Origin: Alphaproteobacteria bacterium
GTDB lineage: Bacteria > Pseudomonadota > Alphaproteobacteria > UBA828
Length of the DNA: 64,000 nucleotides
Direction of reading: 5' to 3'
NCBI GenBank assembly: GCA_965221125.1
Contig: CBDCRW010000007.1
Location: forward strand, 736,001 to 800,000
The position numbers and the translations under genes were made by a program. Of this stretch, positions 1 through 64,000 are shown piece after piece; positions within the stretch are counted from its first letter, which is position 1, and every line of letters begins with the position of its first letter. Below the pieces are notes generated by a model. That model was not told the origin of the DNA. It ran no database searches and saw nothing but the letters and a program-made list of their open reading frames with translations.

Positions 1-645
1 GATGTAGCCGGCCGGGATGATCGCGGCGATCTCGTCGATCTGGTCCCCGCCGAGGTCGATCAGACCCTGCGTCATGATGGTGCCGGGGGAGATCGCGTTC
101 ACCGTGACGCCGTGCTTGGCAAGCTCCAGGGCTGCGCCCCGCACGAGCGCGTTCACGCCGCCCTTCGACGCCATGTAGTGCGAGAGGCCCGGCCAGCCCA
201 CGTTGGGGCCGGTGATCGAGGAGATGACGACGATGCGGCCGCGGCCTTGCGCTTTCATCTGCGGGATGCACGCGCGCATTCCGTTGAAGACGCCCTTGAG
301 GTTGGTGTCGAGCACGTCATCCCAGGTCTCGTCGGACATGTCGGCGATGTGGGAGGTGGGAAAGACGCCGGCGTTGGCACAGAGAATGTCGATGGCGCCG
401 TAGCGCTCGATGCAGGTCGCCGCCATCCGCTCCATGTCGGCGCGGCTCTTGACGTCAGCCTGGAGGAACGACGCCTCGCCGCCGGAAGCCACGATCTCCT
501 CCGTCGTCGCCTGGCCCGCTTCGGCGCTCCGGTTCACCACGAGCACCCTGGCGCCTTCCTTCGCGAACACCGCCGCAATGCCCTTGCCGATGCCGCGGCC
601 TGCGCCGGTTACGATCGCGGCCTTCCCCTGCAACGTAATCGCCAT
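1..645 (-). CDS. SDR family oxidoreductase (FabG-like), 3'-truncated by window edge
   Basis: Translated by hand from ATG at 645: MAITLQGKAAIVTGAGRGIGKG (TGxxxGIG), later CANAG and HYMASK (YxxxK); GGAGGAG RBS upstream. Not in the ORF track because it runs off the edge. Confidence 0.9.
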   Translation of the reverse strand, partial: MAITLQGKAAIVTGAGRGIGKGIAAVFAKEGARVLVVNRSAEAGQATTEEIVASGGEASFLQADVKSRADMERMAATCIERYGAIDILCANAGVFPTSHIADMSDETWDDVLDTNLKGVFNGMRACIPQMKAQGRGRIVVISSITGPNVGWPGLSHYMASKGGVNALVRGAALELAKHGVTVNAISPGTIMTQGLIDLGGDQIDEIAAIIPAGYI

Positions 646-822
646 GCTCTCCTCCCGCCGGTTGCGGGCGGACGATAGCACGGAGCCGCATGACACCGCG
701 CGGCATCGGCTTCGGCCCGCGTGCCGGGCAGTACCGTCCCGGGCGGTGCCGATGACTCGCCGCCTGCCCAGCCTTAGAGTGAACGAGAGACTGTTGGGAC
801 GCAGCGATTCGGAGTTGTCTCC

Positions 823-1968
823 ATGCCCATTGCCGACATTGCCGAGGCGTTGCCGCTGGTCGACCATCACTGCCACGGTCTGTTTCCCGCAGACCTGGAC
901 GACGACCGGCTCGCAGCGTCGCTGAGCGAGGCCTTCGCGCCGGCGCCTCCCGGCACGAGCCACTGGGACAAGCCGGTCGCTCTCAGCGTACGCCGCTGGT
1001 GCGCGCCGGTTCTCGACCTGCCGCCGTTCTGCCCGCCCGCGGCGTATGCCGAGCGCCGCCGCGCGCTCGGTGCGGCCGAGGTGAACCGTCGCTTTCTCGC
1101 CCAGTCGGGGATCGGCACTTACATCGTCGACAGCGGCAACCGGCCGGAGGAGTTGTGCAGCGTGTCCGAGGTCGGCGCGATCGCCGGCGCGCCGGCGCGG
1201 GAGATCGTGCGCATGGAGTCGGTCGCCGAGCGCGTGGCGCAGGGCGGCGTCTCTGCAGCGGGCTACGCGCAGGCGTTCGAGGCGGCTGTCCGCGACGCCG
1301 CTGACGACGAGAACGTCGTCGGCCTCAAGTCGATCCTGGCGTATCGCGCGACTCTCCGCATCGACTACGGGAAGCCGACACCGGGCGAGGTGGAGACCGC
1401 GGCCGGGCGCTGGCTCGCCGAGGTCGAGCAGACCGGCAACGCGCGCCTCACCGACGAGACGCTCGAACGCCACCTGATCTGGGCCGGCGCGGACATCGCG
1501 CGCGAGCGCGGCTTTCCGATCCAGTTCCACATCGGCATCGGCGATCCCGACATCGAGCTGCACCGGGTGGACCCGAGCCATCTCACGCCCTGGGTCAAGG
1601 CGGTCGAGCCGTGGGGCTTTCCCGTCACGCTTCTCCATTGCTACCCGTTCCACCGCGAAGCGGGCCTGATGGCGGAGAACTTCCCGCAGGTCTATTTCGA
1701 CGTGGGCTTCGCGCTGAACTGGGTGGGGCCGAGCTACCAGCGGATCATGGACGAGGCGCTCGAGCTCGTGCCCTTCACGAAGCAGCTCTTCAGCACCGAC
1801 GCATTCGGCCTCGCCGAGCTTTACTTCCTCGGCGCAAAGCGTTTCCGCACGTCTCTCTCCCGTGCTCTCGATCGCTGGGTCGAGGACGACGAATGCACGG
1901 TGACTGAAGCCGGGCGGATCGCGTCTCTCGTCGGTGTCGAGAACGCCCGGCGCATCTACAGGATATAG
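823..1968 (+). CDS. Amidohydrolase family protein (FluG N-terminal / GlnA3-associated type)
   Basis: DHHCH metal motif at N-terminus, GLKSILAYR, QFHIGIGD, LLHCYP, LFSTD. Confidence 0.85.
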   Translation: MPIADIAEALPLVDHHCHGLFPADLDDDRLAASLSEAFAPAPPGTSHWDKPVALSVRRWCAPVLDLPPFCPPAAYAERRRALGAAEVNRRFLAQSGIGTYIVDSGNRPEELCSVSEVGAIAGAPAREIVRMESVAERVAQGGVSAAGYAQAFEAAVRDAADDENVVGLKSILAYRATLRIDYGKPTPGEVETAAGRWLAEVEQTGNARLTDETLERHLIWAGADIARERGFPIQFHIGIGDPDIELHRVDPSHLTPWVKAVEPWGFPVTLLHCYPFHREAGLMAENFPQVYFDVGFALNWVGPSYQRIMDEALELVPFTKQLFSTDAFGLAELYFLGAKRFRTSLSRALDRWVEDDECTVTEAGRIASLVGVENARRIYRI

Positions 1969-1976
1969 GTGCGTCG

Positions 1977-2771
1977 ATGACCGTGCCGCTGCTCGGGCCT
2001 GGCGACCCGCCGCCCTTCGAGACGCTCAACGTGCGGGGGACGTCGCGGGCGCTCGTCGTCTGCGACCACGCAAGCTGCCGCATACCGGCCGCGCTCGGCA
2101 CTCTGGGCGTCAGCGAGGTCGAGCGGACCGAGCACATCGGCTGGGACCTCGGCGCAGGGGCCGTGGCCCGGCGGCTCGCGTCGCTCCTCGATGCGCCGGC
2201 GGTTCTCGCGGGCTATTCGCGCCTGGTGGTCGACTGCAACCGGCCAGCGGCGGCGCCCGACCGGATTCCGGCGGTGAGCGATACCGTGCCGGTGCCCGGC
2301 AACGCGGACCTCGACCAAGCGGAGGCGGATGCGCGGATTGCGGAAATCTTCACCCCCTACCACGATGCGATCGCCGCGGCCCTCGACCGGATGACCGCCT
2401 CCGGCTTGCTGCCCGTATTGGTGGCAGTCCACAGCTTCACCCCGCAGCTAGTCGGCGGCGACCCGCGACCGTGGGAGATCGGCATCTGCTGGGACAAGGA
2501 CCGGCGCCTGGCGGACCCCCTGATCGAGCGCCTGCGCGCGGACGGCCTTCTGGTCGGCGCCAACGAGCCCTACGACTTCGGCGTGCTCACCGACTACACC
2601 GTGCCTGCGCACGCCGAAGGGCGCGGGCTGCCGTCGCTCCTCATCGAGATCCGCAACAGCGAGATTCGCTCGGCCACGGCCGTCGAGACCTGGGCGCAGC
2701 GACTCGCTGGCCACATCCGCGCGCTGCTCGACCTCCCGGAATCGCAGCGGCCGGAGCGCGTCGCCGGATAA
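1977..2771 (+). CDS. N-formylglutamate amidohydrolase family protein
   Basis: VCDHAS, HIGWDLGA, YSRLVVDCNR, HSFTP, NEPY, IEIRN motifs. Confidence 0.9.
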   Translation: MTVPLLGPGDPPPFETLNVRGTSRALVVCDHASCRIPAALGTLGVSEVERTEHIGWDLGAGAVARRLASLLDAPAVLAGYSRLVVDCNRPAAAPDRIPAVSDTVPVPGNADLDQAEADARIAEIFTPYHDAIAAALDRMTASGLLPVLVAVHSFTPQLVGGDPRPWEIGICWDKDRRLADPLIERLRADGLLVGANEPYDFGVLTDYTVPAHAEGRGLPSLLIEIRNSEIRSATAVETWAQRLAGHIRALLDLPESQRPERVAG

Positions 2772-2790
2772 CGCAGCGGCGGCACGCGGC

Positions 2791-3495
2791 TTACTCGAAG
2801 GGCAGGCGGTCCAGGTTGCCCTTGGGCTCACGCGGTTGCAGGCGCCGCGAGAGATAGCGGCCAAGAAAATCCTTCTCCCAGGCGCGGGTGCGCTCGAGCG
2901 CCCGCGTGAGCTCCGGCTCTTCCATCGTCATCATCACGACGTAGGCATAGTTCTCGGCGGCGGCACCGATCTCCTGCAGGTTGGCTTCCGGGTCGCTGGC
3001 GATGATCGTCGCCGTGCTGAGGAAAAAAATCGCCTCCTCGTCGTCCCTCGGCACGCCGAGACCGCGCGCGTAGAGCACGCCGAGATTGAAGCGGCTCGCC
3101 GCGTCGTCCTGCTCGGCCGCGCGGCCGAACCATTCCGCTGCCGCCGCGTAGTCGCGCTCGACGCCGAGGCCGCCGGCGAAGATGGCGCCCATGTTGAACT
3201 GCCCGGTGACGTCGCCCTGTTCGGCCGCACGGCGGGTCCAGCGCAGGGCCTCCGCATAGTCCACCGCGACGCCGTTGCCGTGGATGTAGAGGCTGCCGAT
3301 CGCCGCCTGCGCCCGTGCGTCGCCTGCCTCCGCAAGCGGCATCCACGCCTCGATCGCAGCGGCGATGTCGCCCCGCTCGAAGGCGGCCTGGCCCGTCTCC
3401 CAATCGGCGGCGGCAGACCGCACTCCGAGCGCGAACGTCGCGGCGACCAGGGCCACGAGCGCCCACTTCTGCCCCCGGCGCAACCGGCTGCTCAT
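2791..3495 (-). CDS. Secreted Sel1-repeat protein
   Basis: Signal-peptide-like N-terminus and about 3 Sel1 repeats (AAEQGDxxxQFNMG...G.GV.RD). ATG overlaps the guaA stop (ATGA); alternative start 3501. Confidence 0.85.
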
Positions 3496-5036
3496 TCCCA
3501 TTCGATCGTTCCCGGCGGTTTCGAGGTCACGTCGTAGACCACACGGTTGATGCCCTTTACCTCGTTGACGATCCGGTTCGCCACGCCGCCGAGGAACCCC
3601 ATGTCGAAATGGTAGAAGTCGGCCGTCATGCCGTCGGTCGACGTGACGGCGCGGAGCGCACAGACGTGCTCGTAGGTGCGCGCATCGCCCATCACACCCA
3701 CGGTCTGCACCGGCAGCAGGACCGCAAAGGCCTGCCAGATGGCGTCGTAGAGGCCGGCGCTCCGGATCTCCTCGATCAGGATCGCGTCGGCCTGCTGCAG
3801 GATCGCGACCCTCTCCGCCGTCACCTCGCCCGGAATGCGGATCGCGAGGCCGGGGCCGGGGAAGGGGTGACGCCCGGTGAGAGCCGCCGGCATCCCGAGC
3901 GCGCGGCCGAGGGCGCGCACCTCGTCCTTGAACAGCATGCGAAGCGGCTCGACCAACTCGAGGTTCATCCGCTCCGGTAGTCCACCGACATTGTGGTGGG
4001 ACTTGATGACCGCGCTCGGGCCGCTGACGGAGACGGATTCGATCACGTCCGGGTAGAGCGTTCCCTGGGCCAGGAAGTCGGCATCGCCGGTGCTTCGTGC
4101 CGCCCGCTCGAACACGTCGATGAACGTGGCGCCGATGATCTTGCGCTTCTCCTCGGGCTCGCTGACGCCAGCGAGCCCTTCGAGGAACGCGTCCCGCGCG
4201 TCCTCATGGACCAGCGGGATGTTGTAGTGCCCGCGAAAGAGGCTCGTGACTTCCTCGGCCTCGCCCTGGCGCATGAGGCCGGTGTCGACGAACACGCAGG
4301 TGAGCTGTTCTCCGATCGCCTCGTGCAGCAGGACCGCCACTACCGACGAATCGACGCCGCCCGACAGGCCGCAAATCACCCGTCCGTCGCCGACCTGCGC
4401 TCGAATGGCCTCGATGGCGCTGGCGCGGAACGAGGCCATCGACCAGGTGCCGTCGCAGCCGGCGACGTGGCGCGCGAAGTTCTCGAGGAGCGCTGCGCCG
4501 TGGGGGGTGTGCACCACCTCGGGGTGAAACTGGATGCCGTAGAAATGCCGCCGGTCGTCGGCGATGGCCGCGAAGGGCGCCGAGTCCGTGCGCGCGACCA
4601 CGCGAAAGCCATCCGGCAGCGCCGCGACCGCGTCGCCGTGGCTCATCCACACCTGCTCGCGCGCGCCCACCTGCCAGACCCCGTCGAAGAGCGCGCAGGG
4701 CTCGACGACGTCCAGGTGTGCCCGCCCGAACTCGCGTTGGGCGGTCGACTCGACCGTGCCGCCCAGCGCCGCGCACATCGCCTGCTGGCCGTAGCAGATG
4801 CCGAGCAGCGGGATGCCGAGCGCGTAGATGCCCTCGTCGGGGCGCGGCGCCCCGGCCTCGGTGAGCGATGCCGGCCCGCCCGAAAGGATGACGCCCCGCG
4901 GCGCCAGGCGTTCGATCTCGCTTGCCGTCGTCGAGTAGGGCCTGATCTCGCAGTAGACCCCGGCCTCGCGCACGCGGCGCGCAATCAGCTGCGTCACCTG
5001 CGAGCCGAAATCGAGGATCAGAATCTGTTCGGTCAT
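3492..5036 (-). CDS. guaA: GMP synthase (glutamine-hydrolysing)
   Basis: [38 protein letters not shown]-terminal KPPGTIEWE; start at MTEQ (5036). Confidence 0.98.
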
Positions 5037-5130
5037 GAGTCGCTCAGCGGCACGGGGTGGTCTGTGCAATGGACTGCGCTGCGCTTGCCACCTATGGTGA
5101 ACGAGCACGGAAATCGAGAAATACGACGTC

Positions 5131-6282
5131 GTGGATAGCACGGCATTTACGCAGCAAAAAGTGCGCTCGGCGGCTTGGCTCAGGCGGGCGGCGCTCGCCT
5201 CCGGAGTGCTGGCCGCAGTGGCGACGTGCTCCGGTGCTCTCGCCAGTGACCCGATCTCGGACGCGCTTTCGCTGGTGGAGCAGGAGCGTTACCCGGAAGC
5301 GCGCGAGGTCCTCGAACCGATGCTCCAGCAGGAGCCCGATTCGCCCGATGTGCGGCTCATTCACGGCGTCTTGCAGGCGCGCCAGGGGAACCTTGCCGAG
5401 GCGGTCGCCATCTTCGAGGGCCTTAGAGCCGATCATCCCGGCATGTTCGAGGCGCACAACAATCTTGCCGTGCTCTACGCCAGGATGGGACGGCTGGACG
5501 ATGCGCGCGAAGCCCTCGTCGCCGCGCTGGAGTTGCGGTCCGATGCTGTCGTGTATGCCAATCTCGGCGACGTCTACATGAAACTGGCGGAGCGGGCGTA
5601 CCAGCACGCCCACGCGCTTCGCGACCAGGATCTCGCGGCGCTGGAGGGGAGCGGACAAGCCACCGAAGGTTCCGAGCCCGCACAGACGACGGACGATCCT
5701 CCGGCGGCTGCGGCGCCAGTGGACGTGGAACCGGATATCGCCGCCGACGTCCGGGAACCGGGGGAATCCCAAGGCCCTGCGGAACCGGAGGCGGCGCCTG
5801 AGCAGGCGCCAGGCACGTTCTGTGTCCGCGCGGGCTGGTTCAAGGAGCGCGCGGCCGCCGGCGACGCGGCGGAGTGGATGCGCGCGGCCGGTGCGGAAGC
5901 CGTCGGGATCCGTCACGAAGAGCAACAGGTCATCAGGAACTACCAGGTGTACCTGCCGCCGGCCTCAAGCCGCGCGGCGGCGAGGGCAGTGGCGAGCGAG
6001 CTGCGTCACAAGGGCGTGGACGACATCTGGATCATCGCCGAGGGCGCGCAGGCCAACGGGATCTCGCTCGGCGTCTACCGCAGCAAGGGCAACATGACTC
6101 GCCGCATGGCCGAGTTGGAGCGGCTGGGATACGCGGTCGTGACCACGGCGAATACGAAGACCGTCACCGAGTACGCCGTCGAGGCGCGCACCGGCGATGA
6201 TCTCTCCGCCCTCGAAGATGCCTGGAACGCCAGATTCCAGGACTACGCCATCCGTCGCATGGATTGCGCCGATCTAACCTGA
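5131..6282 (+). CDS. Exported TPR protein with C-terminal SPOR-like domain(s)
   Basis: Signal peptide, TPR ([19 protein letters not shown]), Pro/Ala/Glu linker, YQVYLPP...ISLGVY SPOR-like region. Confidence 0.7.
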
Positions 6283-6300
6283 AGGCGAGAAGGCCGCGGT

Positions 6301-6699
6301 ATGCGACTCTGGAACTATGCGGTCAAGGTTGCGGACCTCGACGCTGCGGCCGCCTTCTACACCGAGACCATGGACGGCGAGGAGCGGCTCGCCGGCCGGG
6401 TGTTCGGCTGTGACTACCGGGTCCTCCGGCTCGGCGGCACGCGGCTCCTGCTGTTCACCAAGGCGCCATACGAGGACTTGCTGCACGAGCCGCTGCCCCT
6501 CGGCTTCCTCCACGTGGTCTTCGAGGTGGACGACTTCGACGCCGAGGTTGCTCGACTGCGCGGCGCCGGCGTTCCGTTTATTCTCGAGCCGCAGGAGATC
6601 GAGTCGGAGTTCGGGCGCCGTCGCATCGTCTTCTTCGTCGCACCGGATGGCGTTCGCACGGAGATCATGCAGATCATCACCGACACCGGCATCGCCTGA
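6301..6699 (+). CDS. VOC/glyoxalase family protein
   Basis: VADLDAAAAFY, HVVFEVDD, FFVAPDGVRTE. Confidence 0.85.
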   Translation: MRLWNYAVKVADLDAAAAFYTETMDGEERLAGRVFGCDYRVLRLGGTRLLLFTKAPYEDLLHEPLPLGFLHVVFEVDDFDAEVARLRGAGVPFILEPQEIESEFGRRRIVFFVAPDGVRTEIMQIITDTGIA

Positions 6700-6749
6700 G
6701 CGGACAATCGATCGGGCAACGGAGACACGTGGAGCGGAAAGGCTTTCCG

Positions 6750-7010
6750 ATGGAGCGTTGCAACCCGCATGCGTGGCGCACACCTGCGCTCGGCGACAGG
6801 GCGCTCGTCTGCGACGTATGCGAGGCCCGGCTCGACCTCGTGCGCGACATCACGCCCGAAGTTCAGGCGGACATCTTGCGCGACTATCGCCGTCACCACG
6901 GGCCAATCGTGGGCGAGCATTTTCGGGCGGCACTGGAGGCCGCTCTGGCGGCGGCGCGGTCCGCCGGATCAAGCCGCGGGCCGGCGTCTGCGGAGGAGGG
7001 GGGCGCCTGA
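6750..7010 (+). CDS. Small hypothetical protein with CxxH...CxxC (possible Zn ribbon)
   Basis: ORF fills the gap with GC3-rich codons; CNPH and CDVC motifs; alternative GTG start 6729. Confidence 0.55.
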   Translation: MERCNPHAWRTPALGDRALVCDVCEARLDLVRDITPEVQADILRDYRRHHGPIVGEHFRAALEAALAAARSAGSSRGPASAEEGGA

Positions 7011-7011
7011 C

Positions 7012-7158
7012 GTGCGGCGCTTTCTGAGGGACGCCGCCGTCGCGCTGTTCGTGGGCGCCGTCCTTGTCGTGCTTGCCATCGTTCTCAATGCGCCGTCCGA
7101 CAACGATCCGTCGGACGGCGGTTCGGCGCCGGCCCAGGATGCGCCCGCCGACCCCTAG
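7012..7158 (+). CDS. 48-aa single-pass membrane/secreted peptide
   Basis: GGAGGAGG RBS, GTG start 1 nt after the previous stop, MRRFLRDAAVALFVGAVLVVLAIVLN hydrophobic helix and D/P-rich tail. Confidence 0.5.
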   Translation: MRRFLRDAAVALFVGAVLVVLAIVLNAPSDNDPSDGGSAPAQDAPADP

Positions 7159-7170
7159 CGCCGCCCGATC

Positions 7171-8358
7171 TCACGCTTTGAGGCGGCTGCCTAGGTGCTC
7201 GACGGCGGCCGAGACGCCGCCCTTTCCGTGCGGAATGTCGAGCGCGGCAAGGCCGGTCTCGATGGCTCCGAGCGTGCCGAGCATCATCGGTGCGTTCACG
7301 TGGCCCATGTGGGCGATGCGGAACGCGTGGCCGGCGATATCGCCGAGACCGATGCCGAGGCTCACGTTGCAGACCTCCCAGCACCAGTCGAGCAGACGGC
7401 TCAGGTCGGGATCGTCCAACAGGATCGTGGTCACCGTGGGAGACCGTTCCGCCGGCTCCGGGATGTTGAAAGCGAGCGTTCCCGCCTCGCACCAGCGCTT
7501 CACCGCCGCCTGCGTAGCGCCGGCGAGGAGCGCATGGCGACGGAAGGCGTTCTCCAGCCCTTCCTCCAAGAGCATGTCGAGGGACTTGCGCAGGCCGAAC
7601 AGCAGGTGCACCGGCGGCGTGCCGCAGTACTTCATGTAGTGGAGGTCGCCCTCGCGAACGGTCCAGTCCCAGTACCGCGTCCGCAGCCCGGCGTCGGCAT
7701 GGGCGGCGAGCGCCTTCTCTCGCGCGGCGATGAAGCTCAGGCCGGGCGTCATCATGAGCCCCTTCTGCGCACCCGCCACCGCAACATCAATTCCCCAGTC
7801 GTCCATCTCGAAGGGCATCGAGCCGAGCGACGCGATGACATCGACCATGAAGAGCGCATCGTGGCCGCTCGCCCGGATGGCCTTGCCCAGGGCCGGGATG
7901 TCGTTCACGACGCCGGAGGCTGTATCCACCTGCACCACCAGGATGGCCTTGATCTCGCCCGCCTTGTCGGCGCGAAGGCGCCTCTCCAGCGCTTCGGCCG
8001 ACACCGCGCGTCGGGGCCGTTCCGCCAGCACCTCCACCTCGACGCCAAGCGCCTCGGCCATCTCGCCCCACCCGACGGCGAAACGCCCGCTCTCCAGCGC
8101 CAGCACCTTCTCGCCGCGGGAGAGCACGTTGGAGAGCGCCGCCTCCCAGGCGCCGTGGCCGTTGGCGATGTAGATGTAGGTGCGCCCCTGTTCCGTGCGG
8201 AAGACACGCCGGAGGTCGTCCAGGCACGTATCGGTAACGGCCGTCAGTTCCTCGCCGTAGATGTCGACGGCCGGGCGCTGCATGGCCTGCAGCACCTCGT
8301 GGGGAACGGTGGTCGGGCCGGGCAGGGCCAGGAAATCGCGGCCGCGGCTTACGGTCAT
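7171..8358 (-). CDS. Class V PLP aminotransferase (serine-glyoxylate / alanine-glyoxylate type)
   Basis: LALPGPTTVP, NGHGAWEAA, VQVDTASG, GAQKGLMMTPG (PLP Lys), FRIAHMG. Confidence 0.92.
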   Translation of the reverse strand: MTVSRGRDFLALPGPTTVPHEVLQAMQRPAVDIYGEELTAVTDTCLDDLRRVFRTEQGRTYIYIANGHGAWEAALSNVLSRGEKVLALESGRFAVGWGEMAEALGVEVEVLAERPRRAVSAEALERRLRADKAGEIKAILVVQVDTASGVVNDIPALGKAIRASGHDALFMVDVIASLGSMPFEMDDWGIDVAVAGAQKGLMMTPGLSFIAAREKALAAHADAGLRTRYWDWTVREGDLHYMKYCGTPPVHLLFGLRKSLDMLLEEGLENAFRRHALLAGATQAAVKRWCEAGTLAFNIPEPAERSPTVTTILLDDPDLSRLLDWCWEVCNVSLGIGLGDIAGHAFRIAHMGHVNAPMMLGTLGAIETGLAALDIPHGKGGVSAAVEHLGSRLKA

Positions 8359-8488
8359 GGCTCACCTCGCGGAGTTCGGCGGGCGGGCGCGCCGCCGGGG
8401 CTTGCCCTACCGCTCTCACATCGGTTCGGCAAGCCCGTCGTTCAAGCGCTCGGCGGCGGAGGGTGGCGTGGAACCGAAGACTCGACCG

Positions 8489-9334
8489 TCACAACCCCAT
8501 CTGGGCAAGCACCGCCTGCGTAAGGGCGCTGCCGGGGCGACCCATTTCCATCACCACGTTGAAGTGGTGCAGCCCCTCGATCTCCATGACCGCGGCCTCG
8601 AAGCCGCGCGCCTGCCAGGCCTCGGCGAATGCCCGGTTCTGAGCTACGAAGGCTTCGGTCTCGGCGTCGCCGACCACGGCGACGAGCGGAGCCCCTGTCG
8701 CCGGGAGATTGTGTATGGGGCTGTTGCGTGCAGCCGCTTCCGCGTCGAGACGGACATCGTCGTTGATGCTGGTTTCCATGAGCGGCGCGAGGTCGAAGAT
8801 GCCCGAAATCGGCGTGCCGCCCTTCACCAGATCCGCAGGGCGCCCGCGCGCAGCCCAGTCGGTGCAGAGCATCGCCGCGGTCAGGTGCCCGCCTGCGGAG
8901 TGGCCGGAGACGAAGATGCGGTCGGGGTCGCCGTTGATCCGCGCGGCATTGTCGGCGATCCACTCGACGGCGGTGCGGCATTGTTCCACGATCGTGTCGA
9001 GTGTCACCGCCGGCGCCAGCGCGTAGTTGAGCGAGACGGCCGCACCGCCAGCGGCGACGAAGCCCTCGGCGGGAAACGAGTGAATGTCCTTGTCCATGGA
9101 CCGCCAGTAGCCGCCGTGGATGAAGACCTGGATCGGGGCGCCTTCCGCAGGGGCCGGGAAGAGGTCGGCGGTCATGTTGGGGCCGGCGCCGTAGCGTACA
9201 TCGAGGATGCAGTCGAGAGTGTCCCGGACCCGCGCGCTCTCCGACTCCCACACCGCGAAATAATCTTCGAAGTCCGGGTGACGCAGCCGCAAATTGTAGC
9301 CGGCCTCCTGGGGTAGGTTCCGTTGTTCGCTCAT
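8489..9334 (-). CDS. Alpha/beta hydrolase, arylformamidase (kynurenine formamidase)-like
   Basis: FIHGGYW, GHSAGGHL, ISGIFDL, HHF motifs. Confidence 0.85.
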   Translation of the reverse strand: MSEQRNLPQEAGYNLRLRHPDFEDYFAVWESESARVRDTLDCILDVRYGAGPNMTADLFPAPAEGAPIQVFIHGGYWRSMDKDIHSFPAEGFVAAGGAAVSLNYALAPAVTLDTIVEQCRTAVEWIADNAARINGDPDRIFVSGHSAGGHLTAAMLCTDWAARGRPADLVKGGTPISGIFDLAPLMETSINDDVRLDAEAAARNSPIHNLPATGAPLVAVVGDAETEAFVAQNRAFAEAWQARGFEAAVMEIEGLHHFNVVMEMGRPGSALTQAVLAQMGL

Positions 9335-9367
9335 CCCGTCGCTCCAGTCGTTCAAGTCCCGCTGCCG

Positions 9368-10837
9368 TCACTCTCCCCGCAACACGTCGAAGGCGATGCT
9401 GATGCGCTCGCCCGCGCCGCTGAAGGGCAGGGTGCGGTGAAACATGTAGGAGGGGAAGAGCAGCATCAGCCCCTCCTCGGGCTCGATCAGCCGTGTTTCC
9501 GGCTCCGCCCTGATTCGAAAATCCCAGTAGGGGCGGCCGAACTCGATCCAGCCCGCCGTCCCCTCGTCGTCCGCGCCCAGGGTCGGGGGGAGCTCGACGT
9601 AGTAGACGCCGCTCAGCCAGGCCGAGGGGTGAATGTGGGGCACCTGATAGGCGCCTTCGTCGAGGATGACCCCCCATGCCGTGATCCTGACACGATCCGG
9701 GATATCGGCCAGGAAGGGATGGCTCAGCTCCTGCGGCATCGCCGTCCGGTATCGGTCCACAGCGTCTTCCACCAGCGAGCGGAACGCCGCCGCCGCGCCG
9801 CAGCCGGGCAGCAACTCGCCCGTGCTCCGGCCACGTTCCATGGAGTAGCTCTCGGGCGCCGCCTGGAGCGTCGGGTGGCCCCGAACATGGGCGGCCAGCG
9901 CCGCGTTGAGGGCTCCCATGTCCGCGTAGCTCTCTGGCGGCGCGCAGCGTTCGTGCCGCAGCAGGCGATCGAAATCGAGCAGCGAGCGTGCCCGGTTCGT
10001 CTCGCCCGCCTCCCGCAAGGCGACGGCCTTCATCGCGAGCGCGCCGCTTTGGCCGGGGTGCCGTGCCAGCAGGTCGTCACAGGCCTCGAGCGCCGCTCCC
10101 GGGTCGCCGCGGTCGAGATGGGCATGGACGTGGCGCGGTTTCCCGACCTCGAACGAGGCGTCGAGGATGTCCTCTCTGAGTGCTGCCGCCTGCCCATACG
10201 CCGCGATGGCCTCGTCGAGCCGGCCCTGGGCATAGAGAACGTTGCCGAGGGCGAAGCAGGCCTCGGCGTGCTCCGACTCGACGGAGAGTGCCCGGCGGAA
10301 GCTGTCCTCTGCCCCATCGAGGTCGCCTTGGGCGTGGCGGACCAGGCCGATGCGGAGGAGCGTGCCGGCATGGTCGGGGCGGAGCGTGGCGGCACGACCC
10401 AAGGCTTCGGCGGCGCCGTCGAGGTCTCCCTTGGCCCGTAGCGCCTGGCCCAGATTGAGGTGCGTCTCGGCCCTCTCCGGATCGAGCTCGACCGCCCGCC
10501 GGTAGGCGCCAATCGCGGCATCGACGCGGCCGGTGGCCTGCAGCACGTTGCCGAGGTCGTTGTGGGCGCCCGCGTCTTCAGGTTCGAGGGCCACGGCGCG
10601 CTGCAGGAGCGCTGCCGCCTCGTCCGCCGCATCCAGCCGGAAGGCGACCAGCGCGCAAGCCTTCAGCGCGTCCCGGTGGTCGGGCTTGGCGGCGAGAACC
10701 GCGCGGTAGAGCGCGTGCGCTTCCGCCAGCTTTCCGGTCCGCGCGTACCGCGCCGCGCGCCCCATTGCCTCGCGGACCCGCGTGGGCGAGAGCCGCCCGC
10801 CCTTGTTGCCGCCCGCTCGGCGATTGCCAGCTGTCAC
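9368..10837 (-). CDS. TPR-repeat protein fused to a putative 2OG-Fe(II) oxygenase domain
   Basis: Multiple TPRs, then HIHPSAWLSGVYYV, LFPSYMFH, RISIAFD; GTG at 10837 has a GAGGAG RBS. Confidence 0.85.
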   Translation of the reverse strand: MTAGNRRAGGNKGGRLSPTRVREAMGRAARYARTGKLAEAHALYRAVLAAKPDHRDALKACALVAFRLDAADEAAALLQRAVALEPEDAGAHNDLGNVLQATGRVDAAIGAYRRAVELDPERAETHLNLGQALRAKGDLDGAAEALGRAATLRPDHAGTLLRIGLVRHAQGDLDGAEDSFRRALSVESEHAEACFALGNVLYAQGRLDEAIAAYGQAAALREDILDASFEVGKPRHVHAHLDRGDPGAALEACDDLLARHPGQSGALAMKAVALREAGETNRARSLLDFDRLLRHERCAPPESYADMGALNAALAAHVRGHPTLQAAPESYSMERGRSTGELLPGCGAAAAFRSLVEDAVDRYRTAMPQELSHPFLADIPDRVRITAWGVILDEGAYQVPHIHPSAWLSGVYYVELPPTLGADDEGTAGWIEFGRPYWDFRIRAEPETRLIEPEEGLMLLFPSYMFHRTLPFSGAGERISIAFDVLRGE

Positions 10838-10890
10838 CGCGTCACTCCTCCGTGCGCCATGCGCGATGGCGGCGATGCTACCACGCGCCC

Positions 10891-12003
10891 TCAGTCGCCG
10901 AGCGATTGACGATGCCCTGCGGGAGCTGGCCGATGGTGGGCAGCGTGGCGCACGAGCTTCCGGGTCAGCGTCGGGAGCGCATGGTCCGAAAAACGCGAAG
11001 GATGACACCAGATGTCGTCGCCCTGTGTGCCGCCGCCCGCGCTTTCGGTCTCGGCAGCCGCGATCACCAGCTCGATCTCGAAATGGGTGAAGCCGTGGCG
11101 GACCGGCTCCGGTAGCGCCTGCCACTGGCTCTCCAGGGGCGCATGAGCCGTGGCCGCCGCCAAGTCCCAGGGTTCATCTCTCCAAGGTGTGGTGGGCAGC
11201 TCGATCATCCCGCCGAGCAGGCCCTTGTCCGGCCGGCGCCGCAGCAGCACGGCCCCGTCCCCCCGCATCAGCCAGAAGGAGACGCCGTGCCGCAGCGGTC
11301 GCGGCCGCTTCGGCGCCCGGCGCGGCAATTCTTCGGCCAGCCCGCGCGCGAGCCCTTGGCAGGCATCCCGCCAAGGGCAGGCAAGGCAGCCCGGACTGCG
11401 CGGGGTGCAGACGGTTGCGCCAAGGTCCATCAGCGCTTGCGCGTAATCGCCCGGTCGGGCCTCGGGCGTAAGCGCGGCGGCGAGCGCGTAAAGCCTGGGC
11501 TTGGCCGCAGGAAGCGGGGTCTCGACCGCGCGAAGCCGTGCGATCACCCGCTCGACGTTGCCGTCGACGACGGTCGCCGGCCGGTCGTGGGCAATGGCCG
11601 CGATCGCCGCAGCGGTGTAGCGCCCGATTCCCGGCAACGCCCGCAGCGCAGCCTCCTCGCTCGGGAAGCGCCCGCCGTGATCGGCCAGCACGCGCCGTGC
11701 GCAGGCATGCAGGTTGCGCGCGCGGGCGTAGTAGCCGAGCCCCTGCCAGGCGTGGAGCACCTCGTCGAGTTCGGCCTCTGCTAGCGCGTCGAGGGTCGGC
11801 CAACGCTCCAGGAAGCGCTCAAAGTATCCGGCGACGACCGGGACGGTCGTCTGCTGCAGCATGATCTCGCTGAGCCAGACCCGGTACGGGTCCGGCCGCG
11901 TGCCGGGCGCGGCGCGCCAGGGCAGGCGGCGGCGGTGGCGGTCGTACCAGTCGAGCAGCGCCTCGACCAGGTGCGCAGGCGTGGCGAGATCGGCGGCGGT
12001 CAT
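10891..12003 (-). CDS. mutY: A/G-specific adenine glycosylase
   Basis: WLSEIMLQQT, GLGYYARARNL, LPGIGRYTA HhH, VDGNV, Cx6Cx2Cx5C Fe-S motif, NUDIX-like C-terminus. Confidence 0.97.
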   Translation of the reverse strand: MTAADLATPAHLVEALLDWYDRHRRRLPWRAAPGTRPDPYRVWLSEIMLQQTTVPVVAGYFERFLERWPTLDALAEAELDEVLHAWQGLGYYARARNLHACARRVLADHGGRFPSEEAALRALPGIGRYTAAAIAAIAHDRPATVVDGNVERVIARLRAVETPLPAAKPRLYALAAALTPEARPGDYAQALMDLGATVCTPRSPGCLACPWRDACQGLARGLAEELPRRAPKRPRPLRHGVSFWLMRGDGAVLLRRRPDKGLLGGMIELPTTPWRDEPWDLAAATAHAPLESQWQALPEPVRHGFTHFEIELVIAAAETESAGGGTQGDDIWCHPSRFSDHALPTLTRKLVRHAAHHRPAPAGHRQSLGD

Positions 12004-12070
12004 CGAGGGTGGCGCTTCACAGCAGCGCTCGTTGGGCGTACATCGTGAGGCGGACCCCGGATGTCATGCA

Positions 12071-12541
12071 GTGACCAGACGCAAGGCCCGCCAGGCGCAG
12101 CCGCTCGCCCGGCTTGTCGGCAGAATTGCCGCCAAGTCCTTCGAGTCGCGCGGACTCGCCGCGGCCGAGATCGCCAGCGAGTGGCCCGCGATCGTGGGTG
12201 AGGCCACCGCCGCCAGTTCGTGGCCCGATCGGCTGGGGCGGGACGGCACGCTCAGGGTCTGCGTAGCGGGGCCGGTCGCGGTCGAGCTTCAGCATCTCGA
12301 ACCCCAGATTCTTGAGCGAATCGCTATCTACTATGGCTACCGCGCGGTGACGCGGATCGCCTACGTGAACCGTGCGGCGCCGTCGCGAACGCCGGACCGG
12401 AAGCGTCGGATGCCCAAAAAAATCGACTCGGAGTCGGCCGCGCGTGTCGAAAACACCGTCGACTCCACGCAGGACAGCCGCCTGAGGTCGGCGCTCGCGG
12501 CTCTCGGCCGAGCGGTCCTCACCAACGCGCAGAGAAAGTAA
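12071..12541 (+). CDS. dciA: DUF721/DciA family helicase-loading protein
   Basis: WPAIVG, ELQHLEPQILERI..YYGY; divergent from mutY and upstream of dsbA-smc as in other alphaproteobacteria. Confidence 0.85.
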   Translation: MTRRKARQAQPLARLVGRIAAKSFESRGLAAAEIASEWPAIVGEATAASSWPDRLGRDGTLRVCVAGPVAVELQHLEPQILERIAIYYGYRAVTRIAYVNRAAPSRTPDRKRRMPKKIDSESAARVENTVDSTQDSRLRSALAALGRAVLTNAQRK

Positions 12542-12667
12542 CGCATTGATAATTGGCGTGTAATTCCTCTGAAACTCTGGCGTTCGCGGTTCGCCTGCGC
12601 CGTGGAACGGTACCGCGGCAGCAGGAACTATACTTTTCGTTGCGAGAGTGCGTACAGTCCGGCCCGA

Positions 12668-13411
12668 ATGGTGAACGAAATCGCCACGCCGCTGGAAACC
12701 CCACCGGACGCCGGAAGGGATTCGGTATTCTCGTCCTTGCGGCATGTGGATCAGCCGCCGCTGGCGCTGCCGCCCGAACTGGCCTTCGACAGCCGACTCC
12801 GCATGGAGGGGCTGCAGTTCCTCAGCCTGCTGCCCTCGGCCGCAGTTCCGGTCGCGTTCCTGGACCCGCAATACCGTGGCGTGCTCGATCACCTGGCTTA
12901 CGGCAACGAGGGCGTGCGCCGCGGCGCCGCCCGCACCGCCCTGCCGCAGATGACCGATGAGATCCCGTCGTTCATCGAGGAGATTTGCCGCTGCCTGATG
13001 CCGAGCGGCCACCTTTTCCTGTGGACGGACAAGTACCATCTTTGCACCGGGTTCGGCGACTGGCTCGAAGGCACGTCGCTGGAAATCGTGGACATGGTGA
13101 CGTGGCACAAGAAGCGGATCGGCATGGGCTACCGCACGAGGCGTGCCAGCGAGTACCTGATCGTGCTGCAAAAAGCGCCGCGCAAGGCCAAGGGTGTGTG
13201 GAAGGTCCACACCATCCCGGATGTGTGGAGCGAATCGGTCGGCAAGCGCGACCAGGTCCACCCGAAGCCGGTGGGCCTCCAGAGCGTCTTGATCGAGGCC
13301 GTCAGCAATCCGGGCGACGTGGTGATCGACCCCGCCGCAGGTTCGTTCTCGGTCATGGAGGCGTGCAGGCAGAAGGGCCGCACCTTCCTCGGGTGCGACA
13401 TCAACGGATGA
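12668..13411 (+). CDS. Site-specific DNA methyltransferase (N6A/N4C, beta-class order), orphan
   Basis: FLDPQY (motif IV variant) N-terminal; HPKP and IDPAAGSFS (motif I variant) and LGCDI C-terminal. Start may be 12602 or 12668. Confidence 0.85.
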   Translation: MVNEIATPLETPPDAGRDSVFSSLRHVDQPPLALPPELAFDSRLRMEGLQFLSLLPSAAVPVAFLDPQYRGVLDHLAYGNEGVRRGAARTALPQMTDEIPSFIEEICRCLMPSGHLFLWTDKYHLCTGFGDWLEGTSLEIVDMVTWHKKRIGMGYRTRRASEYLIVLQKAPRKAKGVWKVHTIPDVWSESVGKRDQVHPKPVGLQSVLIEAVSNPGDVVIDPAAGSFSVMEACRQKGRTFLGCDING

Positions 13412-13421
13412 GGATATCTTC

Positions 13422-14039
13422 ATGATTTCGCGTCGTTTCCTTCTGGGCTCAATGGCGGCCGTTCCACTTGCCTCGGTGTTGGTGCCGCTGCCCGGCACCG
13501 CGGCTGGCATCGGCGAGAAGCCCGGCGACCTTGCGCTCGGCGACCCCGACGCGCCGGTGACGGTGATCGAGTTTTTCTCGCTCACCTGCCCGGCCTGCCG
13601 CCGCTTTCACATGAACATCTACAACCGGCTCAAGCCTGACTACGTGGATACCGGCAAGGTCCGGTTCGTAGCGCGCGACTTCCCGCTCAACGCACCCGCG
13701 CTTCAGGCGGCGGTGCTCACCCACTGCGCCGGACGCGACCGCTACTTCGCCTTCGTCGACGTCCTGTTCCAGACCTTCGACGATTGGGCGGGTTCGGGCG
13801 CGTACACGGAGAAGCTGGCGCAGATCGGCGAGCTGGGCGGCGTGAGCCGCGACCGCTTCGATGCGTGTCTGGCGGACCAGGATCTCGAAAACTCGATATT
13901 CCAATCGATTGCATCGGCGCAGGCCGAGTATGAGGTCGACAGCACGCCGACGGTGATCGTCAACGGCGAGAAGTACGAGGGCAGGATGACCTTCGAGTCA
14001 TTCGCCGCGCATATCGACCGTCTCATCTCGGGTTCGTAG
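13422..14039 (+). CDS. dsbA: DsbA family thiol-disulfide oxidoreductase, Tat-exported
   Basis: SRRFLL Tat motif, CPAC active site, RDFPL, cis-Pro STPT. Confidence 0.9.
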   Translation: MISRRFLLGSMAAVPLASVLVPLPGTAAGIGEKPGDLALGDPDAPVTVIEFFSLTCPACRRFHMNIYNRLKPDYVDTGKVRFVARDFPLNAPALQAAVLTHCAGRDRYFAFVDVLFQTFDDWAGSGAYTEKLAQIGELGGVSRDRFDACLADQDLENSIFQSIASAQAEYEVDSTPTVIVNGEKYEGRMTFESFAAHIDRLISGS

Positions 14040-14054
14040 ACGGAGAGAGGACGC

Positions 14055-17000
14055 GTGCAGGTAACGAAGCTCAGAGTCGCGGGCTTCAAGTCCTTCGTCG
14101 AGCCGACGGAGCTGCACATCGAGCGCGGGCTGACGGGGATCGTCGGCCCCAACGGCTGCGGCAAGTCGAACCTGGTCGAGGCGCTGCGCTGGGTGATGGG
14201 CGAGACCGCACCGCGCCAGGTGCGCGGCGGCGGCATGGAGGACGTGATCTTCGGCGGCACCTCCCGCCGCCCTGCCCATGCCATCGCCGAAGCCACGCTC
14301 AGCCTCGACAATTCGGACCGGACCGCGCCGCCGGGCTTCGAGGATGCGGCCGAGGTCCAGGTCACCCGCCGTATCGAGCGCGGCGAGGGCTCGGCCTATA
14401 CCGTGAATGGCGACGAGGTCCGCGCCCGCGACGTGCAAATTCTGTTCGCCGACGCTGCGACCGGCTCGCACAGCTCGGCGCTGGTAGGACAGGGACGAAT
14501 CGGCGACATCATCGGCGCCAAACCGGCCCAGCGCCGGGCCCTCCTCGAAGAAGCAGCCGGCATCGCCGGCCTGCACGCGAGGCGCCACGAAGCGGAGCTC
14601 AAGCTGAGGGCGGCCGAGACGAACCTGGAGCGCCTCCAGGACGTGATCGGCACCCTGGAGGCGCAGCTCCGCGATCTCGAGCGCCAGGCGCGCCACGCCA
14701 AGCGCTACAGGCGCCTCTCCGAGAGGATTCGCGAGACCGAGGCTGCGCTGCTTCTCATCCGTTGGATCGCGGCCAGGGCCCGTGTCGAGGAGGTGACGCG
14801 CCAGGCGGACGACGCTGCCCGCCGGGTGGCCAAGGCCACCGAAGAGGCTGCCGACGCCGCCCGCCGCCAGGCGGACACGACTGCCGTTCTGCCGGAGCGG
14901 CGCCAGCACGAGACCGAACGCGCCGCTGCCCTTCAGCGCCTGCGAATCGAGCACGATCGGCTCGCCGAAGAGGAAGAGCGGGTCGCCCGCGCCCGCGAGG
15001 AAAATTCGCGCAAGCGCGCCCAGATTGCCGCCGATGTCGAACGCGAAGAGGCGCTGGCTCAGGACGCGGAATCGGCGCAGGCGCGCGTCGACGAGATCCA
15101 CGAGAGGCTGGCCCGTGCAGCCGAGGGCGACGCCGCGGCGGAAGCTGCGGCGCGCACCGCGCGAGAGGACGCGCAGGCCGAGGTCGAGGCGGTCGAGCAG
15201 CGCCTCGCGGCGCTCGTTCAAGCGCAGGCACGGGCTGAGGCCGAGCGCGAGGCGCTGGGCAAGCGGATCGACGAGGCCCGGCAGCGCAGGGAGCGGCTTG
15301 AGCACGACCTCGCGCGGGCCCGGGCTGAGCGTGCGGCGCTGGAGCAGGCCGGGCCCGCTGACGGCCGGCTCAGGGAAGCGCAAGAGGAAGAGCGCGTCCG
15401 GGCCGGAGGCTTCGAGGCTGCGCGTGAGGCGCTGCAGAAGGCGGAAGCAGCACGGGCGCAGGCGGAAGACCGCGAACGCGCGCTGCGCGAAAGGCTGCGC
15501 GAAGCCGATGCCGCGCTTGCAGGCAGCGAGGCCGAGCGCGCGGCCCTTGCTGCGTTGCTTGACGATCCGAGCGCCGGTCCGGGCCGCGCCCTCTGGGATC
15601 GGGTCACGGTCAAGCCCGGATTCGAGGCTGCCGTGGGTGCCGCGCTCGGCGACGACCTTCAGGCCAGCACGGACGACGGTGCGCCGATGCATTGGCGCAC
15701 GTTGCCGCTTACGGGCGACCCCCAGCCGCTACCCGATGGTGCCGCGCCGCTGGCGGATGCCGTGCGCGGTCCTGAGGCGTTGGCGGCACGCCTCTCCCAG
15801 GTGGGCGTGGTGGCGGAGGCGGATGGGGCTCGCTTGCAGGCGGAGCTTCGCACCGGCCAGCGGCTGGTGAGCAGAGAGGGCTCGCTCTGGCGTTGGGACG
15901 GCTTCACGGTGGCCGCCGAAGCGCTGACGGCTGCCGCCCGCCGTCTGCAGGCGCGCAACAGGCTGGCCGTGCTGGTCGAGACGTGCGCGCAGGCCGAAGC
16001 GGAGAAACGCGCGGCGGAGAACGCGGTCGCGACGGCGGCGGCGGCCAGGGAAGACACCGAAACGGCGTGCCAACACGCCCGTGCGCTGACCGATGAGGCC
16101 GCGGATGCCCTCCGGACGGCACGGGAGGCGCGCGCGACGGCCTCGGCCGAGGCGGCGGCAACGCGCTCGCGTCTCGCCGCCCTCGACGAGACGGGCGCAC
16201 GGATCGCAAGCGACATCGCCGAGGCTGGAGAGGCGGAACACCTGGCGCGCGCAGCGCTGGACGTGTTGCCGGCAGCGGGAGCCGGGAAGGGGGACGAGAT
16301 TGTCCCCTTGCAGGCCACCCTCGCGGAGCTTCGCGCACGTTACGAAGAGAGCGCGAGGCGGCACCATCAGGTCGCGCAGGCGGCGGACGGGCGCGGCGCG
16401 CGGCTCGCCGAGCTGGCGCGGGAAAGCGAGAGCTGGGCCGCACGTATCGGCAGTGCGCGCGAGCGGCTGGGCGAACTCGCTGAACGGCTGACCGAGGCCC
16501 GATCGGAACAGGCCGCCCTCGACGCGCGGCCGACCGAGCTCGAAGCGCGACGCGCGGGATTGCTCGGCACGATCGAACGCGCACAAGGCGAGCACCGCGA
16601 TGCCGTCGATGCTCTGGCCAGCGCCGAGCAGGACGCCAAGGCGTCGTCGGGCGCGCTCAAGCAAGCCGAATCGGCGCTGGGCGAGGCGCGCGAAGCCGCG
16701 GCCCGGCTCGAGGGCCTTGTCACCGAGGCCGGGCAGGCGGAGACCGTTGCGGCGGGCCAGATCACCGAGCGTCTCGGCGTGGAGCCGGCGGAGGCGCGCG
16801 CGATTGCCGCGCTCGACCCCGACGGTGCGCTTCCCGAAGCCGAGGCGGTGGAGGTCAAGCTCCAGCGCCTGATTCGCGAGCGCGAAAACATCGGCGCCGT
16901 GAACCTGCGGGCGGAAGCCGAGGCGAGCGAGCTCGACGAGCGCATCAGGGAGATGCAGGAGTCCCGCGCCGACCTGCTGGAAGCCATCGCGCGCCTGCGC

Positions 17001-17516
17001 CGCGGTATCGCCAGCCTCAACCGAGAGGGACGGGAGCGGATGCTGGAGGCTTTCGGCAAGATCGACGGGCACTTCCGGCGGCTGTTCACCGAGCTGTTCG
17101 GCGGCGGCAAGGCCCATCTCGCGCTGGTCGATTCCGACGATCCGCTGGAGGCCGGCCTGGAGGTCGTGGCGAGCCCGCCGGGCAAACGGCCGCAGTCGCT
17201 CTCGCTGCTCTCCGGCGGGGAGAAGGCTTTGACCGGCATAGCCCTGGTCTTCGCCGCCTTCCTCACCAACCCGGCGCCCATCTGTGTGCTCGACGAAGTC
17301 GATGCCCCCCTCGACGACAGCAACGTGGAGCGCTTCTGCACGCTCATCTCGCGGCTGGCGAAGGAGACGGACACCCGTTTCATCGTCGTGACGCACCATC
17401 GCATCACGATGGCCCGCGTCGACCGGCTGTTCGGCGTCACTATGGTGGAGCAGGGGGTTTCCGAGCTCGTCTCGGTCGATCTCGAGCGCGCGGTCGAATT
17501 GCGCGAGACCGCCTGA
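14055..17516 (+). CDS. smc: Chromosome segregation protein SMC
   Basis: GFKSF, GPNGCGKSN Walker A, coiled coils and hinge, LSGGEK, VLDEVDAPLD. Confidence 0.98.
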   Translation: MQVTKLRVAGFKSFVEPTELHIERGLTGIVGPNGCGKSNLVEALRWVMGETAPRQVRGGGMEDVIFGGTSRRPAHAIAEATLSLDNSDRTAPPGFEDAAEVQVTRRIERGEGSAYTVNGDEVRARDVQILFADAATGSHSSALVGQGRIGDIIGAKPAQRRALLEEAAGIAGLHARRHEAELKLRAAETNLERLQDVIGTLEAQLRDLERQARHAKRYRRLSERIRETEAALLLIRWIAARARVEEVTRQADDAARRVAKATEEAADAARRQADTTAVLPERRQHETERAAALQRLRIEHDRLAEEEERVARAREENSRKRAQIAADVEREEALAQDAESAQARVDEIHERLARAAEGDAAAEAAARTAREDAQAEVEAVEQRLAALVQAQARAEAEREALGKRIDEARQRRERLEHDLARARAERAALEQAGPADGRLREAQEEERVRAGGFEAAREALQKAEAARAQAEDRERALRERLREADAALAGSEAERAALAALLDDPSAGPGRALWDRVTVKPGFEAAVGAALGDDLQASTDDGAPMHWRTLPLTGDPQPLPDGAAPLADAVRGPEALAARLSQVGVVAEADGARLQAELRTGQRLVSREGSLWRWDGFTVAAEALTAAARRLQARNRLAVLVETCAQAEAEKRAAENAVATAAAAREDTETACQHARALTDEAADALRTAREARATASAEAAATRSRLAALDETGARIASDIAEAGEAEHLARAALDVLPAAGAGKGDEIVPLQATLAELRARYEESARRHHQVAQAADGRGARLAELARESESWAARIGSARERLGELAERLTEARSEQAALDARPTELEARRAGLLGTIERAQGEHRDAVDALASAEQDAKASSGALKQAESALGEAREAAARLEGLVTEAGQAETVAAGQITERLGVEPAEARAIAALDPDGALPEAEAVEVKLQRLIRERENIGAVNLRAEAEASELDERIREMQESRADLLEAIARLRRGIASLNREGRERMLEAFGKIDGHFRRLFTELFGGGKAHLALVDSDDPLEAGLEVVASPPGKRPQSLSLLSGGEKALTGIALVFAAFLTNPAPICVLDEVDAPLDDSNVERFCTLISRLAKETDTRFIVVTHHRITMARVDRLFGVTMVEQGVSELVSVDLERAVELRETA

Positions 17517-17598
17517 ACCCTCCCGCCTAATTTTCCCGATACAACATTATCCCATTATTTCAACACATTAGACAGGGCACGAACGGCGTTGCGCCGGC

Positions 17599-17627
17599 TT
17601 GACAGGGGGCAGGGCAGCCCCTATGGT
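17599..17627 (+). promoter_or_regulatory. Sigma70-type promoter of the atp F0 operon
   Basis: TTGACA (17599-17604), 17 nt spacer, TATGGT (17622-17627); AT-rich tract upstream. Confidence 0.75.
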
Positions 17628-17680
17628 GCGGGCGCTTTTCGACTGCGGGGCACGCGCGCGCCCTGGCCGAGCGGGTTTGC

Positions 17681-18031
17681 ATGGACGACAAACCACGGCC
17701 ATCCCTGGAGGATCTGGACTCCCGGCTGCGCAAGGCCCGAGGCGGGAACGAGTCGGGCAATCGTGGCCGGTTGCCCGGCACGCGTCTTGGGCAGGCGCTG
17801 CACCTCGCGATCGAAATGGCGGCCGCGCTGGCCGTCGGCGGTGGCATCGGCTGGCTGCTCGACGAATGGCTCGGTACCAGGCCGTGGCTGTTCGTGGTCT
17901 TCATCTTCGTGGGGATCGCGGCCGGCATCCTGAACGCGTTTCGGGCGGCACAGAGAATGGGGGCCACGCCGTTGTCCCGCGATAGCGCGGAAGAGCGGGG
18001 TGAAGGACACGACGAGCGAAGCCAGGGGTAG
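17681..18031 (+). CDS. atpI: ATP synthase protein I (AtpZ/AtpI family)
   Basis: LDSRLRKAR, GGGIGWLLDEWLGTRPW; first gene of the F0 operon. Confidence 0.9.
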   Translation: MDDKPRPSLEDLDSRLRKARGGNESGNRGRLPGTRLGQALHLAIEMAAALAVGGGIGWLLDEWLGTRPWLFVVFIFVGIAAGILNAFRAAQRMGATPLSRDSAEERGEGHDERSQG

Positions 18032-18039
18032 GACGGCCA

Positions 18040-18813
18040 GTGGCAACGACGGATAACGGCGGCGCCGGTCACAACGGCGACGCGCATCACGGCCCGCTCG
18101 ATCAGTTCGCGATCAACCGCTACGTCGAGATCGACCTCGGCGGTTTCGACGCGTCGTTCACCAATTCCGCGCTGATGATGTGCGTGACCGTGATCATAAT
18201 CACGCTGCTCACCACGGTGGGCATGGGCCGCGGGCGCATGGTGCCGGGGCGCGTGCAGTCCATCGTGGAGATGAGCTACGAGATGATCGCCCGAATGCTG
18301 GGCGACATCGTGGGCGGCCGCGGCGCGCAAAAGTTCTTCCCGTTCGTGTTCAGCCTGTTCATGTTTTTGCTGCTCGGTAACGTGCTCGGGCTGATTCCAT
18401 ACTCCTTCACCTTCACCAGCCACATCATCGTGACGCTCGCGTTTGCGCTGGTGGTCTTCGTCGGTGTGACGATCCTCGCCATCGTCATCCACAAGCACCG
18501 CTTCCTGACCTTCTTCCTGCCGCCCGGCGTGCCCATGTGGATGGCGCCGCTGCTGGTGCCGATCGAGGTCGTCTCCTACATGGCGCGGCCGATCAGCCTC
18601 TCCGTGCGGCTCTTCGCCAACATGATGGCGGGACACTCGATCCTGCACGTGTTCGGCGCCTTCGTCTTCGTCCTGAGCTTTGCCGGCGTCCTGCCCTTCG
18701 CGTTCATCGTTGCGCTCTACGGGCTCGAGCTTCTTGTCGCCGTGCTCCAGGCCTACGTCTTCACCATTCTGACCTGCCTCTACATCCGCGACGCGATCGA
18801 GTTGCATCACTAA
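18040..18813 (+). CDS. atpB: F0 ATP synthase subunit a
   Basis: FTNSAL, RPISLSVRLFANMMAGH, LQAYVF. Confidence 0.98.
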   Translation: MATTDNGGAGHNGDAHHGPLDQFAINRYVEIDLGGFDASFTNSALMMCVTVIIITLLTTVGMGRGRMVPGRVQSIVEMSYEMIARMLGDIVGGRGAQKFFPFVFSLFMFLLLGNVLGLIPYSFTFTSHIIVTLAFALVVFVGVTILAIVIHKHRFLTFFLPPGVPMWMAPLLVPIEVVSYMARPISLSVRLFANMMAGHSILHVFGAFVFVLSFAGVLPFAFIVALYGLELLVAVLQAYVFTILTCLYIRDAIELHH

Positions 18814-18870
18814 GCGGACGGGTGCGGGTCGCAAGCCACAATCTCCGAACAAACCGAGGGAAACAGGATC

Positions 18871-19110
18871 ATGGAAGCAGATGCAGCGAAACTGCTCGGT
18901 CAGCTCATTGGCGGCGGTCTCGCCACGATCGGCGTGGCCGGCTCCGGTGTCGGCATCGGCATCATCTTCGGCAACTACGTCTCCGCTGCGGGGCGCAACC
19001 CGGCGGCGGCGCCTAAGCTGTTCGGCAACGTGCTGCTGGGCTTCGCGCTGACCGAGGCGATCGCGCTGTTCGCGCTCGTCATGGCCTTCATCATCCTGTT
19101 CGGCTCCTGA
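18871..19110 (+). CDS. atpE: F0 ATP synthase subunit c (H+ type)
   Basis: GxGxGxG, RNP loop, FALTEA. Confidence 0.98.
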
Positions 19111-19154
19111 TCGACAGCCATCCGGCGGCTTGAGTCAGAGGCAGGAGGCGCCCG

Positions 19155-19646
19155 ATGCCACAGCTCGAGATGGGGGACTACGCGCCCCAAATCTTCTGGC
19201 TGGTCGTCACCTTTGTCGCGCTCATGCTGATCATGTGGGGCGTGGGTCTGCCGCGGATACGCCGCGTCATCGAAGCCCGCGAGAACAAGATCAGCGAGGA
19301 CCTGGCCGACGCCGAGAGCGCGAAGGGCAGGGCCGAGGACGCGCTGAAGGCCTATGAGGAGGCGCTGGCGGACGCGCGCTCCAAGGCCCACGGCGTGCTC
19401 GCCGAGACCCAGGCCAAGCTCTCGGCGGAGGCGGACGCGCTGCGCGCCGAGCTTGACGCCGATCTCGCTGCCAGGGCGGCGGAGGCGGAGGAGCGCATCC
19501 AGGAGACGCGCGCCCAGGCGCTCGCCAGCCTGCGCGATGTCGCGGGCGACGTGGCCAGCGCCGCGACCGAGAGGCTGGTCGGCACCGCTCCCTCCGAGAC
19601 CGCTGCGCGGGCAGCGGTGGAGGCGAGCATGGGCGAGGGGCGCTGA
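19155..19646 (+). CDS. atpF2: F0 ATP synthase subunit b'
   Basis: MPQL..., QIFWLVVTF, LPRI, coiled coil. Confidence 0.93.
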   Translation: MPQLEMGDYAPQIFWLVVTFVALMLIMWGVGLPRIRRVIEARENKISEDLADAESAKGRAEDALKAYEEALADARSKAHGVLAETQAKLSAEADALRAELDADLAARAAEAEERIQETRAQALASLRDVAGDVASAATERLVGTAPSETAARAAVEASMGEGR

Positions 19647-19649
19647 GCC

Positions 19650-20207
19650 ATGAAGAAGATGGTTCGCAAGCCCGAATTCTGGGTGATCGTCGCGGCCTGC
19701 GTCTTCGTCGTCGTCGGCAGCCAGATCACCGAGTCGGCCAACTTCTGGATCCTCATCGCCTTCATCACCTTCTTCGGCGCCTTCGGCCGCGCCGCCTACA
19801 AGAAGGTGACGGAGATCCTCGACAAACGGGCGGAGCGGATCAGGAACGAGCTCGACGAGGCGGCAGCGCTGCGCGCCGAGGCGCAAGCTCTGCTGGCGGA
19901 GCACGAGCGCAAGCGCCAGGAGGCTGAGGAAGAGGCTCGCCTCATGGTGGAGCACGCCAAGGCGGAGGCCGAGCGCCACGCCGCCGAGGCACGGGCCGCG
20001 CTCGAGGAGACAATGAAGCGCCGCACCGAGCTTGCCGAGCAGCGCATCGCCCGCGCCGAGGAAGAGGCGATGCGGGAGGTGCGCCAGACCGCCGCAGTGC
20101 TGGCGATCGAGGCTGCGCGCCGTCTCATGAGCGAGACGATCGACGAAGATCGCGCCGATCGCATGATCGAAGAGTCGATCCAGGAGGTCCGCGACCGGCT
20201 CAACTGA
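19650..20207 (+). CDS. atpF: F0 ATP synthase subunit b (with extra N-terminal hydrophobic segment)
   Basis: FWILIAF anchor, LDKRAERIRNELDEA, coiled coil. Confidence 0.93.
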   Translation: MKKMVRKPEFWVIVAACVFVVVGSQITESANFWILIAFITFFGAFGRAAYKKVTEILDKRAERIRNELDEAAALRAEAQALLAEHERKRQEAEEEARLMVEHAKAEAERHAAEARAALEETMKRRTELAEQRIARAEEEAMREVRQTAAVLAIEAARRLMSETIDEDRADRMIEESIQEVRDRLN

Positions 20208-20264
20208 CCCGCGCGCCGGTCAGCAAGTTTGCTGCGCCACGGGTGCAGCACGGGAGGCGCGACC

Positions 20265-21452
20265 GTGTACAAGGGCATGTACGCCTATCCCTGGGACCTG
20301 GTGGACGAGGGGATCGGCACCGCCACGGGCCGGATGCGCGACTGCGGCATCAACACGGTGACCCTGGCCGCGAGCTATCACGCCGGCAAGTTCCTGCGCC
20401 CGCACGCGCCTGCCGGCCGCGTCTATTTTCCCGAAGACGGCACGGTCTACGTGCGGCCCCGCTTGGACCGCTACGGTGCCATCAAGCCGATCCAGAGCAC
20501 GCTCGCCACCGACCGGGATACCTTCGCCGAGCTGAAGGCGGAGGCGCCGGACATGGGGCGCGTCGCCTGGACGGTCTGCCTGCACAACACGCCGCTCGGC
20601 ATGCGCCACCCCGAGTTCACGGTGCGCAACTGCTATGGCGATTCCTACGTCTACAGCCTGTGCCCCGCTTACGAGGAGGTGCGTCGCTACGTCGTGACGC
20701 TTTGCGTCGACATGGCCGAACGCTACGAGCTCGACGGGCTCGCGCTGGAGACCCCCGGATTCCTGCCCTTCGATCACGGCTTCCACCACGAGTTCTTCCT
20801 GGTTCCGATGAACCGCTGGGCCGGCTGGCTGCTCGGGCTCTGCTTCTCCGAAGGCACCATCGCCGCTGCCGAGGCGCGCGGCATCGATGCCGAGCGGCTC
20901 CGCTGGCAGGCCTGCGCCGCGCTCGACGGGTTCTTTGCCCGGCCGGAGCCGGTGCCAGACCATATCGCCGCCGAGTGGTGGATCGCCGACCTGATCGCGG
21001 ACCCGGAATGGGCCGTGTTCCTGAGCTGGCGCTGCCAGCTCGTGGCCGACCTGGTTGCTGAGGTTCGCGCAGCGCTGCCCAAGGAGACCAGGCTTGCGGT
21101 CATCCCGACCGTGCAGCGGCCAACGGCGGCGGCCTGGTCGGAAGGGACGGACCTGCGCCTGCTCGCCGAGGCGGCCGATTCGCTGGAGGTCCCGGCCTAC
21201 GAGGCGAACGCGGCAACCGTGGCGCTCGATGCCGGCGACGTGCGGCGCCGCGCTGGTGTGGACGCGCGGATCGCCTACATCCTGCGCCCGGCCCATCCCG
21301 ACCTTGCGAACGGCGCGGAGACTTCTGCTGCCGTGCGCGCACTGCGGGCGAGTGGGCTTTCGGGGATCGCGTTCTACAATTACGGCCACGTTGCGCTCAG
21401 CGCGCTCGAACGGGTGCGCGATGCGCTCGCCGTGCTGGAGGAGGCGCCATGA
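20265..21452 (+). CDS. Uncharacterised glycoside-hydrolase-like TIM-barrel protein
   Basis: YAYPWDL, LAASYH, LCPAYEEVR, DGLALE, FYNYG resemble GH-like barrels; GGAGG RBS before GTG at 20265. Confidence 0.6.
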   Translation: MYKGMYAYPWDLVDEGIGTATGRMRDCGINTVTLAASYHAGKFLRPHAPAGRVYFPEDGTVYVRPRLDRYGAIKPIQSTLATDRDTFAELKAEAPDMGRVAWTVCLHNTPLGMRHPEFTVRNCYGDSYVYSLCPAYEEVRRYVVTLCVDMAERYELDGLALETPGFLPFDHGFHHEFFLVPMNRWAGWLLGLCFSEGTIAAAEARGIDAERLRWQACAALDGFFARPEPVPDHIAAEWWIADLIADPEWAVFLSWRCQLVADLVAEVRAALPKETRLAVIPTVQRPTAAAWSEGTDLRLLAEAADSLEVPAYEANAATVALDAGDVRRRAGVDARIAYILRPAHPDLANGAETSAAVRALRASGLSGIAFYNYGHVALSALERVRDALAVLEEAP

Positions 21453-22240
21453 TGCGATTCTTGGGAAAGTCCGCGCTCGTCACCGGCGGGGGCGGCGGCA
21501 TCGGCGGGGCGATTGCCGAGCGGCTCGCCTTCGAGGGCGCGGCCGTCGGCGTCTTGGATCGCCGGGGCGACACCGCGGCGGATACGGCGCAACGGATCGA
21601 GGCCGCCGGCGCGAAGGCGTGCGCGCTCACGGCCGAGATCACCGACCCCGACTCGGTTGCCGCCGCGCTCGCGGAGATGGAAGAGGCCATCGGCGCGCCG
21701 GACGTGCTGGTCAACAACGCGGCCTGGGCGCTCAAGGGCGATCTGGAGAGCACCGCGCTTGCCGACTGGCAAGCCGAGATCGAGATCGACCTCGACGGCC
21801 AGTTCGTCTGCGCCAAGGCGGTTCTGCCCGGCATGGTCGCGCAGGGCGCCGGCGCCATCGTCAACATCGGCTCGGTCAACGGCCTGATGGCGCTCGGCAA
21901 CCCGGCCTACAGCGCCGCCAAGGCCGGACTTCTCAGCTTCACCCGTTCGCTTGCCGTGGAGTACGGACCGAAGGGTGTGCGCGCCAACATGGTCTCGCCC
22001 GGCACGGTGGAGACCGACATCGAGACCTGGCGCATCCGGCGCGAGAAGAACCCGCAAATCTTCGAGCAGCTCGCCCGCTGGTATCCGGTGGGCCGCGTCG
22101 GCCGGCCCGACGACATCGCCGCCGCCGTCGCCTTCGTCGCTGCCGACGAGGCTGCCTTCGTCAACGGCGCCAATCTGGTGGTGGACGGTGGCCTGACGGC
22201 GGGGCTTCCGGTCATGATCGAGGAGCTTATTCTGGAATAG
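21449..22240 (+). CDS. SDR family oxidoreductase
   Basis: TGGGGGIG, VNNA, YSAAK, VDGG; ATGA overlap with the upstream gene. Confidence 0.92.
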   Translation: MMRFLGKSALVTGGGGGIGGAIAERLAFEGAAVGVLDRRGDTAADTAQRIEAAGAKACALTAEITDPDSVAAALAEMEEAIGAPDVLVNNAAWALKGDLESTALADWQAEIEIDLDGQFVCAKAVLPGMVAQGAGAIVNIGSVNGLMALGNPAYSAAKAGLLSFTRSLAVEYGPKGVRANMVSPGTVETDIETWRIRREKNPQIFEQLARWYPVGRVGRPDDIAAAVAFVAADEAAFVNGANLVVDGGLTAGLPVMIEELILE

Positions 22241-22299
22241 ACATGCCCTCTGCTGTGCGCAGGCCGGGCGGGGGGATACGATTCTTGAGGAAGATGCCC

Positions 22300-22707
22300 A
22301 TGTCCGAAGCTCTCTCTGGCGGCTGCCTCTGCGGCGACGTGCGCTACGAGGTTCGCGGAACGCCGGTGCATGTCTTCCATTGCCATTGCTCAATGTGCCG
22401 CCGGGCGGGCGGCACCGCGTTCCAGACCTGGGCGGGCTTTGAGGACGACGCTCTCACGGTTACGCAAGGAACGGCGGAGAGCTACAAGTCCTCGTCCTTT
22501 GCGATCCGGAGTTTCTGCAGCCGCTGTGGCGGGCAGTTGTTCTACAACTATACAGGCGGGCAGACTCCGCCGGTGTGGGTCACGGTGGGATCGCTCGACC
22601 ACCCAGAGTTGGTGGCGCCCGAACGCCACATCTTTGCGGCCGACAGCGTCCCGTGGCTGCATATGGCGGACGGGCTGCCGAGGACCGAAGGGGACCCGGA
22701 ACTCTAG
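22300..22707 (+). CDS. GFA (glutathione-dependent formaldehyde-activating / CENP-V) family protein
   Basis: GGCLCG, CHCSMCRR, RSFCSRCG. Confidence 0.9.
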   Translation: MSEALSGGCLCGDVRYEVRGTPVHVFHCHCSMCRRAGGTAFQTWAGFEDDALTVTQGTAESYKSSSFAIRSFCSRCGGQLFYNYTGGQTPPVWVTVGSLDHPELVAPERHIFAADSVPWLHMADGLPRTEGDPEL

Positions 22708-22738
22708 CGGGAAAGGCCTAAGGAGGCACCGAGGAGCG

Positions 22739-23602
22739 ATGCAGACTCTGACCCCCGAGCAACGCCGCAACTGGAACATCGACGGCTATCTGCGCGTCGA
22801 GGGCGCCTTCTCGTCCGACGAGGTGGCCTTCTTCTCGAACAAGATCGACGAGATCCGCAAGCTTCCCGGTTATGAGCCGAACCTGAGCACGCTTCCGTTC
22901 GGCCACTATGCCTGGGTCGAGCAATGCGCTGACCAGAACACCGAGGCGTTCATGGATCGGCGCGACCTGCTCACCTACGACCAAGCCTTCATCGACCTCA
23001 TCGACCGCGCGCCGGTGTTCGACCTGATCGTCGACATCATGGGGCCGAACCTCGCCTTCAGCATGTCGCAGGCGATCGTACGAGGGTCCGGCGACGGGTT
23101 CGAGGGCTTCACCCATACCGACGGCGGCGAGGGGCAGCGCGAAGTGCGGGTGGCCGAGACCAGCCGGCCCATCGCGGTGAAGGCGCTTTACCTGCTCACC
23201 GACGTGGAAGGGCGCAACGCCGGCAACTTCACGGTCTTCCCCGGCAGCCACACGCGTCCCTTCCCGTGGGACCGCCGACCGAAGCTGTCGCCACAGTCAC
23301 CCGGCGTGGTGCACCTGGAGGGCAAGGCGGGTGACTGCTTCCTCTTCTCCCACGCGCTCTGGCACGGCCCGGCGCCGAACCGTTCCGGCCGGGCGCGCAA
23401 GACGCTGCTCTACAACTATTCGCAGATGTTCGTGCGCGCCTACGACTATCAGGGCGCACACCCGCTGACCCGGCGGGCGACACCGCGGCAGCGCCGCCTG
23501 TTGGGAGACCTCGGCTACGACTTCCGTCCCGGCTCCTACTTCTACGTGCCGCCCGACCAGACCGAAATCATCATGGGCGAGAGCGCAGCCGCGGCCGAGT
23601 AG
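22739..23602 (+). CDS. Phytanoyl-CoA dioxygenase (PhyH) family 2OG-Fe(II) enzyme
   Basis: DGYL, HTDG (HxD), FPGSH, LWHG, R in GRARK. Confidence 0.88.
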   Translation: MQTLTPEQRRNWNIDGYLRVEGAFSSDEVAFFSNKIDEIRKLPGYEPNLSTLPFGHYAWVEQCADQNTEAFMDRRDLLTYDQAFIDLIDRAPVFDLIVDIMGPNLAFSMSQAIVRGSGDGFEGFTHTDGGEGQREVRVAETSRPIAVKALYLLTDVEGRNAGNFTVFPGSHTRPFPWDRRPKLSPQSPGVVHLEGKAGDCFLFSHALWHGPAPNRSGRARKTLLYNYSQMFVRAYDYQGAHPLTRRATPRQRRLLGDLGYDFRPGSYFYVPPDQTEIIMGESAAAAE

Positions 23603-23650
23603 GCGGACAGCCGCTCTCGCAGGTCGCGCCTCGACCGGGGAACGCCGGGC

Positions 23651-25648
23651 CTACTCGGCGGCCTGGTCGAGTTCCGCGATGGCGTCGTTCCAGTGGGCGG
23701 CCGAGCGCTTCTTCATCATCGTGCGGAATTCGGCGGTGGTCTTGGGGAAGTACTCGCCGGTGCCCCAGTCCACGATGACGCCGTAGCGGCGCACCATGTC
23801 GAACTGGTCGAGCTCGCCCTCGCGGTAGCGCGCGGCGACGGACTCGCCGTCCTCTTCCAGCCAGCCGCGCCGGGCCTTGGCGATGGCGGCACGCTCAGCA
23901 CGGGTGGCTTCGACATCGACCTCGTAGCTCGCGAGGTCGGCGTCGATCACCTTGAGCACGACGCCATAGTCCTTGCGCGCGCGTTCGAGCGAGACGTAGT
24001 CGTCCTCCACGTCAAGCATCACCGCTGCCGGGTCGCGCTCCAGCGGATCGCCAAGCCCGCCGCCCCCCGCCGTCGGCCGCGAGAACACGTCGCCCGACTC
24101 GATCGGCACGTCGGAGAAGATCGAGCCCAGCCACTCGTGCTCGTTCTTGCCCTTGCGCTGGATGTGGAGCCCGTGCGGCATCGACGGCAGCCCGCCCTTG
24201 ATGCCCCAGACGATCGCCCGCTCACGGTCGCAGATGTAGGAGATGACGGTGCTCTCCGCGTCCTGCAGGGTGCTGGTCTTGACCACGCCGGCGCCGCCCC
24301 GCCACTTGCCGGGGCCGGGCGAATCGGTCTGGATCTGATACTCGTTGGCGATGATGGGGCAGAGCCGCTCCTGCCCCTCAACCGGCTGGGTCATCAGCCC
24401 GGTACCGAAGCACGCGGTGGTGACGTTGCAGCCATCCTTGCCGTTGCGCCCGCCCCAGCCGCCGGGCAGCCAGTCGTAGAACATGAAGATATTGCGGTCC
24501 TCGGTGCGCAGGTCGCGGCCGCCGGTGAGCAGATATTCCAGGTTGAAGGCGCAGGCGATCGCGCGCTCGGGCATGATGTCGGACCAGATCTCGTAGATCG
24601 AGTTCATGATCTTCTCGAAGGGCATCAGGAAGCCCGTCACCGCCACCGGCCACTGGGCATCCACGATCGAATTCTCGGGCGCGATCACGTTGATCGGCCG
24701 GTAGAAGCCGGAGTTGAGCGGGAGGTCCGGGAAGTAGGTCTTCATGCCCGCGACCACGGCCGAGAACGTGCCGCCGAAGGCGGAATTGTAGAGGGTGCTG
24801 ATGGTCTCGTGGCTGCCGGTGAAGTCGTAGGTGACCTCGTCGCCCTCGATGGTGAGCTTCACCTTGATCGGGATCAGCCCCTCGCCGAGCGCCGGGTCGC
24901 GGTCGATGTAATCGACGTTCTCCCAGGTGCCGTCGGGGAGCTCGGCGATGCGCTGGCGCGTCGCCAGCTCGACGTAGTCCTGCACCTCTTTGCAGCCGGT
25001 GACGACCGTGTCCTTGCCGTACTTCTCGACCAGCCGCAGGATCTCGCGCTCGGCGACGCGCGTGGCCTCGGCCTGCGCGTTCATGTCGCCGATGATGGAT
25101 TCGGGATCGCGCGTGTTGGCCGCGATCATGTCGGCGAAATCCTTGCGCCACTTGCCCTCGTCGATGAGGCGCGTCGGCGTGATGCGGATGCCCTCGCGGA
25201 ACATCTCCTTGGCGAGCACGTCGAAGGAGCCGGGCGTGCTCCCGCCCACATCGGACCAGTGGCCGTTGGATTGCGCGAAGGCGATGATCTCGTCGCCCAC
25301 GAAGACGGGGCGGATGATCCGCACGTCGTTGAAGTGGGTGCCGCCGGCGTAGGGGTCGTTGGTCATGAACACGTCGCCCGGCCGCATGTCGTCCTTGAAC
25401 GTGTCGATGACCGCCTTGCACGTGTAGTGCAGCGTGCCGACGTGGACGGCGATATCCATGTTGCCCTGGGCGATGGAATCGCCGTTGGCGTCGTTCAGCG
25501 CGGAGGAGAAATCGCGGTTGTAGATGACGAACGAGTAGCAGGTCCTGAGGATCTGCTCCGCCATCTGGTCGACGGTCGTGATGAACGAGTTCTTGAGAAC
25601 CTCGAAGGTGACCGGATCGAGCGTGATGCCAGTGCCTTGCTTGCTCAT
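23651..25648 (-). CDS. Hydantoinase B / oxoprolinase family subunit
   Basis: LDPVTFEV, RDFS, NDPYAGGTHFND, GHWSDVGG, GGGGLGDPLER. Confidence 0.93.
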   Translation of the reverse strand: MSKQGTGITLDPVTFEVLKNSFITTVDQMAEQILRTCYSFVIYNRDFSSALNDANGDSIAQGNMDIAVHVGTLHYTCKAVIDTFKDDMRPGDVFMTNDPYAGGTHFNDVRIIRPVFVGDEIIAFAQSNGHWSDVGGSTPGSFDVLAKEMFREGIRITPTRLIDEGKWRKDFADMIAANTRDPESIIGDMNAQAEATRVAEREILRLVEKYGKDTVVTGCKEVQDYVELATRQRIAELPDGTWENVDYIDRDPALGEGLIPIKVKLTIEGDEVTYDFTGSHETISTLYNSAFGGTFSAVVAGMKTYFPDLPLNSGFYRPINVIAPENSIVDAQWPVAVTGFLMPFEKIMNSIYEIWSDIMPERAIACAFNLEYLLTGGRDLRTEDRNIFMFYDWLPGGWGGRNGKDGCNVTTACFGTGLMTQPVEGQERLCPIIANEYQIQTDSPGPGKWRGGAGVVKTSTLQDAESTVISYICDRERAIVWGIKGGLPSMPHGLHIQRKGKNEHEWLGSIFSDVPIESGDVFSRPTAGGGGLGDPLERDPAAVMLDVEDDYVSLERARKDYGVVLKVIDADLASYEVDVEATRAERAAIAKARRGWLEEDGESVAARYREGELDQFDMVRRYGVIVDWGTGEYFPKTTAEFRTMMKKRSAAHWNDAIAELDQAAE

Positions 25649-25650
25649 CT

Positions 25651-27687
25651 CTATGCCTCCGCTACGTGGATCCGGATGTTGAGCCACTCGTCCACTTCTG
25701 CGCGCACGCCGGGCGGGATGACCGTCGTCGAATCGAGCTGCTCGACGATTGCGGGACCCTCGATCGTCACGCCCGCGGGGAGCCCGTCGTGGGAGTATAT
25801 CGGCGTCTCGACGGCACCCTCAACCTCGTCGAAGTCGACCAACCGCGACTCTTCGGCCTCCACCTTGGCGCCGTTCGCCGCGTGACGCATCAGCTCGGCC
25901 TTGGGCACGGTGCCGATGGCCGCGAGATTGAGGCGGAAGAGCTCGACCGGCGTATCGTCGCGGCGGAACGCGTATTCCCGGTCGTGGTCGGCGTGGAAGG
26001 CGTTCACGGCATCGGGCACCGAGGTGAAGGGCGAGGCCACCGGCACCTGGAGCGAGCGCCACTGGCCCTGGTACATCATGTCGATGCTGCGCTGCAGCAC
26101 CATGTCGGCATCCGCCACGCCCTCCTTCACCAGCCGGCTCTTCGCCTCCGCCTCCATCTCGGCGAAGCGGGCCTCGATGTCGGCCGGGTCTGCCTCCGCC
26201 GCAAGCGCGAGGTAGGTCTGCGAGAGGTCGTGGCGCACGTCAACGAGCAGGCAGCCCAGAGCCGACGTCACCCCCGGATTGGGCGGCACGATCACGGTCG
26301 GGATGGAAAGCTCCTTCGCCAACGCCACGCCGTGCAGGGCGCCCGCGCCGCCGAAGGCAACGAGCGCGAAGTCGCGCGGGTCGTAGCCCCGGCTGATGGA
26401 GATGAGCCGCACCGCATCCGCCATGTTGGCGTTGGCGACGCTCACGATGGCCTTGGCCGCCGCGACGGGATCCATGCCGAGCGGCTCGGCCACTCCGGTG
26501 CGCACGGCGGCTTCGGAGGCCGCCTTGTCGAGCACGATCTGCCCGCCGGCGAGCTGCGTGCCGAGCCGGCCGAGCGCGAGGTTCGCGTCGGTGTTGGTGG
26601 GCGTCGTGTTGCCGCGCCCGTAGCAGGCCGGCCCCGGATCCGCGCCCGCCGACTGCGGTCCGTTGTGCAGTGAGCCCGCGTCGTCGATCCAGGCGAGCGA
26701 GCCGCCGCCCGCGCCGATGGTCAGCACCTCGATGCTGGGGAAGCGGATGGGGTAGCCGAACTCGATGTGCCAGTCCTTGGTGACGCGGGATTCGCCGCCG
26801 AAGACCAGCGAGACGTCGCAGCTCGTGCCGCCCATGTCGAGGCCGATGGAGTTCTCGTAGCCGCAAAGCATGGCGATGTGGCGGCTCGCGATGGCGCCGG
26901 CTGCGATGCCGGAGCCGGCGAGGCGGCCGGCGAACTGCCCGGCGGTCGCCGGCGTCATCACGCCGCCGCCGGAATGCAGCATCAACAGGTCGCTGGCGTA
27001 GCCGCCTTGCTGCAGCGCGTCGTTCATGCGCTTCACGTAGCCGCCCACCACGGGGCTCAGGATCGCGTTCACCACCGTCGTCGAGAAGCGCTCGTGCTCG
27101 AAGATCTCGGGCAGGGTCTCGGACGACGTGGTGATCTCTACGCCCGGAAGCTCCTCCACGAGGATCTCCTTCATGCGCGCTTCGTGCTGCGGGTTGATGA
27201 AGGAGTTCATGAAGCAGACGGCGACGGCTTCAACGCCACGTTTGCGGAGGATGCGGGCCTTCTCGCGCGCATCCGCCTCGTCCAGCGGAGTCGCCACCCG
27301 GCCGCCGTGGTCGATCCGCTCGCGCACCGTCAGCCGGTCGCGGCGCCTGATGTAGGGCTGGGCCACGTCGTTGTACGTGTCCCAGAGGTCCTCCTTGTTG
27401 GAGCGCCTGATCTCGATGACGTCCCGGTAGCCCTCGGTGCAGATCATCGCGGCGGGCGGCAGGCGGCGGGTAATCAGCGCGTTGGTGGCAACGGTCGTGC
27501 CGTGGGAGAAGAGAGTCACGTCCTTGAGGTCGACCTTCGCCTCTTCCAGCCCCCGCATCGCGCCGATCAGGGGGTCGTCCGGCGTCGACGCTGTCTTTGC
27601 GACCCTGAGCGCGCCCGAGTCCTCGTCGAGAATGCAGATATCGGTGAACGTGCCGCCGATATCGACCGCTACCCTCAAATTCGTCAC
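25651..27687 (-). CDS. Hydantoinase A / oxoprolinase family subunit (ATP-binding)
   Basis: DIGGTFTD, HGTTVATNA, DMGGTS, IGAGGGS, FGGAG. Confidence 0.93.
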   Translation of the reverse strand: MTNLRVAVDIGGTFTDICILDEDSGALRVAKTASTPDDPLIGAMRGLEEAKVDLKDVTLFSHGTTVATNALITRRLPPAAMICTEGYRDVIEIRRSNKEDLWDTYNDVAQPYIRRRDRLTVRERIDHGGRVATPLDEADAREKARILRKRGVEAVAVCFMNSFINPQHEARMKEILVEELPGVEITTSSETLPEIFEHERFSTTVVNAILSPVVGGYVKRMNDALQQGGYASDLLMLHSGGGVMTPATAGQFAGRLAGSGIAAGAIASRHIAMLCGYENSIGLDMGGTSCDVSLVFGGESRVTKDWHIEFGYPIRFPSIEVLTIGAGGGSLAWIDDAGSLHNGPQSAGADPGPACYGRGNTTPTNTDANLALGRLGTQLAGGQIVLDKAASEAAVRTGVAEPLGMDPVAAAKAIVSVANANMADAVRLISISRGYDPRDFALVAFGGAGALHGVALAKELSIPTVIVPPNPGVTSALGCLLVDVRHDLSQTYLALAAEADPADIEARFAEMEAEAKSRLVKEGVADADMVLQRSIDMMYQGQWRSLQVPVASPFTSVPDAVNAFHADHDREYAFRRDDTPVELFRLNLAAIGTVPKAELMRHAANGAKVEAEESRLVDFDEVEGAVETPIYSHDGLPAGVTIEGPAIVEQLDSTTVIPPGVRAEVDEWLNIRIHVAEA

Positions 27688-27763
27688 GAATTCCTCCCGC
27701 AGCTCTGCTCGTTACCGCCGCCGCTCCGGCGCCGCGTCCTTGTCGAATTTCCGAATTCAGGCT

Positions 27764-28483
27764 TCACTCGGCCGCCCGCGCCTCGCCGCTGCCGGGCGCA
27801 AGCTCCGGCGGCAGGATCGTCCGCTCGTCGACCCTCGCCGCTTCGAGCTGCGCCGGCGTGAGATTGCGTACCTCGCCCAGGTCGGCGCCCGAGAGATCGG
27901 CGTCGACCAACGCCACGCCGCCGAAGTAGGCGCTCCTCAGTGTGGCACCCCTGAAGCTGGTGCCGGGGAACTCCGCGCCCACCAGCATGGCACCTTCCAG
28001 GTTCGCGTCCTCCAGGCTGGCGCGGCCCACCCAGGCGCCGTGCAGGTCGGCGCGCTTGAGCGTGGCGTGCTCCAGGTGCGCGCGGCCGAGCCAGGCGCGC
28101 TGCAGGCTGGCCTCCACCAGCGAGGCGTGCTCCATGCGCGCGTCGCCGAGGGCGGCATCGGAGAGGTCCGCCTTGTCCAGCACCGCATGCTGCAGCGTCG
28201 AGCCGGCCAGATCGGCGCGGTTCAGGTTCGCGCCGGCGAAATCGGCCCCAGAGAGTTCGGCGCCTGCGAAGTCGGCGCGGAAGAGGTTGGCGTCTCTGAA
28301 TATTGCGCGGCGCAGGTCGGCGCCGGGGAAGCGCACGTCGGCAAGCTCCAAGCCGGAGAAGTCGGCGCGCACGCCCTCCGCACCGTCGCTCTCGAGCCAG
28401 CGCGCGTGGTCTGCGCGCACTCGCGCGATGGTGTCGGGATCGGGCTTTTCGTTTGTTGCCGCGCCCCCGGCGGGGTTCAGCAT
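27764..28483 (-). CDS. Pentapeptide-repeat protein
   Basis: H..WL...G..G.RADFSG followed by many A(D/N)LxX repeats. Confidence 0.88.
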   Translation of the reverse strand: MLNPAGGAATNEKPDPDTIARVRADHARWLESDGAEGVRADFSGLELADVRFPGADLRRAIFRDANLFRADFAGAELSGADFAGANLNRADLAGSTLQHAVLDKADLSDAALGDARMEHASLVEASLQRAWLGRAHLEHATLKRADLHGAWVGRASLEDANLEGAMLVGAEFPGTSFRGATLRSAYFGGVALVDADLSGADLGEVRNLTPAQLEAARVDERTILPPELAPGSGEARAAE

Positions 28484-28583
28484 GGCGCACACTCCCTTGC
28501 CCCGCACAGCCGCTCCCCAGTGCCGCGCGGGGTCCTCTCGCCGAATGAGGCTATCCAATAGCGATAGAAGGCGTTTCGATCAA

Positions 28584-28611
28584 TGGTGGAGGCGGTGTGG
28601 GTCGGACCCTC
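28584..28611 (-). other. Degenerate tmRNA/tRNA-Ala-like 3' end (possible att scar)
   Basis: Minus strand GAGGG-TCCGACC-CACAC-CGCCTCC-A-CCA has the T-stem/T-loop/T-stem/acceptor/discriminator/CCA spacing; it lies at the edge of the low-GC insert. Confidence 0.45.
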
Positions 28612-28756
28612 GACCGGCTCCACTTAAGAAGGGTGCGACACGCGATAATCAAGCTCATGCGTATATTCCTCAACCAACATCTTGGTGAATCGGGCCAACG
28701 TGCGTCGCGCCAACCATGTCAGTGAAAAAGAGAATGCCGAAAAGATCTGACATGCC

Positions 28757-29497
28757 TTAGCCATCACATTCCTCATCATCATTGAGTATCCAACACAAGA
28801 AAGCAACAAAGGATATGCACATTAGGCTATTTCGTTCGTTGCCGTATTGAACATCAATACCGTGTAAAATTAGATGACGATTTACTCCGTTAAATGACGA
28901 CCCTCGCTCCCTCTCGTTTTGCCACAGTGGTATTGCTTCGTTGAATAAACTGAAGATTGCCTCTGAGAATGTACCCTCCAATTGAACGATGTACTCCGTA
29001 CTTGCCTTATGCCGCAGTCTCTCGATAAAGAAATTCGTGGAGAACCTATCACACCATATCCCGTCTGCCTGCGAAAGAAGAACGGGAATCGATAAGTTGT
29101 ACTTTCCCTCCTTATGAGCATCGAAAGCATCAACAAGAATGTCTTTACGGTGTGGATATCTCTCTATGAGCTTGTTTTCTATAGCGTTCAATCTTTGTCT
29201 GTAGTATTCGGCAATATTGTCATCTCCATTTCCCTCACGCAGGTTCCTTGCAAACATGTGAGGTTCGCTGATTGTCATTTCAGCATCAATATACCATCCA
29301 GACTTAGCCAAATATTGCGCTATCTTTTCGAGCAATTCAGGTTGCTCGTTTATTTTCTTCGAAAGACGATTAAGAGGTTCTAACGCCTTGTTGATTCTAT
29401 CGAGAGCGGATGTCAATGGACTGAGCGCGTGATTGAATTCAGATGCTTTCTGAACAATCTCTGAAAACTGTTGTTGAGGTGACAACTCTCTTTCCAT
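28757..29497 (-). CDS. Low-GC hypothetical protein with RxxxxH motif (HEPN-like)
   Basis: 246-aa ORF, about 35-43% GC in lines counted; helical-looking; NRHLILHG near the C-terminus. Confidence 0.65.
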   Translation of the reverse strand: MERELSPQQQFSEIVQKASEFNHALSPLTSALDRINKALEPLNRLSKKINEQPELLEKIAQYLAKSGWYIDAEMTISEPHMFARNLREGNGDDNIAEYYRQRLNAIENKLIERYPHRKDILVDAFDAHKEGKYNLSIPVLLSQADGIWCDRFSTNFFIERLRHKASTEYIVQLEGTFSEAIFSLFNEAIPLWQNERERGSSFNGVNRHLILHGIDVQYGNERNSLMCISFVAFLCWILNDDEECDG

Positions 29498-29507
29498 GGT
29501 TCTTATC

Positions 29508-30662
29508 CTAATTCTGAGCCTCGGGCCGTGAAATACGGCCGCCAGGAACCAACACGCGCCCTTCCATCAGGCGGCGTGCGGTGCGGGTTACCGTGACGCG
29601 GGCGACGCAGGGCGGGTCGGCGGCGGAGACATCGACCAAGACCTCTGCAACGCCGGAGGGATGGCCGAGGCGGATGGCGCTATCATCGGCTGTGCCGGGG
29701 CGCGTTACCTCGGCTGCAACGGTGCCCGGAATACGGGCGGCCGCCGCCAACGCCAGGGCCGCCGTGAGCGGCAACGCCCGGTGCGGGCGACCCATTGAGA
29801 TGACGCGGGCCGAGAGATCGGCGGAATCGGCAGCCAATCGAGCGCCGCTCAGGGTCATCGCGTCGGCAGGCGGGGCGACGAAGCCCACCTTGGGCACGCT
29901 CTCCGTTTCCGGAGGAATTCCCATTGCCGCGGCCCCGGCGTGGCGGATCGTTTCCAGCCGCCCCAGGAGGGCGGAGTCGCTCTCCATCGCATCGGGCAGC
30001 TCGACACCGTTCAGGCCGAGCGCGTCGGCGTGGACGCACACCAGTGCCGTCGATGCGTCGATCAGCGTCGCCTCGATCTCGCCGAGGCCCGGTACGTCGA
30101 GCACGTCACGGGCGCGTCCCGTCGGCAGCAGTCGTCCGGTGACGGCGCCGCCCGGCTCCAGGAAGGAAAGCTCGATGGGCGCGCCCCGGCCGGCGACGCC
30201 GTCGAGCACGGTTTCGCCTTCCACCACCGCGCGTCCGCCCGCGACCTCGAAGCGCGCTTCGATCGTCTGATCCAGGTTACAGTTATAAAGGGTGAGGGCG
30301 ACCTCACCGTTCGTCGCCCGCACCAGCCCCTCGTCCACCGCGAAGGGCCCCACCGCCGCCGTCAGGTTGCCGCAGTTGCTGCGGTAGTCCACCAGCGCGC
30401 GCTCCACGGCCACTTGTCCGAACAGGTAGTCGATGTCCACGCCCGGCCGCGTGCTCGGGCTCACCACCACCACCTTGCTGAGCGAGGAGATGCCGCCGCC
30501 CATGCCGTCGAGCTGGCGGCCGTGCGGGTCGGGGCTGCCGAGGGCAGAAAGGAAGAGCGCGTCCCACGCCGCGCGCTCTTCAGGCAAGTCGCGGCGGTGG
30601 AAGAAGAGGCCCTTGCTGGTGCCGCCCCGCATGAAGACGGCAGGCAGCGCGATCTGGCTCAC
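29508..30662 (-). CDS. PrpF family (methyl)aconitate isomerase
   Basis: FMRGGTSKG, QLDGMGGGISSLSKV, NCGNLTAAVGPFA, RTARRLMEG. Confidence 0.92.
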   Translation of the reverse strand: MSQIALPAVFMRGGTSKGLFFHRRDLPEERAAWDALFLSALGSPDPHGRQLDGMGGGISSLSKVVVVSPSTRPGVDIDYLFGQVAVERALVDYRSNCGNLTAAVGPFAVDEGLVRATNGEVALTLYNCNLDQTIEARFEVAGGRAVVEGETVLDGVAGRGAPIELSFLEPGGAVTGRLLPTGRARDVLDVPGLGEIEATLIDASTALVCVHADALGLNGVELPDAMESDSALLGRLETIRHAGAAAMGIPPETESVPKVGFVAPPADAMTLSGARLAADSADLSARVISMGRPHRALPLTAALALAAAARIPGTVAAEVTRPGTADDSAIRLGHPSGVAEVLVDVSAADPPCVARVTVTRTARRLMEGRVLVPGGRISRPEAQN

Positions 30663-30676
30663 GATGAACCCGCCGG

Positions 30677-32149
30677 CTAGGGCCGGTTCTTGCGCGCCGC
30701 CGCGTCGAGGCCGGCGATCCGGCCGAAGACCGCGCCCCGCATCACCGAGGTGGAGCCCGTGTAGGTGCGGTAGTAGAGGCCGGCGGTCTCGCCTGCGGCG
30801 TAGAGGCCGGGGATCACCTCGCCGTCGGCGTTCAGCACCTGGGCGGAGGGACTGATCTTGAGGCCGCCGAAGGTGAAACAGTTGGCGGCGATGATCGGCC
30901 AGGCGCGGTAGGGCGGCTGGTCCACGGGGCGCGCCCAGTTGGACTTTCGGAGCGCGAGGCCATCCGTGCCCAGTCCGTCGAGCGCCAGCGGCTTGAAGCC
31001 GTCCTCGCCACGACAGGCCGCGTTGTAGTCGCCCAGGGTGCGCGCGAGTTCGTCGCCGTCGATGCCGAGAGCGTTCGCGAGCGCAGCCGGCGTCTCCGCC
31101 TCCACCGGCGGCTGATCGGTGCGCACCGACTTCTGCCAGTTGGGCACGTCGTCGAGCCTGGCATCAGTGATGGCGAAGGCGATGCCCTCGGTCTGCGCCA
31201 TCATCTGTCGGGACGCCGCCTCGTAGCTCGCGTCCACCGTTGCCGGGGCCTCGTCGACGAAGCGCCGGCCCTCCCGGTTCACCAGAATGCCGTAGGGGTA
31301 GTTGAGCACCACCGGCTCGTGCTGGCCCGAGCGCGGATCGACCGGCTGGGCGTGGAAGCTGCCGTAGTCGCCGCAAGGCGCGGCGCCGATCTCCAGCGCC
31401 ATGCGGATGCCTTCGCCGCGGTTGTAGTAGCCGCCGCGCGCGACCGGGCGGATGAACTGGCTCTGCGGGCCGAGGTAGCGGCTCAGCATCTCGGGGTTGC
31501 CCTCGAATCCGCCGGAGGCCAGCACGACCGCCCGCGCCCGCAGGCGGATGCGCCGGTTGCGCGGCCCACTCGCTTCGACGCCGTTCACCCGGCCGTCGTC
31601 GTCCTGCATGAGTCCGCGCGCCGTCGTCTCGTAGTGGATGGCGATGCGGTCCGGCACGCTCTCGGCATGGGCCGCCAGCGCCTCCACCAACGCGAGGCCG
31701 CCGCCGGCGGGCGCCATGCGGGTCGTGCTCTCGGTGATGAAATAGTTGGGCAGGAAGTCGAACTCGACGCCGAAGCCCGTGAGCCAGCGCAGCGTCGGCC
31801 CGGCGTTGTCGGCGAGCGTCGTGACCAGCTCGGGATCGACGAAGCCGAGGCCGCGCAGGAGCCTCGGCCACTCGTCGTAGGGCCTGACGCTGTCTTCAAT
31901 CACCGCAGGGTCGAGGTGGCCGCCCGCGTTCTCTGCGAAGCGATCCACAAAATCCTCGGAGACCGCATCGTGGCTTTGCATCCGCCAGAACGACTCGGTG
32001 TAGCGGGTGTTGCCGCCGCGCTCTTCCCTCGGCGCGCGCTCCAGCAGGGCCACCCGCGCACCCGCTTGCTGGGCGCTCACGGCCGCCGAAAGGCCCGCGA
32101 TGCCGCAGCCCACCACGATCACGTCGTAGCTATTGTCTCCGATGCCCAC
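30677..32149 (-). CDS. FAD-dependent oxidoreductase, tricarballylate dehydrogenase TcuA/CobZ-like
   Basis: GCGIAG, RGGNTRYT, ASGGFEGN, HAQPVDPR, FTFGGL, GLYAAGE. Confidence 0.82.
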   Translation of the reverse strand: MGIGDNSYDVIVVGCGIAGLSAAVSAQQAGARVALLERAPREERGGNTRYTESFWRMQSHDAVSEDFVDRFAENAGGHLDPAVIEDSVRPYDEWPRLLRGLGFVDPELVTTLADNAGPTLRWLTGFGVEFDFLPNYFITESTTRMAPAGGGLALVEALAAHAESVPDRIAIHYETTARGLMQDDDGRVNGVEASGPRNRRIRLRARAVVLASGGFEGNPEMLSRYLGPQSQFIRPVARGGYYNRGEGIRMALEIGAAPCGDYGSFHAQPVDPRSGQHEPVVLNYPYGILVNREGRRFVDEAPATVDASYEAASRQMMAQTEGIAFAITDARLDDVPNWQKSVRTDQPPVEAETPAALANALGIDGDELARTLGDYNAACRGEDGFKPLALDGLGTDGLALRKSNWARPVDQPPYRAWPIIAANCFTFGGLKISPSAQVLNADGEVIPGLYAAGETAGLYYRTYTGSTSVMRGAVFGRIAGLDAAARKNRP

Positions 32150-32229
32150 GCTTGGCCGTCTCCCGCCGATTGCGACTTTCAGGCCGGCTATCTAACTTGC
32201 GCGCGCACGCACGGCAATGCGGGGGCGGA

Positions 32230-34590
32230 ATGGCAGACGGCATCGGCGCGGCGGAGAGACGGGCGGAGGACGAGCGCTTCCTCACCGGCCGCGGGCGCTA
32301 TCTCGACGACCTCGCGCTGCCCCGCCAAGCGTGGGGCTGCGTGGTGCGCTCGCCCCACGCCCATGCCGAGATCGGTGCGATCGAGACCGAGGCTGCCTTG
32401 GCGATGCCGGGCGTGTACGCCGTCTACACTGCTGCCGACCTTGCGGCAGCGGGGATCGGTGCGATCCCCTGCGTTATGGCGCCCAGGAGCGTCGACGGTA
32501 GCGCCGCCGCTCTGCCGCCGCGTCCCGTGCTCGCGTCCGGGCGCGTGCGCATGGTGGGCGACCCGGTCGCCTTCGTCGTGGCGGAGAGCGGGGCCGAAGC
32601 CCGCGAAGCAGCCGAGGCGGTCACCGTCACGTATCGGCCGCTCCCGGCGGTGACGGACGCGAAGGCAGCGCTCGGCAAGGACGCACCCCCGCTCCACGAG
32701 GAAGCGCCCGGCAATCTCTGTCTCGATTGGGAGCTGGGCGAGCGGGAGGCGACGGAGGAGGCGCTGAGCGTAGCGGCCCATCGGGTAAGCATGGAGACCC
32801 GCAGCCCGCGGGTCACAGTCTGCCCCATGGAGCCCCGGGCCGCGCTCGGCGCCTACGATCCCGGAAGCGGCGATTACACGCTGACGGCCGGCACGCAGGG
32901 CGTCCACCTGGTACGCAACGTCCTGGCCGAGCACGTGCTCAAGGTTCCGGCCCGAAGCGTGCGCGTGGTGACCCCCGATGTGGGCGGCGCCTTCGGTGTC
33001 AAGCTCTGGGTCTATCCCGAATACGCGCTCGTGCTCTTCGCCGCGCGCTTACTCGGCCGCCCGGTCAAGTGGGTGGGGGACCGGGGCGAGACCATGGCGA
33101 GCGACCACCAGGGCCGCGACCTCCGCTCGCGCGCGACGCTGGCGCTGGATGCCAACGGCCGATTTCTGGCATTGGCCGCAGACAGCGTCGCCAACCTCGG
33201 CGCCTACGCGTCCAACTACGGACCGTCGGTCCCCACCCAGGGCGGCACGCGCGCGCTCGCCGGCCCCTACTGCACGCCCCTGCTCCATGTGCGCGTGCGT
33301 GCTGCCTACACGAACACGGCGCCGACGGATGCGTATCGCGGCGCCGGCCGGCCTGAGAACGTCTATCTACTGGAACGCCTGATCGACAAGGCCGCGCATG
33401 AGCTCGGCCTCGACCCCGCCGAGCTGCGTCGCCGCAACCTCGTCGCCGCCGATGCCATGCCCCACCGCACCCCGCTCGGCCAGAATTACGATTCGGGCGA
33501 CTTTCCCGCGATCCTGGAGACCGCGTGCGAGGCCAGCGGCTGGCGTGCGGCACGGCGGAGGCCAGGGGCAGGGGAGGGGGCGCCGGAGCGCCTGCGCGGC
33601 ATCGGGCTCGCCTTCTACGTTGATCCCTGCGGCGCCAACCGCAACCAGTGGGCGGCGCTCCGCTTCGATGCGGAAGGCGGGGCGACCGCGCTCATCGGGA
33701 GCCAGTCCACGGGGCAGGGGCACGAGACGGCCTACGCCCAGATCGTCGCCGATCGTCTCGGTATTCCTTTGGGCAGCGTGCGCGTGCGGCAGGGGGACAC
33801 CGATCTCATCGCCCACGGCAGCGGCTCCAGCGGCTCACGCAGCCTCCCCTACGGCGGCAACGCGGTGCTCCGAACTGCAGAAGAGGCTGCGGAGCGAGGG
33901 CGTGCCGTCGCCGCCGCGTTGCTGGAGGCGCGGGTCGACGACATCCAGTTCTCCGGCGGCCGCTACCGCATCGCCGGCACCGACCGTTCGGCGGGCTTTG
34001 CGGAGGTGGTGCGCGCCTCCTTCGATCCGGCGCTCCGGCCGGACGCCGAATCGCTCGGCCTCGACGGCGAGGTCAACCACATGGCCCGCGCGGTGACCTT
34101 CGCCAACGGCTGCCACGTGTGCGAGGTGGAAATCGAACGCGCGACGGGTGTCGTTCGCATCGTCCGTTATGTCGCCGTCGACGACTTCGGGCGGATCCTC
34201 AACCCGCTCCTGGTGGCAGGGCAGGTCCACGGCGGCGTCGCGCAGGGAATCGGTCAGGCGCTTTGCGAGCATGCGGTGTACGACGAAGCGAGCGGGCAGC
34301 TCGTCGCCGGCTCGTTCATGGACTACACGCTGCCGCGCGCCGACGATCTGCCGTTCTTCGACGGCCATCTCGCCGTGATACCGTGCCTGACCAACCCGCT
34401 GGGCGTGAAGGGCTGCGGCGAGGCGGGTTCGATCGTGGCGCCGGCGGCCGTGATGAACGCGGTGGCCCACGCGCTCCGCGACCACGGCGGGCACGATGCG
34501 GTCGAGATGCCGGCCACGCCCGAGGCGATCTGGCGCATCCTGCACGGGCCGTCACCGCCTCAGCCAAAGGAAGGAACCGACGAGTCATGA
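32230..34590 (+). CDS. Xanthine dehydrogenase family molybdopterin-binding subunit (CoxL form II-like)
   Basis: REDxRFLTGRGRY, RSPHAHA, DVGGAFG, AYRGAGR, GQGHET, GVKGCGEAG. Confidence 0.92.
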   Translation: MADGIGAAERRAEDERFLTGRGRYLDDLALPRQAWGCVVRSPHAHAEIGAIETEAALAMPGVYAVYTAADLAAAGIGAIPCVMAPRSVDGSAAALPPRPVLASGRVRMVGDPVAFVVAESGAEAREAAEAVTVTYRPLPAVTDAKAALGKDAPPLHEEAPGNLCLDWELGEREATEEALSVAAHRVSMETRSPRVTVCPMEPRAALGAYDPGSGDYTLTAGTQGVHLVRNVLAEHVLKVPARSVRVVTPDVGGAFGVKLWVYPEYALVLFAARLLGRPVKWVGDRGETMASDHQGRDLRSRATLALDANGRFLALAADSVANLGAYASNYGPSVPTQGGTRALAGPYCTPLLHVRVRAAYTNTAPTDAYRGAGRPENVYLLERLIDKAAHELGLDPAELRRRNLVAADAMPHRTPLGQNYDSGDFPAILETACEASGWRAARRRPGAGEGAPERLRGIGLAFYVDPCGANRNQWAALRFDAEGGATALIGSQSTGQGHETAYAQIVADRLGIPLGSVRVRQGDTDLIAHGSGSSGSRSLPYGGNAVLRTAEEAAERGRAVAAALLEARVDDIQFSGGRYRIAGTDRSAGFAEVVRASFDPALRPDAESLGLDGEVNHMARAVTFANGCHVCEVEIERATGVVRIVRYVAVDDFGRILNPLLVAGQVHGGVAQGIGQALCEHAVYDEASGQLVAGSFMDYTLPRADDLPFFDGHLAVIPCLTNPLGVKGCGEAGSIVAPAAVMNAVAHALRDHGGHDAVEMPATPEAIWRILHGPSPPQPKEGTDES

Positions 34591-35618
34591 CGAGCTGGCG
34601 CAACCGCAAGACCCTGATCCTGAGCCGCACCGACATGATGGGCCTGCTGGAGCCCGGCGAGTACGTCGATTGCGTCGAGACCGCGTTCCGCCGTCACGGC
34701 GAGGGGCGCTGCTACCTGGAGCCCAAGGGCCATATCGTGCTCGACAAGTATCCGGGCGAGTGGGAGGTCATGCCCTCCTACATCGAGGAGCCCGCCGGCG
34801 CCGGCGTGACCGAGGCCGCCGCCTGCAAGTGGGTCTCGATCCGCGAGCACAACCGAGCGAAGTTCGACCTGCCGACGGTGTTCTCGATCCTGATCTACAC
34901 GGAGCCCGAGACCGGCTTTCCCTTGGCCATCGTCGACGGCAGCTACCACACCATGATGCGCACCGGGGCGTCCGCCGCGGTCTCCATCCGCTGGCTCGCG
35001 CGCAAGGATGCCTCCGTGCTCGCCCTCGTGGGGGCGGGCGACGTCGGCATCGGCTCGCTCAGGACCTGCGCCGCCGTGCGCGACTGGTCCGAGGTGCGGG
35101 TCTGGAGCCGCACGCAGGCCACGCTCGATGCCTTCATGGAGAGCGAAGCCCCGCGCCATCCGGGCCTCACGCTCAAGCCCTCCACCGATCTCGAGGCCGT
35201 GGTGCGGGGCGCCGATGCGGTCGTGACGACCACGACTGGCGCCGCTCCCGTGGTCAAGGATGCGTGGATCGCTGACGGCGCCCACATCGCAGCATTGGGT
35301 TCCGACCTCGCCGGCAATCAGGAGCTTGAGAGCGCGATCTGCGCGCGGGCGCGCATCTTCGTGGACGACATCAGGCAGTGCGTGCCGGACGGCGAGATCA
35401 ACGTACCGATCAAGGAGGGGGCGATCACGGCCAACGACGTGGCCGGCGAGATCGGCGCCGTCATCTGCGGCAGTCTCGAAGGCCGCCGGGACAACGCCGA
35501 GGTCACGCTCTTCGATTCGACCGGAATCGCGATCCAGGACTCTGCGACCGTCCCGCTCGAATATCAGCGCGCCGTCGAAGCCGGCGTCGGCATCGAGAAG
35601 AAGATGATCTCGACCTGA
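34587..35618 (+). CDS. Ornithine cyclodeaminase / mu-crystallin family protein
   Basis: MPSY, KWVS, MRTGA, GAGDVG, LFDSTGIAIQD; ATGA overlap with the Mo subunit gene. Confidence 0.9.
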   Translation: MTSWRNRKTLILSRTDMMGLLEPGEYVDCVETAFRRHGEGRCYLEPKGHIVLDKYPGEWEVMPSYIEEPAGAGVTEAAACKWVSIREHNRAKFDLPTVFSILIYTEPETGFPLAIVDGSYHTMMRTGASAAVSIRWLARKDASVLALVGAGDVGIGSLRTCAAVRDWSEVRVWSRTQATLDAFMESEAPRHPGLTLKPSTDLEAVVRGADAVVTTTTGAAPVVKDAWIADGAHIAALGSDLAGNQELESAICARARIFVDDIRQCVPDGEINVPIKEGAITANDVAGEIGAVICGSLEGRRDNAEVTLFDSTGIAIQDSATVPLEYQRAVEAGVGIEKKMIST

Positions 35619-35643
35619 CGCCTGGCACGGCCGACGGGCGGCC

Positions 35644-36408
35644 TTAACCGTTGTCCCAGATCACCTTGGGGTAGGGCACGACCCAGGAGGCCTTGAGGTA
35701 CCAGGTCTCCAATATCTCGACCGGCTCGAGCTTGTGGAGGTGCGGGTAGAGGCCGGATCGGCCTAGTTCCAGATGGCCAGGGCCGGTCCAGATCTCGTGC
35801 AGCGCAAAATCCTCGGGCCTAATCAGGAGCAGTTGCTTGATCGGCTTGCCGCCTTCCTCGGGGTTGGGGATCTTCCGAATCTGCAGGAAGTCGGCGTCGA
35901 CCAGTTCGGCGAAGCGATCATCGATCGCGCTGTCGGCGCGGCGGATCGGCGGCGGGCTGGTGACGTTCATGCTGAGCCGCATCAGACACTCGCCGGCGCG
36001 GTGGCAATGGCCGATCGCCTGGCTGCCGTGGAAGGTCAGCGGCGTGGTGTCGCACATGTTGGCGGGCCAGCCGTAAATCTCACGCTCGAAGGTGAGCGCC
36101 ATGTCGTTGTCGACCCAGATGTAGTTGATGTACCAGCCGGTCCACTCCTTGTAGCGGACCATGATGCCGGTCAGGCACTCGTGATAGAGCTCGACCGAGT
36201 GGGTGGGCTGGCCCATGTCGCCGAGCCAGGCCAGCACGAGGTTGGGTTCGACCGGCTCCAGCGGCTCCGGCACCTCGAAGGCGACCGCGTCCGGGTCGGC
36301 GCGGTAGGCCATCATCAGGATCTTGCTGGCAGGCGTCGCGTAGAACGGTGGCGCCGTGAAAGTCGGCGCCGCGAGCGGCATCGAATAGCCTTCTTCGTGC
36401 TCCTTCAT
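35644..36408 (-). CDS. Acetoacetate decarboxylase-like family protein
   Basis: YSMP, YRADPDAV..EVPEPLEP, YHE, REIYGWP, W.GPG.L motifs. Confidence 0.8.
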   Translation of the reverse strand: MKEHEEGYSMPLAAPTFTAPPFYATPASKILMMAYRADPDAVAFEVPEPLEPVEPNLVLAWLGDMGQPTHSVELYHECLTGIMVRYKEWTGWYINYIWVDNDMALTFEREIYGWPANMCDTTPLTFHGSQAIGHCHRAGECLMRLSMNVTSPPPIRRADSAIDDRFAELVDADFLQIRKIPNPEEGGKPIKQLLLIRPEDFALHEIWTGPGHLELGRSGLYPHLHKLEPVEILETWYLKASWVVPYPKVIWDNG

Positions 36409-36508
36409 GATCTCCCTCTCGTGGTTGGGCGCGCTGGCTCGAGCGGCGCGGCGAGTGTGGGGGCGCCGGTGGGGCCGGTCAACCCGATCCCGATGCGCAG
36501 CCGCGCGC

Positions 36509-37261
36509 CTAATACGTCGCGCGGCCGCCGGAAAGATCGAACACGCCGCCGGTCGAGAAGGAGCAGTCTTCGGAGCAGAGCCAGGCGACCATGGCGGCGA
36601 TCTCCTCCGGCAGTCCGAAGCGCCCCATCGGGATCTTCGACCTCATCATGTCGATGTGGGCTTGCGTCATCTGGTCGAAGATGCGGGTCTCCACTGCCGC
36701 AGGGGTCACGCAATTCACCAGCACGCCGCTGCCGGCAAGCTCCTTGCCGAGGCTCTTGGTGAGTGCAATGAGGCCGCCCTTCGCCGCGCTGTAGGCAGGC
36801 GCGTTGGCGTTGCCCTCCTTGCCGGCGACCGAAGCGATGTTGACGATGCGCCCGTATCCGGCGTCCTTCATCTGCGGCACCACCGCGCGGCAGACCAGGT
36901 AGGGGCCGTTCAGGTCGATGTCGATGACCCGGCGCCAGTCGTCCACGGGGTACTCCCATGTCGTCATGTTGGGGCCGGAGATGCCGGCGTTGTTGACGAC
37001 GATGTCGATGCCGGCGGCGCTCGCCTGCGTCTCGTGGAGCGCCGCCTCGACCGCGTCCGGATCCGACACGTCGACCTCGATCCACCCTGCGGGACCGCCG
37101 CCGGCCCAGTCCGCCTGCGCGTGCCTCATGGCGGCCGCGTCGAAGTCCCAGACGTAGACACATGCGCCTGAGGCCTGCAGCCGCTCGGCAATCGCGCGCC
37201 CGAGCCCCTGGGCGCCGCCGGTCACGATGGCCCGCCGGCCGTTCAGGTCGATGGTGTTCAT
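36509..37261 (-). CDS. SDR family oxidoreductase
   Basis: TGGAQGLG, NNAGISG, AGKEGN, YSAAK, FDLSGGRATY. Confidence 0.92.
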   Translation of the reverse strand: MNTIDLNGRRAIVTGGAQGLGRAIAERLQASGACVYVWDFDAAAMRHAQADWAGGGPAGWIEVDVSDPDAVEAALHETQASAAGIDIVVNNAGISGPNMTTWEYPVDDWRRVIDIDLNGPYLVCRAVVPQMKDAGYGRIVNIASVAGKEGNANAPAYSAAKGGLIALTKSLGKELAGSGVLVNCVTPAAVETRIFDQMTQAHIDMMRSKIPMGRFGLPEEIAAMVAWLCSEDCSFSTGGVFDLSGGRATY

Positions 37262-37289
37262 GGTTCTTGTCCCTCTTGGCATTCGCGCG

Positions 37290-37688
37290 TCATGAGCTGG
37301 CCGGCAACCACGACACTTCATAACGCGCGATCTGAGTGTCCTCGGTGACGATCGTCAGGTCGTCAGCGAGCGCTTGCGCGATCAACATGCGGTCGAACGG
37401 ATCCCGGTGAAGGAACGGGAGCGACTCTAATCGATCAATGTGCCTGAAAGCGATTGGCAGCGCCCTAAAGCCGCTCTCGGAGACGCCCTCCTCGAATCGG
37501 GAATCGAGCCGGAGCTTGCCAATCGAAATCTTGATGGCCGCCTCCCAGGCCGAGGCCATGCTGACGTAAACGGTCTCGGCCTCGGCGATGGCATGCAACG
37601 CGTCCGCGCCAACTCGCGACTGGGCCGCGCGCCACCAGAGGAAGGTGTGAGTATCAAGAAGCAGGCGGCTCGCTATCGTCGCCGCCAT
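37290..37688 (-). CDS. vapC: Type II TA toxin, VapC/PIN domain
   Basis: LLLDTHTFLWW, SMASAWE, HRDPFDRMLIAQA, VTED; exact start uncertain. Confidence 0.92.
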   Translation of the reverse strand: MAATIASRLLLDTHTFLWWRAAQSRVGADALHAIAEAETVYVSMASAWEAAIKISIGKLRLDSRFEEGVSESGFRALPIAFRHIDRLESLPFLHRDPFDRMLIAQALADDLTIVTEDTQIARYEVSWLPASS

Positions 37689-37914
37689 AGAACGCGTCCT
37701 CTAACGCCTTTGGGAGCGGTGCGTCGAAGTCGTCGGCCATCCAGACCTTCCCCTCCCAGCCGCCGGGCTTGCGCGGGCGCATCGAGGGTTCCAGCGCGAC
37801 CAACCGCGCCACTGGCCGGTTGTGCTTGGCGATGACGATCTCCTCGCCGCCCGCTGCCTCTTCGACGAGGCGCGACAGGTGGGTCTTCGCTTGATGGATA
37901 TTGACCGTGCGCAT
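37654..37914 (-). CDS. Type II TA antitoxin, Phd/YefM family
   Basis: VNIHQAKTHLSRLV, EEIVIAK..PVARL, DDFDAPLP. Confidence 0.93.
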   Translation of the reverse strand: MRTVNIHQAKTHLSRLVEEAAGGEEIVIAKHNRPVARLVALEPSMRPRKPGGWEGKVWMADDFDAPLPKALEDAFYGGDDSEPPAS

Positions 37915-37953
37915 TTAGTTAAACTAAGTCTAACCAGATCAACTGTCAAGTTG
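37915..37953 (-). promoter_or_regulatory. Leaderless sigma70 promoter with operator palindromes for the TA operon
   Basis: Minus strand TTGACA-17 nt-TAGTTT-6 nt-ATG; TTAGTT-A-AACTAA palindrome at 37915-37927. Confidence 0.75.
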
Positions 37954-38064
37954 TCTTTCGTTCGGTTGTCCCGCGGCCATCCGCTCGCGAGCGTGCGCTG
38001 CGGCAGCACGGGCGCTATCTCGCTCTGGCGCCCGTGACCGTCTCGGGCCAGGATGCGGGCCACT

Positions 38065-38949
38065 ATGGACCGGATCGTCGACTCCCACCACCACATCTGG
38101 CGTCAGCAGGATCTGCCGTGGCTTCTCGGCCCGATGCAGCCCCGCATCTTCGGCCCCTACGAGCCGATCCGCCGCGACTACGCCATCGAGGAATACCTGG
38201 GCGACATCGCCGGCAGCGGCGTTGCGCAGTCGATCTACGTGCAGGCCAATTGGGCGCCCGAGCGCGCCGTGGACGAGGTGGCGTGGGTGCAGGCGGAGGC
38301 TGACCGGACGGGCTATCCCCACGCCATCGTCGGTTACGCCGATCTGCGGGATGCTGACGTCGGCGACGTCCTCGAAGCACAGAGCCAGTACCCGCTGCTG
38401 CGCGGCATCCGCATGCAACTCCACTGGCACGAGAACGAGCAGTACCGCTTCGCCGTCGGGCCGGCGGTGATGAACGACGCGGCACTGCGCCGCAACGTGG
38501 ACCTCTTGGCAAGGCACGACCTCGTCTTCGAGCTTCAGGTCTTCACCGAGCAAATGGAGGATGGCGCCTCCTTCGCCGGGGCGTTTCCCGACGTGCCGAT
38601 GGTGCTTGCCCACTGCGGTATGCCCGAGGACCTGACGCCGGAGGGCTGGCACGCCTGGCGCAAGGGGATGGAACGGCTCGCCGCCGTGCCCAGCGTCTTC
38701 GTGAAGCTCTCGGGCCTTGGCACGTTCGTTCATTGTCTCGACGAGGCGCATATCACGCGCACGGTGCGAGAGACCGTTGAGCTCTTCGGACCCGAACGCT
38801 GCCTCTGGGGCAGCAACTTCCCGATCGAAAAACTCTGGACCGATTACGCGAGCCTCGTCGAGGGCTACCGGAAGGCGCTGGCCCGTTTGAGCCCGGCGGC
38901 TCGGGAAGCGATTTTTTGCGGCACCGCGCGGCGGCTGTATCGGCTTTAG
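38065..38949 (+). CDS. Amidohydrolase_2 family (sugar-lactonase-like)
   Basis: VDSHHHIW, RGIR, LAHCGMP, VKLSG, WGSNFP; alternative start 38053. Confidence 0.88.
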   Translation: MDRIVDSHHHIWRQQDLPWLLGPMQPRIFGPYEPIRRDYAIEEYLGDIAGSGVAQSIYVQANWAPERAVDEVAWVQAEADRTGYPHAIVGYADLRDADVGDVLEAQSQYPLLRGIRMQLHWHENEQYRFAVGPAVMNDAALRRNVDLLARHDLVFELQVFTEQMEDGASFAGAFPDVPMVLAHCGMPEDLTPEGWHAWRKGMERLAAVPSVFVKLSGLGTFVHCLDEAHITRTVRETVELFGPERCLWGSNFPIEKLWTDYASLVEGYRKALARLSPAAREAIFCGTARRLYRL

Positions 38950-39004
38950 CCGACGTGGGGGTGCTATCGCCGAAGCGAGAAGAGCAGATACGAAAGGAAC
39001 GGTA

Positions 39005-39409
39005 ATGGCGATCCAACGCGTGCTGACGCCCCATGTGCCCGAGCCGGCGCCCGGCCTCTGGTCCAACTGCCTGCGCCACGGCAACAACGTCTATGTCGCG
39101 GGCCTCGTGGCGGTGGATGCGGACTTCAACGTGCTCGCCGTGGGCGATCCGGGCGAACAGTCGCGCATCATCTTCCGCAGCATCCGCCACTATCTCGAGG
39201 CGGCGGGCGGGAGCCTCGCCGACGTGGTCCGCATGCGGATCTATCTTTCGAACCTGGAGCGCGACCGCCCTGCGTTCCTGGCCGCGCGGCAGGAGTTCTT
39301 CACTGGCAACTTCCCGTGCTCCACGCTGGTTGAGGTCTCGGCGCTGGTCTCGCCGGAGATGCTGGTCGAGGTCGATGCCGATGCGATCATCGGCGCCGGC
39401 ACGGCATAG
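39005..39409 (+). CDS. Rid (YjgF/YER057c/UK114) family protein
   Basis: VYVAG, AGGSLADVV, PCSTLVEVSAL, VEVDA. Confidence 0.88.
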   Translation: MAIQRVLTPHVPEPAPGLWSNCLRHGNNVYVAGLVAVDADFNVLAVGDPGEQSRIIFRSIRHYLEAAGGSLADVVRMRIYLSNLERDRPAFLAARQEFFTGNFPCSTLVEVSALVSPEMLVEVDADAIIGAGTA

Positions 39410-39487
39410 CATCGGGCGCACGGCATGATAGAGTCTGTTCGCCGCCGGGCGAGAGCGAGGCGTATTGTCGCAAAGGGAGGGAATGGG

Positions 39488-40384
39488 ATGATCGAGGTCA
39501 ATTCACCGCGGCTGCTGGATCTCGTGGCCGAAGATGCAGCTGTCGACCAGGTTTGCACGGGCTTTGTTTTTACCGAAGGGCCGATCTGGCACCCCCAAGA
39601 GCAATGCCTCTATTTCAGTGACATCCCGGCGGATACGCGCCGGCGTTGGAGCGCGGCGGATGGGGCGAGCGACGTGCGCCACCCCAACAACAAGGGCAAC
39701 GGCATGACGCTGGATGCCGACCTGAATCTCTACATCTGCGAGCACGTGACCAGCGTGCTGGCGCGCGAGACACCGTCCGGCGAGCGCCAGGTTCTTGCCT
39801 CGCATTACAACGGCAAGGAGCTGAACAGCCCCAACGACGTGGTCGTGAAATCCGACGGCTCGGTCTACTTCTCCGATCCGTGGTACGGGCGCATGCCGGT
39901 CTACGGTCTGGAGCGCGAGCGGGAGCTGGGCTTCCAGGCGGTCTTCCGCATCGCGCCCAACGGTGAGCTTCACTGCGAGGTCGATGACTTCGATCAGCCG
40001 AACGGCCTCTGCTTCTCGCCCGACGAGAGCATCCTCTACATCAACGACACCACGCGCGCCCACATCCGGGTGTTCGACGTGGGCTCCGACGGCTCGCTCT
40101 CCAACGGGCGCATGTTCGCCGAGAACGTCGGCGACGGCGTGCTGGAGAACGGCGTGGTCGACGGCATGAAATGCGATGAGCACGGCAACGTCTACGTAAC
40201 CGGCCCGCGCGGCTTCTGGGTCTTCGCGCCGGACGGCGAGCATCTCGGCGTCATCGGGGTGCCCGAGCACTCGGCCAACCTCAACTGGGGCGGCAGCGGG
40301 TGGAACGAGCTCTATTGCACGTGCTCGACCTCGGTCTATCGGATCGCGCTCAAGGTGGCCGGCAACCGCCTGGCCTACATGTAG
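39488..40384 (+). CDS. SMP-30/gluconolactonase family protein
   Basis: FTEGPIW, FSDIP, LNSPNDVV, QPNGLCFSPD, DGMKCD. Confidence 0.92.
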   Translation: MIEVNSPRLLDLVAEDAAVDQVCTGFVFTEGPIWHPQEQCLYFSDIPADTRRRWSAADGASDVRHPNNKGNGMTLDADLNLYICEHVTSVLARETPSGERQVLASHYNGKELNSPNDVVVKSDGSVYFSDPWYGRMPVYGLERERELGFQAVFRIAPNGELHCEVDDFDQPNGLCFSPDESILYINDTTRAHIRVFDVGSDGSLSNGRMFAENVGDGVLENGVVDGMKCDEHGNVYVTGPRGFWVFAPDGEHLGVIGVPEHSANLNWGGSGWNELYCTCSTSVYRIALKVAGNRLAYM

Positions 40385-40394
40385 GAGGGGACCC

Positions 40395-41006
40395 ATGGCC
40401 TTCGAACTGGACCCCGCGCACAGCGCGCTCATCATCCAGGATCTGCAGAACGACGTGATCGCGGAAGGCGGCGCCTTCGCCGATTCCGGCGCGCCGGCCC
40501 ATGCCCAGTCGCAGAACGTGGTGGAGAACGTGAAGTCTCTCGCCGCGGCCGCGCGTGAGGCCGGCATGGCGGTGATCCACGTCCACTACGTCGTCGAGGA
40601 AGGGGCGCCGGGACTGAAGTTGAACGCGCCGCTCTTCCAGGGCGTTGCCGAGGCCAAGGCGCTGGTGCGCGGCACCTGGGGTGTTGCTGCGGTGGCCGGG
40701 CTCGGGCCGCAGGCGGGCGACCTGGTGGTCGAGAAGATGCGCATGAACGCGTTTCACGACACGCATCTCGAGACGATCCTCAAGGGCCTCGGCGTGGACA
40801 CCATCGTGATATCCGGCGCGTGGACCAATTTCTCGGTCGAGCACACCGCGCGACACGGTGCCGATGCGGGCTATCGCGCCATCGTGCTCACCGACGGGAC
40901 GTCCACCATCAGCGACGAGTGGCACAACGCCGGCCTCAACTACGCGCTGGAGAATATCGCCGAGCGCGTGACCTGCGCCGAGGTCGAAGCCGCGCTCAGG
41001 GGCTGA
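40395..41006 (+). CDS. Isochorismatase/cysteine hydrolase family protein (Ser at the nucleophile position)
   Basis: QDLQND, EKMRMNAF, GAWTNFSVEHTAR. Confidence 0.88.
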   Translation: MAFELDPAHSALIIQDLQNDVIAEGGAFADSGAPAHAQSQNVVENVKSLAAAAREAGMAVIHVHYVVEEGAPGLKLNAPLFQGVAEAKALVRGTWGVAAVAGLGPQAGDLVVEKMRMNAFHDTHLETILKGLGVDTIVISGAWTNFSVEHTARHGADAGYRAIVLTDGTSTISDEWHNAGLNYALENIAERVTCAEVEAALRG

Positions 41007-41019
41007 ACGCCTCGGGGCG

Positions 41020-41865
41020 TCAGTCGGCCAGCGGTGCCAGGAGGTCGTTGCGGCCGCCGAGGAAGTTGACCACCACCCGCATGTTCTCTTCGGTGTTGTC
41101 GAAGAGCGTCGAGTGGTTCGAGCCCCGGATCACGTGCTTGATGGCGTTCGGGATGTTCTCGGCGAGCCACGTCTGGCCTGCGCCGGTCTCGCCCACCTCC
41201 CACGGCGTCATGATGTCCTCGTCGCCGCCGATAACGAGCGTCGGCGCCTTGATCTGGGCGGCGTAGGGCCTGAGGTCCATCTCCATCATCGCGCGGCATG
41301 CCCGCTGATAGACCTCCCTGCGGTTCGAGCGCTCCAGGATGTCCTGAATCATGTCGACAGCGCCGGGGCCGTTCGGCCCGTCGAGGAATTTCCGCGATAG
41401 CGCCTGGACCGCGATCAGCTCGGCAAGGGTGCGGCTGCCGCAGCCATATGCTTCCGAGATGTCGATCCAGTTCTGGAAGGTGAGGCGGCCGGCCAGGTCG
41501 AGCTTCGCGGCCGAGCAATTGATGATGAGCCGGTCGGTTCGGTCGGCATATTTCGCTCCGAAAACCTGGGCGATCATCCCGCCCATGGATGTGCCGTGGA
41601 TGTGGGCGCGCTCGATCTTCAGCGCGTCCATGAGGCCGGCGACATCGTCGGCCCACACCTCCATGTCGTAGGGCTGGATGGGTTTGTCCGACTGCCCGTA
41701 GCCCCGCATGTCGAAGTCGACGCAGCGGAAGTATTTGGACGCGATCGGCGTCGCGGTGGCGAAGTTGAAGTGGCCGAAGCCTGCGCCGTGGATGTGAACC
41801 ACGGGCGCGCCGTCCCCCGTCGTCTCGTACCAGAGCCTTACGCCGTTGACCTCCGCGAACGCCAT
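41020..41865 (-). CDS. Alpha/beta hydrolase
   Basis: DMRGYGQS, GTSMGG, GDED, NH; true start MAFAEVNG at 41865. Confidence 0.88.
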   Translation of the reverse strand: MAFAEVNGVRLWYETTGDGAPVVHIHGAGFGHFNFATATPIASKYFRCVDFDMRGYGQSDKPIQPYDMEVWADDVAGLMDALKIERAHIHGTSMGGMIAQVFGAKYADRTDRLIINCSAAKLDLAGRLTFQNWIDISEAYGCGSRTLAELIAVQALSRKFLDGPNGPGAVDMIQDILERSNRREVYQRACRAMMEMDLRPYAAQIKAPTLVIGGDEDIMTPWEVGETGAGQTWLAENIPNAIKHVIRGSNHSTLFDNTEENMRVVVNFLGGRNDLLAPLAD

Positions 41866-42024
41866 GACCGCCTCCCTCGCCAGCTTGGCCCGCCGTGGGC
41901 GGCCGATCTTACACCGACCCGCGCCGGAATGATGCAGGCCGGCGCCCGATTCTGTTTGCCATCGGGCAACGTTGCGCCCAAAGTCCGGCCGGCGTCGCGC
42001 AGCGAAGACGGGGAGGGGCACGAC

Positions 42025-44334
42025 ATGGCGGAGGACCTGCGCCAAGCGGCGCTCGACTATCACCGCAAGCCCAAGCCGGGCAAGCTCGGCATCCACGCGA
42101 CCAAGCGCATGAACACGCAGCGCGACCTGGCGCTTGCCTACAGCCCGGGAGTGGCTGCCGCGTGCGAGGAGATCGCGAAGGAGCCGGCGCGGGTCTGGGA
42201 CTACACCGCGCGGGCCAACCTGGTCGCGGTGATCAGCAACGGGAGCGCGGTGCTGGGCCTGGGCTCCATCGGCGCACTCGCCTCCAAGCCCGTGATGGAA
42301 GGCAAGGCAGTCCTCTTCAAGAAGTTCGCCAACATCGACGTCTTCGACATCGAGGTCGACGAGGGCGACGTCGACGCGCTGGTGGAGACCGTCGCCCGGC
42401 TGGAGCCGACATTCGGTGCGATCAACCTGGAGGATATCAAGGCGCCCGAGTGCTTCGAGATCGAACGCCGCCTCAAGGAACGACTCAACATCCCGGTGTT
42501 CCACGACGATCAGCACGGCACTGCCATCTGCGTCGCCGCCGCCGCGCTGAACGCGCTCCGGATCGTCGGCAAGGCGCCGGATGCGGCGCGGGTGGTGTGC
42601 TCCGGCGCAGGTGCCGCGGCCATCGCCTGCCTCGACCTGCTGCAAGAGCTTGGTGTGGCTCACGGCAACATCGCGGTGTGCGACAGCAAGGGCGTTGTCC
42701 ATGCGGGCCGGACTGACCTGAACGAGCAGAAGGCGCGCTACGCGATCGCCACCGATGCGCGCACGCTCGACGACGCCATCGCGGGCGCCGATATCTTCCT
42801 CGGCCTGTCCGGCCCCGGCACCATGACCCAGGGGATGGTGCGGAGCATGGGCGAGAGGCCCATCATCCTCGCGCTTGCGAACCCGACGCCCGAAATCATG
42901 CCGGAGGACGTGCTTGCCGCGCGGCCCGACGCGATCATCGCGACTGGGCGCTCGGATTATCCCAACCAGGTCAACAACGTCCTCTGCTTCCCGTTCATCT
43001 TCCGGGGCGCGCTCGATTGCGGCGCGACCGAGATCAACACGGCCATGAAGCTCGCCTGCGTGCGCGCGATCGCCGACCTGGCGACCGCGGAGTCCTCCGA
43101 TGTGGTGGCGGCGGCCTACGGCGACCAGTCGCAGAAATTCGGTCCCGACTACATCATCCCCAAGCCCTTCGATCCGCGCCTGATCGAGACCGTGCCGGTC
43201 GCCGTGGCCGAGGCGGCGATGGAGAGCGGAGTCGCGGCCCGGCCGATCGCGGACCTCGACGCCTACCGGGCCGAGCTCGCGGGCCTCGTGTTCCGCACCG
43301 GCTATCTGATGAAGGTGGTGCTGGACCAGGCCAAGAAAGCGCCGCAGCGCGTGGCCTACGCCGCCGGCGAGGACGAGCGCGTGCTGCGCGCCGCCCAGCA
43401 GGCGGTCGACGAGGGCATTGCGCGCCCGGTCCTGATCGGCCGGCCATCCCGCATCGAGGAGCGCATTGACCGGCTCTCGCTCCGCATACGGCCGGGGAGC
43501 GATGTGGAGGTCGTCGACCCGCAGCGCTACGAGAGATACGAGGACTACTGTCGGCTCTACCACGAGCTGATGGGGCGCCGCGGCGTCGCGCCTGCGGCGG
43601 CCCGCACGACACTGCGCAATCAACCCACGGCGATCGCCTCGATGATGGTGCGGACGGGCGACGCCGAGGCAGTTCTGGCCGGGCCGGCCCCGCGCTTCCG
43701 GCCTGAACTCAAGCACGTGCTCGACGTCATCGGGCTCCGTTCAGGCGCCGACTCGGCGGCGGCGCTGCAGGTGCTGATCCTGAGCAAGGGGGTGTTCTTT
43801 ATCGCGGACACCGATATCACCGAGGACCCAAGCCCGTCGCAGCTCTGCCAGTCGGCGGTGCTGGCGGCGGAGCAGGTCCGCCGCTTCGGCATGACGCCGA
43901 AGATCGCGTTGTTGTCGGCGTCCAATTTCGGCAGCAACGACCTGGCAGCCTCGGTGAAGATGCGTGAAGCGCTGCGTCTTCTGCACGAGCGCGCGCCCGG
44001 CGTGGAGGCGGAGGGAGAAATGAACGCCGACGCTGCGCTCGACGAGGCGGTTCGTGCGGAGATGTTTCCCAATGCGCGGCTCAAGGGCCAGGCCAACACG
44101 CTGATTCTGCCCGACCTGACTTCAGCCAACATCGCCTACGGCATGCTCAAGGTGCTGGCCAATGGCATCTCGGTGGGCCCGATTCTGCTCGGGCTCGCAG
44201 CGCCGGCTTATGTACTGCATGGGTCCGCCACCACGCGGGGCGTGCTGAACATGACCGCGGTTGCCGCCGTCGAGGCTCAAAGCCGCGCGGGGGAGAGCGG
44301 CATCGCTCGCGCCGCCGCCGACGCGGTTGGCTGA
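42025..44334 (+). CDS. maeB: NADP-dependent malic enzyme with phosphotransacetylase-like domain
   Basis: [44 protein letters not shown]-terminal PTA-like domain. Confidence 0.95.
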
Positions 44335-44345
44335 GTGGGGGCTCC

Positions 44346-45752
44346 GTGGTGCGGCCCGACCAGCCGCCGGAGATCGGCCCCCGGACTGGGCCGGGCGGAC
44401 CCGAGGGCCTCTATGGCCTGACGCCCGAACTTGTCGGTGCCGTGCGGGCAGCGCTGGCGGGTTCGGATGGCGACCGGGTCCGCGCCCTGGTCGCTCCGCT
44501 CCACGAGGCCGACGTTGCCGATCTGATCGAGCGGCTCCGCGCAGGCGAGCGTCGCCGCCTCGTCGCCATTGCCCACGACGTGCTGAGCGGCGACGTGCTC
44601 CCCCATGTCGAGGACGAGATCCGCGAGGAGCTGATCGCGGAGATCGGCGCGGAGCGGGCTGCCGAGGCCATCGCCGATATGGAGAGCGACGACGCCGTCG
44701 CCGTCCTCGAGGACCTCGACGATCCGCAGCGCAAGGAGATTCTGGACGCGATCTCGAGTGAGGAGCGGGCCGGCGTCGCGGAGAGCCTGACCTACCCGGA
44801 GGACAGCGCCGGCCGCCTCATGCAGCGCGAACTGGTGTCGCTGCCGGCTTTCTGGACCGTTGGCCAGACCATCGACCACATGCGCGAGACCGGCGGCGAC
44901 ATGCCGGACGACTTCTACGAGATCTACGTCATCGACCCACACCACCGGCCCATCGGGCGCATTCCCCTGCACCGGCTGCTTCGCACCCGCCGCCCCGTGC
45001 GGCTCCGCGACATCATGGCGACGGACCTGAAGGCGATCCCGGCCGAGACCGATCAGGAGGAGGTGGGCCACGTCTTCGACCAGTACGACCTGGTATCAGC
45101 GCCGGTGATCGGCGAGAGCGGGCGGCTGATCGGCGTCATCACCGTGGACGACGTGGTCGACGTGATCCAGGAGGAGGCGGAGGAGGACATTCTGCGCCTC
45201 AGCGGCGTGAAGGAGCCGGACATCTACCGCGCCGCGCTGCGCACCGCCACCGGCCGCTTCACCTGGCTGCTGGTCAATCTCGGCACCGCGATACTCGCCT
45301 CCCTGGTGATCTACCAGTTCGATGGCACCATCGATCAGATGGTGGCGCTCGCGGTGCTCATGCCGATCGTCGCCTCCATGGGCGGCAACGCAGGCACCCA
45401 GACCATGACCGTGGCGGTGCGCGCCATCGCCACCAAGGACTTGACGACCTCCAACGTGCTCCGAGTGCTGTGGAAAGAGGTGCTGGTCGGCGGCATCAAC
45501 GGCATCGTCTTCGCCATCCTCATCGGTGTGGCCGCCGCAGCTTGGTACGACAACATCGCGCTCGGCATCGTCATCGGTGCGGCGATGATCATCAACATGC
45601 TGGTGGCCGGCTTCTTCGGCCTGGTAATCCCGGCGGCGCTCTGGCGGTTGAAGATCGACCCGGCGACGGCGGCCGGCGTGTTGCTCACCACGGTGACCGA
45701 TGTGGTGGGCTTTCTCGCCTTCCTCGGTCTCGCGGGGATGCTTCTGGTTTGA
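44346..45752 (+). CDS. mgtE: Magnesium transporter MgtE
   Basis: MgtE-N, CBS pair, GVITVDD, MGGNAGTQ, TTVTDVVG. Confidence 0.95.
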   Translation: MVRPDQPPEIGPRTGPGGPEGLYGLTPELVGAVRAALAGSDGDRVRALVAPLHEADVADLIERLRAGERRRLVAIAHDVLSGDVLPHVEDEIREELIAEIGAERAAEAIADMESDDAVAVLEDLDDPQRKEILDAISSEERAGVAESLTYPEDSAGRLMQRELVSLPAFWTVGQTIDHMRETGGDMPDDFYEIYVIDPHHRPIGRIPLHRLLRTRRPVRLRDIMATDLKAIPAETDQEEVGHVFDQYDLVSAPVIGESGRLIGVITVDDVVDVIQEEAEEDILRLSGVKEPDIYRAALRTATGRFTWLLVNLGTAILASLVIYQFDGTIDQMVALAVLMPIVASMGGNAGTQTMTVAVRAIATKDLTTSNVLRVLWKEVLVGGINGIVFAILIGVAAAAWYDNIALGIVIGAAMIINMLVAGFFGLVIPAALWRLKIDPATAAGVLLTTVTDVVGFLAFLGLAGMLLV

Positions 45753-45871
45753 GGCGTCGTTGGCGCCGCCGCTGGCGGAGCCGCAGGGGCGCTGATAAAT
45801 TTCAGGCGCGTTCTTCGCACTCTACGATCCCGCGTGACAGGGAACCGGGATCCACGAAGAGGTGTCGAATC

Positions 45872-46876
45872 ATGTTACATGCCGTGAAACGCGCAGGGGT
45901 CCGCGTCGCCTCTGCGGCGCTGTTCTCGCTCTGCCTGATCGCCCCGGCCGCCGCCGAGACCGAGTGGGACCTGCCCCTCGCCTGGACCGACGGCAACTTC
46001 CACGTGGAAAACGCCAGGACCTTCGCCAAGGTGGTGGGGCAGGTGACCGGAGGCGAGGTCACCATCAACATCCATCCCGGCGGGTCCCTCGGCTTCAAAG
46101 GACCTGAGATGCTGAACGCGGTCGGCGACGGCCTCGTGCCCATCGGCGAGATGCTGCTCAACCAGCAGGTGGGGGAGCGGAAGATTCTCGGGCTGGAGAC
46201 GCAGCCCTATATCATCGAGGACCTCGACCAGCTTGCCATCTTCCACAGGCATTTCCGCCCGGCCATCGAGAGAGTCGCGGCGGAGTACAACCAGAAGGTC
46301 CTCTACGTCGTGCCGTGGCCGCGCCAGTACGTCTACACCAAGGTGGAGGCGAAGGGGGTGACGGACCTCGCCGGCATCAAGATCCGCACCTACAACGACA
46401 CGACGACGGAGATGTTCAACCGCATCGGCATGACCTCGGTACAGCTCCCCTGGGGCGAGGTGGTGCCGTCGCTCGCGGCCGGAACCATCGACGCGGTCAC
46501 GACCTCGGCCAGCTCCGGCGTGGACGGGAAGTTCTGGGAGTTCCTCACGCACATGTACCCGACGAATCATGTCTGGTCGTCGAACATGGTCTCCGTCAAC
46601 CTCGATGCTTGGAACGACCTGGACGACGGACAGCGCCGCGCCATCGAGGCAGCCGCCCGGATGCTCGAGCCTGTGTTCTGGCAGGTCAGCAAGGCGGAGG
46701 ACGCGGCGAAGTCACGGATTCTGAACGAGCGGGGCGTAACGATGGGCCACGTGCCGGCGGCGATGCTGGCCGACATGCAGGCCGCGACCAAGCCGATGCT
46801 GGCCGAGGCGCTGGCGGAACTCGGCGAGGAGGGGCAGGCCATCGTCGACGGCTTCTTCGCCGACATCGGGCGTTAG
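45872..46876 (+). CDS. TRAP transporter substrate-binding protein (DctP family)
   Basis: Signal peptide, HPGGSL, KIR, WGEV, GTIDA. Confidence 0.9.
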   Translation: MLHAVKRAGVRVASAALFSLCLIAPAAAETEWDLPLAWTDGNFHVENARTFAKVVGQVTGGEVTINIHPGGSLGFKGPEMLNAVGDGLVPIGEMLLNQQVGERKILGLETQPYIIEDLDQLAIFHRHFRPAIERVAAEYNQKVLYVVPWPRQYVYTKVEAKGVTDLAGIKIRTYNDTTTEMFNRIGMTSVQLPWGEVVPSLAAGTIDAVTTSASSGVDGKFWEFLTHMYPTNHVWSSNMVSVNLDAWNDLDDGQRRAIEAAARMLEPVFWQVSKAEDAAKSRILNERGVTMGHVPAAMLADMQAATKPMLAEALAELGEEGQAIVDGFFADIGR

Positions 46877-46891
46877 CGGAGTACGGCTCCG

Positions 46892-47497
46892 GTGCCCGGC
46901 GGGCCGTCGTCAGCGCCGGGTTCCGATCGGGATAGCCCGGAGCGGGTAGGGAAGGCCGGCGTCCCGTCCGCCCTCGCGCGGGCTCTCGCCGGCATCGACG
47001 CACTGTCGCGCGCCTGCGGCTACCTCGCGGCGGTGCTGGTGCTGGGAATCGCGGGGCTGATCCTCGCGGAAATCTTCTGCCGCACCGCGCTCAACGTCAG
47101 CCTCTCCTTCGCATGGGAGTACGCGGCGTACTTCTTCGCCGTCTCGATCTTCCTCGCCGCGGCGTTCGCGTTGCGGACGGGCGGCTACGTCAGGGTGATG
47201 CTGCTCTCGCAGAGTATTCCTCCTCGCCTGGCGTACTGGCTCGACGTCGCCGCCACGCTGGCCGGAACCATGATCGCCGGCGTCCTGACCTGGGCGCTCA
47301 CCGCCTTCGCCGCGAGGTCATGGGTGAGCGGCAGCACGTCCGCCACCATCGACGAGACGCCGCTGGTCTATCCGCAGGCGGCGATGGCCTTTGGCGCTGC
47401 GCTGCTCTCGCTTCAGCTCTTGGCCCGGCTCGTCCGGCTCTTCATCGGCGAGCCACCTGAGGACGAGGAAGCGAAGCAGGACTTCGGCACGGGATGA
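46892..47497 (+). CDS. TRAP transporter small permease (DctQ)
   Basis: 4 TM segments, WEYAAY, ALRTGGYVRV; start approximate. Confidence 0.85.
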   Translation: MPGGPSSAPGSDRDSPERVGKAGVPSALARALAGIDALSRACGYLAAVLVLGIAGLILAEIFCRTALNVSLSFAWEYAAYFFAVSIFLAAAFALRTGGYVRVMLLSQSIPPRLAYWLDVAATLAGTMIAGVLTWALTAFAARSWVSGSTSATIDETPLVYPQAAMAFGAALLSLQLLARLVRLFIGEPPEDEEAKQDFGTG

Positions 47498-47501
47498 GGC
47501 C

Positions 47502-48806
47502 ATGACCGTCGCTGCCGCCGGCGCCGTTCTCGGCGTGCTCGCCCTGGTTCTCGGTGCGGGCGTGTGGGTCGGGCTCGCGCTCTACGCCCCCGGTCTGGCG
47601 GGCCTCGCCATCTTCCGCGACTTGCCCGTCGAGAAGCTGCTCGCGCAACTCACCTGGAACGCGACGACCACGCCGGAACTGATCGCGCTTCCGCTCTTCA
47701 TCCTGATGGCGGAAATCCTGTTTCACTCGCGCCTCTCGGCCTCGCTCTTCACCGGATTGGCACCATGGACGACGCGCCTGCCTGGCCGGCTGCTCCACGT
47801 GAACGTGCTCGGCTGCACGATGTTCGCGGCGATCTCGGGCTCTTCGGCCGCGACCACGGCGACGGTCGGCCGCATCACGCTGACGGAACTCCTGCACCGC
47901 GGCTACGACCGCGACCTCGCGATGGGCTCGCTCGCGGGCGCGGGCACGCTGGGTTTTCTCATTCCGCCGAGCATCATCCTCATCATTTACGGCGTGCTGG
48001 CCGAAGCTTCGATCCTCAAGCTCTTCCTCGCCGGCATCGTTCCGGGGCTCATGCTCGCGCTCCTCTACATGACGTGGCTTGGTATCCGCGCGTCGTGGAA
48101 ATCGACGCTCGCGCCGGACGAAAGGGAACGCATGAGCCTCGCCGACAAGCTTCTCGGCCTGCGGCACCTCGGCCCAGTCGTGTTCCTGATTCTCGCGGTG
48201 CTGGGCTCGATGTACGGCGGCATCGCGAGCCCGTCCGAGGCGGCGGCGGTCGGCGTCCTCGGCGCGCTGATCGTGAGCGCCGTACAGGGGACGCTGACCT
48301 GGGAGACGATGCGCAAGGCGAGCCTAGGCGCGGTCCGGACGATCAGCATGATCGGCCTGATCATCGCGGGCGCGTACTTTCTCTCCATCGCCATGGGTTT
48401 TTTGGGCGTGCCCCGCCTGATCGCGGGCGAGATCGCGGCCCTCGATCTCTCGCCCATCGCGCTCATCGTGCTGCTGCTCGTCTTCTACGCGATCCTCGGC
48501 TGCGTGCTCGAGGGCTTATCGAGCATCGTCATGACGCTCCCCATCACGCTGCCCCTCGTGCTCGCGGCAGGGTTCGACAAGATCTGGTTCGGCGTGTTCC
48601 TGGTGATCGTGGTGGAGATGGCGCAGATCACGCCGCCCGTCGGCTTCAATCTGTTCGTAATTCAGGGGATGACGGGCGAGCGGATCGGCCGCATCGCCCG
48701 CGCGACCTTCCCCTTCTTCCTGATCATGGCGGGGCTTGCGCTACTCATCACCTTCGTGCCCGAGGTCGTGACCTTCCTGCCGAACGCCATCCAACTCGGC
48801 AGCTGA
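47502..48806 (+). CDS. TRAP transporter large permease (DctM)
   Basis: ALPLFILM, ISGSSAAT, GTLGFLIPPS, ITPPVGFNL. Confidence 0.93.
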   Translation: MTVAAAGAVLGVLALVLGAGVWVGLALYAPGLAGLAIFRDLPVEKLLAQLTWNATTTPELIALPLFILMAEILFHSRLSASLFTGLAPWTTRLPGRLLHVNVLGCTMFAAISGSSAATTATVGRITLTELLHRGYDRDLAMGSLAGAGTLGFLIPPSIILIIYGVLAEASILKLFLAGIVPGLMLALLYMTWLGIRASWKSTLAPDERERMSLADKLLGLRHLGPVVFLILAVLGSMYGGIASPSEAAAVGVLGALIVSAVQGTLTWETMRKASLGAVRTISMIGLIIAGAYFLSIAMGFLGVPRLIAGEIAALDLSPIALIVLLLVFYAILGCVLEGLSSIVMTLPITLPLVLAAGFDKIWFGVFLVIVVEMAQITPPVGFNLFVIQGMTGERIGRIARATFPFFLIMAGLALLITFVPEVVTFLPNAIQLGS

Positions 48807-48812
48807 AGGGCG

Positions 48813-49217
48813 CTACTCACCCCGCAGCCAGCGGGTCGCTTCCGCAGGCTCGTGGCCGGGGTCGAACTCGAAAAGCTCCAGCAGCACGTCGTCGGGTGCG
48901 GCGCACATGATGTAGCGCCAGGTGCCGAACTCGCGGATCTCGCTGCGAAAGGGCACGCCCGCCGCCTTCAGGCGGGCGACGAGGGCACGCAGGTCGTCGC
49001 TGCGGATGCCGATGTGGTGGACCGCGCCGCGGCCTTCGTCGCGCGGCGGCTGGTCATAGAGGTGAAGCCCGCCGCTGCCGATCCGCATGAAGACGTTGCG
49101 GGAGCCGGCCAGCACCCCGTCGTAGATCAGCTCGCCGCCCAGCATGTCGCGCCACCAGGCGATGGTGGCGTCGATGTCGCGGGCGAAGATATGGACGTGG
49201 TGGAGGTTCTCCGCCAT
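48813..49217 (-). CDS. VOC/glyoxalase family protein
   Basis: LHHVHI, VHHIGI, APDDVLLELFE. Confidence 0.85.
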   Translation of the reverse strand: MAENLHHVHIFARDIDATIAWWRDMLGGELIYDGVLAGSRNVFMRIGSGGLHLYDQPPRDEGRGAVHHIGIRSDDLRALVARLKAAGVPFRSEIREFGTWRYIMCAAPDDVLLELFEFDPGHEPAEATRWLRGE

Positions 49218-49225
49218 GGCGCGAG

Positions 49226-50242
49226 CTAGGCGCCGCCTTCGACCTGCGGCACCACCTCCTCGGCGAAGAGCCGCATGCTGTCGGTCACCTGCGCGTGGGG
49301 CATGCCGAGCCAGTCCATGCCGAGGATGAAGGTAGTGATGCCGAGGCGGCGGTCGTAGCCGGCGATCTGCTCCGCCACCTCTTGCGGAGAGCCGAAGAGG
49401 AAGCGGTCGCGCATCAGCTCCTCGAAGTCGAGGGAAAGGTCGTCGTCGCCCTTCGGCATGGCCTTGTCCTGGCCCCATTGATGATAGGTCTTGTACTTCT
49501 CCTCCAGGTAGGGGCGGGCCAGCCGCTCCGCCTCCGCCCTGGTGCGGGCCACGAAGATCTCGCGCATGAGCGGAAGCTCGTCGGGGAAGGGTTTTTGGGC
49601 CTCATCGAGCGCGCGCCGGTAGATCGAAAGCTGGCGCTCCGTCGTCTCCATGCGCTGGTGCGGGTTGATGAACCAGGTGTCGCCGAGCCGGGCCGCGCGT
49701 TCGACCGCGGCGTCCGCGTTGGCGCCGAGCCAGATCGGCGGGTGCGGCTTCTGCATCGGCTTAAGCGAGACGGTGGCGTCGTCGAGCGTGAAATGCGAGC
49801 CCGCCATGCTCACGCCGTCCTCGGTCCAGAGGCGGACGATAGCCTCCAGGTTCTCCTCGAGACGCACCACCCGCTCGGCCTGGGTGGTCCCGAAGCCCTT
49901 GAACTCCACCTCGCGGTAGCCGAGGCCGGCGCCGAAGATCATGCGCCCGCCGGACATCACGTCGAGCGTGGACACCTGCTCGGCAATATCCAAGGGCTTG
50001 TGGAGCGAGAGCAGGATGATCCCGGGCAGCAGGCGGCAGCGCGGCGCCTCGGCCATGAGCCGCGCCAGCAGCGGAAGCTGCTGATACTGCTGCAGCGGGT
50101 AGGCGGCGTAGTGCATGCCCGTCGCCAGTATGTCGAACCCCAACTCGTCCGCGAGCCGTGCCTGAGCGCAGAGGTCCGCGAACCGCGCGTTCATGTCCTC
50201 GCCGCGGCGGAACTGGCCGCGGATGAAGAAGCCGTACTTCAT
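49226..50242 (-). CDS. LLM class flavin-dependent oxidoreductase
   Basis: LADELGFD, AEQVSTLDVMSGGR, GLGYR, PHPPIWLG, FAEEVVP. Confidence 0.9.
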   Translation of the reverse strand: MKYGFFIRGQFRRGEDMNARFADLCAQARLADELGFDILATGMHYAAYPLQQYQQLPLLARLMAEAPRCRLLPGIILLSLHKPLDIAEQVSTLDVMSGGRMIFGAGLGYREVEFKGFGTTQAERVVRLEENLEAIVRLWTEDGVSMAGSHFTLDDATVSLKPMQKPHPPIWLGANADAAVERAARLGDTWFINPHQRMETTERQLSIYRRALDEAQKPFPDELPLMREIFVARTRAEAERLARPYLEEKYKTYHQWGQDKAMPKGDDDLSLDFEELMRDRFLFGSPQEVAEQIAGYDRRLGITTFILGMDWLGMPHAQVTDSMRLFAEEVVPQVEGGA

Positions 50243-50250
50243 GGGAGTCC

Positions 50251-51054
50251 TCAGTCGGTTGTCGGCCCCGACGCCAAGTCGAGGAGGCAATCGTCGCCCA
50301 AGGGCTCGATCGCCGACCAGTCGCGGGTGCAGTGGTGCTCGGCGCGCTCGAACCTGGTGGGCGGGTTATCGGTGGCGGCGACGTTGAGATAGAAGATGCG
50401 CCGCGGCCAGGGCGTGATGTTGCCGGCTGAGCCGTGGACCATGTTGGCGTGGCTGATGAGCACCGAGCCGGCGGGGCCGACGACGGGCTCGATGCCGCCC
50501 GCGTCCACGATGTGGGTGAGGTGCTCGTCCGAGATCACGAAGAGCGTGTAGCCGGGCGATTCGCGGTTGTCCGCGGCCTCGGCGATCAGCCCGTAGTGGT
50601 GCGAGCCCGGCACGAGCATGAGCGGGCCGTTGGCAGCGTTGGCCTCGTCCAGCAGGATCGCGACCATGAAGGCTCTGGGTTCCTTGAGCCCGTCGCGGTC
50701 GGACCAGGTCGCGTAGTCCTGGTGCCAGTCCCATGGGCCGCCGCGGAAGGCGGCCTTGGGGTTGAGGCGCGACTGGTGGATGTAGACCGGCCCGCCCATC
50801 AGCTCCTGCACGGGCTCCAGCCAGCGCGGATGACGCGAGAGCCGCCCGAACGCCTCGTTGAAGCGGTGGGCGCCGTAGACGAGTCGCACTTCGTCCGACT
50901 CCGCCTCGGCGACGACCTCGGGGCCTTCCCGCGCCGCCACGGTCTCGACCTCGGCCCGCACGGCGGCGATCTCGGCCTCCGAAAAGAGGGCAGGGAGCAG
51001 CAGGTACCCGTGGTCCTCGAACTCGCGCCGCTGGGCGTCGGTGAGCGCGGGCAT
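50251..51054 (-). CDS. PhyH family 2OG-Fe(II) dioxygenase (proline 4-hydroxylase/EctD-related)
   Basis: YIHQSRLNPK, WHQDYATW..DG, NGPLMLVPGSH, VHGSAGNI. Confidence 0.85.
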   Translation of the reverse strand: MPALTDAQRREFEDHGYLLLPALFSEAEIAAVRAEVETVAAREGPEVVAEAESDEVRLVYGAHRFNEAFGRLSRHPRWLEPVQELMGGPVYIHQSRLNPKAAFRGGPWDWHQDYATWSDRDGLKEPRAFMVAILLDEANAANGPLMLVPGSHHYGLIAEAADNRESPGYTLFVISDEHLTHIVDAGGIEPVVGPAGSVLISHANMVHGSAGNITPWPRRIFYLNVAATDNPPTRFERAEHHCTRDWSAIEPLGDDCLLDLASGPTTD

Positions 51055-51071
51055 GTTCCCGACCCCCGGCC

Positions 51072-51776
51072 TCAGCCGCCCATGCCGACGAACTCGGCGA
51101 CCAGATCGGGGTTGGAGAGCTGGTCCGGCGACACTTCGCTGGTGAACTGGCCGCGCTGGATAATCAACACGCGCTGGGACAGCTCGGCGATGAAGTCGAG
51201 GTTCTGCTCGACCAGGACGACCGTGAGCTTGCGCCGGGCCTGCAGGGTCTTGAGGATCTCCACGATCTCCTCGACGATCGAGGGCTGGATGCCTTCCGTC
51301 GGCTCGTCGAGGAGGATCAGGCGCGGGCGGCCGCAGAGGCAGCGCGCCAGCGCCAGGATCTGCTGCTCGCCGCCGGAGAGGACGCGGCCGGCCCGGTCGA
51401 GCAGGGGCTTCAGCCGGGGGAACTCCTCCAGCACCTCGTCGAGGACCACCTGCTCGTCCACCTTCTGCACCGCGAAGCCCAGCCTGAGATTGTCGCGCAC
51501 GCTCACATTGGGGAAGATCTCGCGCCCTTGCGGCACGTAGCCGATGCCGCGCCGATTGCGCTTGTGCGGCGGCTCCCGCGTGATCGTCTCGCCCTCGAAA
51601 GTAATCGTGCCGTCGGTGGTCTTGACCAGGCCGATCAGGGTCTTGAGCAGGGTGGTCTTGCCCATCCCGTTATGGCCCAGGATGCCGACGAACTCGCCCT
51701 CCGCCACCTCGAGGTCGATGCCGTGCAGGATCGGGATCCTGCCGTAGCTCGCGCGGATGCCTGCGGCGCTCAACAT
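51072..51776 (-). CDS. ABC transporter ATP-binding protein (UrtE/LivF-like)
   Basis: GHNGMGKT, YVPQGREIF, LSGGEQQ, LLDEPTEGIQPS. Confidence 0.92.
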   Translation of the reverse strand: MLSAAGIRASYGRIPILHGIDLEVAEGEFVGILGHNGMGKTTLLKTLIGLVKTTDGTITFEGETITREPPHKRNRRGIGYVPQGREIFPNVSVRDNLRLGFAVQKVDEQVVLDEVLEEFPRLKPLLDRAGRVLSGGEQQILALARCLCGRPRLILLDEPTEGIQPSIVEEIVEILKTLQARRKLTVVLVEQNLDFIAELSQRVLIIQRGQFTSEVSPDQLSNPDLVAEFVGMGG

Positions 51777-51779
51777 GGC

Positions 51780-52516
<737 letters not shown>

Positions 52517-52520
<4 letters not shown>

Positions 52521-53572
52521 TGAGCCGCCTCCCGCACTCTCTCGCCGCCGCCCTCGCCGTCACGCATTCCGGGCACGAAGCGCTCCGCAAGCTGGCGCGC
52601 GGTGGGCAACAGCCCGGCCGGCACCAACAGCACGAACACCATAATGATCCCGCCGAAGATGAGGTAGGTGTTGGTGATCTGCTGCTGGCCGATCTCGAAC
52701 TTTAGCATCAGGAGCCCGATGCAGCCGATCATCGGCCCGACCAGGGTGCCGAGCCCGCCGATCAGCGTCCACATGATGATCTCTGCCGCGAAGTTGAGCG
52801 CGAACACGTCCGGGTTGACGAAGGAGTTGAAGTTGACGCCGAGGCAGCCTGCAAGCCCCGCCATGCCGCCGCCGATGGTGAAGGTTTGCAGCTTATGCAG
52901 GCGAACGTCGTAGCCGAGCAGCTCGGCGCGCAGCTCGTTCTCCCGAATCGCGACCGCGACCCGTCCGAAATGCGAGCGATTGAGGAGCTTGAGGCCGAAA
53001 TAGCACAGAATCAGGCACCCCATCGCGAGATGGAATATGTCGTCCGGGAAGAGCGGCGCGTTGCCGTCCCCCGGCCAGTTGATGGGCTGGATCGAGGAGA
53101 TGCCGTTGAAGCCCATCAGCCGCTGCGCGCCGATGGCGTATTCCTCGCCCGCCGTGGAGCGCATGAAGTTGTAGAGGATAAGCGTGACCGCGAGCGTCAC
53201 CACCGCGAGATAGACGTCGCTGAGGCGGCCGTAGAACATGAAATAGCCGAGCAGGGCGGCAAAAGCGGCCGGCACGACGATCGCCAGGAAGAAGGGCCCC
53301 GTGCTCTCGCCGAAATTGCCCACGGCGATCGCGTAGCTGTAGGCGCCCAGGCCATAGAACGCGGATTGCCCGAAGCAGAGGATGCCGCCATAGCCCCAGA
53401 TGAAGCCCATGGAAAGCGCCAGGATCGACATGGCGACAAAGAGCGTCACCTTGAAGAGCGTGAAGAGATCGAAGATGTGGGGGCCGGCGAACAGCAGCAC
53501 CAGCATGACTGCGCCCACCAGGGTAGTGCCCCAGGTCTCCCAGCTCCTCAGGTTGAAACCCAAGACCGTCAC
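52517..53572 (-). CDS. ABC transporter permease (UrtC/LivM-like)
   Basis: WGYGGILCFGQ, AIRENELRAELLGY, GGLGTL; GTGA overlap with the upstream gene. Confidence 0.9.
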
Positions 53573-54438
53573 AGCGAGCGCCTGAAGATCTTGCCGGTGA
53601 TGCCCTGGGGCAGCAGCCTGAGCATGACCACGGCGACGATGAGCAGGCCGACCCCGCCGAGCACCGGCGTGAACTCGTAGCTGAGAAGCTGGCGCACGGT
53701 GCCGAAGACGCCGGAGGCGACCAGCGTGCCGGTCACGGCGCCGGTGCCGCCGGTGATGACGGTGATGAAGGTCTGCGCGACGTAGGCCGCGCCGGCGGTC
53801 GGGATGACCTGCGAGATCGGCGCCAGCAGGCCGCCCGCCAGCCCCGTCAGTCCCGCGCCGATCGCGAACGTCACCATGTAGACACGCTGCGTGCTGATGC
53901 CGAGCACTGAGGCCTGGGCCGGGTTCTGCATGGTGCCCCGCGCGATGAGGCCGAGCTTGGTGCGCGTCAGCACCAGGAAGACCCCGATGAACAGCAAGAT
54001 CACGATGCCGATGAGCACCATGCGATACTGGGCGACGTTGTAGACGCCGACCTCGAAGCTCCCCATCGGCGCGGACACGCCTTCGATGATGTTGCCGAAG
54101 ATCGCGGTGACGATGCCGATGAGCAACAGGCTGAGCCCCCACGTGGCGATCAGCGTGTCGATCATGCGGCCGTAGAAGAAGCGGATGAAGGCGCGTTCCA
54201 CGACGATGCCGATGATTCCGACGACGATCGGGGAGATAATCAGCATCGAAATCCAGATGTTGATGCCGAGCGTCTTGGTGCACACCACGGTGGTGTAGGC
54301 GCCCAGCATCATGAACTCGCCGTGGGCGAAATTGATCACCCGCATCATGCCGAAGATGATCGCCAGCCCGGCGCAGGCGAGCGCCAGGCTGGCAATCCCG
54401 TTCAGCACTTCGATGATCAGGAGCGCAGCGGTATCCAC
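53569..54438 (-). CDS. ABC transporter permease (UrtB/LivH-like)
   Basis: GLAIIFGMMRVINFAHGEF, LIATWG, PQG. Confidence 0.9.
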   Translation of the reverse strand: MDTAALLIIEVLNGIASLALACAGLAIIFGMMRVINFAHGEFMMLGAYTTVVCTKTLGINIWISMLIISPIVVGIIGIVVERAFIRFFYGRMIDTLIATWGLSLLLIGIVTAIFGNIIEGVSAPMGSFEVGVYNVAQYRMVLIGIVILLFIGVFLVLTRTKLGLIARGTMQNPAQASVLGISTQRVYMVTFAIGAGLTGLAGGLLAPISQVIPTAGAAYVAQTFITVITGGTGAVTGTLVASGVFGTVRQLLSYEFTPVLGGVGLLIVAVVMLRLLPQGITGKIFRRSL

Positions 54439-54495
54439 GGCGCGCCCGTCGTCAAGCGTGCTATCGCACTCGTTACGCTGCGACCGTCAGAACGC

Positions 54496-55743
54496 CTAGA
54501 TGATCGGCTCCAGATGAGCGTTCATGTCGGGATCCTTGGTCAGGTCGCAGCGGTCGATCACGTCGCTCGGATAGAGCTGCGAGTAGCTCTCGAAGATGTT
54601 CCAGGTCTGGTTCTGGCACTCGGCCATGTGCATGTCCTGGATGACGTGATTGGTGACCGGGTCGACCACCATGTGCCCGGCCGGGCCGTCCCAGGCGATA
54701 TCGCCGCTGCGCAGCGCTTCGATCACCGCCTCGCGCTCGTGGCTGCCGGCGGCCTTGACGCCGAGCGACCAGAGCATGGTACCGAGGTAGCCGCCGATGC
54801 CCACCGAGTTGAGGTACTGGGCGTCGTCGCCGAAGCGTTCCTGATAGCGCTTGACGAACTCGACGTTGGCCGGCAGCTGCAGCTCCTGGAAGTAGGGCTG
54901 GGCGCTGACGATTCCGTTGCCTTCCTCCGCGCTGAGCTGGACGTGCTCGTTGCCGACGCCGAAGGTCACCGAGACGATCGGGATCTCGTTGAGCATGCCC
55001 GCCGCGTACCACTGACGGTAGAAGCCGGTGTGCGCCGCGCCCACGAGACAGGTGGAGAGCCAGTCGGGCTTCGCTTCCTGAATCTTGGCGATGGCCGGGC
55101 CGAACTCCGCCACGTCGAGGGGGAAGAAGTCCTTGGTGATGACTTCCGAGCCTTGTTCCTTGGCGAAGACCTCGGTCCACTTGCCGATGATCTGGGGCGC
55201 GTTGTAGTCGGCGCCGATGTAGTAGCAGCGCTTGCCGTGGGTCTTGAAGCCGTAGTCGGCCATGGGCTTCACCCACTGCACGGCGGTGACGCCGCTGACG
55301 AAGTTGTTGATGTCGCAGACGCCGCCCTCGTAGATCACGCTGTACCACAGCAGCGTCTGGAAGCGCCGGAGAATCGGCCGAATGACCTCGCGCGACGCGC
55401 TGGTGATGGCGCCGTGCACCAGGTCGACACGCTCCTTGAGCGCAGCTTCCTGGGCGTACTGCGCGTAGAGCTCCATGTTGGACTGCGGGTCGTACTTGAT
55501 CAGCCGTATCTTCTTGCCGAGCAGGCCGCCGGCCGCGTTGATCTCCTCGACCGCGAGCTCGCAGGTCTGGGTCATCGGCGTGCCGTAGATATCGAGGCCG
55601 CCGGACTGGTCGAAGATGCTGGCGATGACGATCTCGTCGTCGTCGGCATAGGCCTTGGGCGATGCCGCGAGGCCTGCCGCCACCAGCGTTGCGGCGGTGC
55701 CCGCCGTGCCCTTGAGAAAACCTCTGCGAGTGCTGTCGAACAT
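54496..55743 (-). CDS. Amide/urea-type ABC substrate-binding protein (AmiC/UrtA-like), Tat signal
   Basis: TRRGFLK Tat motif, INAAGGLLG, YDPQSN, ITSASREVIRP, YEGG. Confidence 0.88.
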   Translation of the reverse strand: MFDSTRRGFLKGTAGTAATLVAAGLAASPKAYADDDEIVIASIFDQSGGLDIYGTPMTQTCELAVEEINAAGGLLGKKIRLIKYDPQSNMELYAQYAQEAALKERVDLVHGAITSASREVIRPILRRFQTLLWYSVIYEGGVCDINNFVSGVTAVQWVKPMADYGFKTHGKRCYYIGADYNAPQIIGKWTEVFAKEQGSEVITKDFFPLDVAEFGPAIAKIQEAKPDWLSTCLVGAAHTGFYRQWYAAGMLNEIPIVSVTFGVGNEHVQLSAEEGNGIVSAQPYFQELQLPANVEFVKRYQERFGDDAQYLNSVGIGGYLGTMLWSLGVKAAGSHEREAVIEALRSGDIAWDGPAGHMVVDPVTNHVIQDMHMAECQNQTWNIFESYSQLYPSDVIDRCDLTKDPDMNAHLEPII

Positions 55744-55796
55744 GGGTTCAAGCCCCTCCCTGGGTTGATCGAATGCGCGCCGCCGCGCCCGGCTGA

Positions 55797-55825
55797 AGGT
55801 TAGGCGCACGGCGCCGCATGCGCAA
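55797..55825 (-). promoter_or_regulatory. Candidate sigma70 promoter of the ABC operon
   Basis: Minus strand TTGCGC-17 nt-TAACCT, about 55 nt upstream of the SBP start. Confidence 0.45.
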
Positions 55826-55843
55826 CGGGTCGGCGCCCGCGTT

Positions 55844-57016
55844 TCAGCCGGCGAAGCCGAGGATGCGCTCGACGAAGGAACGGAGGATCAGCGCCGCATC
55901 CACCATCTCCGTGATCGGCACGAACTCGTTGGCGGCGTGGCTCACGGCGCCGTCTCCGGGGCCGAAATTGACGATCTCGATGCCGTCCCGCGCGAAGAAG
56001 CGGCCGTCGCTCGCGGCGAGCGCGTTGAGCACCGCCGGCGGTCTGCCGAGGCGCTCCTCGATGGCCGCAGCCAACGCCGAGACGTGGGGGCCGTCGAGAG
56101 GCGCGGAAAAACCGTCGGTGCCGACCAGCCGGCGCACGCTGCAGGACCCCGCAGGCTCGCCGGCGCCTGCCAGCACGGCCTCCATCTCGGCCACCGCCGC
56201 GCCGACGGGCTCATCGGGCAGCAGGCGTCGGTCGATACAGGCGGTGCAGCGGTCCGGCACCACGTTGGGGTTCTCGCCGCCGTGAAGGGTGCCGATGTTC
56301 ATGGTCGAGATTTTTTGGCCGCTCCGCCGTGCGGCGAGTCTCGGCTCGAGCTCGCTCTGTAGCCTCTCCAGCAGTCGCATCATGCGGAGAATGGCGTTGT
56401 CGCCCGCCGGCGGATCGCCGCCGTGGGCGGCGCGGCCGGTGGTCTCGATCTCCAGCCAAAGGATGCCGCGCTCCTCGACGATGAGATGGTTCTCGGTGGG
56501 CGCGCCGAGCACCAGGGCATCGGGCTCGATCAGCCCTTCCTCGCGGAGGTAGGCGGTGCCCTCCGAACCCAGGCGCTCCTCGTCGCCCGCGAGCACGAAG
56601 ACCACGCTTCCCAGCCTGGGCCCTCCGCGCCGCGCAATCTCGCTGGCGAGCCAGAGGTGCACCGCAGCCGAGCCCTTGCAGTTGTTGGCGCCGAGCCCGT
56701 AGATGCGGCCCTTCTCCATGGTCGCGGCGAAGGGGTCGGTGCGCCAGGCTGCGCGGTCGCCGGTGCCGACCGTGTCGATATGGGAATTGAACACGATGCA
56801 GGGCGAGCCCTCGCCTAGCCGGGCGACGAGGTTGGCGATCGGCGGGGTCCGCATCGGCATGGAGACCGCGTAGCCAGTGGCTCTGAAGTGTTGGCCTGCG
56901 GCCTCGCAGATCGTCCTGGTGTCTCCCGGCGGCGTGGTGGACGGGATCGCGATCAGTTCGGCAAGGAGCGCGTGCAGCGATTCGGCGATGGACTGTTCGC
57001 TGTCCGTCACGGTCAC
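55844..57016 (-). CDS. M20 family metallopeptidase/deacylase (ArgE/DapE-like) with atypical metal ligands
   Basis: NSHIDTV, GDEE, GRAAHG, NVVPDRC, SDGRF, FGPG, SHAANE; GTGA overlap with the upstream gene. Confidence 0.85.
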   Translation of the reverse strand: MTVTDSEQSIAESLHALLAELIAIPSTTPPGDTRTICEAAGQHFRATGYAVSMPMRTPPIANLVARLGEGSPCIVFNSHIDTVGTGDRAAWRTDPFAATMEKGRIYGLGANNCKGSAAVHLWLASEIARRGGPRLGSVVFVLAGDEERLGSEGTAYLREEGLIEPDALVLGAPTENHLIVEERGILWLEIETTGRAAHGGDPPAGDNAILRMMRLLERLQSELEPRLAARRSGQKISTMNIGTLHGGENPNVVPDRCTACIDRRLLPDEPVGAAVAEMEAVLAGAGEPAGSCSVRRLVGTDGFSAPLDGPHVSALAAAIEERLGRPPAVLNALAASDGRFFARDGIEIVNFGPGDGAVSHAANEFVPITEMVDAALILRSFVERILGFAG

Positions 57017-57906
57017 GCGTCTTTGTCGGTTCGGATGATCGACGTGGCGCTGAGCGAGCGCGGATCGCGGGTCTGCCAGCGGCCGTTCTCGACCTGGGCG
57101 AAGAAGTCCGCACAGGCCTGATTGAAGGCGTCCGGCTCCTCCAGGTTGATCGTGTGGCCCGACTTGGGGATCACCAGCAGACCAGATGTGGGGATCGTGC
57201 GCTTGAGATAGAGGTTCGCGTCGAGGCAGGGCTCGTCCTCGTCGCCGGTGATCAGCAGGGTCGGCACGCTGAGCGCAGCGAGGTCCTCCTCGAGATCGTA
57301 GAGCGACGGGCGGCGGGACTGCACGCCGCGCAGGGTATTGGCCGTGCCCTTGGCCGAGTGCTCCACGAGCCGGTCGCGGAACGTCGACCACCCGCGCGGG
57401 TCCTTGGTTTGAAACTGCACCCGTGTGGGGCCGAGCGCGTAGTCGGCGCCGACCGGGCCTGCGCCCTCGCGCTCCAGGCGGTCGGCCACCGCGTGCGTCT
57501 CGCGCTGGAAGCCGTCGCGTGCGTGCTTCGGTGCGCCGTAACCACAACCGGCGACCACCAGCGCCGAGGCGCGTGCCGGATGCGTAAGGCCGATGTGGAT
57601 GGTCGCAAAGCCGCCCATACTCAAGCCCACGATGTGAGCACGCTCGATGGACAAGTGATCGAGCACCGCGATGGCGTCCGCCACCGCGTGGGCCTGGCTG
57701 TAGCTGTCGGCGTCTTCCGGCACGTCCGACGGTGGATAGCCGCGGGCATTGTAGGCGATGCAGCGGTAGCGCCGCGCAAAATGGCTAAGCTGGGGCTCCC
57801 AGCTCAGGTGGTCGCCCGCGAACTCATGAATGAAGAGCACCGGATGGCCTGACCCGACCTCCTCGTAGTAGAGCTTCGTCCCGTCCGGCGATGGCGCGTA
57901 GGGCAT
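57013..57906 (-). CDS. Alpha/beta hydrolase
   Basis: IHEFAGD, ARGYPPS, GLSMGG, GDED, SGHT; GGAGG RBS favours start 57906. Confidence 0.88.
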   Translation of the reverse strand: MPYAPSPDGTKLYYEEVGSGHPVLFIHEFAGDHLSWEPQLSHFARRYRCIAYNARGYPPSDVPEDADSYSQAHAVADAIAVLDHLSIERAHIVGLSMGGFATIHIGLTHPARASALVVAGCGYGAPKHARDGFQRETHAVADRLEREGAGPVGADYALGPTRVQFQTKDPRGWSTFRDRLVEHSAKGTANTLRGVQSRRPSLYDLEEDLAALSVPTLLITGDEDEPCLDANLYLKRTIPTSGLLVIPKSGHTINLEEPDAFNQACADFFAQVENGRWQTRDPRSLSATSIIRTDKDA

Positions 57907-57941
57907 GGCTGCCATTCCTCCCGCGCGCACCATAGATAGCG

Positions 57942-57981
57942 GCGTGCCGGCACGCGAGTCCCCGATTCATGGTATAATCGG
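57942..57981 (+). promoter_or_regulatory. Extended -10 promoter with two inverted repeats in the divergent intergenic region
   Basis: TGgTATAAT at 57970-57978; CCGATT-8 nt-AATCGG at 57962-57981; perfect palindrome GCGTGCCGGCACGC at 57942-57955. Confidence 0.6.
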
Positions 57982-58014
57982 TTGTTTTCGGAGTGACTAA
58001 GCGGGACGGCGCGC

Positions 58015-58950
58015 ATGTGCGGAATAGCGGGCGTGATGTTCAAGCACGGTGAAACGGGTCTGTCGGCGGGCCGGGCGCTGATCGACATGCTGGACGGGTG
58101 CCAGCACCGGGGCCCGGATTCGACCGGCTTTGCGCTCTACGAAGATACCGATCCGGGTCAGCTTCGGTTGCGCTTCCTGGTCGAGGAGGAGGAAGGCGCC
58201 GGCGGCGTCGGCCACAACAGCGCCGAGAGCGCGATTGTGGACATCCGCAAGACACTCGAGGAGCACGGCGCGGGAATCGTCGACAGCGAGCGGGTCGGCA
58301 ACAGCTACCGGGTGGTGGTCCGCTTCTCGGGCGACGTGCAGAAGCTCACCTACGACATGGAGCACGCGGCGACACTGATCTCGATCGGCGAGAGCCTGGA
58401 CATCCGCAAGGACGTGGGCGGCGCTCACGACGTGGACGAGGTCTTCCACGTGGGCGAGGTTGCGGGCACTCACGGGCTCGGTCATGTCCGCCTGGCGACC
58501 GAGTCCGAGGTGAAGCCCGAGGCGGCGCATCCTTTCTGGGCGACCGGCTTTACCGACATCGCGATCGTGCATAACGGCCAGATCACCAACTACTGGAAGA
58601 TGCGCCGCCGCCTCGAGCGCCGCGGCTTCGCGTTCCACACGGACAACGATAGCGAACTGATCGCAGTCTATCTGGCGGACAAGCTCGCCAACGAGGTACC
58701 CCTGGAGGACGCGCTGAAGACCTCGATCGACGACCTCGACGGCACGTTCTCGTTCCTGGTCTCGACCAAGGATGAGATCGGCTACGCCAAGGATCACCTC
58801 GCGGCCAAGCCGATGATCATGTACGAGAACGACGACCTGATCGCGATCGCCTCGGAGGAGGTCTCGTTGAACCGTCTCTTCCCGGGCCGCGCGCTCGACA
58901 CGCGGGAACCGCCGCCGGGGAGCTATGGCACATGGTCCAGATTGACCTAG
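58015..58950 (+). CDS. Class II (Ntn) glutamine amidotransferase, MgsA/GlxB-like
   Basis: MCGIAG N-terminal Cys, HRGPDS, HVRLATES, AHPF, HNGQITN, DNDSE. Confidence 0.88.
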   Translation: MCGIAGVMFKHGETGLSAGRALIDMLDGCQHRGPDSTGFALYEDTDPGQLRLRFLVEEEEGAGGVGHNSAESAIVDIRKTLEEHGAGIVDSERVGNSYRVVVRFSGDVQKLTYDMEHAATLISIGESLDIRKDVGGAHDVDEVFHVGEVAGTHGLGHVRLATESEVKPEAAHPFWATGFTDIAIVHNGQITNYWKMRRRLERRGFAFHTDNDSELIAVYLADKLANEVPLEDALKTSIDDLDGTFSFLVSTKDEIGYAKDHLAAKPMIMYENDDLIAIASEEVSLNRLFPGRALDTREPPPGSYGTWSRLT

Positions 58951-60890
58951 GACAGGTTTCGGTCCGCGCCGCCAACGAGCAAATCCGGGATTGGGGAGAG
59001 AAGGGCGAGGACGTCGAGGTCCTCAACCCCGACGCGCGTCATCATATCGGCGTCGGCCTGATTCATCCCGTGCGCGTGCACATCCGGGGGTCTGCGGGCT
59101 ACTTCTGCGCCGGCCTTGCCGACCAGGCGCGCTTCGAGATCGACAACAACGTGGGCTGGGGCCTCGGCGACAACATGTATGCCGGCACGGTGACGGTGCG
59201 CGGCAACGCGGGTGCGATCGCGGGCGTCGCAATCCGGGGCGCGGAGATCGTGGTGCACGGCAACGTGGGCTCACGCGCGGGCCAGGTCATGAAGGCGGGC
59301 ACGCTCTGCTGCGTCGGCAACGCCAACTTCATGGCGGGCTACATGATGTACGGCGGGCGGATCATCATCCTGGGCGAGTCCGGCGAGCGCGTGGGCGAGG
59401 ACATGGCGGCCGGCAACATCTACGTCGGCGGCGCGGTGCGCTCGCTCGGCTCCGACGCCGAGCTCACCGACATGGACGAGGCGGAGGCCGACGATATCCG
59501 CGCGTTCCTGGATCGTCACGAGATCGCCTACAAGGGCGGCTTCCAGAAAATCGTGAACGCGGGCAAGCGGCTGCGCTACGCGACCAGCGAGCAGCAGGTC
59601 CGCAGCATCCCCTTCTTCACCTTCTCCGGCACGTCGGACTACTGGAACCCGAAGGTGCAGGAGGACGTCTATATCAAGTCGCAGATCGGCCGGTACCGGG
59701 TGCGGGGCTATGGCGGCGCGCGCACGCTGCCGCACCTCTCGGACCTCGCTTTCAAGCGCGATCTCTCGAGCGCCGGCACGGCAGGCGATCCGGTGGCGGC
59801 CGTCGAGATGCGGACGGAGATCGGCGGGTTGAACGGGGCGAAGCCGCTCAAGCTCTCCATGCCGGTGATGATCGCGCCGATGAGCTACGGCGCGCTCTCG
59901 CGCTCCACCAAGCAGGCGGTGGGGATGGCGTCCAGCATGGCGGGGATCGCCGAGAACACCGGCGAGGGCGGCATGAGCGACGCCCAGCGGGGCGCGGCGG
60001 AGCAGCTGGTCTTCCAGTGCCTGGGCGGCCGGCTCGGCTGGAACATCCACGACATGAACCGGGCCGACGGGTTGGAGATCTACATCAGCCAGGGCGCGAA
60101 GCCGGGCTTCGGCGGCCAGCTCATGGCCAAGAAGGTCACCAAGGAGCTCGCGACCATCCGGGGCATTCCGGAGGGCATCGACCTGCGCTCCCCCTCGCGC
60201 CACCCGGACATCCTGGGCGCCGACGATCTGGTCATCAAGGTGGAGGAGTTCCGCGAGGCGACGGGCTACCGCATCCCGGTGAGCGTGAAGCTCGGCGCGG
60301 GCCGAGTAAGGGACGACATCAAGATCGCCTACAAGGACGGCTTCGACTTCGTCGAGCTGGACGGGATGCAGGGCTCCACCGGCGCAGGCGGCGCGGAGGT
60401 GATGGAGCACGTGGGCGTGCCCACCCTTGCCGCCATCACCCAGGCCATCGAGGCGCTGGAAGAGGTGGAAGGCCTCGGCAAGATGCAGCTCGTGCTGATG
60501 GGCGGCATCCGGGACGGGATCGACGCGGTGAAGGGCCTCTGCCTCGGCGCCGATGCGGTGGCGATGGGGACGGCGGTCATCATCGCCGGCGGCTGCATCG
60601 CCTGCATGCAGTGCCACGTGGGCCAGTGCGTGACCGGGATCGCGACGCAGGACCCCACGCACGAGCGCCGCTACAACCCGGTGGCGGAGGCCCGCAACAT
60701 CCACCGCTACCTGGAGGGCGTGCGCTGGCAGATGGCGGCGCTGACCCAGGCGATGGGCTACGGCAGCACCACCGATCTTAGCCGGGACGACCTGGTGGCC
60801 GTGACCCGCGACGCGGCGGAGATGACGGGTCTTCCCTACGCGCCGGAGTACCGCGAGCGCGAGCAGGCGCTCCGCCGCAGGATGGGCTGA
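58932..60890 (+). CDS. Fused GXGXG domain + FMN/Fe-S glutamate-synthase domain (MgsB-MgsC / GlxC-GlxD-like)
   Basis: N-terminal Gly-rich beta-helix repeats, then MSYGALS, NTGEGG, QGAKPG, LRSPSRH, VKL, GGIR, CIACMQCHVGQC..GIATQD. Confidence 0.88.
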   Translation: MVQIDLGQVSVRAANEQIRDWGEKGEDVEVLNPDARHHIGVGLIHPVRVHIRGSAGYFCAGLADQARFEIDNNVGWGLGDNMYAGTVTVRGNAGAIAGVAIRGAEIVVHGNVGSRAGQVMKAGTLCCVGNANFMAGYMMYGGRIIILGESGERVGEDMAAGNIYVGGAVRSLGSDAELTDMDEAEADDIRAFLDRHEIAYKGGFQKIVNAGKRLRYATSEQQVRSIPFFTFSGTSDYWNPKVQEDVYIKSQIGRYRVRGYGGARTLPHLSDLAFKRDLSSAGTAGDPVAAVEMRTEIGGLNGAKPLKLSMPVMIAPMSYGALSRSTKQAVGMASSMAGIAENTGEGGMSDAQRGAAEQLVFQCLGGRLGWNIHDMNRADGLEIYISQGAKPGFGGQLMAKKVTKELATIRGIPEGIDLRSPSRHPDILGADDLVIKVEEFREATGYRIPVSVKLGAGRVRDDIKIAYKDGFDFVELDGMQGSTGAGGAEVMEHVGVPTLAAITQAIEALEEVEGLGKMQLVLMGGIRDGIDAVKGLCLGADAVAMGTAVIIAGGCIACMQCHVGQCVTGIATQDPTHERRYNPVAEARNIHRYLEGVRWQMAALTQAMGYGSTTDLSRDDLVAVTRDAAEMTGLPYAPEYREREQALRRRMG

Positions 60891-60893
60891 GCC

Positions 60894-63413
60894 ATGGCGA
60901 TCCTGGAGGAGATGAAGGCCGGTGGGAACCTGCTCGCCGAGCTGCCTGACGACACGGAGGACGCGCACTTCGTGCCGGCTCCGTGCCAGATCGCCTGCCC
61001 GGTGGGGACGGATGCACCCTCCTACATCGCCTACATCTGGGAGCGGAAGTTCGAGGAGGCGTTCGAGGCGATCACGGCGACCAACCCGTTCAGCTCGATC
61101 TGCGGACGGGTGTGCGATGCGCCGTGCGAGCCCGCGTGCCGGCGCACGGATTCCGACGGCCCGGTGCAGATACGCAACCTCAAGCGCTTCGTCATGGACG
61201 AGGTGGGGCACGACTACGATCCGCCCCCGGTGCCGATCCGCCACGAGCAGAGCGTGGCTGTGGTGGGCTCCGGGCCTGCGGGCTTGACGGCGGCGCACGA
61301 GCTTTCGGTCGCGGGCTACAAGGTGCACGTCTACGAGATGACCGACCGCCTGGGCGGCATGATGATCTGGGGCATTCCGGCGTTCCGGCTGCCGCCCGGG
61401 ATCATCCAGGAGGATATCGACCGCATGACGCGGCGTTGCCCCGGCATGGAGGTGCACCTCAACACCGCGCTCGGGCGCGACGTGACGCTCGACGATCTCA
61501 AGGCGCGGCACGATGCCGTGATCCTCGCCATCGGCGCGTGGTGGGGCAAGAAGATGGGCATACCGGGCGAGGACGACACGCGCGTGATTGACGGCGTGCA
61601 ATTCCTCCGTGACGTGAACGAGGGCGCCCGGCCCGAGATGCCGGAGACGGTCGTGGTCGTGGGCGGCGGCGACGTGGCGATGGACGCCTGCCGCGTCGCG
61701 AAGCGCCTGCCCGGCTGCAAGCATGTGAAGGTGATCTACCGGCGCGGACCGGCGGAGATCCCCGCGCGCAAGATCGAGCTGGAAGGCGCGATCGAAGAGG
61801 GGATCGAGTTCGTCTACCACACGCAGCAGACCGCCATCGTGCCGCAGGGCAACGAGCTTGCCGTGCGCTGCGTGCAGACGACGCTGGGCGACCCGGACGA
61901 ATCCGGCCGGCGCGCGCCGGTGAACGTGCCGGGCACGGAGCACGACATCGCCTGCGGCATGATTATCGCTTCGGTGGGGCAGGAGGGTCTCTGCGAAGAC
62001 CTGAAGCAGCGGGGGATGATGCTGTCGGACCGCGTGCGGACCGCGTGGGACGACATGCGCACGAGCGATCCCAAGGTGTTCGCGGCCGGCGACGGGGCTT
62101 TCGGCGGGTCCACCATCGTCATGGCGATGAACCACGGCCAGCGGGTCGCCTACTACGTGAAGGCGTTCCTCGAGGGCCGCGCTGATCCGCTGCCCTACCG
62201 CACGCCGCACCGCACTCGGCGCGTGCCGGTGGCGCAGGACCTGGATTGGGAGCTGCTTCCGGTTCAGCACCCCGACTTCCTCGGCCTCGGCGACGATCCG
62301 GTGTCTTTCCCGGAGATCGAGACCACGTATGGCTGGGAGGCGGCGCGCAAGGAGGCGGCGCGGTGCTTCCGCTGCGACGCGGAGACCGGCTCGGCCGACT
62401 ACGCGGTGGGGCACCGCGAGGACATCTTCGTGATGGCCCGCACGGCGCCGGGGGATACCGCGGGCCAGCAGGCGATGCTGGAGAAGCGCCTGGGCGAGCG
62501 GGACGATCCCTTCCCGGACGAGCTTTCGGGCGTGCTGGACGATCTCGCCTTCCTGCCGGCGAACCTGTCGCGGCTGGTGATCGACCCCTACCGAGAGGCC
62601 TGCCGCATCGGCACCACGGTGGGCGGCACCGATCTCGCGCTGCCCTTCATGGTGACGGGATTCGACGATGCGCCGGTGGAAGTCCGCGCTGCGGTCGGGC
62701 GCGGCGTTGCGGAGGCGGACGCGAGCTACCTGGGAATGCAGCCCTTGGGCGACGGCGCGCGCTGGTTCCAGCTCGTGGTGCCGGGGCAGATTGCACCGAG
62801 CGCGGACGCGGCCGGGCTGATCCACGCCCTCGGCCACCGCTTCACGCCCGTCGAGGCGACCGCCGCGGCGGAGGGTCAGGTGCTCGGGCTTTCGGTTTCC
62901 TCGCCGGCGGTCCTGGAAGAAGCGATCCCCCATGCGCTCGACGCGGGCTTCGACATGCTGCTGCTGGATGGCAGCGCCGGCCTGGGCGCGCCCTGGGCCG
63001 AGCTGAGAGGCGCGCCCGATCTCACGATCCTGCGCGATGCCGTGGCGATCCTGCGGCGCCTCGACCGGGAGGAGGAGATCGACCTCGTCTACTTCGGCGG
63101 CGTGCGCTCGGGCACCGATGCGGCGAAGGTGATTGCACTCGGCACCGTCGCCGTGGTGCTGGGGGTGGCCGTGGGGCTTGCCGCCGGCGGCGCGATCACC
63201 GGCGCCCACGAGCTTGTGTTCTCGGCAGACCGCAGCGACGAGGACCGTACGGCAGGCACCGTCAACATCCTCAAGGCGACCGCCTCCGAGGCCTCGATGA
63301 TGGCGCGCTGCACCGGCAAGACCAACCTGCAGAACGTCGAGCCCGAAGACCTCCGCGCGCTCACCGTCGCGACCGCCACCGCAACCGGCATTCCTCTCGC
63401 AGGAACGCGGTAG
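60894..63413 (+). CDS. GltD/SudA-like Fe-S flavoprotein fused to a degenerate glutamate-synthase FMN barrel
   Basis: CQIACP, CGRVC..PCE.AC, GSGPAG, GIPAFRLP, GGGDVAMD, YRR, FAAGD, EAARCFRC; then LDDLAFLPANLSR..PYRE.C and FGGVRSGTDAAK.IALG. Confidence 0.85.
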   Translation: MAILEEMKAGGNLLAELPDDTEDAHFVPAPCQIACPVGTDAPSYIAYIWERKFEEAFEAITATNPFSSICGRVCDAPCEPACRRTDSDGPVQIRNLKRFVMDEVGHDYDPPPVPIRHEQSVAVVGSGPAGLTAAHELSVAGYKVHVYEMTDRLGGMMIWGIPAFRLPPGIIQEDIDRMTRRCPGMEVHLNTALGRDVTLDDLKARHDAVILAIGAWWGKKMGIPGEDDTRVIDGVQFLRDVNEGARPEMPETVVVVGGGDVAMDACRVAKRLPGCKHVKVIYRRGPAEIPARKIELEGAIEEGIEFVYHTQQTAIVPQGNELAVRCVQTTLGDPDESGRRAPVNVPGTEHDIACGMIIASVGQEGLCEDLKQRGMMLSDRVRTAWDDMRTSDPKVFAAGDGAFGGSTIVMAMNHGQRVAYYVKAFLEGRADPLPYRTPHRTRRVPVAQDLDWELLPVQHPDFLGLGDDPVSFPEIETTYGWEAARKEAARCFRCDAETGSADYAVGHREDIFVMARTAPGDTAGQQAMLEKRLGERDDPFPDELSGVLDDLAFLPANLSRLVIDPYREACRIGTTVGGTDLALPFMVTGFDDAPVEVRAAVGRGVAEADASYLGMQPLGDGARWFQLVVPGQIAPSADAAGLIHALGHRFTPVEATAAAEGQVLGLSVSSPAVLEEAIPHALDAGFDMLLLDGSAGLGAPWAELRGAPDLTILRDAVAILRRLDREEEIDLVYFGGVRSGTDAAKVIALGTVAVVLGVAVGLAAGGAITGAHELVFSADRSDEDRTAGTVNILKATASEASMMARCTGKTNLQNVEPEDLRALTVATATATGIPLAGTR

Positions 63414-63465
63414 AAGCGCGATGTCGGGCTGCCGCAGCATCCCGCGAATGGCATAGACTGAGCGA

Positions 63466-64000
63466 ATGCGCGTTCACCTGAACTACGGCCGGGGACAACG
63501 GGCGGTCGATCTGCCTGACGATCTCGACGTCACGGTGATCGCCAAGCAGGCGATGCCGCTGCTCGCCGACCCGGCGCAGGCGATGGCCGACGCACTGGCC
63601 GAGCCCGTGGGCTGCCTGCCGCTGGCGGCGGAAGCGGCCCGTGCGAAGCGCGTTTGCATCCTCATCTGCGACTTCACGCGGCCGGTCCCCAACGGCGTGA
63701 TCCTGCCCCCGCTCATCCGCACCCTGCTTGGCGCGAGGCTCAAGCCGGAGCAAATCACCGTGCTGGTGGCGACCGGGCTGCACCGGCCCAACGAGGGCGG
63801 CGAGCTTGCCGCCCTGGTCGGCGATCCCTGGGTGCTGGAGACGGTGACCGTCGCCAACCACTTCGCCCGAGAGGACGCCGACCACTTGCTGGTGGGCACG
63901 ACCGGGCGTGGCACGGTGGTGCGTCTCGACCGACGCTTCATGGAGGCTGATCTCCGCATCGCGACCGGCCTGGTGGAGCCGCATTTCATGGCCGGCTGGT
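63466..64000 (+). CDS. larA: LarA family nickel-pincer-dependent racemase/epimerase, 3'-truncated by window edge
   Basis: Hand translation from ATG 63466: MRVHLNYG, ICDFTRPVPN, VATGLHRP, NH, TGLVEPHFMAGW. Confidence 0.88.
   Translation, partial: MRVHLNYGRGQRAVDLPDDLDVTVIAKQAMPLLADPAQAMADALAEPVGCLPLAAEAARAKRVCILICDFTRPVPNGVILPPLIRTLLGARLKPEQITVLVATGLHRPNEGGELAALVGDPWVLETVTVANHFAREDADHLLVGTTGRGTVVRLDRRFMEADLRIATGLVEPHFMAGW

Follow-up and report, generated by a model that had tools for sequence, protein, structure and literature searches.

The window, the whole stretch of 64,000 nucleotides analysed here, carries three co-directional genes (A, B and C) near its right-hand end. The ORF list shows that A and B overlap by 19 nt and that B and C are separated by 3 nt, the tight linkage reported in the preliminary description. 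The features of the locus are as follows.

58015..58950, + strand: gene A, 311 aa, class-II (Ntn) amidotransferase of GlxB type in a chain of its own
58932..60890, + strand: gene B, 652 aa, GXGXG domain fused to an FMN barrel (GlxC-GlxD type)
59034..59429, + strand: GXGXG beta-helix domain of B, aa 35-166 (Pfam PF01493, 1.6e-12)
59838..60761, + strand: catalytic Glu_synthase FMN barrel of B, aa 303-610 (Pfam PF01645, 2.1e-88)
60594..60629, + strand: Cys motif of B, C555-x2-C558-x2-C561-x4-C566, from alignment to B. subtilis GltA
60894..63413, + strand: gene C, GltD/NfnB-like Fe-S flavoprotein with a degenerate barrel, D (839 aa)
60978..61202, + strand: Fer4_20 helical Fe-S domain of C, aa 29-103 (Pfam, 5.3e-23)
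61251..62138, + strand: FAD and NAD(P)H Rossmann domains of C, aa 120-415 (Pfam Pyr_redox_2, 3.7e-32)
62364..62375, + strand: C491-x2-C494 of C, at the end of the reductase module, invariant in 45 sequences
62376..62537, + strand: linker or arm of C, aa 495-548, of low confidence in isolated models and wrapping B in the complex model
62538..63410, + strand: D, degenerate GltS-type barrel, aa 549-839 of C
63093..63128, + strand: loop FGGVRSGTDAAK of D, aa 734-745, equivalent to the FMN-phosphate loop of catalytic barrels
63466..64000, + strand, running off the window: LarA-like gene downstream of C, 428 aa in the genome (Pfam Lar_N, 5e-53; LarA_C, 2.1e-15)

None of the three proteins reaches any curated NCBIfam cut-off, and their scores fall far short of the equivalog cut-offs for GltB and GltD. 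Each of the genes A, B and C is covered in part by contigs of 90-99% likeness from four metatranscriptome libraries, and a 734-nt contig runs across the B/C junction; such RNA-library contigs may stem from DNA, and most come from relatives that are 90-95% alike.

Protein A matches GATase_6 (6.5e-20) and GATase_7 (2.8e-18) in Pfam and has the N-terminus MCGIAG, with M1, C2, G3, R159, T162, H186, N187, G188 and D212 invariant among 55 trio A proteins. The B barrel carries the motifs NTGEGG, SQGAKPG and RSPSRHPD and aligns with the GltS large chains 7mfm_G, 1ea0 and 6s6s; B is 71-98% identical across relatives. In an alignment of 40 sequences GEGG, GAKPG and the Cys motif are invariant, with C566 conserved in at least 90% and C555, C558 and C561 in all. 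This gives four cysteines at a site that has three in canonical GltB, and the motif is probably an Fe-S site, the type of cofactor being judged from sequence. The GXGXG domain also matches formylmethanofuran dehydrogenase subunit C. A and B share 40-42% identity with GlxB/GlxD-type proteins as against 33% with GltB, and on contig C2 of the same genome there are a GlxB-like gene and a GlxD, 40% identical to A and to the B barrel, respectively.

The N-terminal part of C is a reductase module whose best PDB matches by sequence are 9bov_A (1.9e-87), 9n5u_A, 8oh5_C, NfnB (4ylf_B) and GltD (6s6s_G), and which also matches NfnA/StnC, NfnB and GltD structures by fold. Six cysteines in the Fer4_20 domain (C31, C35, C70, C74, C78 and C82) are invariant in 45 sequences, and together with C491 and C494 these would suffice for two [4Fe-4S] clusters. 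The model of full-length C (pLDDT 83.4, pTM 0.59) does not fix the relative position of its two halves, and pLDDT falls below 50 in the arm at aa 495-508; in the model of D alone it does so at aa 501-519, 532-539, 550-552 and 554-566.

The C-terminal part of C was described earlier as a second GltS-type barrel, and several approaches bear this out. Pfam gives only a marginal Glu_synthase match (aa 681-764, E 7e-4, 19.3 bits against a cut-off of 20.4), but profile-profile comparison with the B barrel using hhalign gives a probability of 99.8% and E 1.2e-27 over 320 columns, the whole length, at 25% identity. A phmmer search with aa 501-839 of C against 1.84 billion representatives returned 500 matches at E<=1e-3, among them bona fide Glu_synthase proteins (for example P0209, 7e-27, for which Pfam was run as well). 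The AlphaFold model of D (pLDDT 84.1, pTM 0.78) is an eight-stranded FMN-type TIM barrel. Its fold resembles that of flavocytochrome b2 with Z 20.5 (rmsd 3.5 over 244 aligned positions) and that of GltS 6s6s_A with Z 17.7 (rmsd 3.9 over 267). Pairwise dN/dS is 0.10-0.27 for D and 0.045-0.118 for B, so that D is under purifying selection that is looser than in B, and it evolves about twice as fast as the B barrel. Because of these dN/dS values and the presence of the gene in 45 of the 49 genomes of the window's order, the second barrel is not a chance match. In the barrel tree a branch supported at SH-aLRT 99 has the D sequences together on one side, and the B clade has support of 100.

Alignments show that D retains DDLAFLPANLSRLVIDPYREAC at its N-terminal end, the segment FGGVRSGTDAAK..ALG, and ARCTGKT..EPEDLR at its C-terminal end, and lacks GEGG, the loop-4 segment of about 65 residues (QGAKPG/RSPSRHPD), the Lys that is conserved in the VKL strand, and a Cys cluster; no helices are predicted between strands 2 and 5 in its model. 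The N- and C-terminal motifs that D shares with GlxD/MgsC-type barrels are exactly those missing in B, confirming the suggestion that the intact barrel has diverged where the degenerate one has not, and this looks like subfunctionalisation after duplication. D seems to be a pseudo-enzyme copy of a GlxD-type barrel whose role is docking, not catalysis. The preliminary description of two FMN barrels is overstated for D: FMN in D is only putative, because the catalytic motifs are lost and the retained GG.R.G.D loop forms part of the contact with B in the complex model.

A role in docking is consistent with a complex model restricted to B together with D and its arm. The median ipSAE is 0.82 (runs 0.88, 0.82 and 0.82) and that of the best of three controls is 0.00, with partner pLDDT of at least 89 and agreement between runs in at least 85% of contacts. 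Of 80 solved complexes 58 attain the mark used, as do 2 of 110 mismatched pairs; these counts are rough since own alignments were used, and models on own alignments can pass through likeness to known folds. The modelled interface involves the conserved N-motif of D, D loop residues 736, 738-741 and 745, and B residues 385-394, 419-423, 525-530 and 551-557, the last of which adjoin Cys555. Partner residues 1-5, 7-8, 10-12, 14-19, 22, 25-26, 28-42, 44 and 47 also take part and represent most of aa 501-547 of C, so that D and the preceding arm are confidently modelled on the catalytic, Fe-S face of B. Such an arrangement would pair a catalytic with a degenerate barrel and bring the NAD(P)H module to the Fe-S/FMN site of B, as had been proposed. 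Natural fusions point to the same pairing: P0129, P0275 and P0276 join B to C, whereas P0137 and P0134 join B to D in the absence of GltD, and in 6 of 79 metagenome loci a stand-alone D lies directly behind a B-type barrel. P0137 lacks the C491-x2-C494 motif. Because these GltD-less variants keep the B 4-Cys motif, D is not strictly tied to the fused reductase.

The trio is present in those 45 of 49 genomes of the order and on hundreds of MAG and metagenome contigs, and the architecture is therefore that of a large, vertically conserved family and no oddity of the window's genome. Among the best 80 genome loci the GltD part is present in 78, B in 68 and A in 58, always in the order A-B-C, and all but two of the gaps lie at contig ends. 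The exceptions are L047, where 10 kb of upstream sequence contain neither A nor B nor the GltD part, and L022, which has space for A upstream of B, yet no match to A. Downstream of C this genome has LarA-like and AOR-like genes. The former scores 332.6 bits against NCBIfam LarA (cut-off 460), and occurs directly downstream of the trio in 19 of 71 evaluable genome loci, being conserved only in the window's subclade. In 13 of the 71 the next gene is instead a TIGR03105-class ligase (scores 652-671, cut-off 469.6), named 'type III glutamate--ammonia ligase' (GSIII) in NCBIfam, and 39 have neither. A GS-like gene follows on the same strand within 2.7 kb in 27 of 39 evaluable fused metagenome loci, and 22 of the 27 share 60% identity or more with the GSIII query. 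The TIGR03105-class gene is found in 19 of 20 carrier genomes and in 1 of 14 control genomes, and an Amt transporter at 14 of 80 loci. No GS-type or GmaS-type ligase adjoins the trio in this window, and the sole TIGR03105-class gene of its genome lies on another contig with no informative neighbours.

A literature search found no paper on this architecture and no characterised enzyme with such a layout, in keeping with the preliminary description. Among the closest known systems is MgsABC (GlxBCD), the N-methylglutamate (NMG) synthase that acts with GmaS in the N-methylglutamate pathway of methylotrophs, in which a GlxB-type amidotransferase, a GXGXG module and a GlxD-type FMN barrel are encoded in the same order as in the trio. 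M. extorquens has an mgsABC-gmaS operon in which GmaS is listed as 'glutamine synthetase, type III', and the same source describes the redox cofactors of NMG synthase as unknown (PMC6237917). In many trio relatives, too, the three genes are followed by a ligase of the type III GS/GmaS family. Unlike MgsABC, the trio has the GXGXG domain and the barrel in one chain, has its own NAD(P)H Fe-S flavoprotein of the GltD/NfnB type and an extra degenerate barrel, and carries the GlxD terminal motifs on D instead of on the catalytic barrel. Its B 4-Cys motif is invariant, whereas an Mgs-like barrel beside the trio in L077 has no Cys there.

GltBD (Azospirillum 6s6s, B. subtilis 7mfm) shares with the trio the Ntn amidotransferase, the FMN barrel with its Fe-S site, the GXGXG beta-helix, a beta-type subunit with FAD, NAD(P)H and two Fe-S clusters, and presumably the electron path and chemistry. 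It differs in that the trio is split into three chains and has GXGXG ahead of the barrel rather than behind it. A Glu_syn_central domain was found in the trio neither by Pfam nor by hhalign, the comparison of D with the canonical GltB central domain giving a probability of 0.5% and E 0.11 and hence no detectable sequence relation; the beta-like subunit has the fused degenerate barrel in its place. Dihydropyrimidine dehydrogenase (DPD; 1gt8/1h7x) is the only solved architecture that aligns over both halves of C, with a GltD-like module (Fe-S helical, FAD, NADPH) followed by an FMN-type TIM barrel in one chain. The DPD barrel is DHODH-like and catalytic and is followed by a 2x[4Fe-4S] domain, whereas D is GltS-derived, lacks the catalytic loops and has no such domain. 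The closest solved relatives of the reductase module are NfnA/StnC of NfnABC and StnABC (9n5u, 9bov, 8oh5), which match it with E 1e-42 by fold and through to the C-terminal CxxC, but end in a domain resembling formate dehydrogenase and belong to bifurcating complexes in which their partners are different.

We consider it somewhat more probable than its negation that the three proteins make up a single NAD(P)H-dependent member of the glutamate synthase family, assembled from GlxB/GlxC/GlxD-type parts and a dedicated reductase, with D as a clamp. The domain content, the homology of the D and B barrels, the gene order, the natural fusions, the purifying selection and the confident B-D interface were all computed; cofactors, electron path, reaction and substrate are inferred from family knowledge. 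By analogy, A would use its N-terminal Cys2 to hydrolyse a γ-glutamyl amide to ammonia or an alkylamine, which would move to B and condense with 2-oxoglutarate, and FMNH2 of B would reduce the imine. Electrons would pass from NAD(P)H to the FAD of C, through two [4Fe-4S] clusters and on to the B 4-Cys cluster, with D and the arm clamping the catalytic, Fe-S face of B and keeping the reductase module within electron-transfer range.

The trio could instead be ordinary NADPH-glutamate synthase (glutamine + 2-oxoglutarate + NADPH -> 2 glutamate) in the form of a second isoenzyme that is split, with D replacing the GltB central domain; together with type III GS and Amt it would offer another route of ammonium assimilation. 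Every GOGAT catalytic module is there with its motifs intact, and the linkage to ligase and Amt-family transporters would fit. The canonical GltB central domain is described in Pfam and SCOP as a rudimentary FMN-type barrel, so that a catalytic and rudimentary pair already exists in ordinary GltS. We nevertheless regard this as rather unlikely, since D has no detectable relation to that domain, A and B are nearer to the GlxB/GlxD type, the scores lie far below the equivalog cut-offs, and canonical GltB is already present, as judged from its central domain, in 19 of the 20 carrier genomes and, with GltD beside it, in the window's own. Furthermore, the operon A-B-C-GSIII copies mgsABC-gmaS and not gltBD.

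It is improbable that D still binds FMN or another phosphorylated ligand as a second redox or catalytic site, which would make C a DPD-like self-contained reductase or the complex a two-site enzyme. G735, G740 and D742 do not vary, not even among stand-alone D proteins with about 30% identity, the fold matches FMN enzymes with Z 17-20, and DPD has the same domain order and aligns with C over about 800-977 columns. However, the rmsd of that alignment is about 20 Å, so that only domain content is common and domain orientation is not comparable, and D has lost the motifs noted above, is modelled without helices between strands 2 and 5, and evolves faster than B; placement of its retained loop in the modelled interface could explain the invariance without a ligand. 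We give very little credence to an independent role of C, such as that of an electron-bifurcating or transhydrogenase module of NfnB/StnC type whose gene is linked to A and B by co-regulation only. The best PDB matches of its N-terminal 500 aa are indeed NfnA of NfnABC and StnC of StnABC (34-36% identity), but no NfnB/C- or StnA/B-like partners occur among the annotated neighbours, the genes follow the order A-B-C at every locus whose contig extends far enough, L047 and L022 excepted, B+C fusions exist, and the B-D interface is confidently modelled.

For the single A-B-C enzyme, the best reading of the reaction class is an NAD(P)H-driven, GOGAT-like reductive amine transfer to 2-oxoglutarate, and a plausible form of it is reductive amination in which a γ-glutamyl amide supplies the amine. 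Chemistry of this type is favoured because type III GS/GmaS-family ligases are linked to the trio in relatives. The donor may be γ-glutamylmethylamide or a related alkylamide made by such a ligase, giving N-alkylglutamate and glutamate, which we put at a little under an even chance; glutamine, giving two glutamates, is a slightly less likely donor, and another amide accounts for the rest. With canonical GltB also in nearly all of the carrier genomes, the trio is thus an accessory enzyme.

The preliminary description of this region had recognized three tightly linked genes, here called A, B and C and together the trio, and the open reading frames bear out the spacing that it gave, with a 19-nt overlap between A and B and a 3-nt gap between B and C. 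These genes and the two that follow them are listed here, L007 being the locus that continues beyond the window, G000 the genome of the window and C7 its contig:

58015..58950, + strand: A, open reading frame of 311 aa, GlxB-type Ntn amidotransferase
58932..60890, + strand: B, open reading frame of 652 aa, GXGXG domain and FMN barrel
60894..63413, + strand: C, open reading frame of 839 aa, GltD/NfnB-like Fe-S flavoprotein with a degenerate GltS-type barrel, D, at aa 549-839
63466-64000 of the window (L007:466-1752; G000:C7:799466-800752), follows C: LarA-like gene, best NCBIfam score 332.6 against 460
L007:1867-3702 (G000:C7:800867-802702), same strand, after the LarA-like gene: AOR-family gene, AFOR_N 2e-76 and AFOR_C 3.2e-119

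The trio region has a G+C content of 65-72%, and an antisense open frame of 1389 aa (59271..63440, - strand) runs across B and C; we rejected it as a gene because it is a typical spurious frame of GC-rich DNA. Pfam searches return the domain make-up previously described for all three proteins, none of which exceeds a curated NCBIfam cut-off. A matches GATase_6 and GATase_7, begins with MCGIAG and so has the N-terminal Cys of a GlxB-type amidotransferase, and is 40% identical to a GlxB-like gene of the same genome. Nine residues (M1, C2, G3, R159, T162, H186, N187, G188 and D212) are invariant among 55 trio A proteins, and are presumably the catalytic positions of Ntn amidotransferases. B contains GXGXG (aa 35-166) and Glu_synthase (aa 303-610, 2.1e-88) domains with invariant GEGG and GAKPG positions; in its Cys motif C555, C558 and C561 never vary, and conservation of C566 is at least 90%. 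The three canonical Cys residues of B. subtilis GltA align to B and C558 is an additional fourth, and we infer that the site holds a [4Fe-4S] rather than a [3Fe-4S] cluster.

C contains Fer4_20 (aa 29-103) and Pyr_redox_2 (aa 120-415) domains followed by a marginal C-terminal Glu_synthase/FMN_dh match (aa 681-768, 19.3 bits against a cut-off of 20.4). The best matches of its first 495 residues are NfnA of NfnABC, StnC of StnABC, NfnB and GltD, and its eight invariant Cys residues (31, 35, 70, 74, 78, 82, 491 and 494) would suffice for two [4Fe-4S] clusters. A model of full-length C has two confident halves with a low-confidence stretch between them (pTM 0.59), and pLDDT falls below 50 at aa 495-508 and 557-562.

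The second barrel proposed at the C-terminus of C is real, as shown by phmmer, profile-profile alignment and fold matches. When aa 501-839 of C (P0124, 339 aa) were searched with phmmer against 1.84 billion cluster representatives, there were 500 matches at E≤1e-3, 211 at ≤1e-10 and 66 at ≤1e-30, among them many fragments, full-length C-like proteins and stand-alone proteins of ~330-370 aa, some of which have a stronger Glu_synthase Pfam match (e.g. P0178, 1.6e-14). Ordinary catalytic Glu_synthase proteins are also found (P0209, P0249, P0239 and P0257), with P0209 matching P0124 at 7e-27 and the Pfam Glu_synthase family at 3.7e-81. A profile of 47 D-type sequences aligns to one of 38 B barrels with a probability of 99.8% (E 1.2e-27, 320 columns, 25% identity), from the segment before strand 1 through to the C-terminal tail.

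An AlphaFold model of P0124 (23-row alignment; pLDDT 84.1, pTM 0.78) has eight strands and no helices between strands 2 and 5. Foldseek matches it to FMN-dependent α-hydroxy-acid oxidases (E ~1e-10, TM ~0.5), which make up all of the best 50 PDB matches listed, GltS being absent from these. In a VIA-align search of 48,161 chains flavocytochrome b2 ranks first (Z 20.5, rmsd 3.5, 244 aligned), followed by mandelate oxidase, type II IPP isomerase and IMPDH, and A. brasilense GltS aligns with Z 17.7 (rmsd 3.9, 267 aligned). D as modelled thus has the eight-stranded fold and post-strand-7 phosphate-type loop of the FMN TIM-barrel superfamily (Z 17.7-20.5). Among six close relatives pairwise dN/dS is 0.10-0.27 for D, compared with 0.045-0.118 for the B barrel and 0.063-0.133 for the reductase part, and protein identity across loci is 50-95% for D versus 71-98% for B; D is thus under purifying selection, though of a looser kind than B.

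Comparison of D with the B barrel, eight GlxD/MgsC-type barrels and stand-alone D proteins shows which motifs it has lost. Absent from D are the NTGEGG motif, a stretch of ~65 residues that in B includes SQGAKPG and RSPSRHPD, a Lys found in the 'VKL' strand of every catalytic row, and the Cys-rich loop. Its DG..G is weakened but kept, and it retains FGGVRSGTDAAK..ALG with its FGGVRSGTD loop, in which G735, G740 and D742 do not vary among 45 full-length and 47 barrel sequences. It also keeps an N-terminal motif, DDLAFLPANLSRLVIDPYREAC, and a C-terminal one, ARCTGKT..EPEDLR..TGIPLAG, both of which are common to D and the GlxD/MgsC-type catalytic barrels (FDDLxFLP..YRExC and ARACGK..LEPEDL, as derived here from eight GlxD-type sequences rather than from a published definition). 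B is catalytic in all other motifs but lacks both, with LSDLAFKRDLSS.. and LTQAMGYGSTTDLSRDDL in their place. The earlier observation that the intact barrel has diverged in the segment kept by the degenerate one is therefore correct, and extends to the C-terminal motif. One 414-aa protein, P0209, is a 'hybrid' barrel in which a D-like N-terminal motif (LADLTFLPANLSRLVIDSYREPC), GEGG and a four-Cys loop are kept and QGAKPG is degraded. Its place in the tree, between catalytic barrels and those of D type, would fit an evolutionary intermediate.

B and D also occur in single chains. Three proteins fuse B to the whole of C (P0129, 1486 aa; P0275, 1501 aa; P0276, 1495 aa), and a 1031-aa protein (P0137) and a fragment (P0134) join B to D without the reductase and its CxxC. 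A scan that took a single genome for each species confirmed 477 of its 508 pattern matches, and one of metagenome contigs, based on an alignment of stand-alone D proteins, confirmed 442 of 597 stretches. Both totals over-count D-bearing loci, because ordinary MgsC-type barrels share the scan pattern and are included. Among 79 metagenome loci that were classified, 47 have D fused to GltD and six have D directly after a B-type barrel without an adjacent GltD; the remainder are ordinary MgsC-type loci without D (14), cut by a contig end (7) or ambiguous (5). In the five GltD-less loci compared (the six without L158), the B-type barrels keep GEGG, GAKPG and CxxCxxCxxxxC.

In a quick IQ-TREE analysis of 45 barrel rows, with SH-aLRT values as the support measure and no bootstrap, all D rows lie on one side of a branch with support of 99. 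The B rows, including B of one GltD-less locus, form a clade (100), as do the GltD-fused D rows together with P0133 (100), a 344-aa protein that is probably a fragment of a fused protein since it starts at the CxxC motif of the reductase module. That D is placed apart from every catalytic barrel could reflect long-branch attraction, and we draw no donor or order of events beyond the grouping of the D rows.

The preliminary description had called for modelling of the trio as a complex; a model of B with D yields a confident interface. Using B (652 aa, 40 rows) and P0124 (47 rows), each with its own alignment, ipSAE values of 0.88, 0.82 and 0.82 (median 0.82) were obtained, compared with 0.00 for the best of three controls, with partner pLDDT of at least 89 and at least 85% agreement of contacts between runs. 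Of 80 solved complexes 58 attain the ipSAE mark, as do 2 of 110 mismatched pairs, a calibration that is only rough here because our own alignments were supplied. The modelling supports binding of D to B through an interface of ~300 contacts. On the D side this comprises nearly all of partner residues 1-67 (C aa 501-567, the arm and the DDL..YRE motif), together with residues 236-245 (the GG.R.G.D loop), 258-268, 287-306 and the C-terminal tail. B contributes its pre-barrel segment (229-283) and the catalytic-face loops 385-394 (QGAKPG), 419-423 (RSPSR), 479-504, 525-530 (GGIRDG) and 551-557, beside Cys555. Burial in this predicted interface would explain why the most conserved motif of D is disordered in isolated models, and how its 'phosphate loop', which also lies within the interface, could remain invariant even if no ligand is bound. 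With the reductase ending at C494, immediately ahead of the arm, such an arrangement would bring the reductase clusters of C beside the Fe-S site of B.

This architecture is very widespread. Of 8000 candidates scored in a word-indexed search, at least 1012 proteins reach E≤1e-3; the best 120 matches listed are mostly ~840 aa long, and names among them are generic ('FAD-dependent oxidoreductase', 'glutamate synthase' or 'NADPH-dependent glutamate synthase beta subunit-like oxidoreductase'). The best 80 of the 477 loci are all from MAGs, of Alpha- and Gammaproteobacteria, Planctomycetota, Acidimicrobiia and Opitutales. Of these 80, 78 carry the GltD part ahead of D, 68 include B and 58 include A, with A-B-C as the invariable gene order; missing parts fall at contig ends except at L047 and at L022, where there is room for A upstream of B and no A match. 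L047 (9218-11041) has its D-type barrel within an open frame of 607 aa, and the 10 kb upstream contain no A, B or GltD; the frame adjoins genes for an OpuAC-type ABC transporter, an M20 peptidase and a GS III-like protein. The first 270 aa of the frame match no Pfam family, and the ORF may have been called too long in this GC-rich DNA. Within the taxonomic order of the window's organism a D barrel (E≤1e-30) is found in 45 of 49 genomes, and in all 26 that are at least 90% complete and at most 5% contaminated; the window's genome has a single D-type gene. The canonical GltB central domain is also present in 19 of 20 other carrier genomes, and the window's genome has canonical gltBD, which makes the trio an accessory enzyme and not the sole GOGAT.

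The immediate neighbours in the window are limited to close relatives: the LarA-like gene is found in 20 of the 80 loci, the AOR-family gene in nine, and the α/β hydrolase and ArgE/DapE-type M20 deacylase, which together with a Liv-type ABC transporter lie upstream and divergent from the trio, in 15 each. The LarA-like gene is below every NCBIfam LarA-family cut-off, and the window's genome (92% complete) has two such genes and no LarC nickel-insertion gene (PF01969) that we could find. The AOR-family gene belongs to the aldehyde:ferredoxin oxidoreductase (tungsten/molybdopterin) family. No Rfam match was found in window 54000-64000 at E≤1 apart from a chance snoRNA (E 0.9), nor in six related loci at the gathering score; promoter and terminator scans, which are uninformative for this organism, gave no sigma-70-like site and no + strand terminator within the operon.

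Elsewhere a type III glutamine synthetase/GmaS-family ligase (GSIII) recurs beside the trio. The ligase passes TIGR03105 (type III glutamate-ammonia ligase) with 652-671 bits against 469.6. The gene directly after C, evaluable at 71 genome loci, is GSIII at 13, LarA-like at 19 and something else at 39; GSIII lies anywhere in 21 of the 80 loci, an Amt-family transporter in 14 and either in 29. A GS-like gene is downstream on the same strand in 27 of 39 evaluable GltD-D metagenome loci, and 22 of these 27 are at least 60% identical to the GSIII query. At one GltD-less locus D is immediately followed by Amt and by a ligase that passes TIGR03105 (558.8 bits). A TIGR03105-class gene is present somewhere in 19 of 20 carriers versus 1 of 14 control genomes, counts that ignore kinship. 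In the window no GmaS-type partner is adjacent, and the only TIGR03105-class gene of the genome is unlinked, on contig C5, among SDR, Ppx, Ppk and cobalamin genes, none of them informative. Three loci (L034:11070-12461, L055 and L061) have after C a DAO-family oxidoreductase nearest to TIGR03329, 'putative aminophosphonate oxidoreductase' (523.9 bits against 632.8). In a Rhodospirillales MAG (L077:11124-15456) the trio is followed by an MgsA/MgsB/MgsC-like set and then GSIII, and the Mgs-like barrel has no Cys in the loop that has four in B and three in other GlxD-type barrels.

The window's genome is rich in related genes, on contigs C2, C4, C5 and C6. It has four GltS-type barrels besides canonical GltB. 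Its other sets of this kind are a separate GlxB/GlxC/GlxD cluster with GS-like and DAO genes on C2 (with GntR, amidase and γ-glutamyltranspeptidase genes close by), a further GAT/GXGXG/FMN set, and the following gene:

L010:7748-9394 (G000:C5 ~502747-504393), - strand: Rieske-Glu_synthase fusion, 548 aa, Rieske [2Fe-2S] domain N-terminal to a full FMN barrel

This fusion is another unusual route of electrons to a GltS-type barrel, and two genes away is a ferric-reductase-like membrane protein with its own Rieske domain. In addition to the one TIGR03105-class gene there are eight GS-like genes below the cut-off, counted from ten further search matches of which three are pieces of two genes. This wealth of GS-like and GltS-type genes suggests many amine pathways of the γ-glutamylation type.

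Sequencing runs that match the stretch are mainly labelled sponge metagenome. In four metatranscriptome libraries from three studies, contigs at least 90% alike cover 17-29 of 30 bins across all three genes and come from relatives, since most are 90-95% alike; one of 734 nt spans 60510-61243, across the B/C junction. Such contigs may include DNA carry-over and give no expression levels, and the uncovered parts are uninformative.

The trio does not belong to canonical GltBD: GltB is one chain ordered amidotransferase-central-FMN-GXGXG, whereas the trio has three chains with GXGXG N-terminal to the barrel; the Glu_syn central domain (PF04898) has no Pfam match in A, B or C at E≤0.1; and scores stay below the GltB/GltD equivalog thresholds (NF008730, 141.7 bits against 1047; TIGR01317, 205 against 447.7; TIGR01316, 275.6 against 471.75). 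The features of a GltD-type subunit (Fer4_20, FAD and NAD(P)H Rossmann folds) are nonetheless present in C, which matches the GltD chains 6s6s_G and 2vdc_G at ~3e-60. The GltB central domain is described in Pfam and SCOP as a rudimentary FMN-type barrel, so that a pair of catalytic and rudimentary barrels would not be new in principle. An hhalign comparison with a 19-sequence profile detects no sequence relation of D to that domain (probability 0.5%, E 0.11; the B barrel gives E 0.52), and any equivalence would be by analogy only; unlike the central domain, D is an independent, recognizable GlxD-type copy, and lies on the reductase chain. Dihydropyrimidine dehydrogenase (DPD) is the sole solved chain that aligned over both halves of C, but with an rmsd of ~20 Å it shares domain content and order alone, and it has a catalytic FMN barrel and a C-terminal 2x[4Fe-4S] domain, whereas D is GltS-type, without catalytic loops or a following ferredoxin domain.

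MgsABC, the N-methylglutamate synthase, has three subunits (PMC6237917). It is not known to have a dedicated pyridine-nucleotide reductase subunit. The trio falls outside it through the fusion of GlxC and GlxD in B, the GltD-like reductase C, the extra barrel and the motif swap. In M. extorquens DM4 the operon is mgsABC-gmaS, and GmaS is assigned to a conserved family named 'glutamine synthetase, type III'; GMAS/NMGS are depicted as the counterpart of GS/GOGAT, and the redox cofactors of N-methylglutamate synthase are stated to be unknown (PMC6237917, available text). The glxBCD and glnT genes of SAR11 are likewise described as a putative N-methylglutamate synthase and γ-glutamylmethylamide synthetase (PMC3160333, available text). 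By analogy, an A-B-C-GSIII operon looks like mgsABC-gmaS with a built-in NAD(P)H reductase. We found no paper on the GltD-barrel fusion or the trio in the literature searched, whose coverage leaves out most subscription journals, and regard the trio as a real, very widespread and uncharacterised architecture, whose structural logic is clear and testable, rather than a categorically new system.

We favour the prediction that A-B-C works like a glutamate synthase, in a GOGAT-like reductive transfer of an amide-borne amine to 2-oxoglutarate, because of the resemblance of A-B-C-GSIII to mgsABC-gmaS. The donor may be γ-glutamylmethylamide or a related alkylamide or, almost as plausibly, glutamine; we hold both open rather than expect either. 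A more speculative and on balance doubtful extension is that the trio is the missing reductase-equipped N-methylglutamate synthase, in which case it would act as a γ-glutamyl-alkylamide:2-oxoglutarate aminotransferase dependent on NAD(P)H and, in concert with Amt and a ligase of GmaS type, would fix methylamine or another small amine directly onto 2-oxoglutarate, a barrel duplication having given rise to a catalytic B and a docking D. Classical N-methylglutamate synthase has been described as a redox-neutral FMN enzyme that starts from glutamate, which would fit the Cys-less Mgs-like barrel of L077 as against the invariant four-Cys motif and reductase of the trio.

Although glutamate synthase is a textbook example of an enzyme with several redox centres, little is understood of its relatives MgsABC/GlxBCD and the archaeal split forms. 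The trio adds a large family, well conserved, that equips a core of GlxBCD type with an NAD(P)H module of its own and a probable pseudo-enzyme barrel. It offers a testable electron source for GlxD-type barrels, and what looks like a clear example of a duplicated barrel whose copies were subfunctionalised into catalytic and docking parts. It is a candidate accessory route of nitrogen or alkylamine assimilation in Alpha- and Gammaproteobacteria that are abundant, uncultured, and marine or sponge-associated. If it is merely a second GOGAT it would still be an alternative way to assemble a glutamate synthase, and if the alkylamide reading is true it would provide a second GS/GOGAT-like cycle, for alkylamines, that is common in uncultured marine and sponge-associated bacteria.
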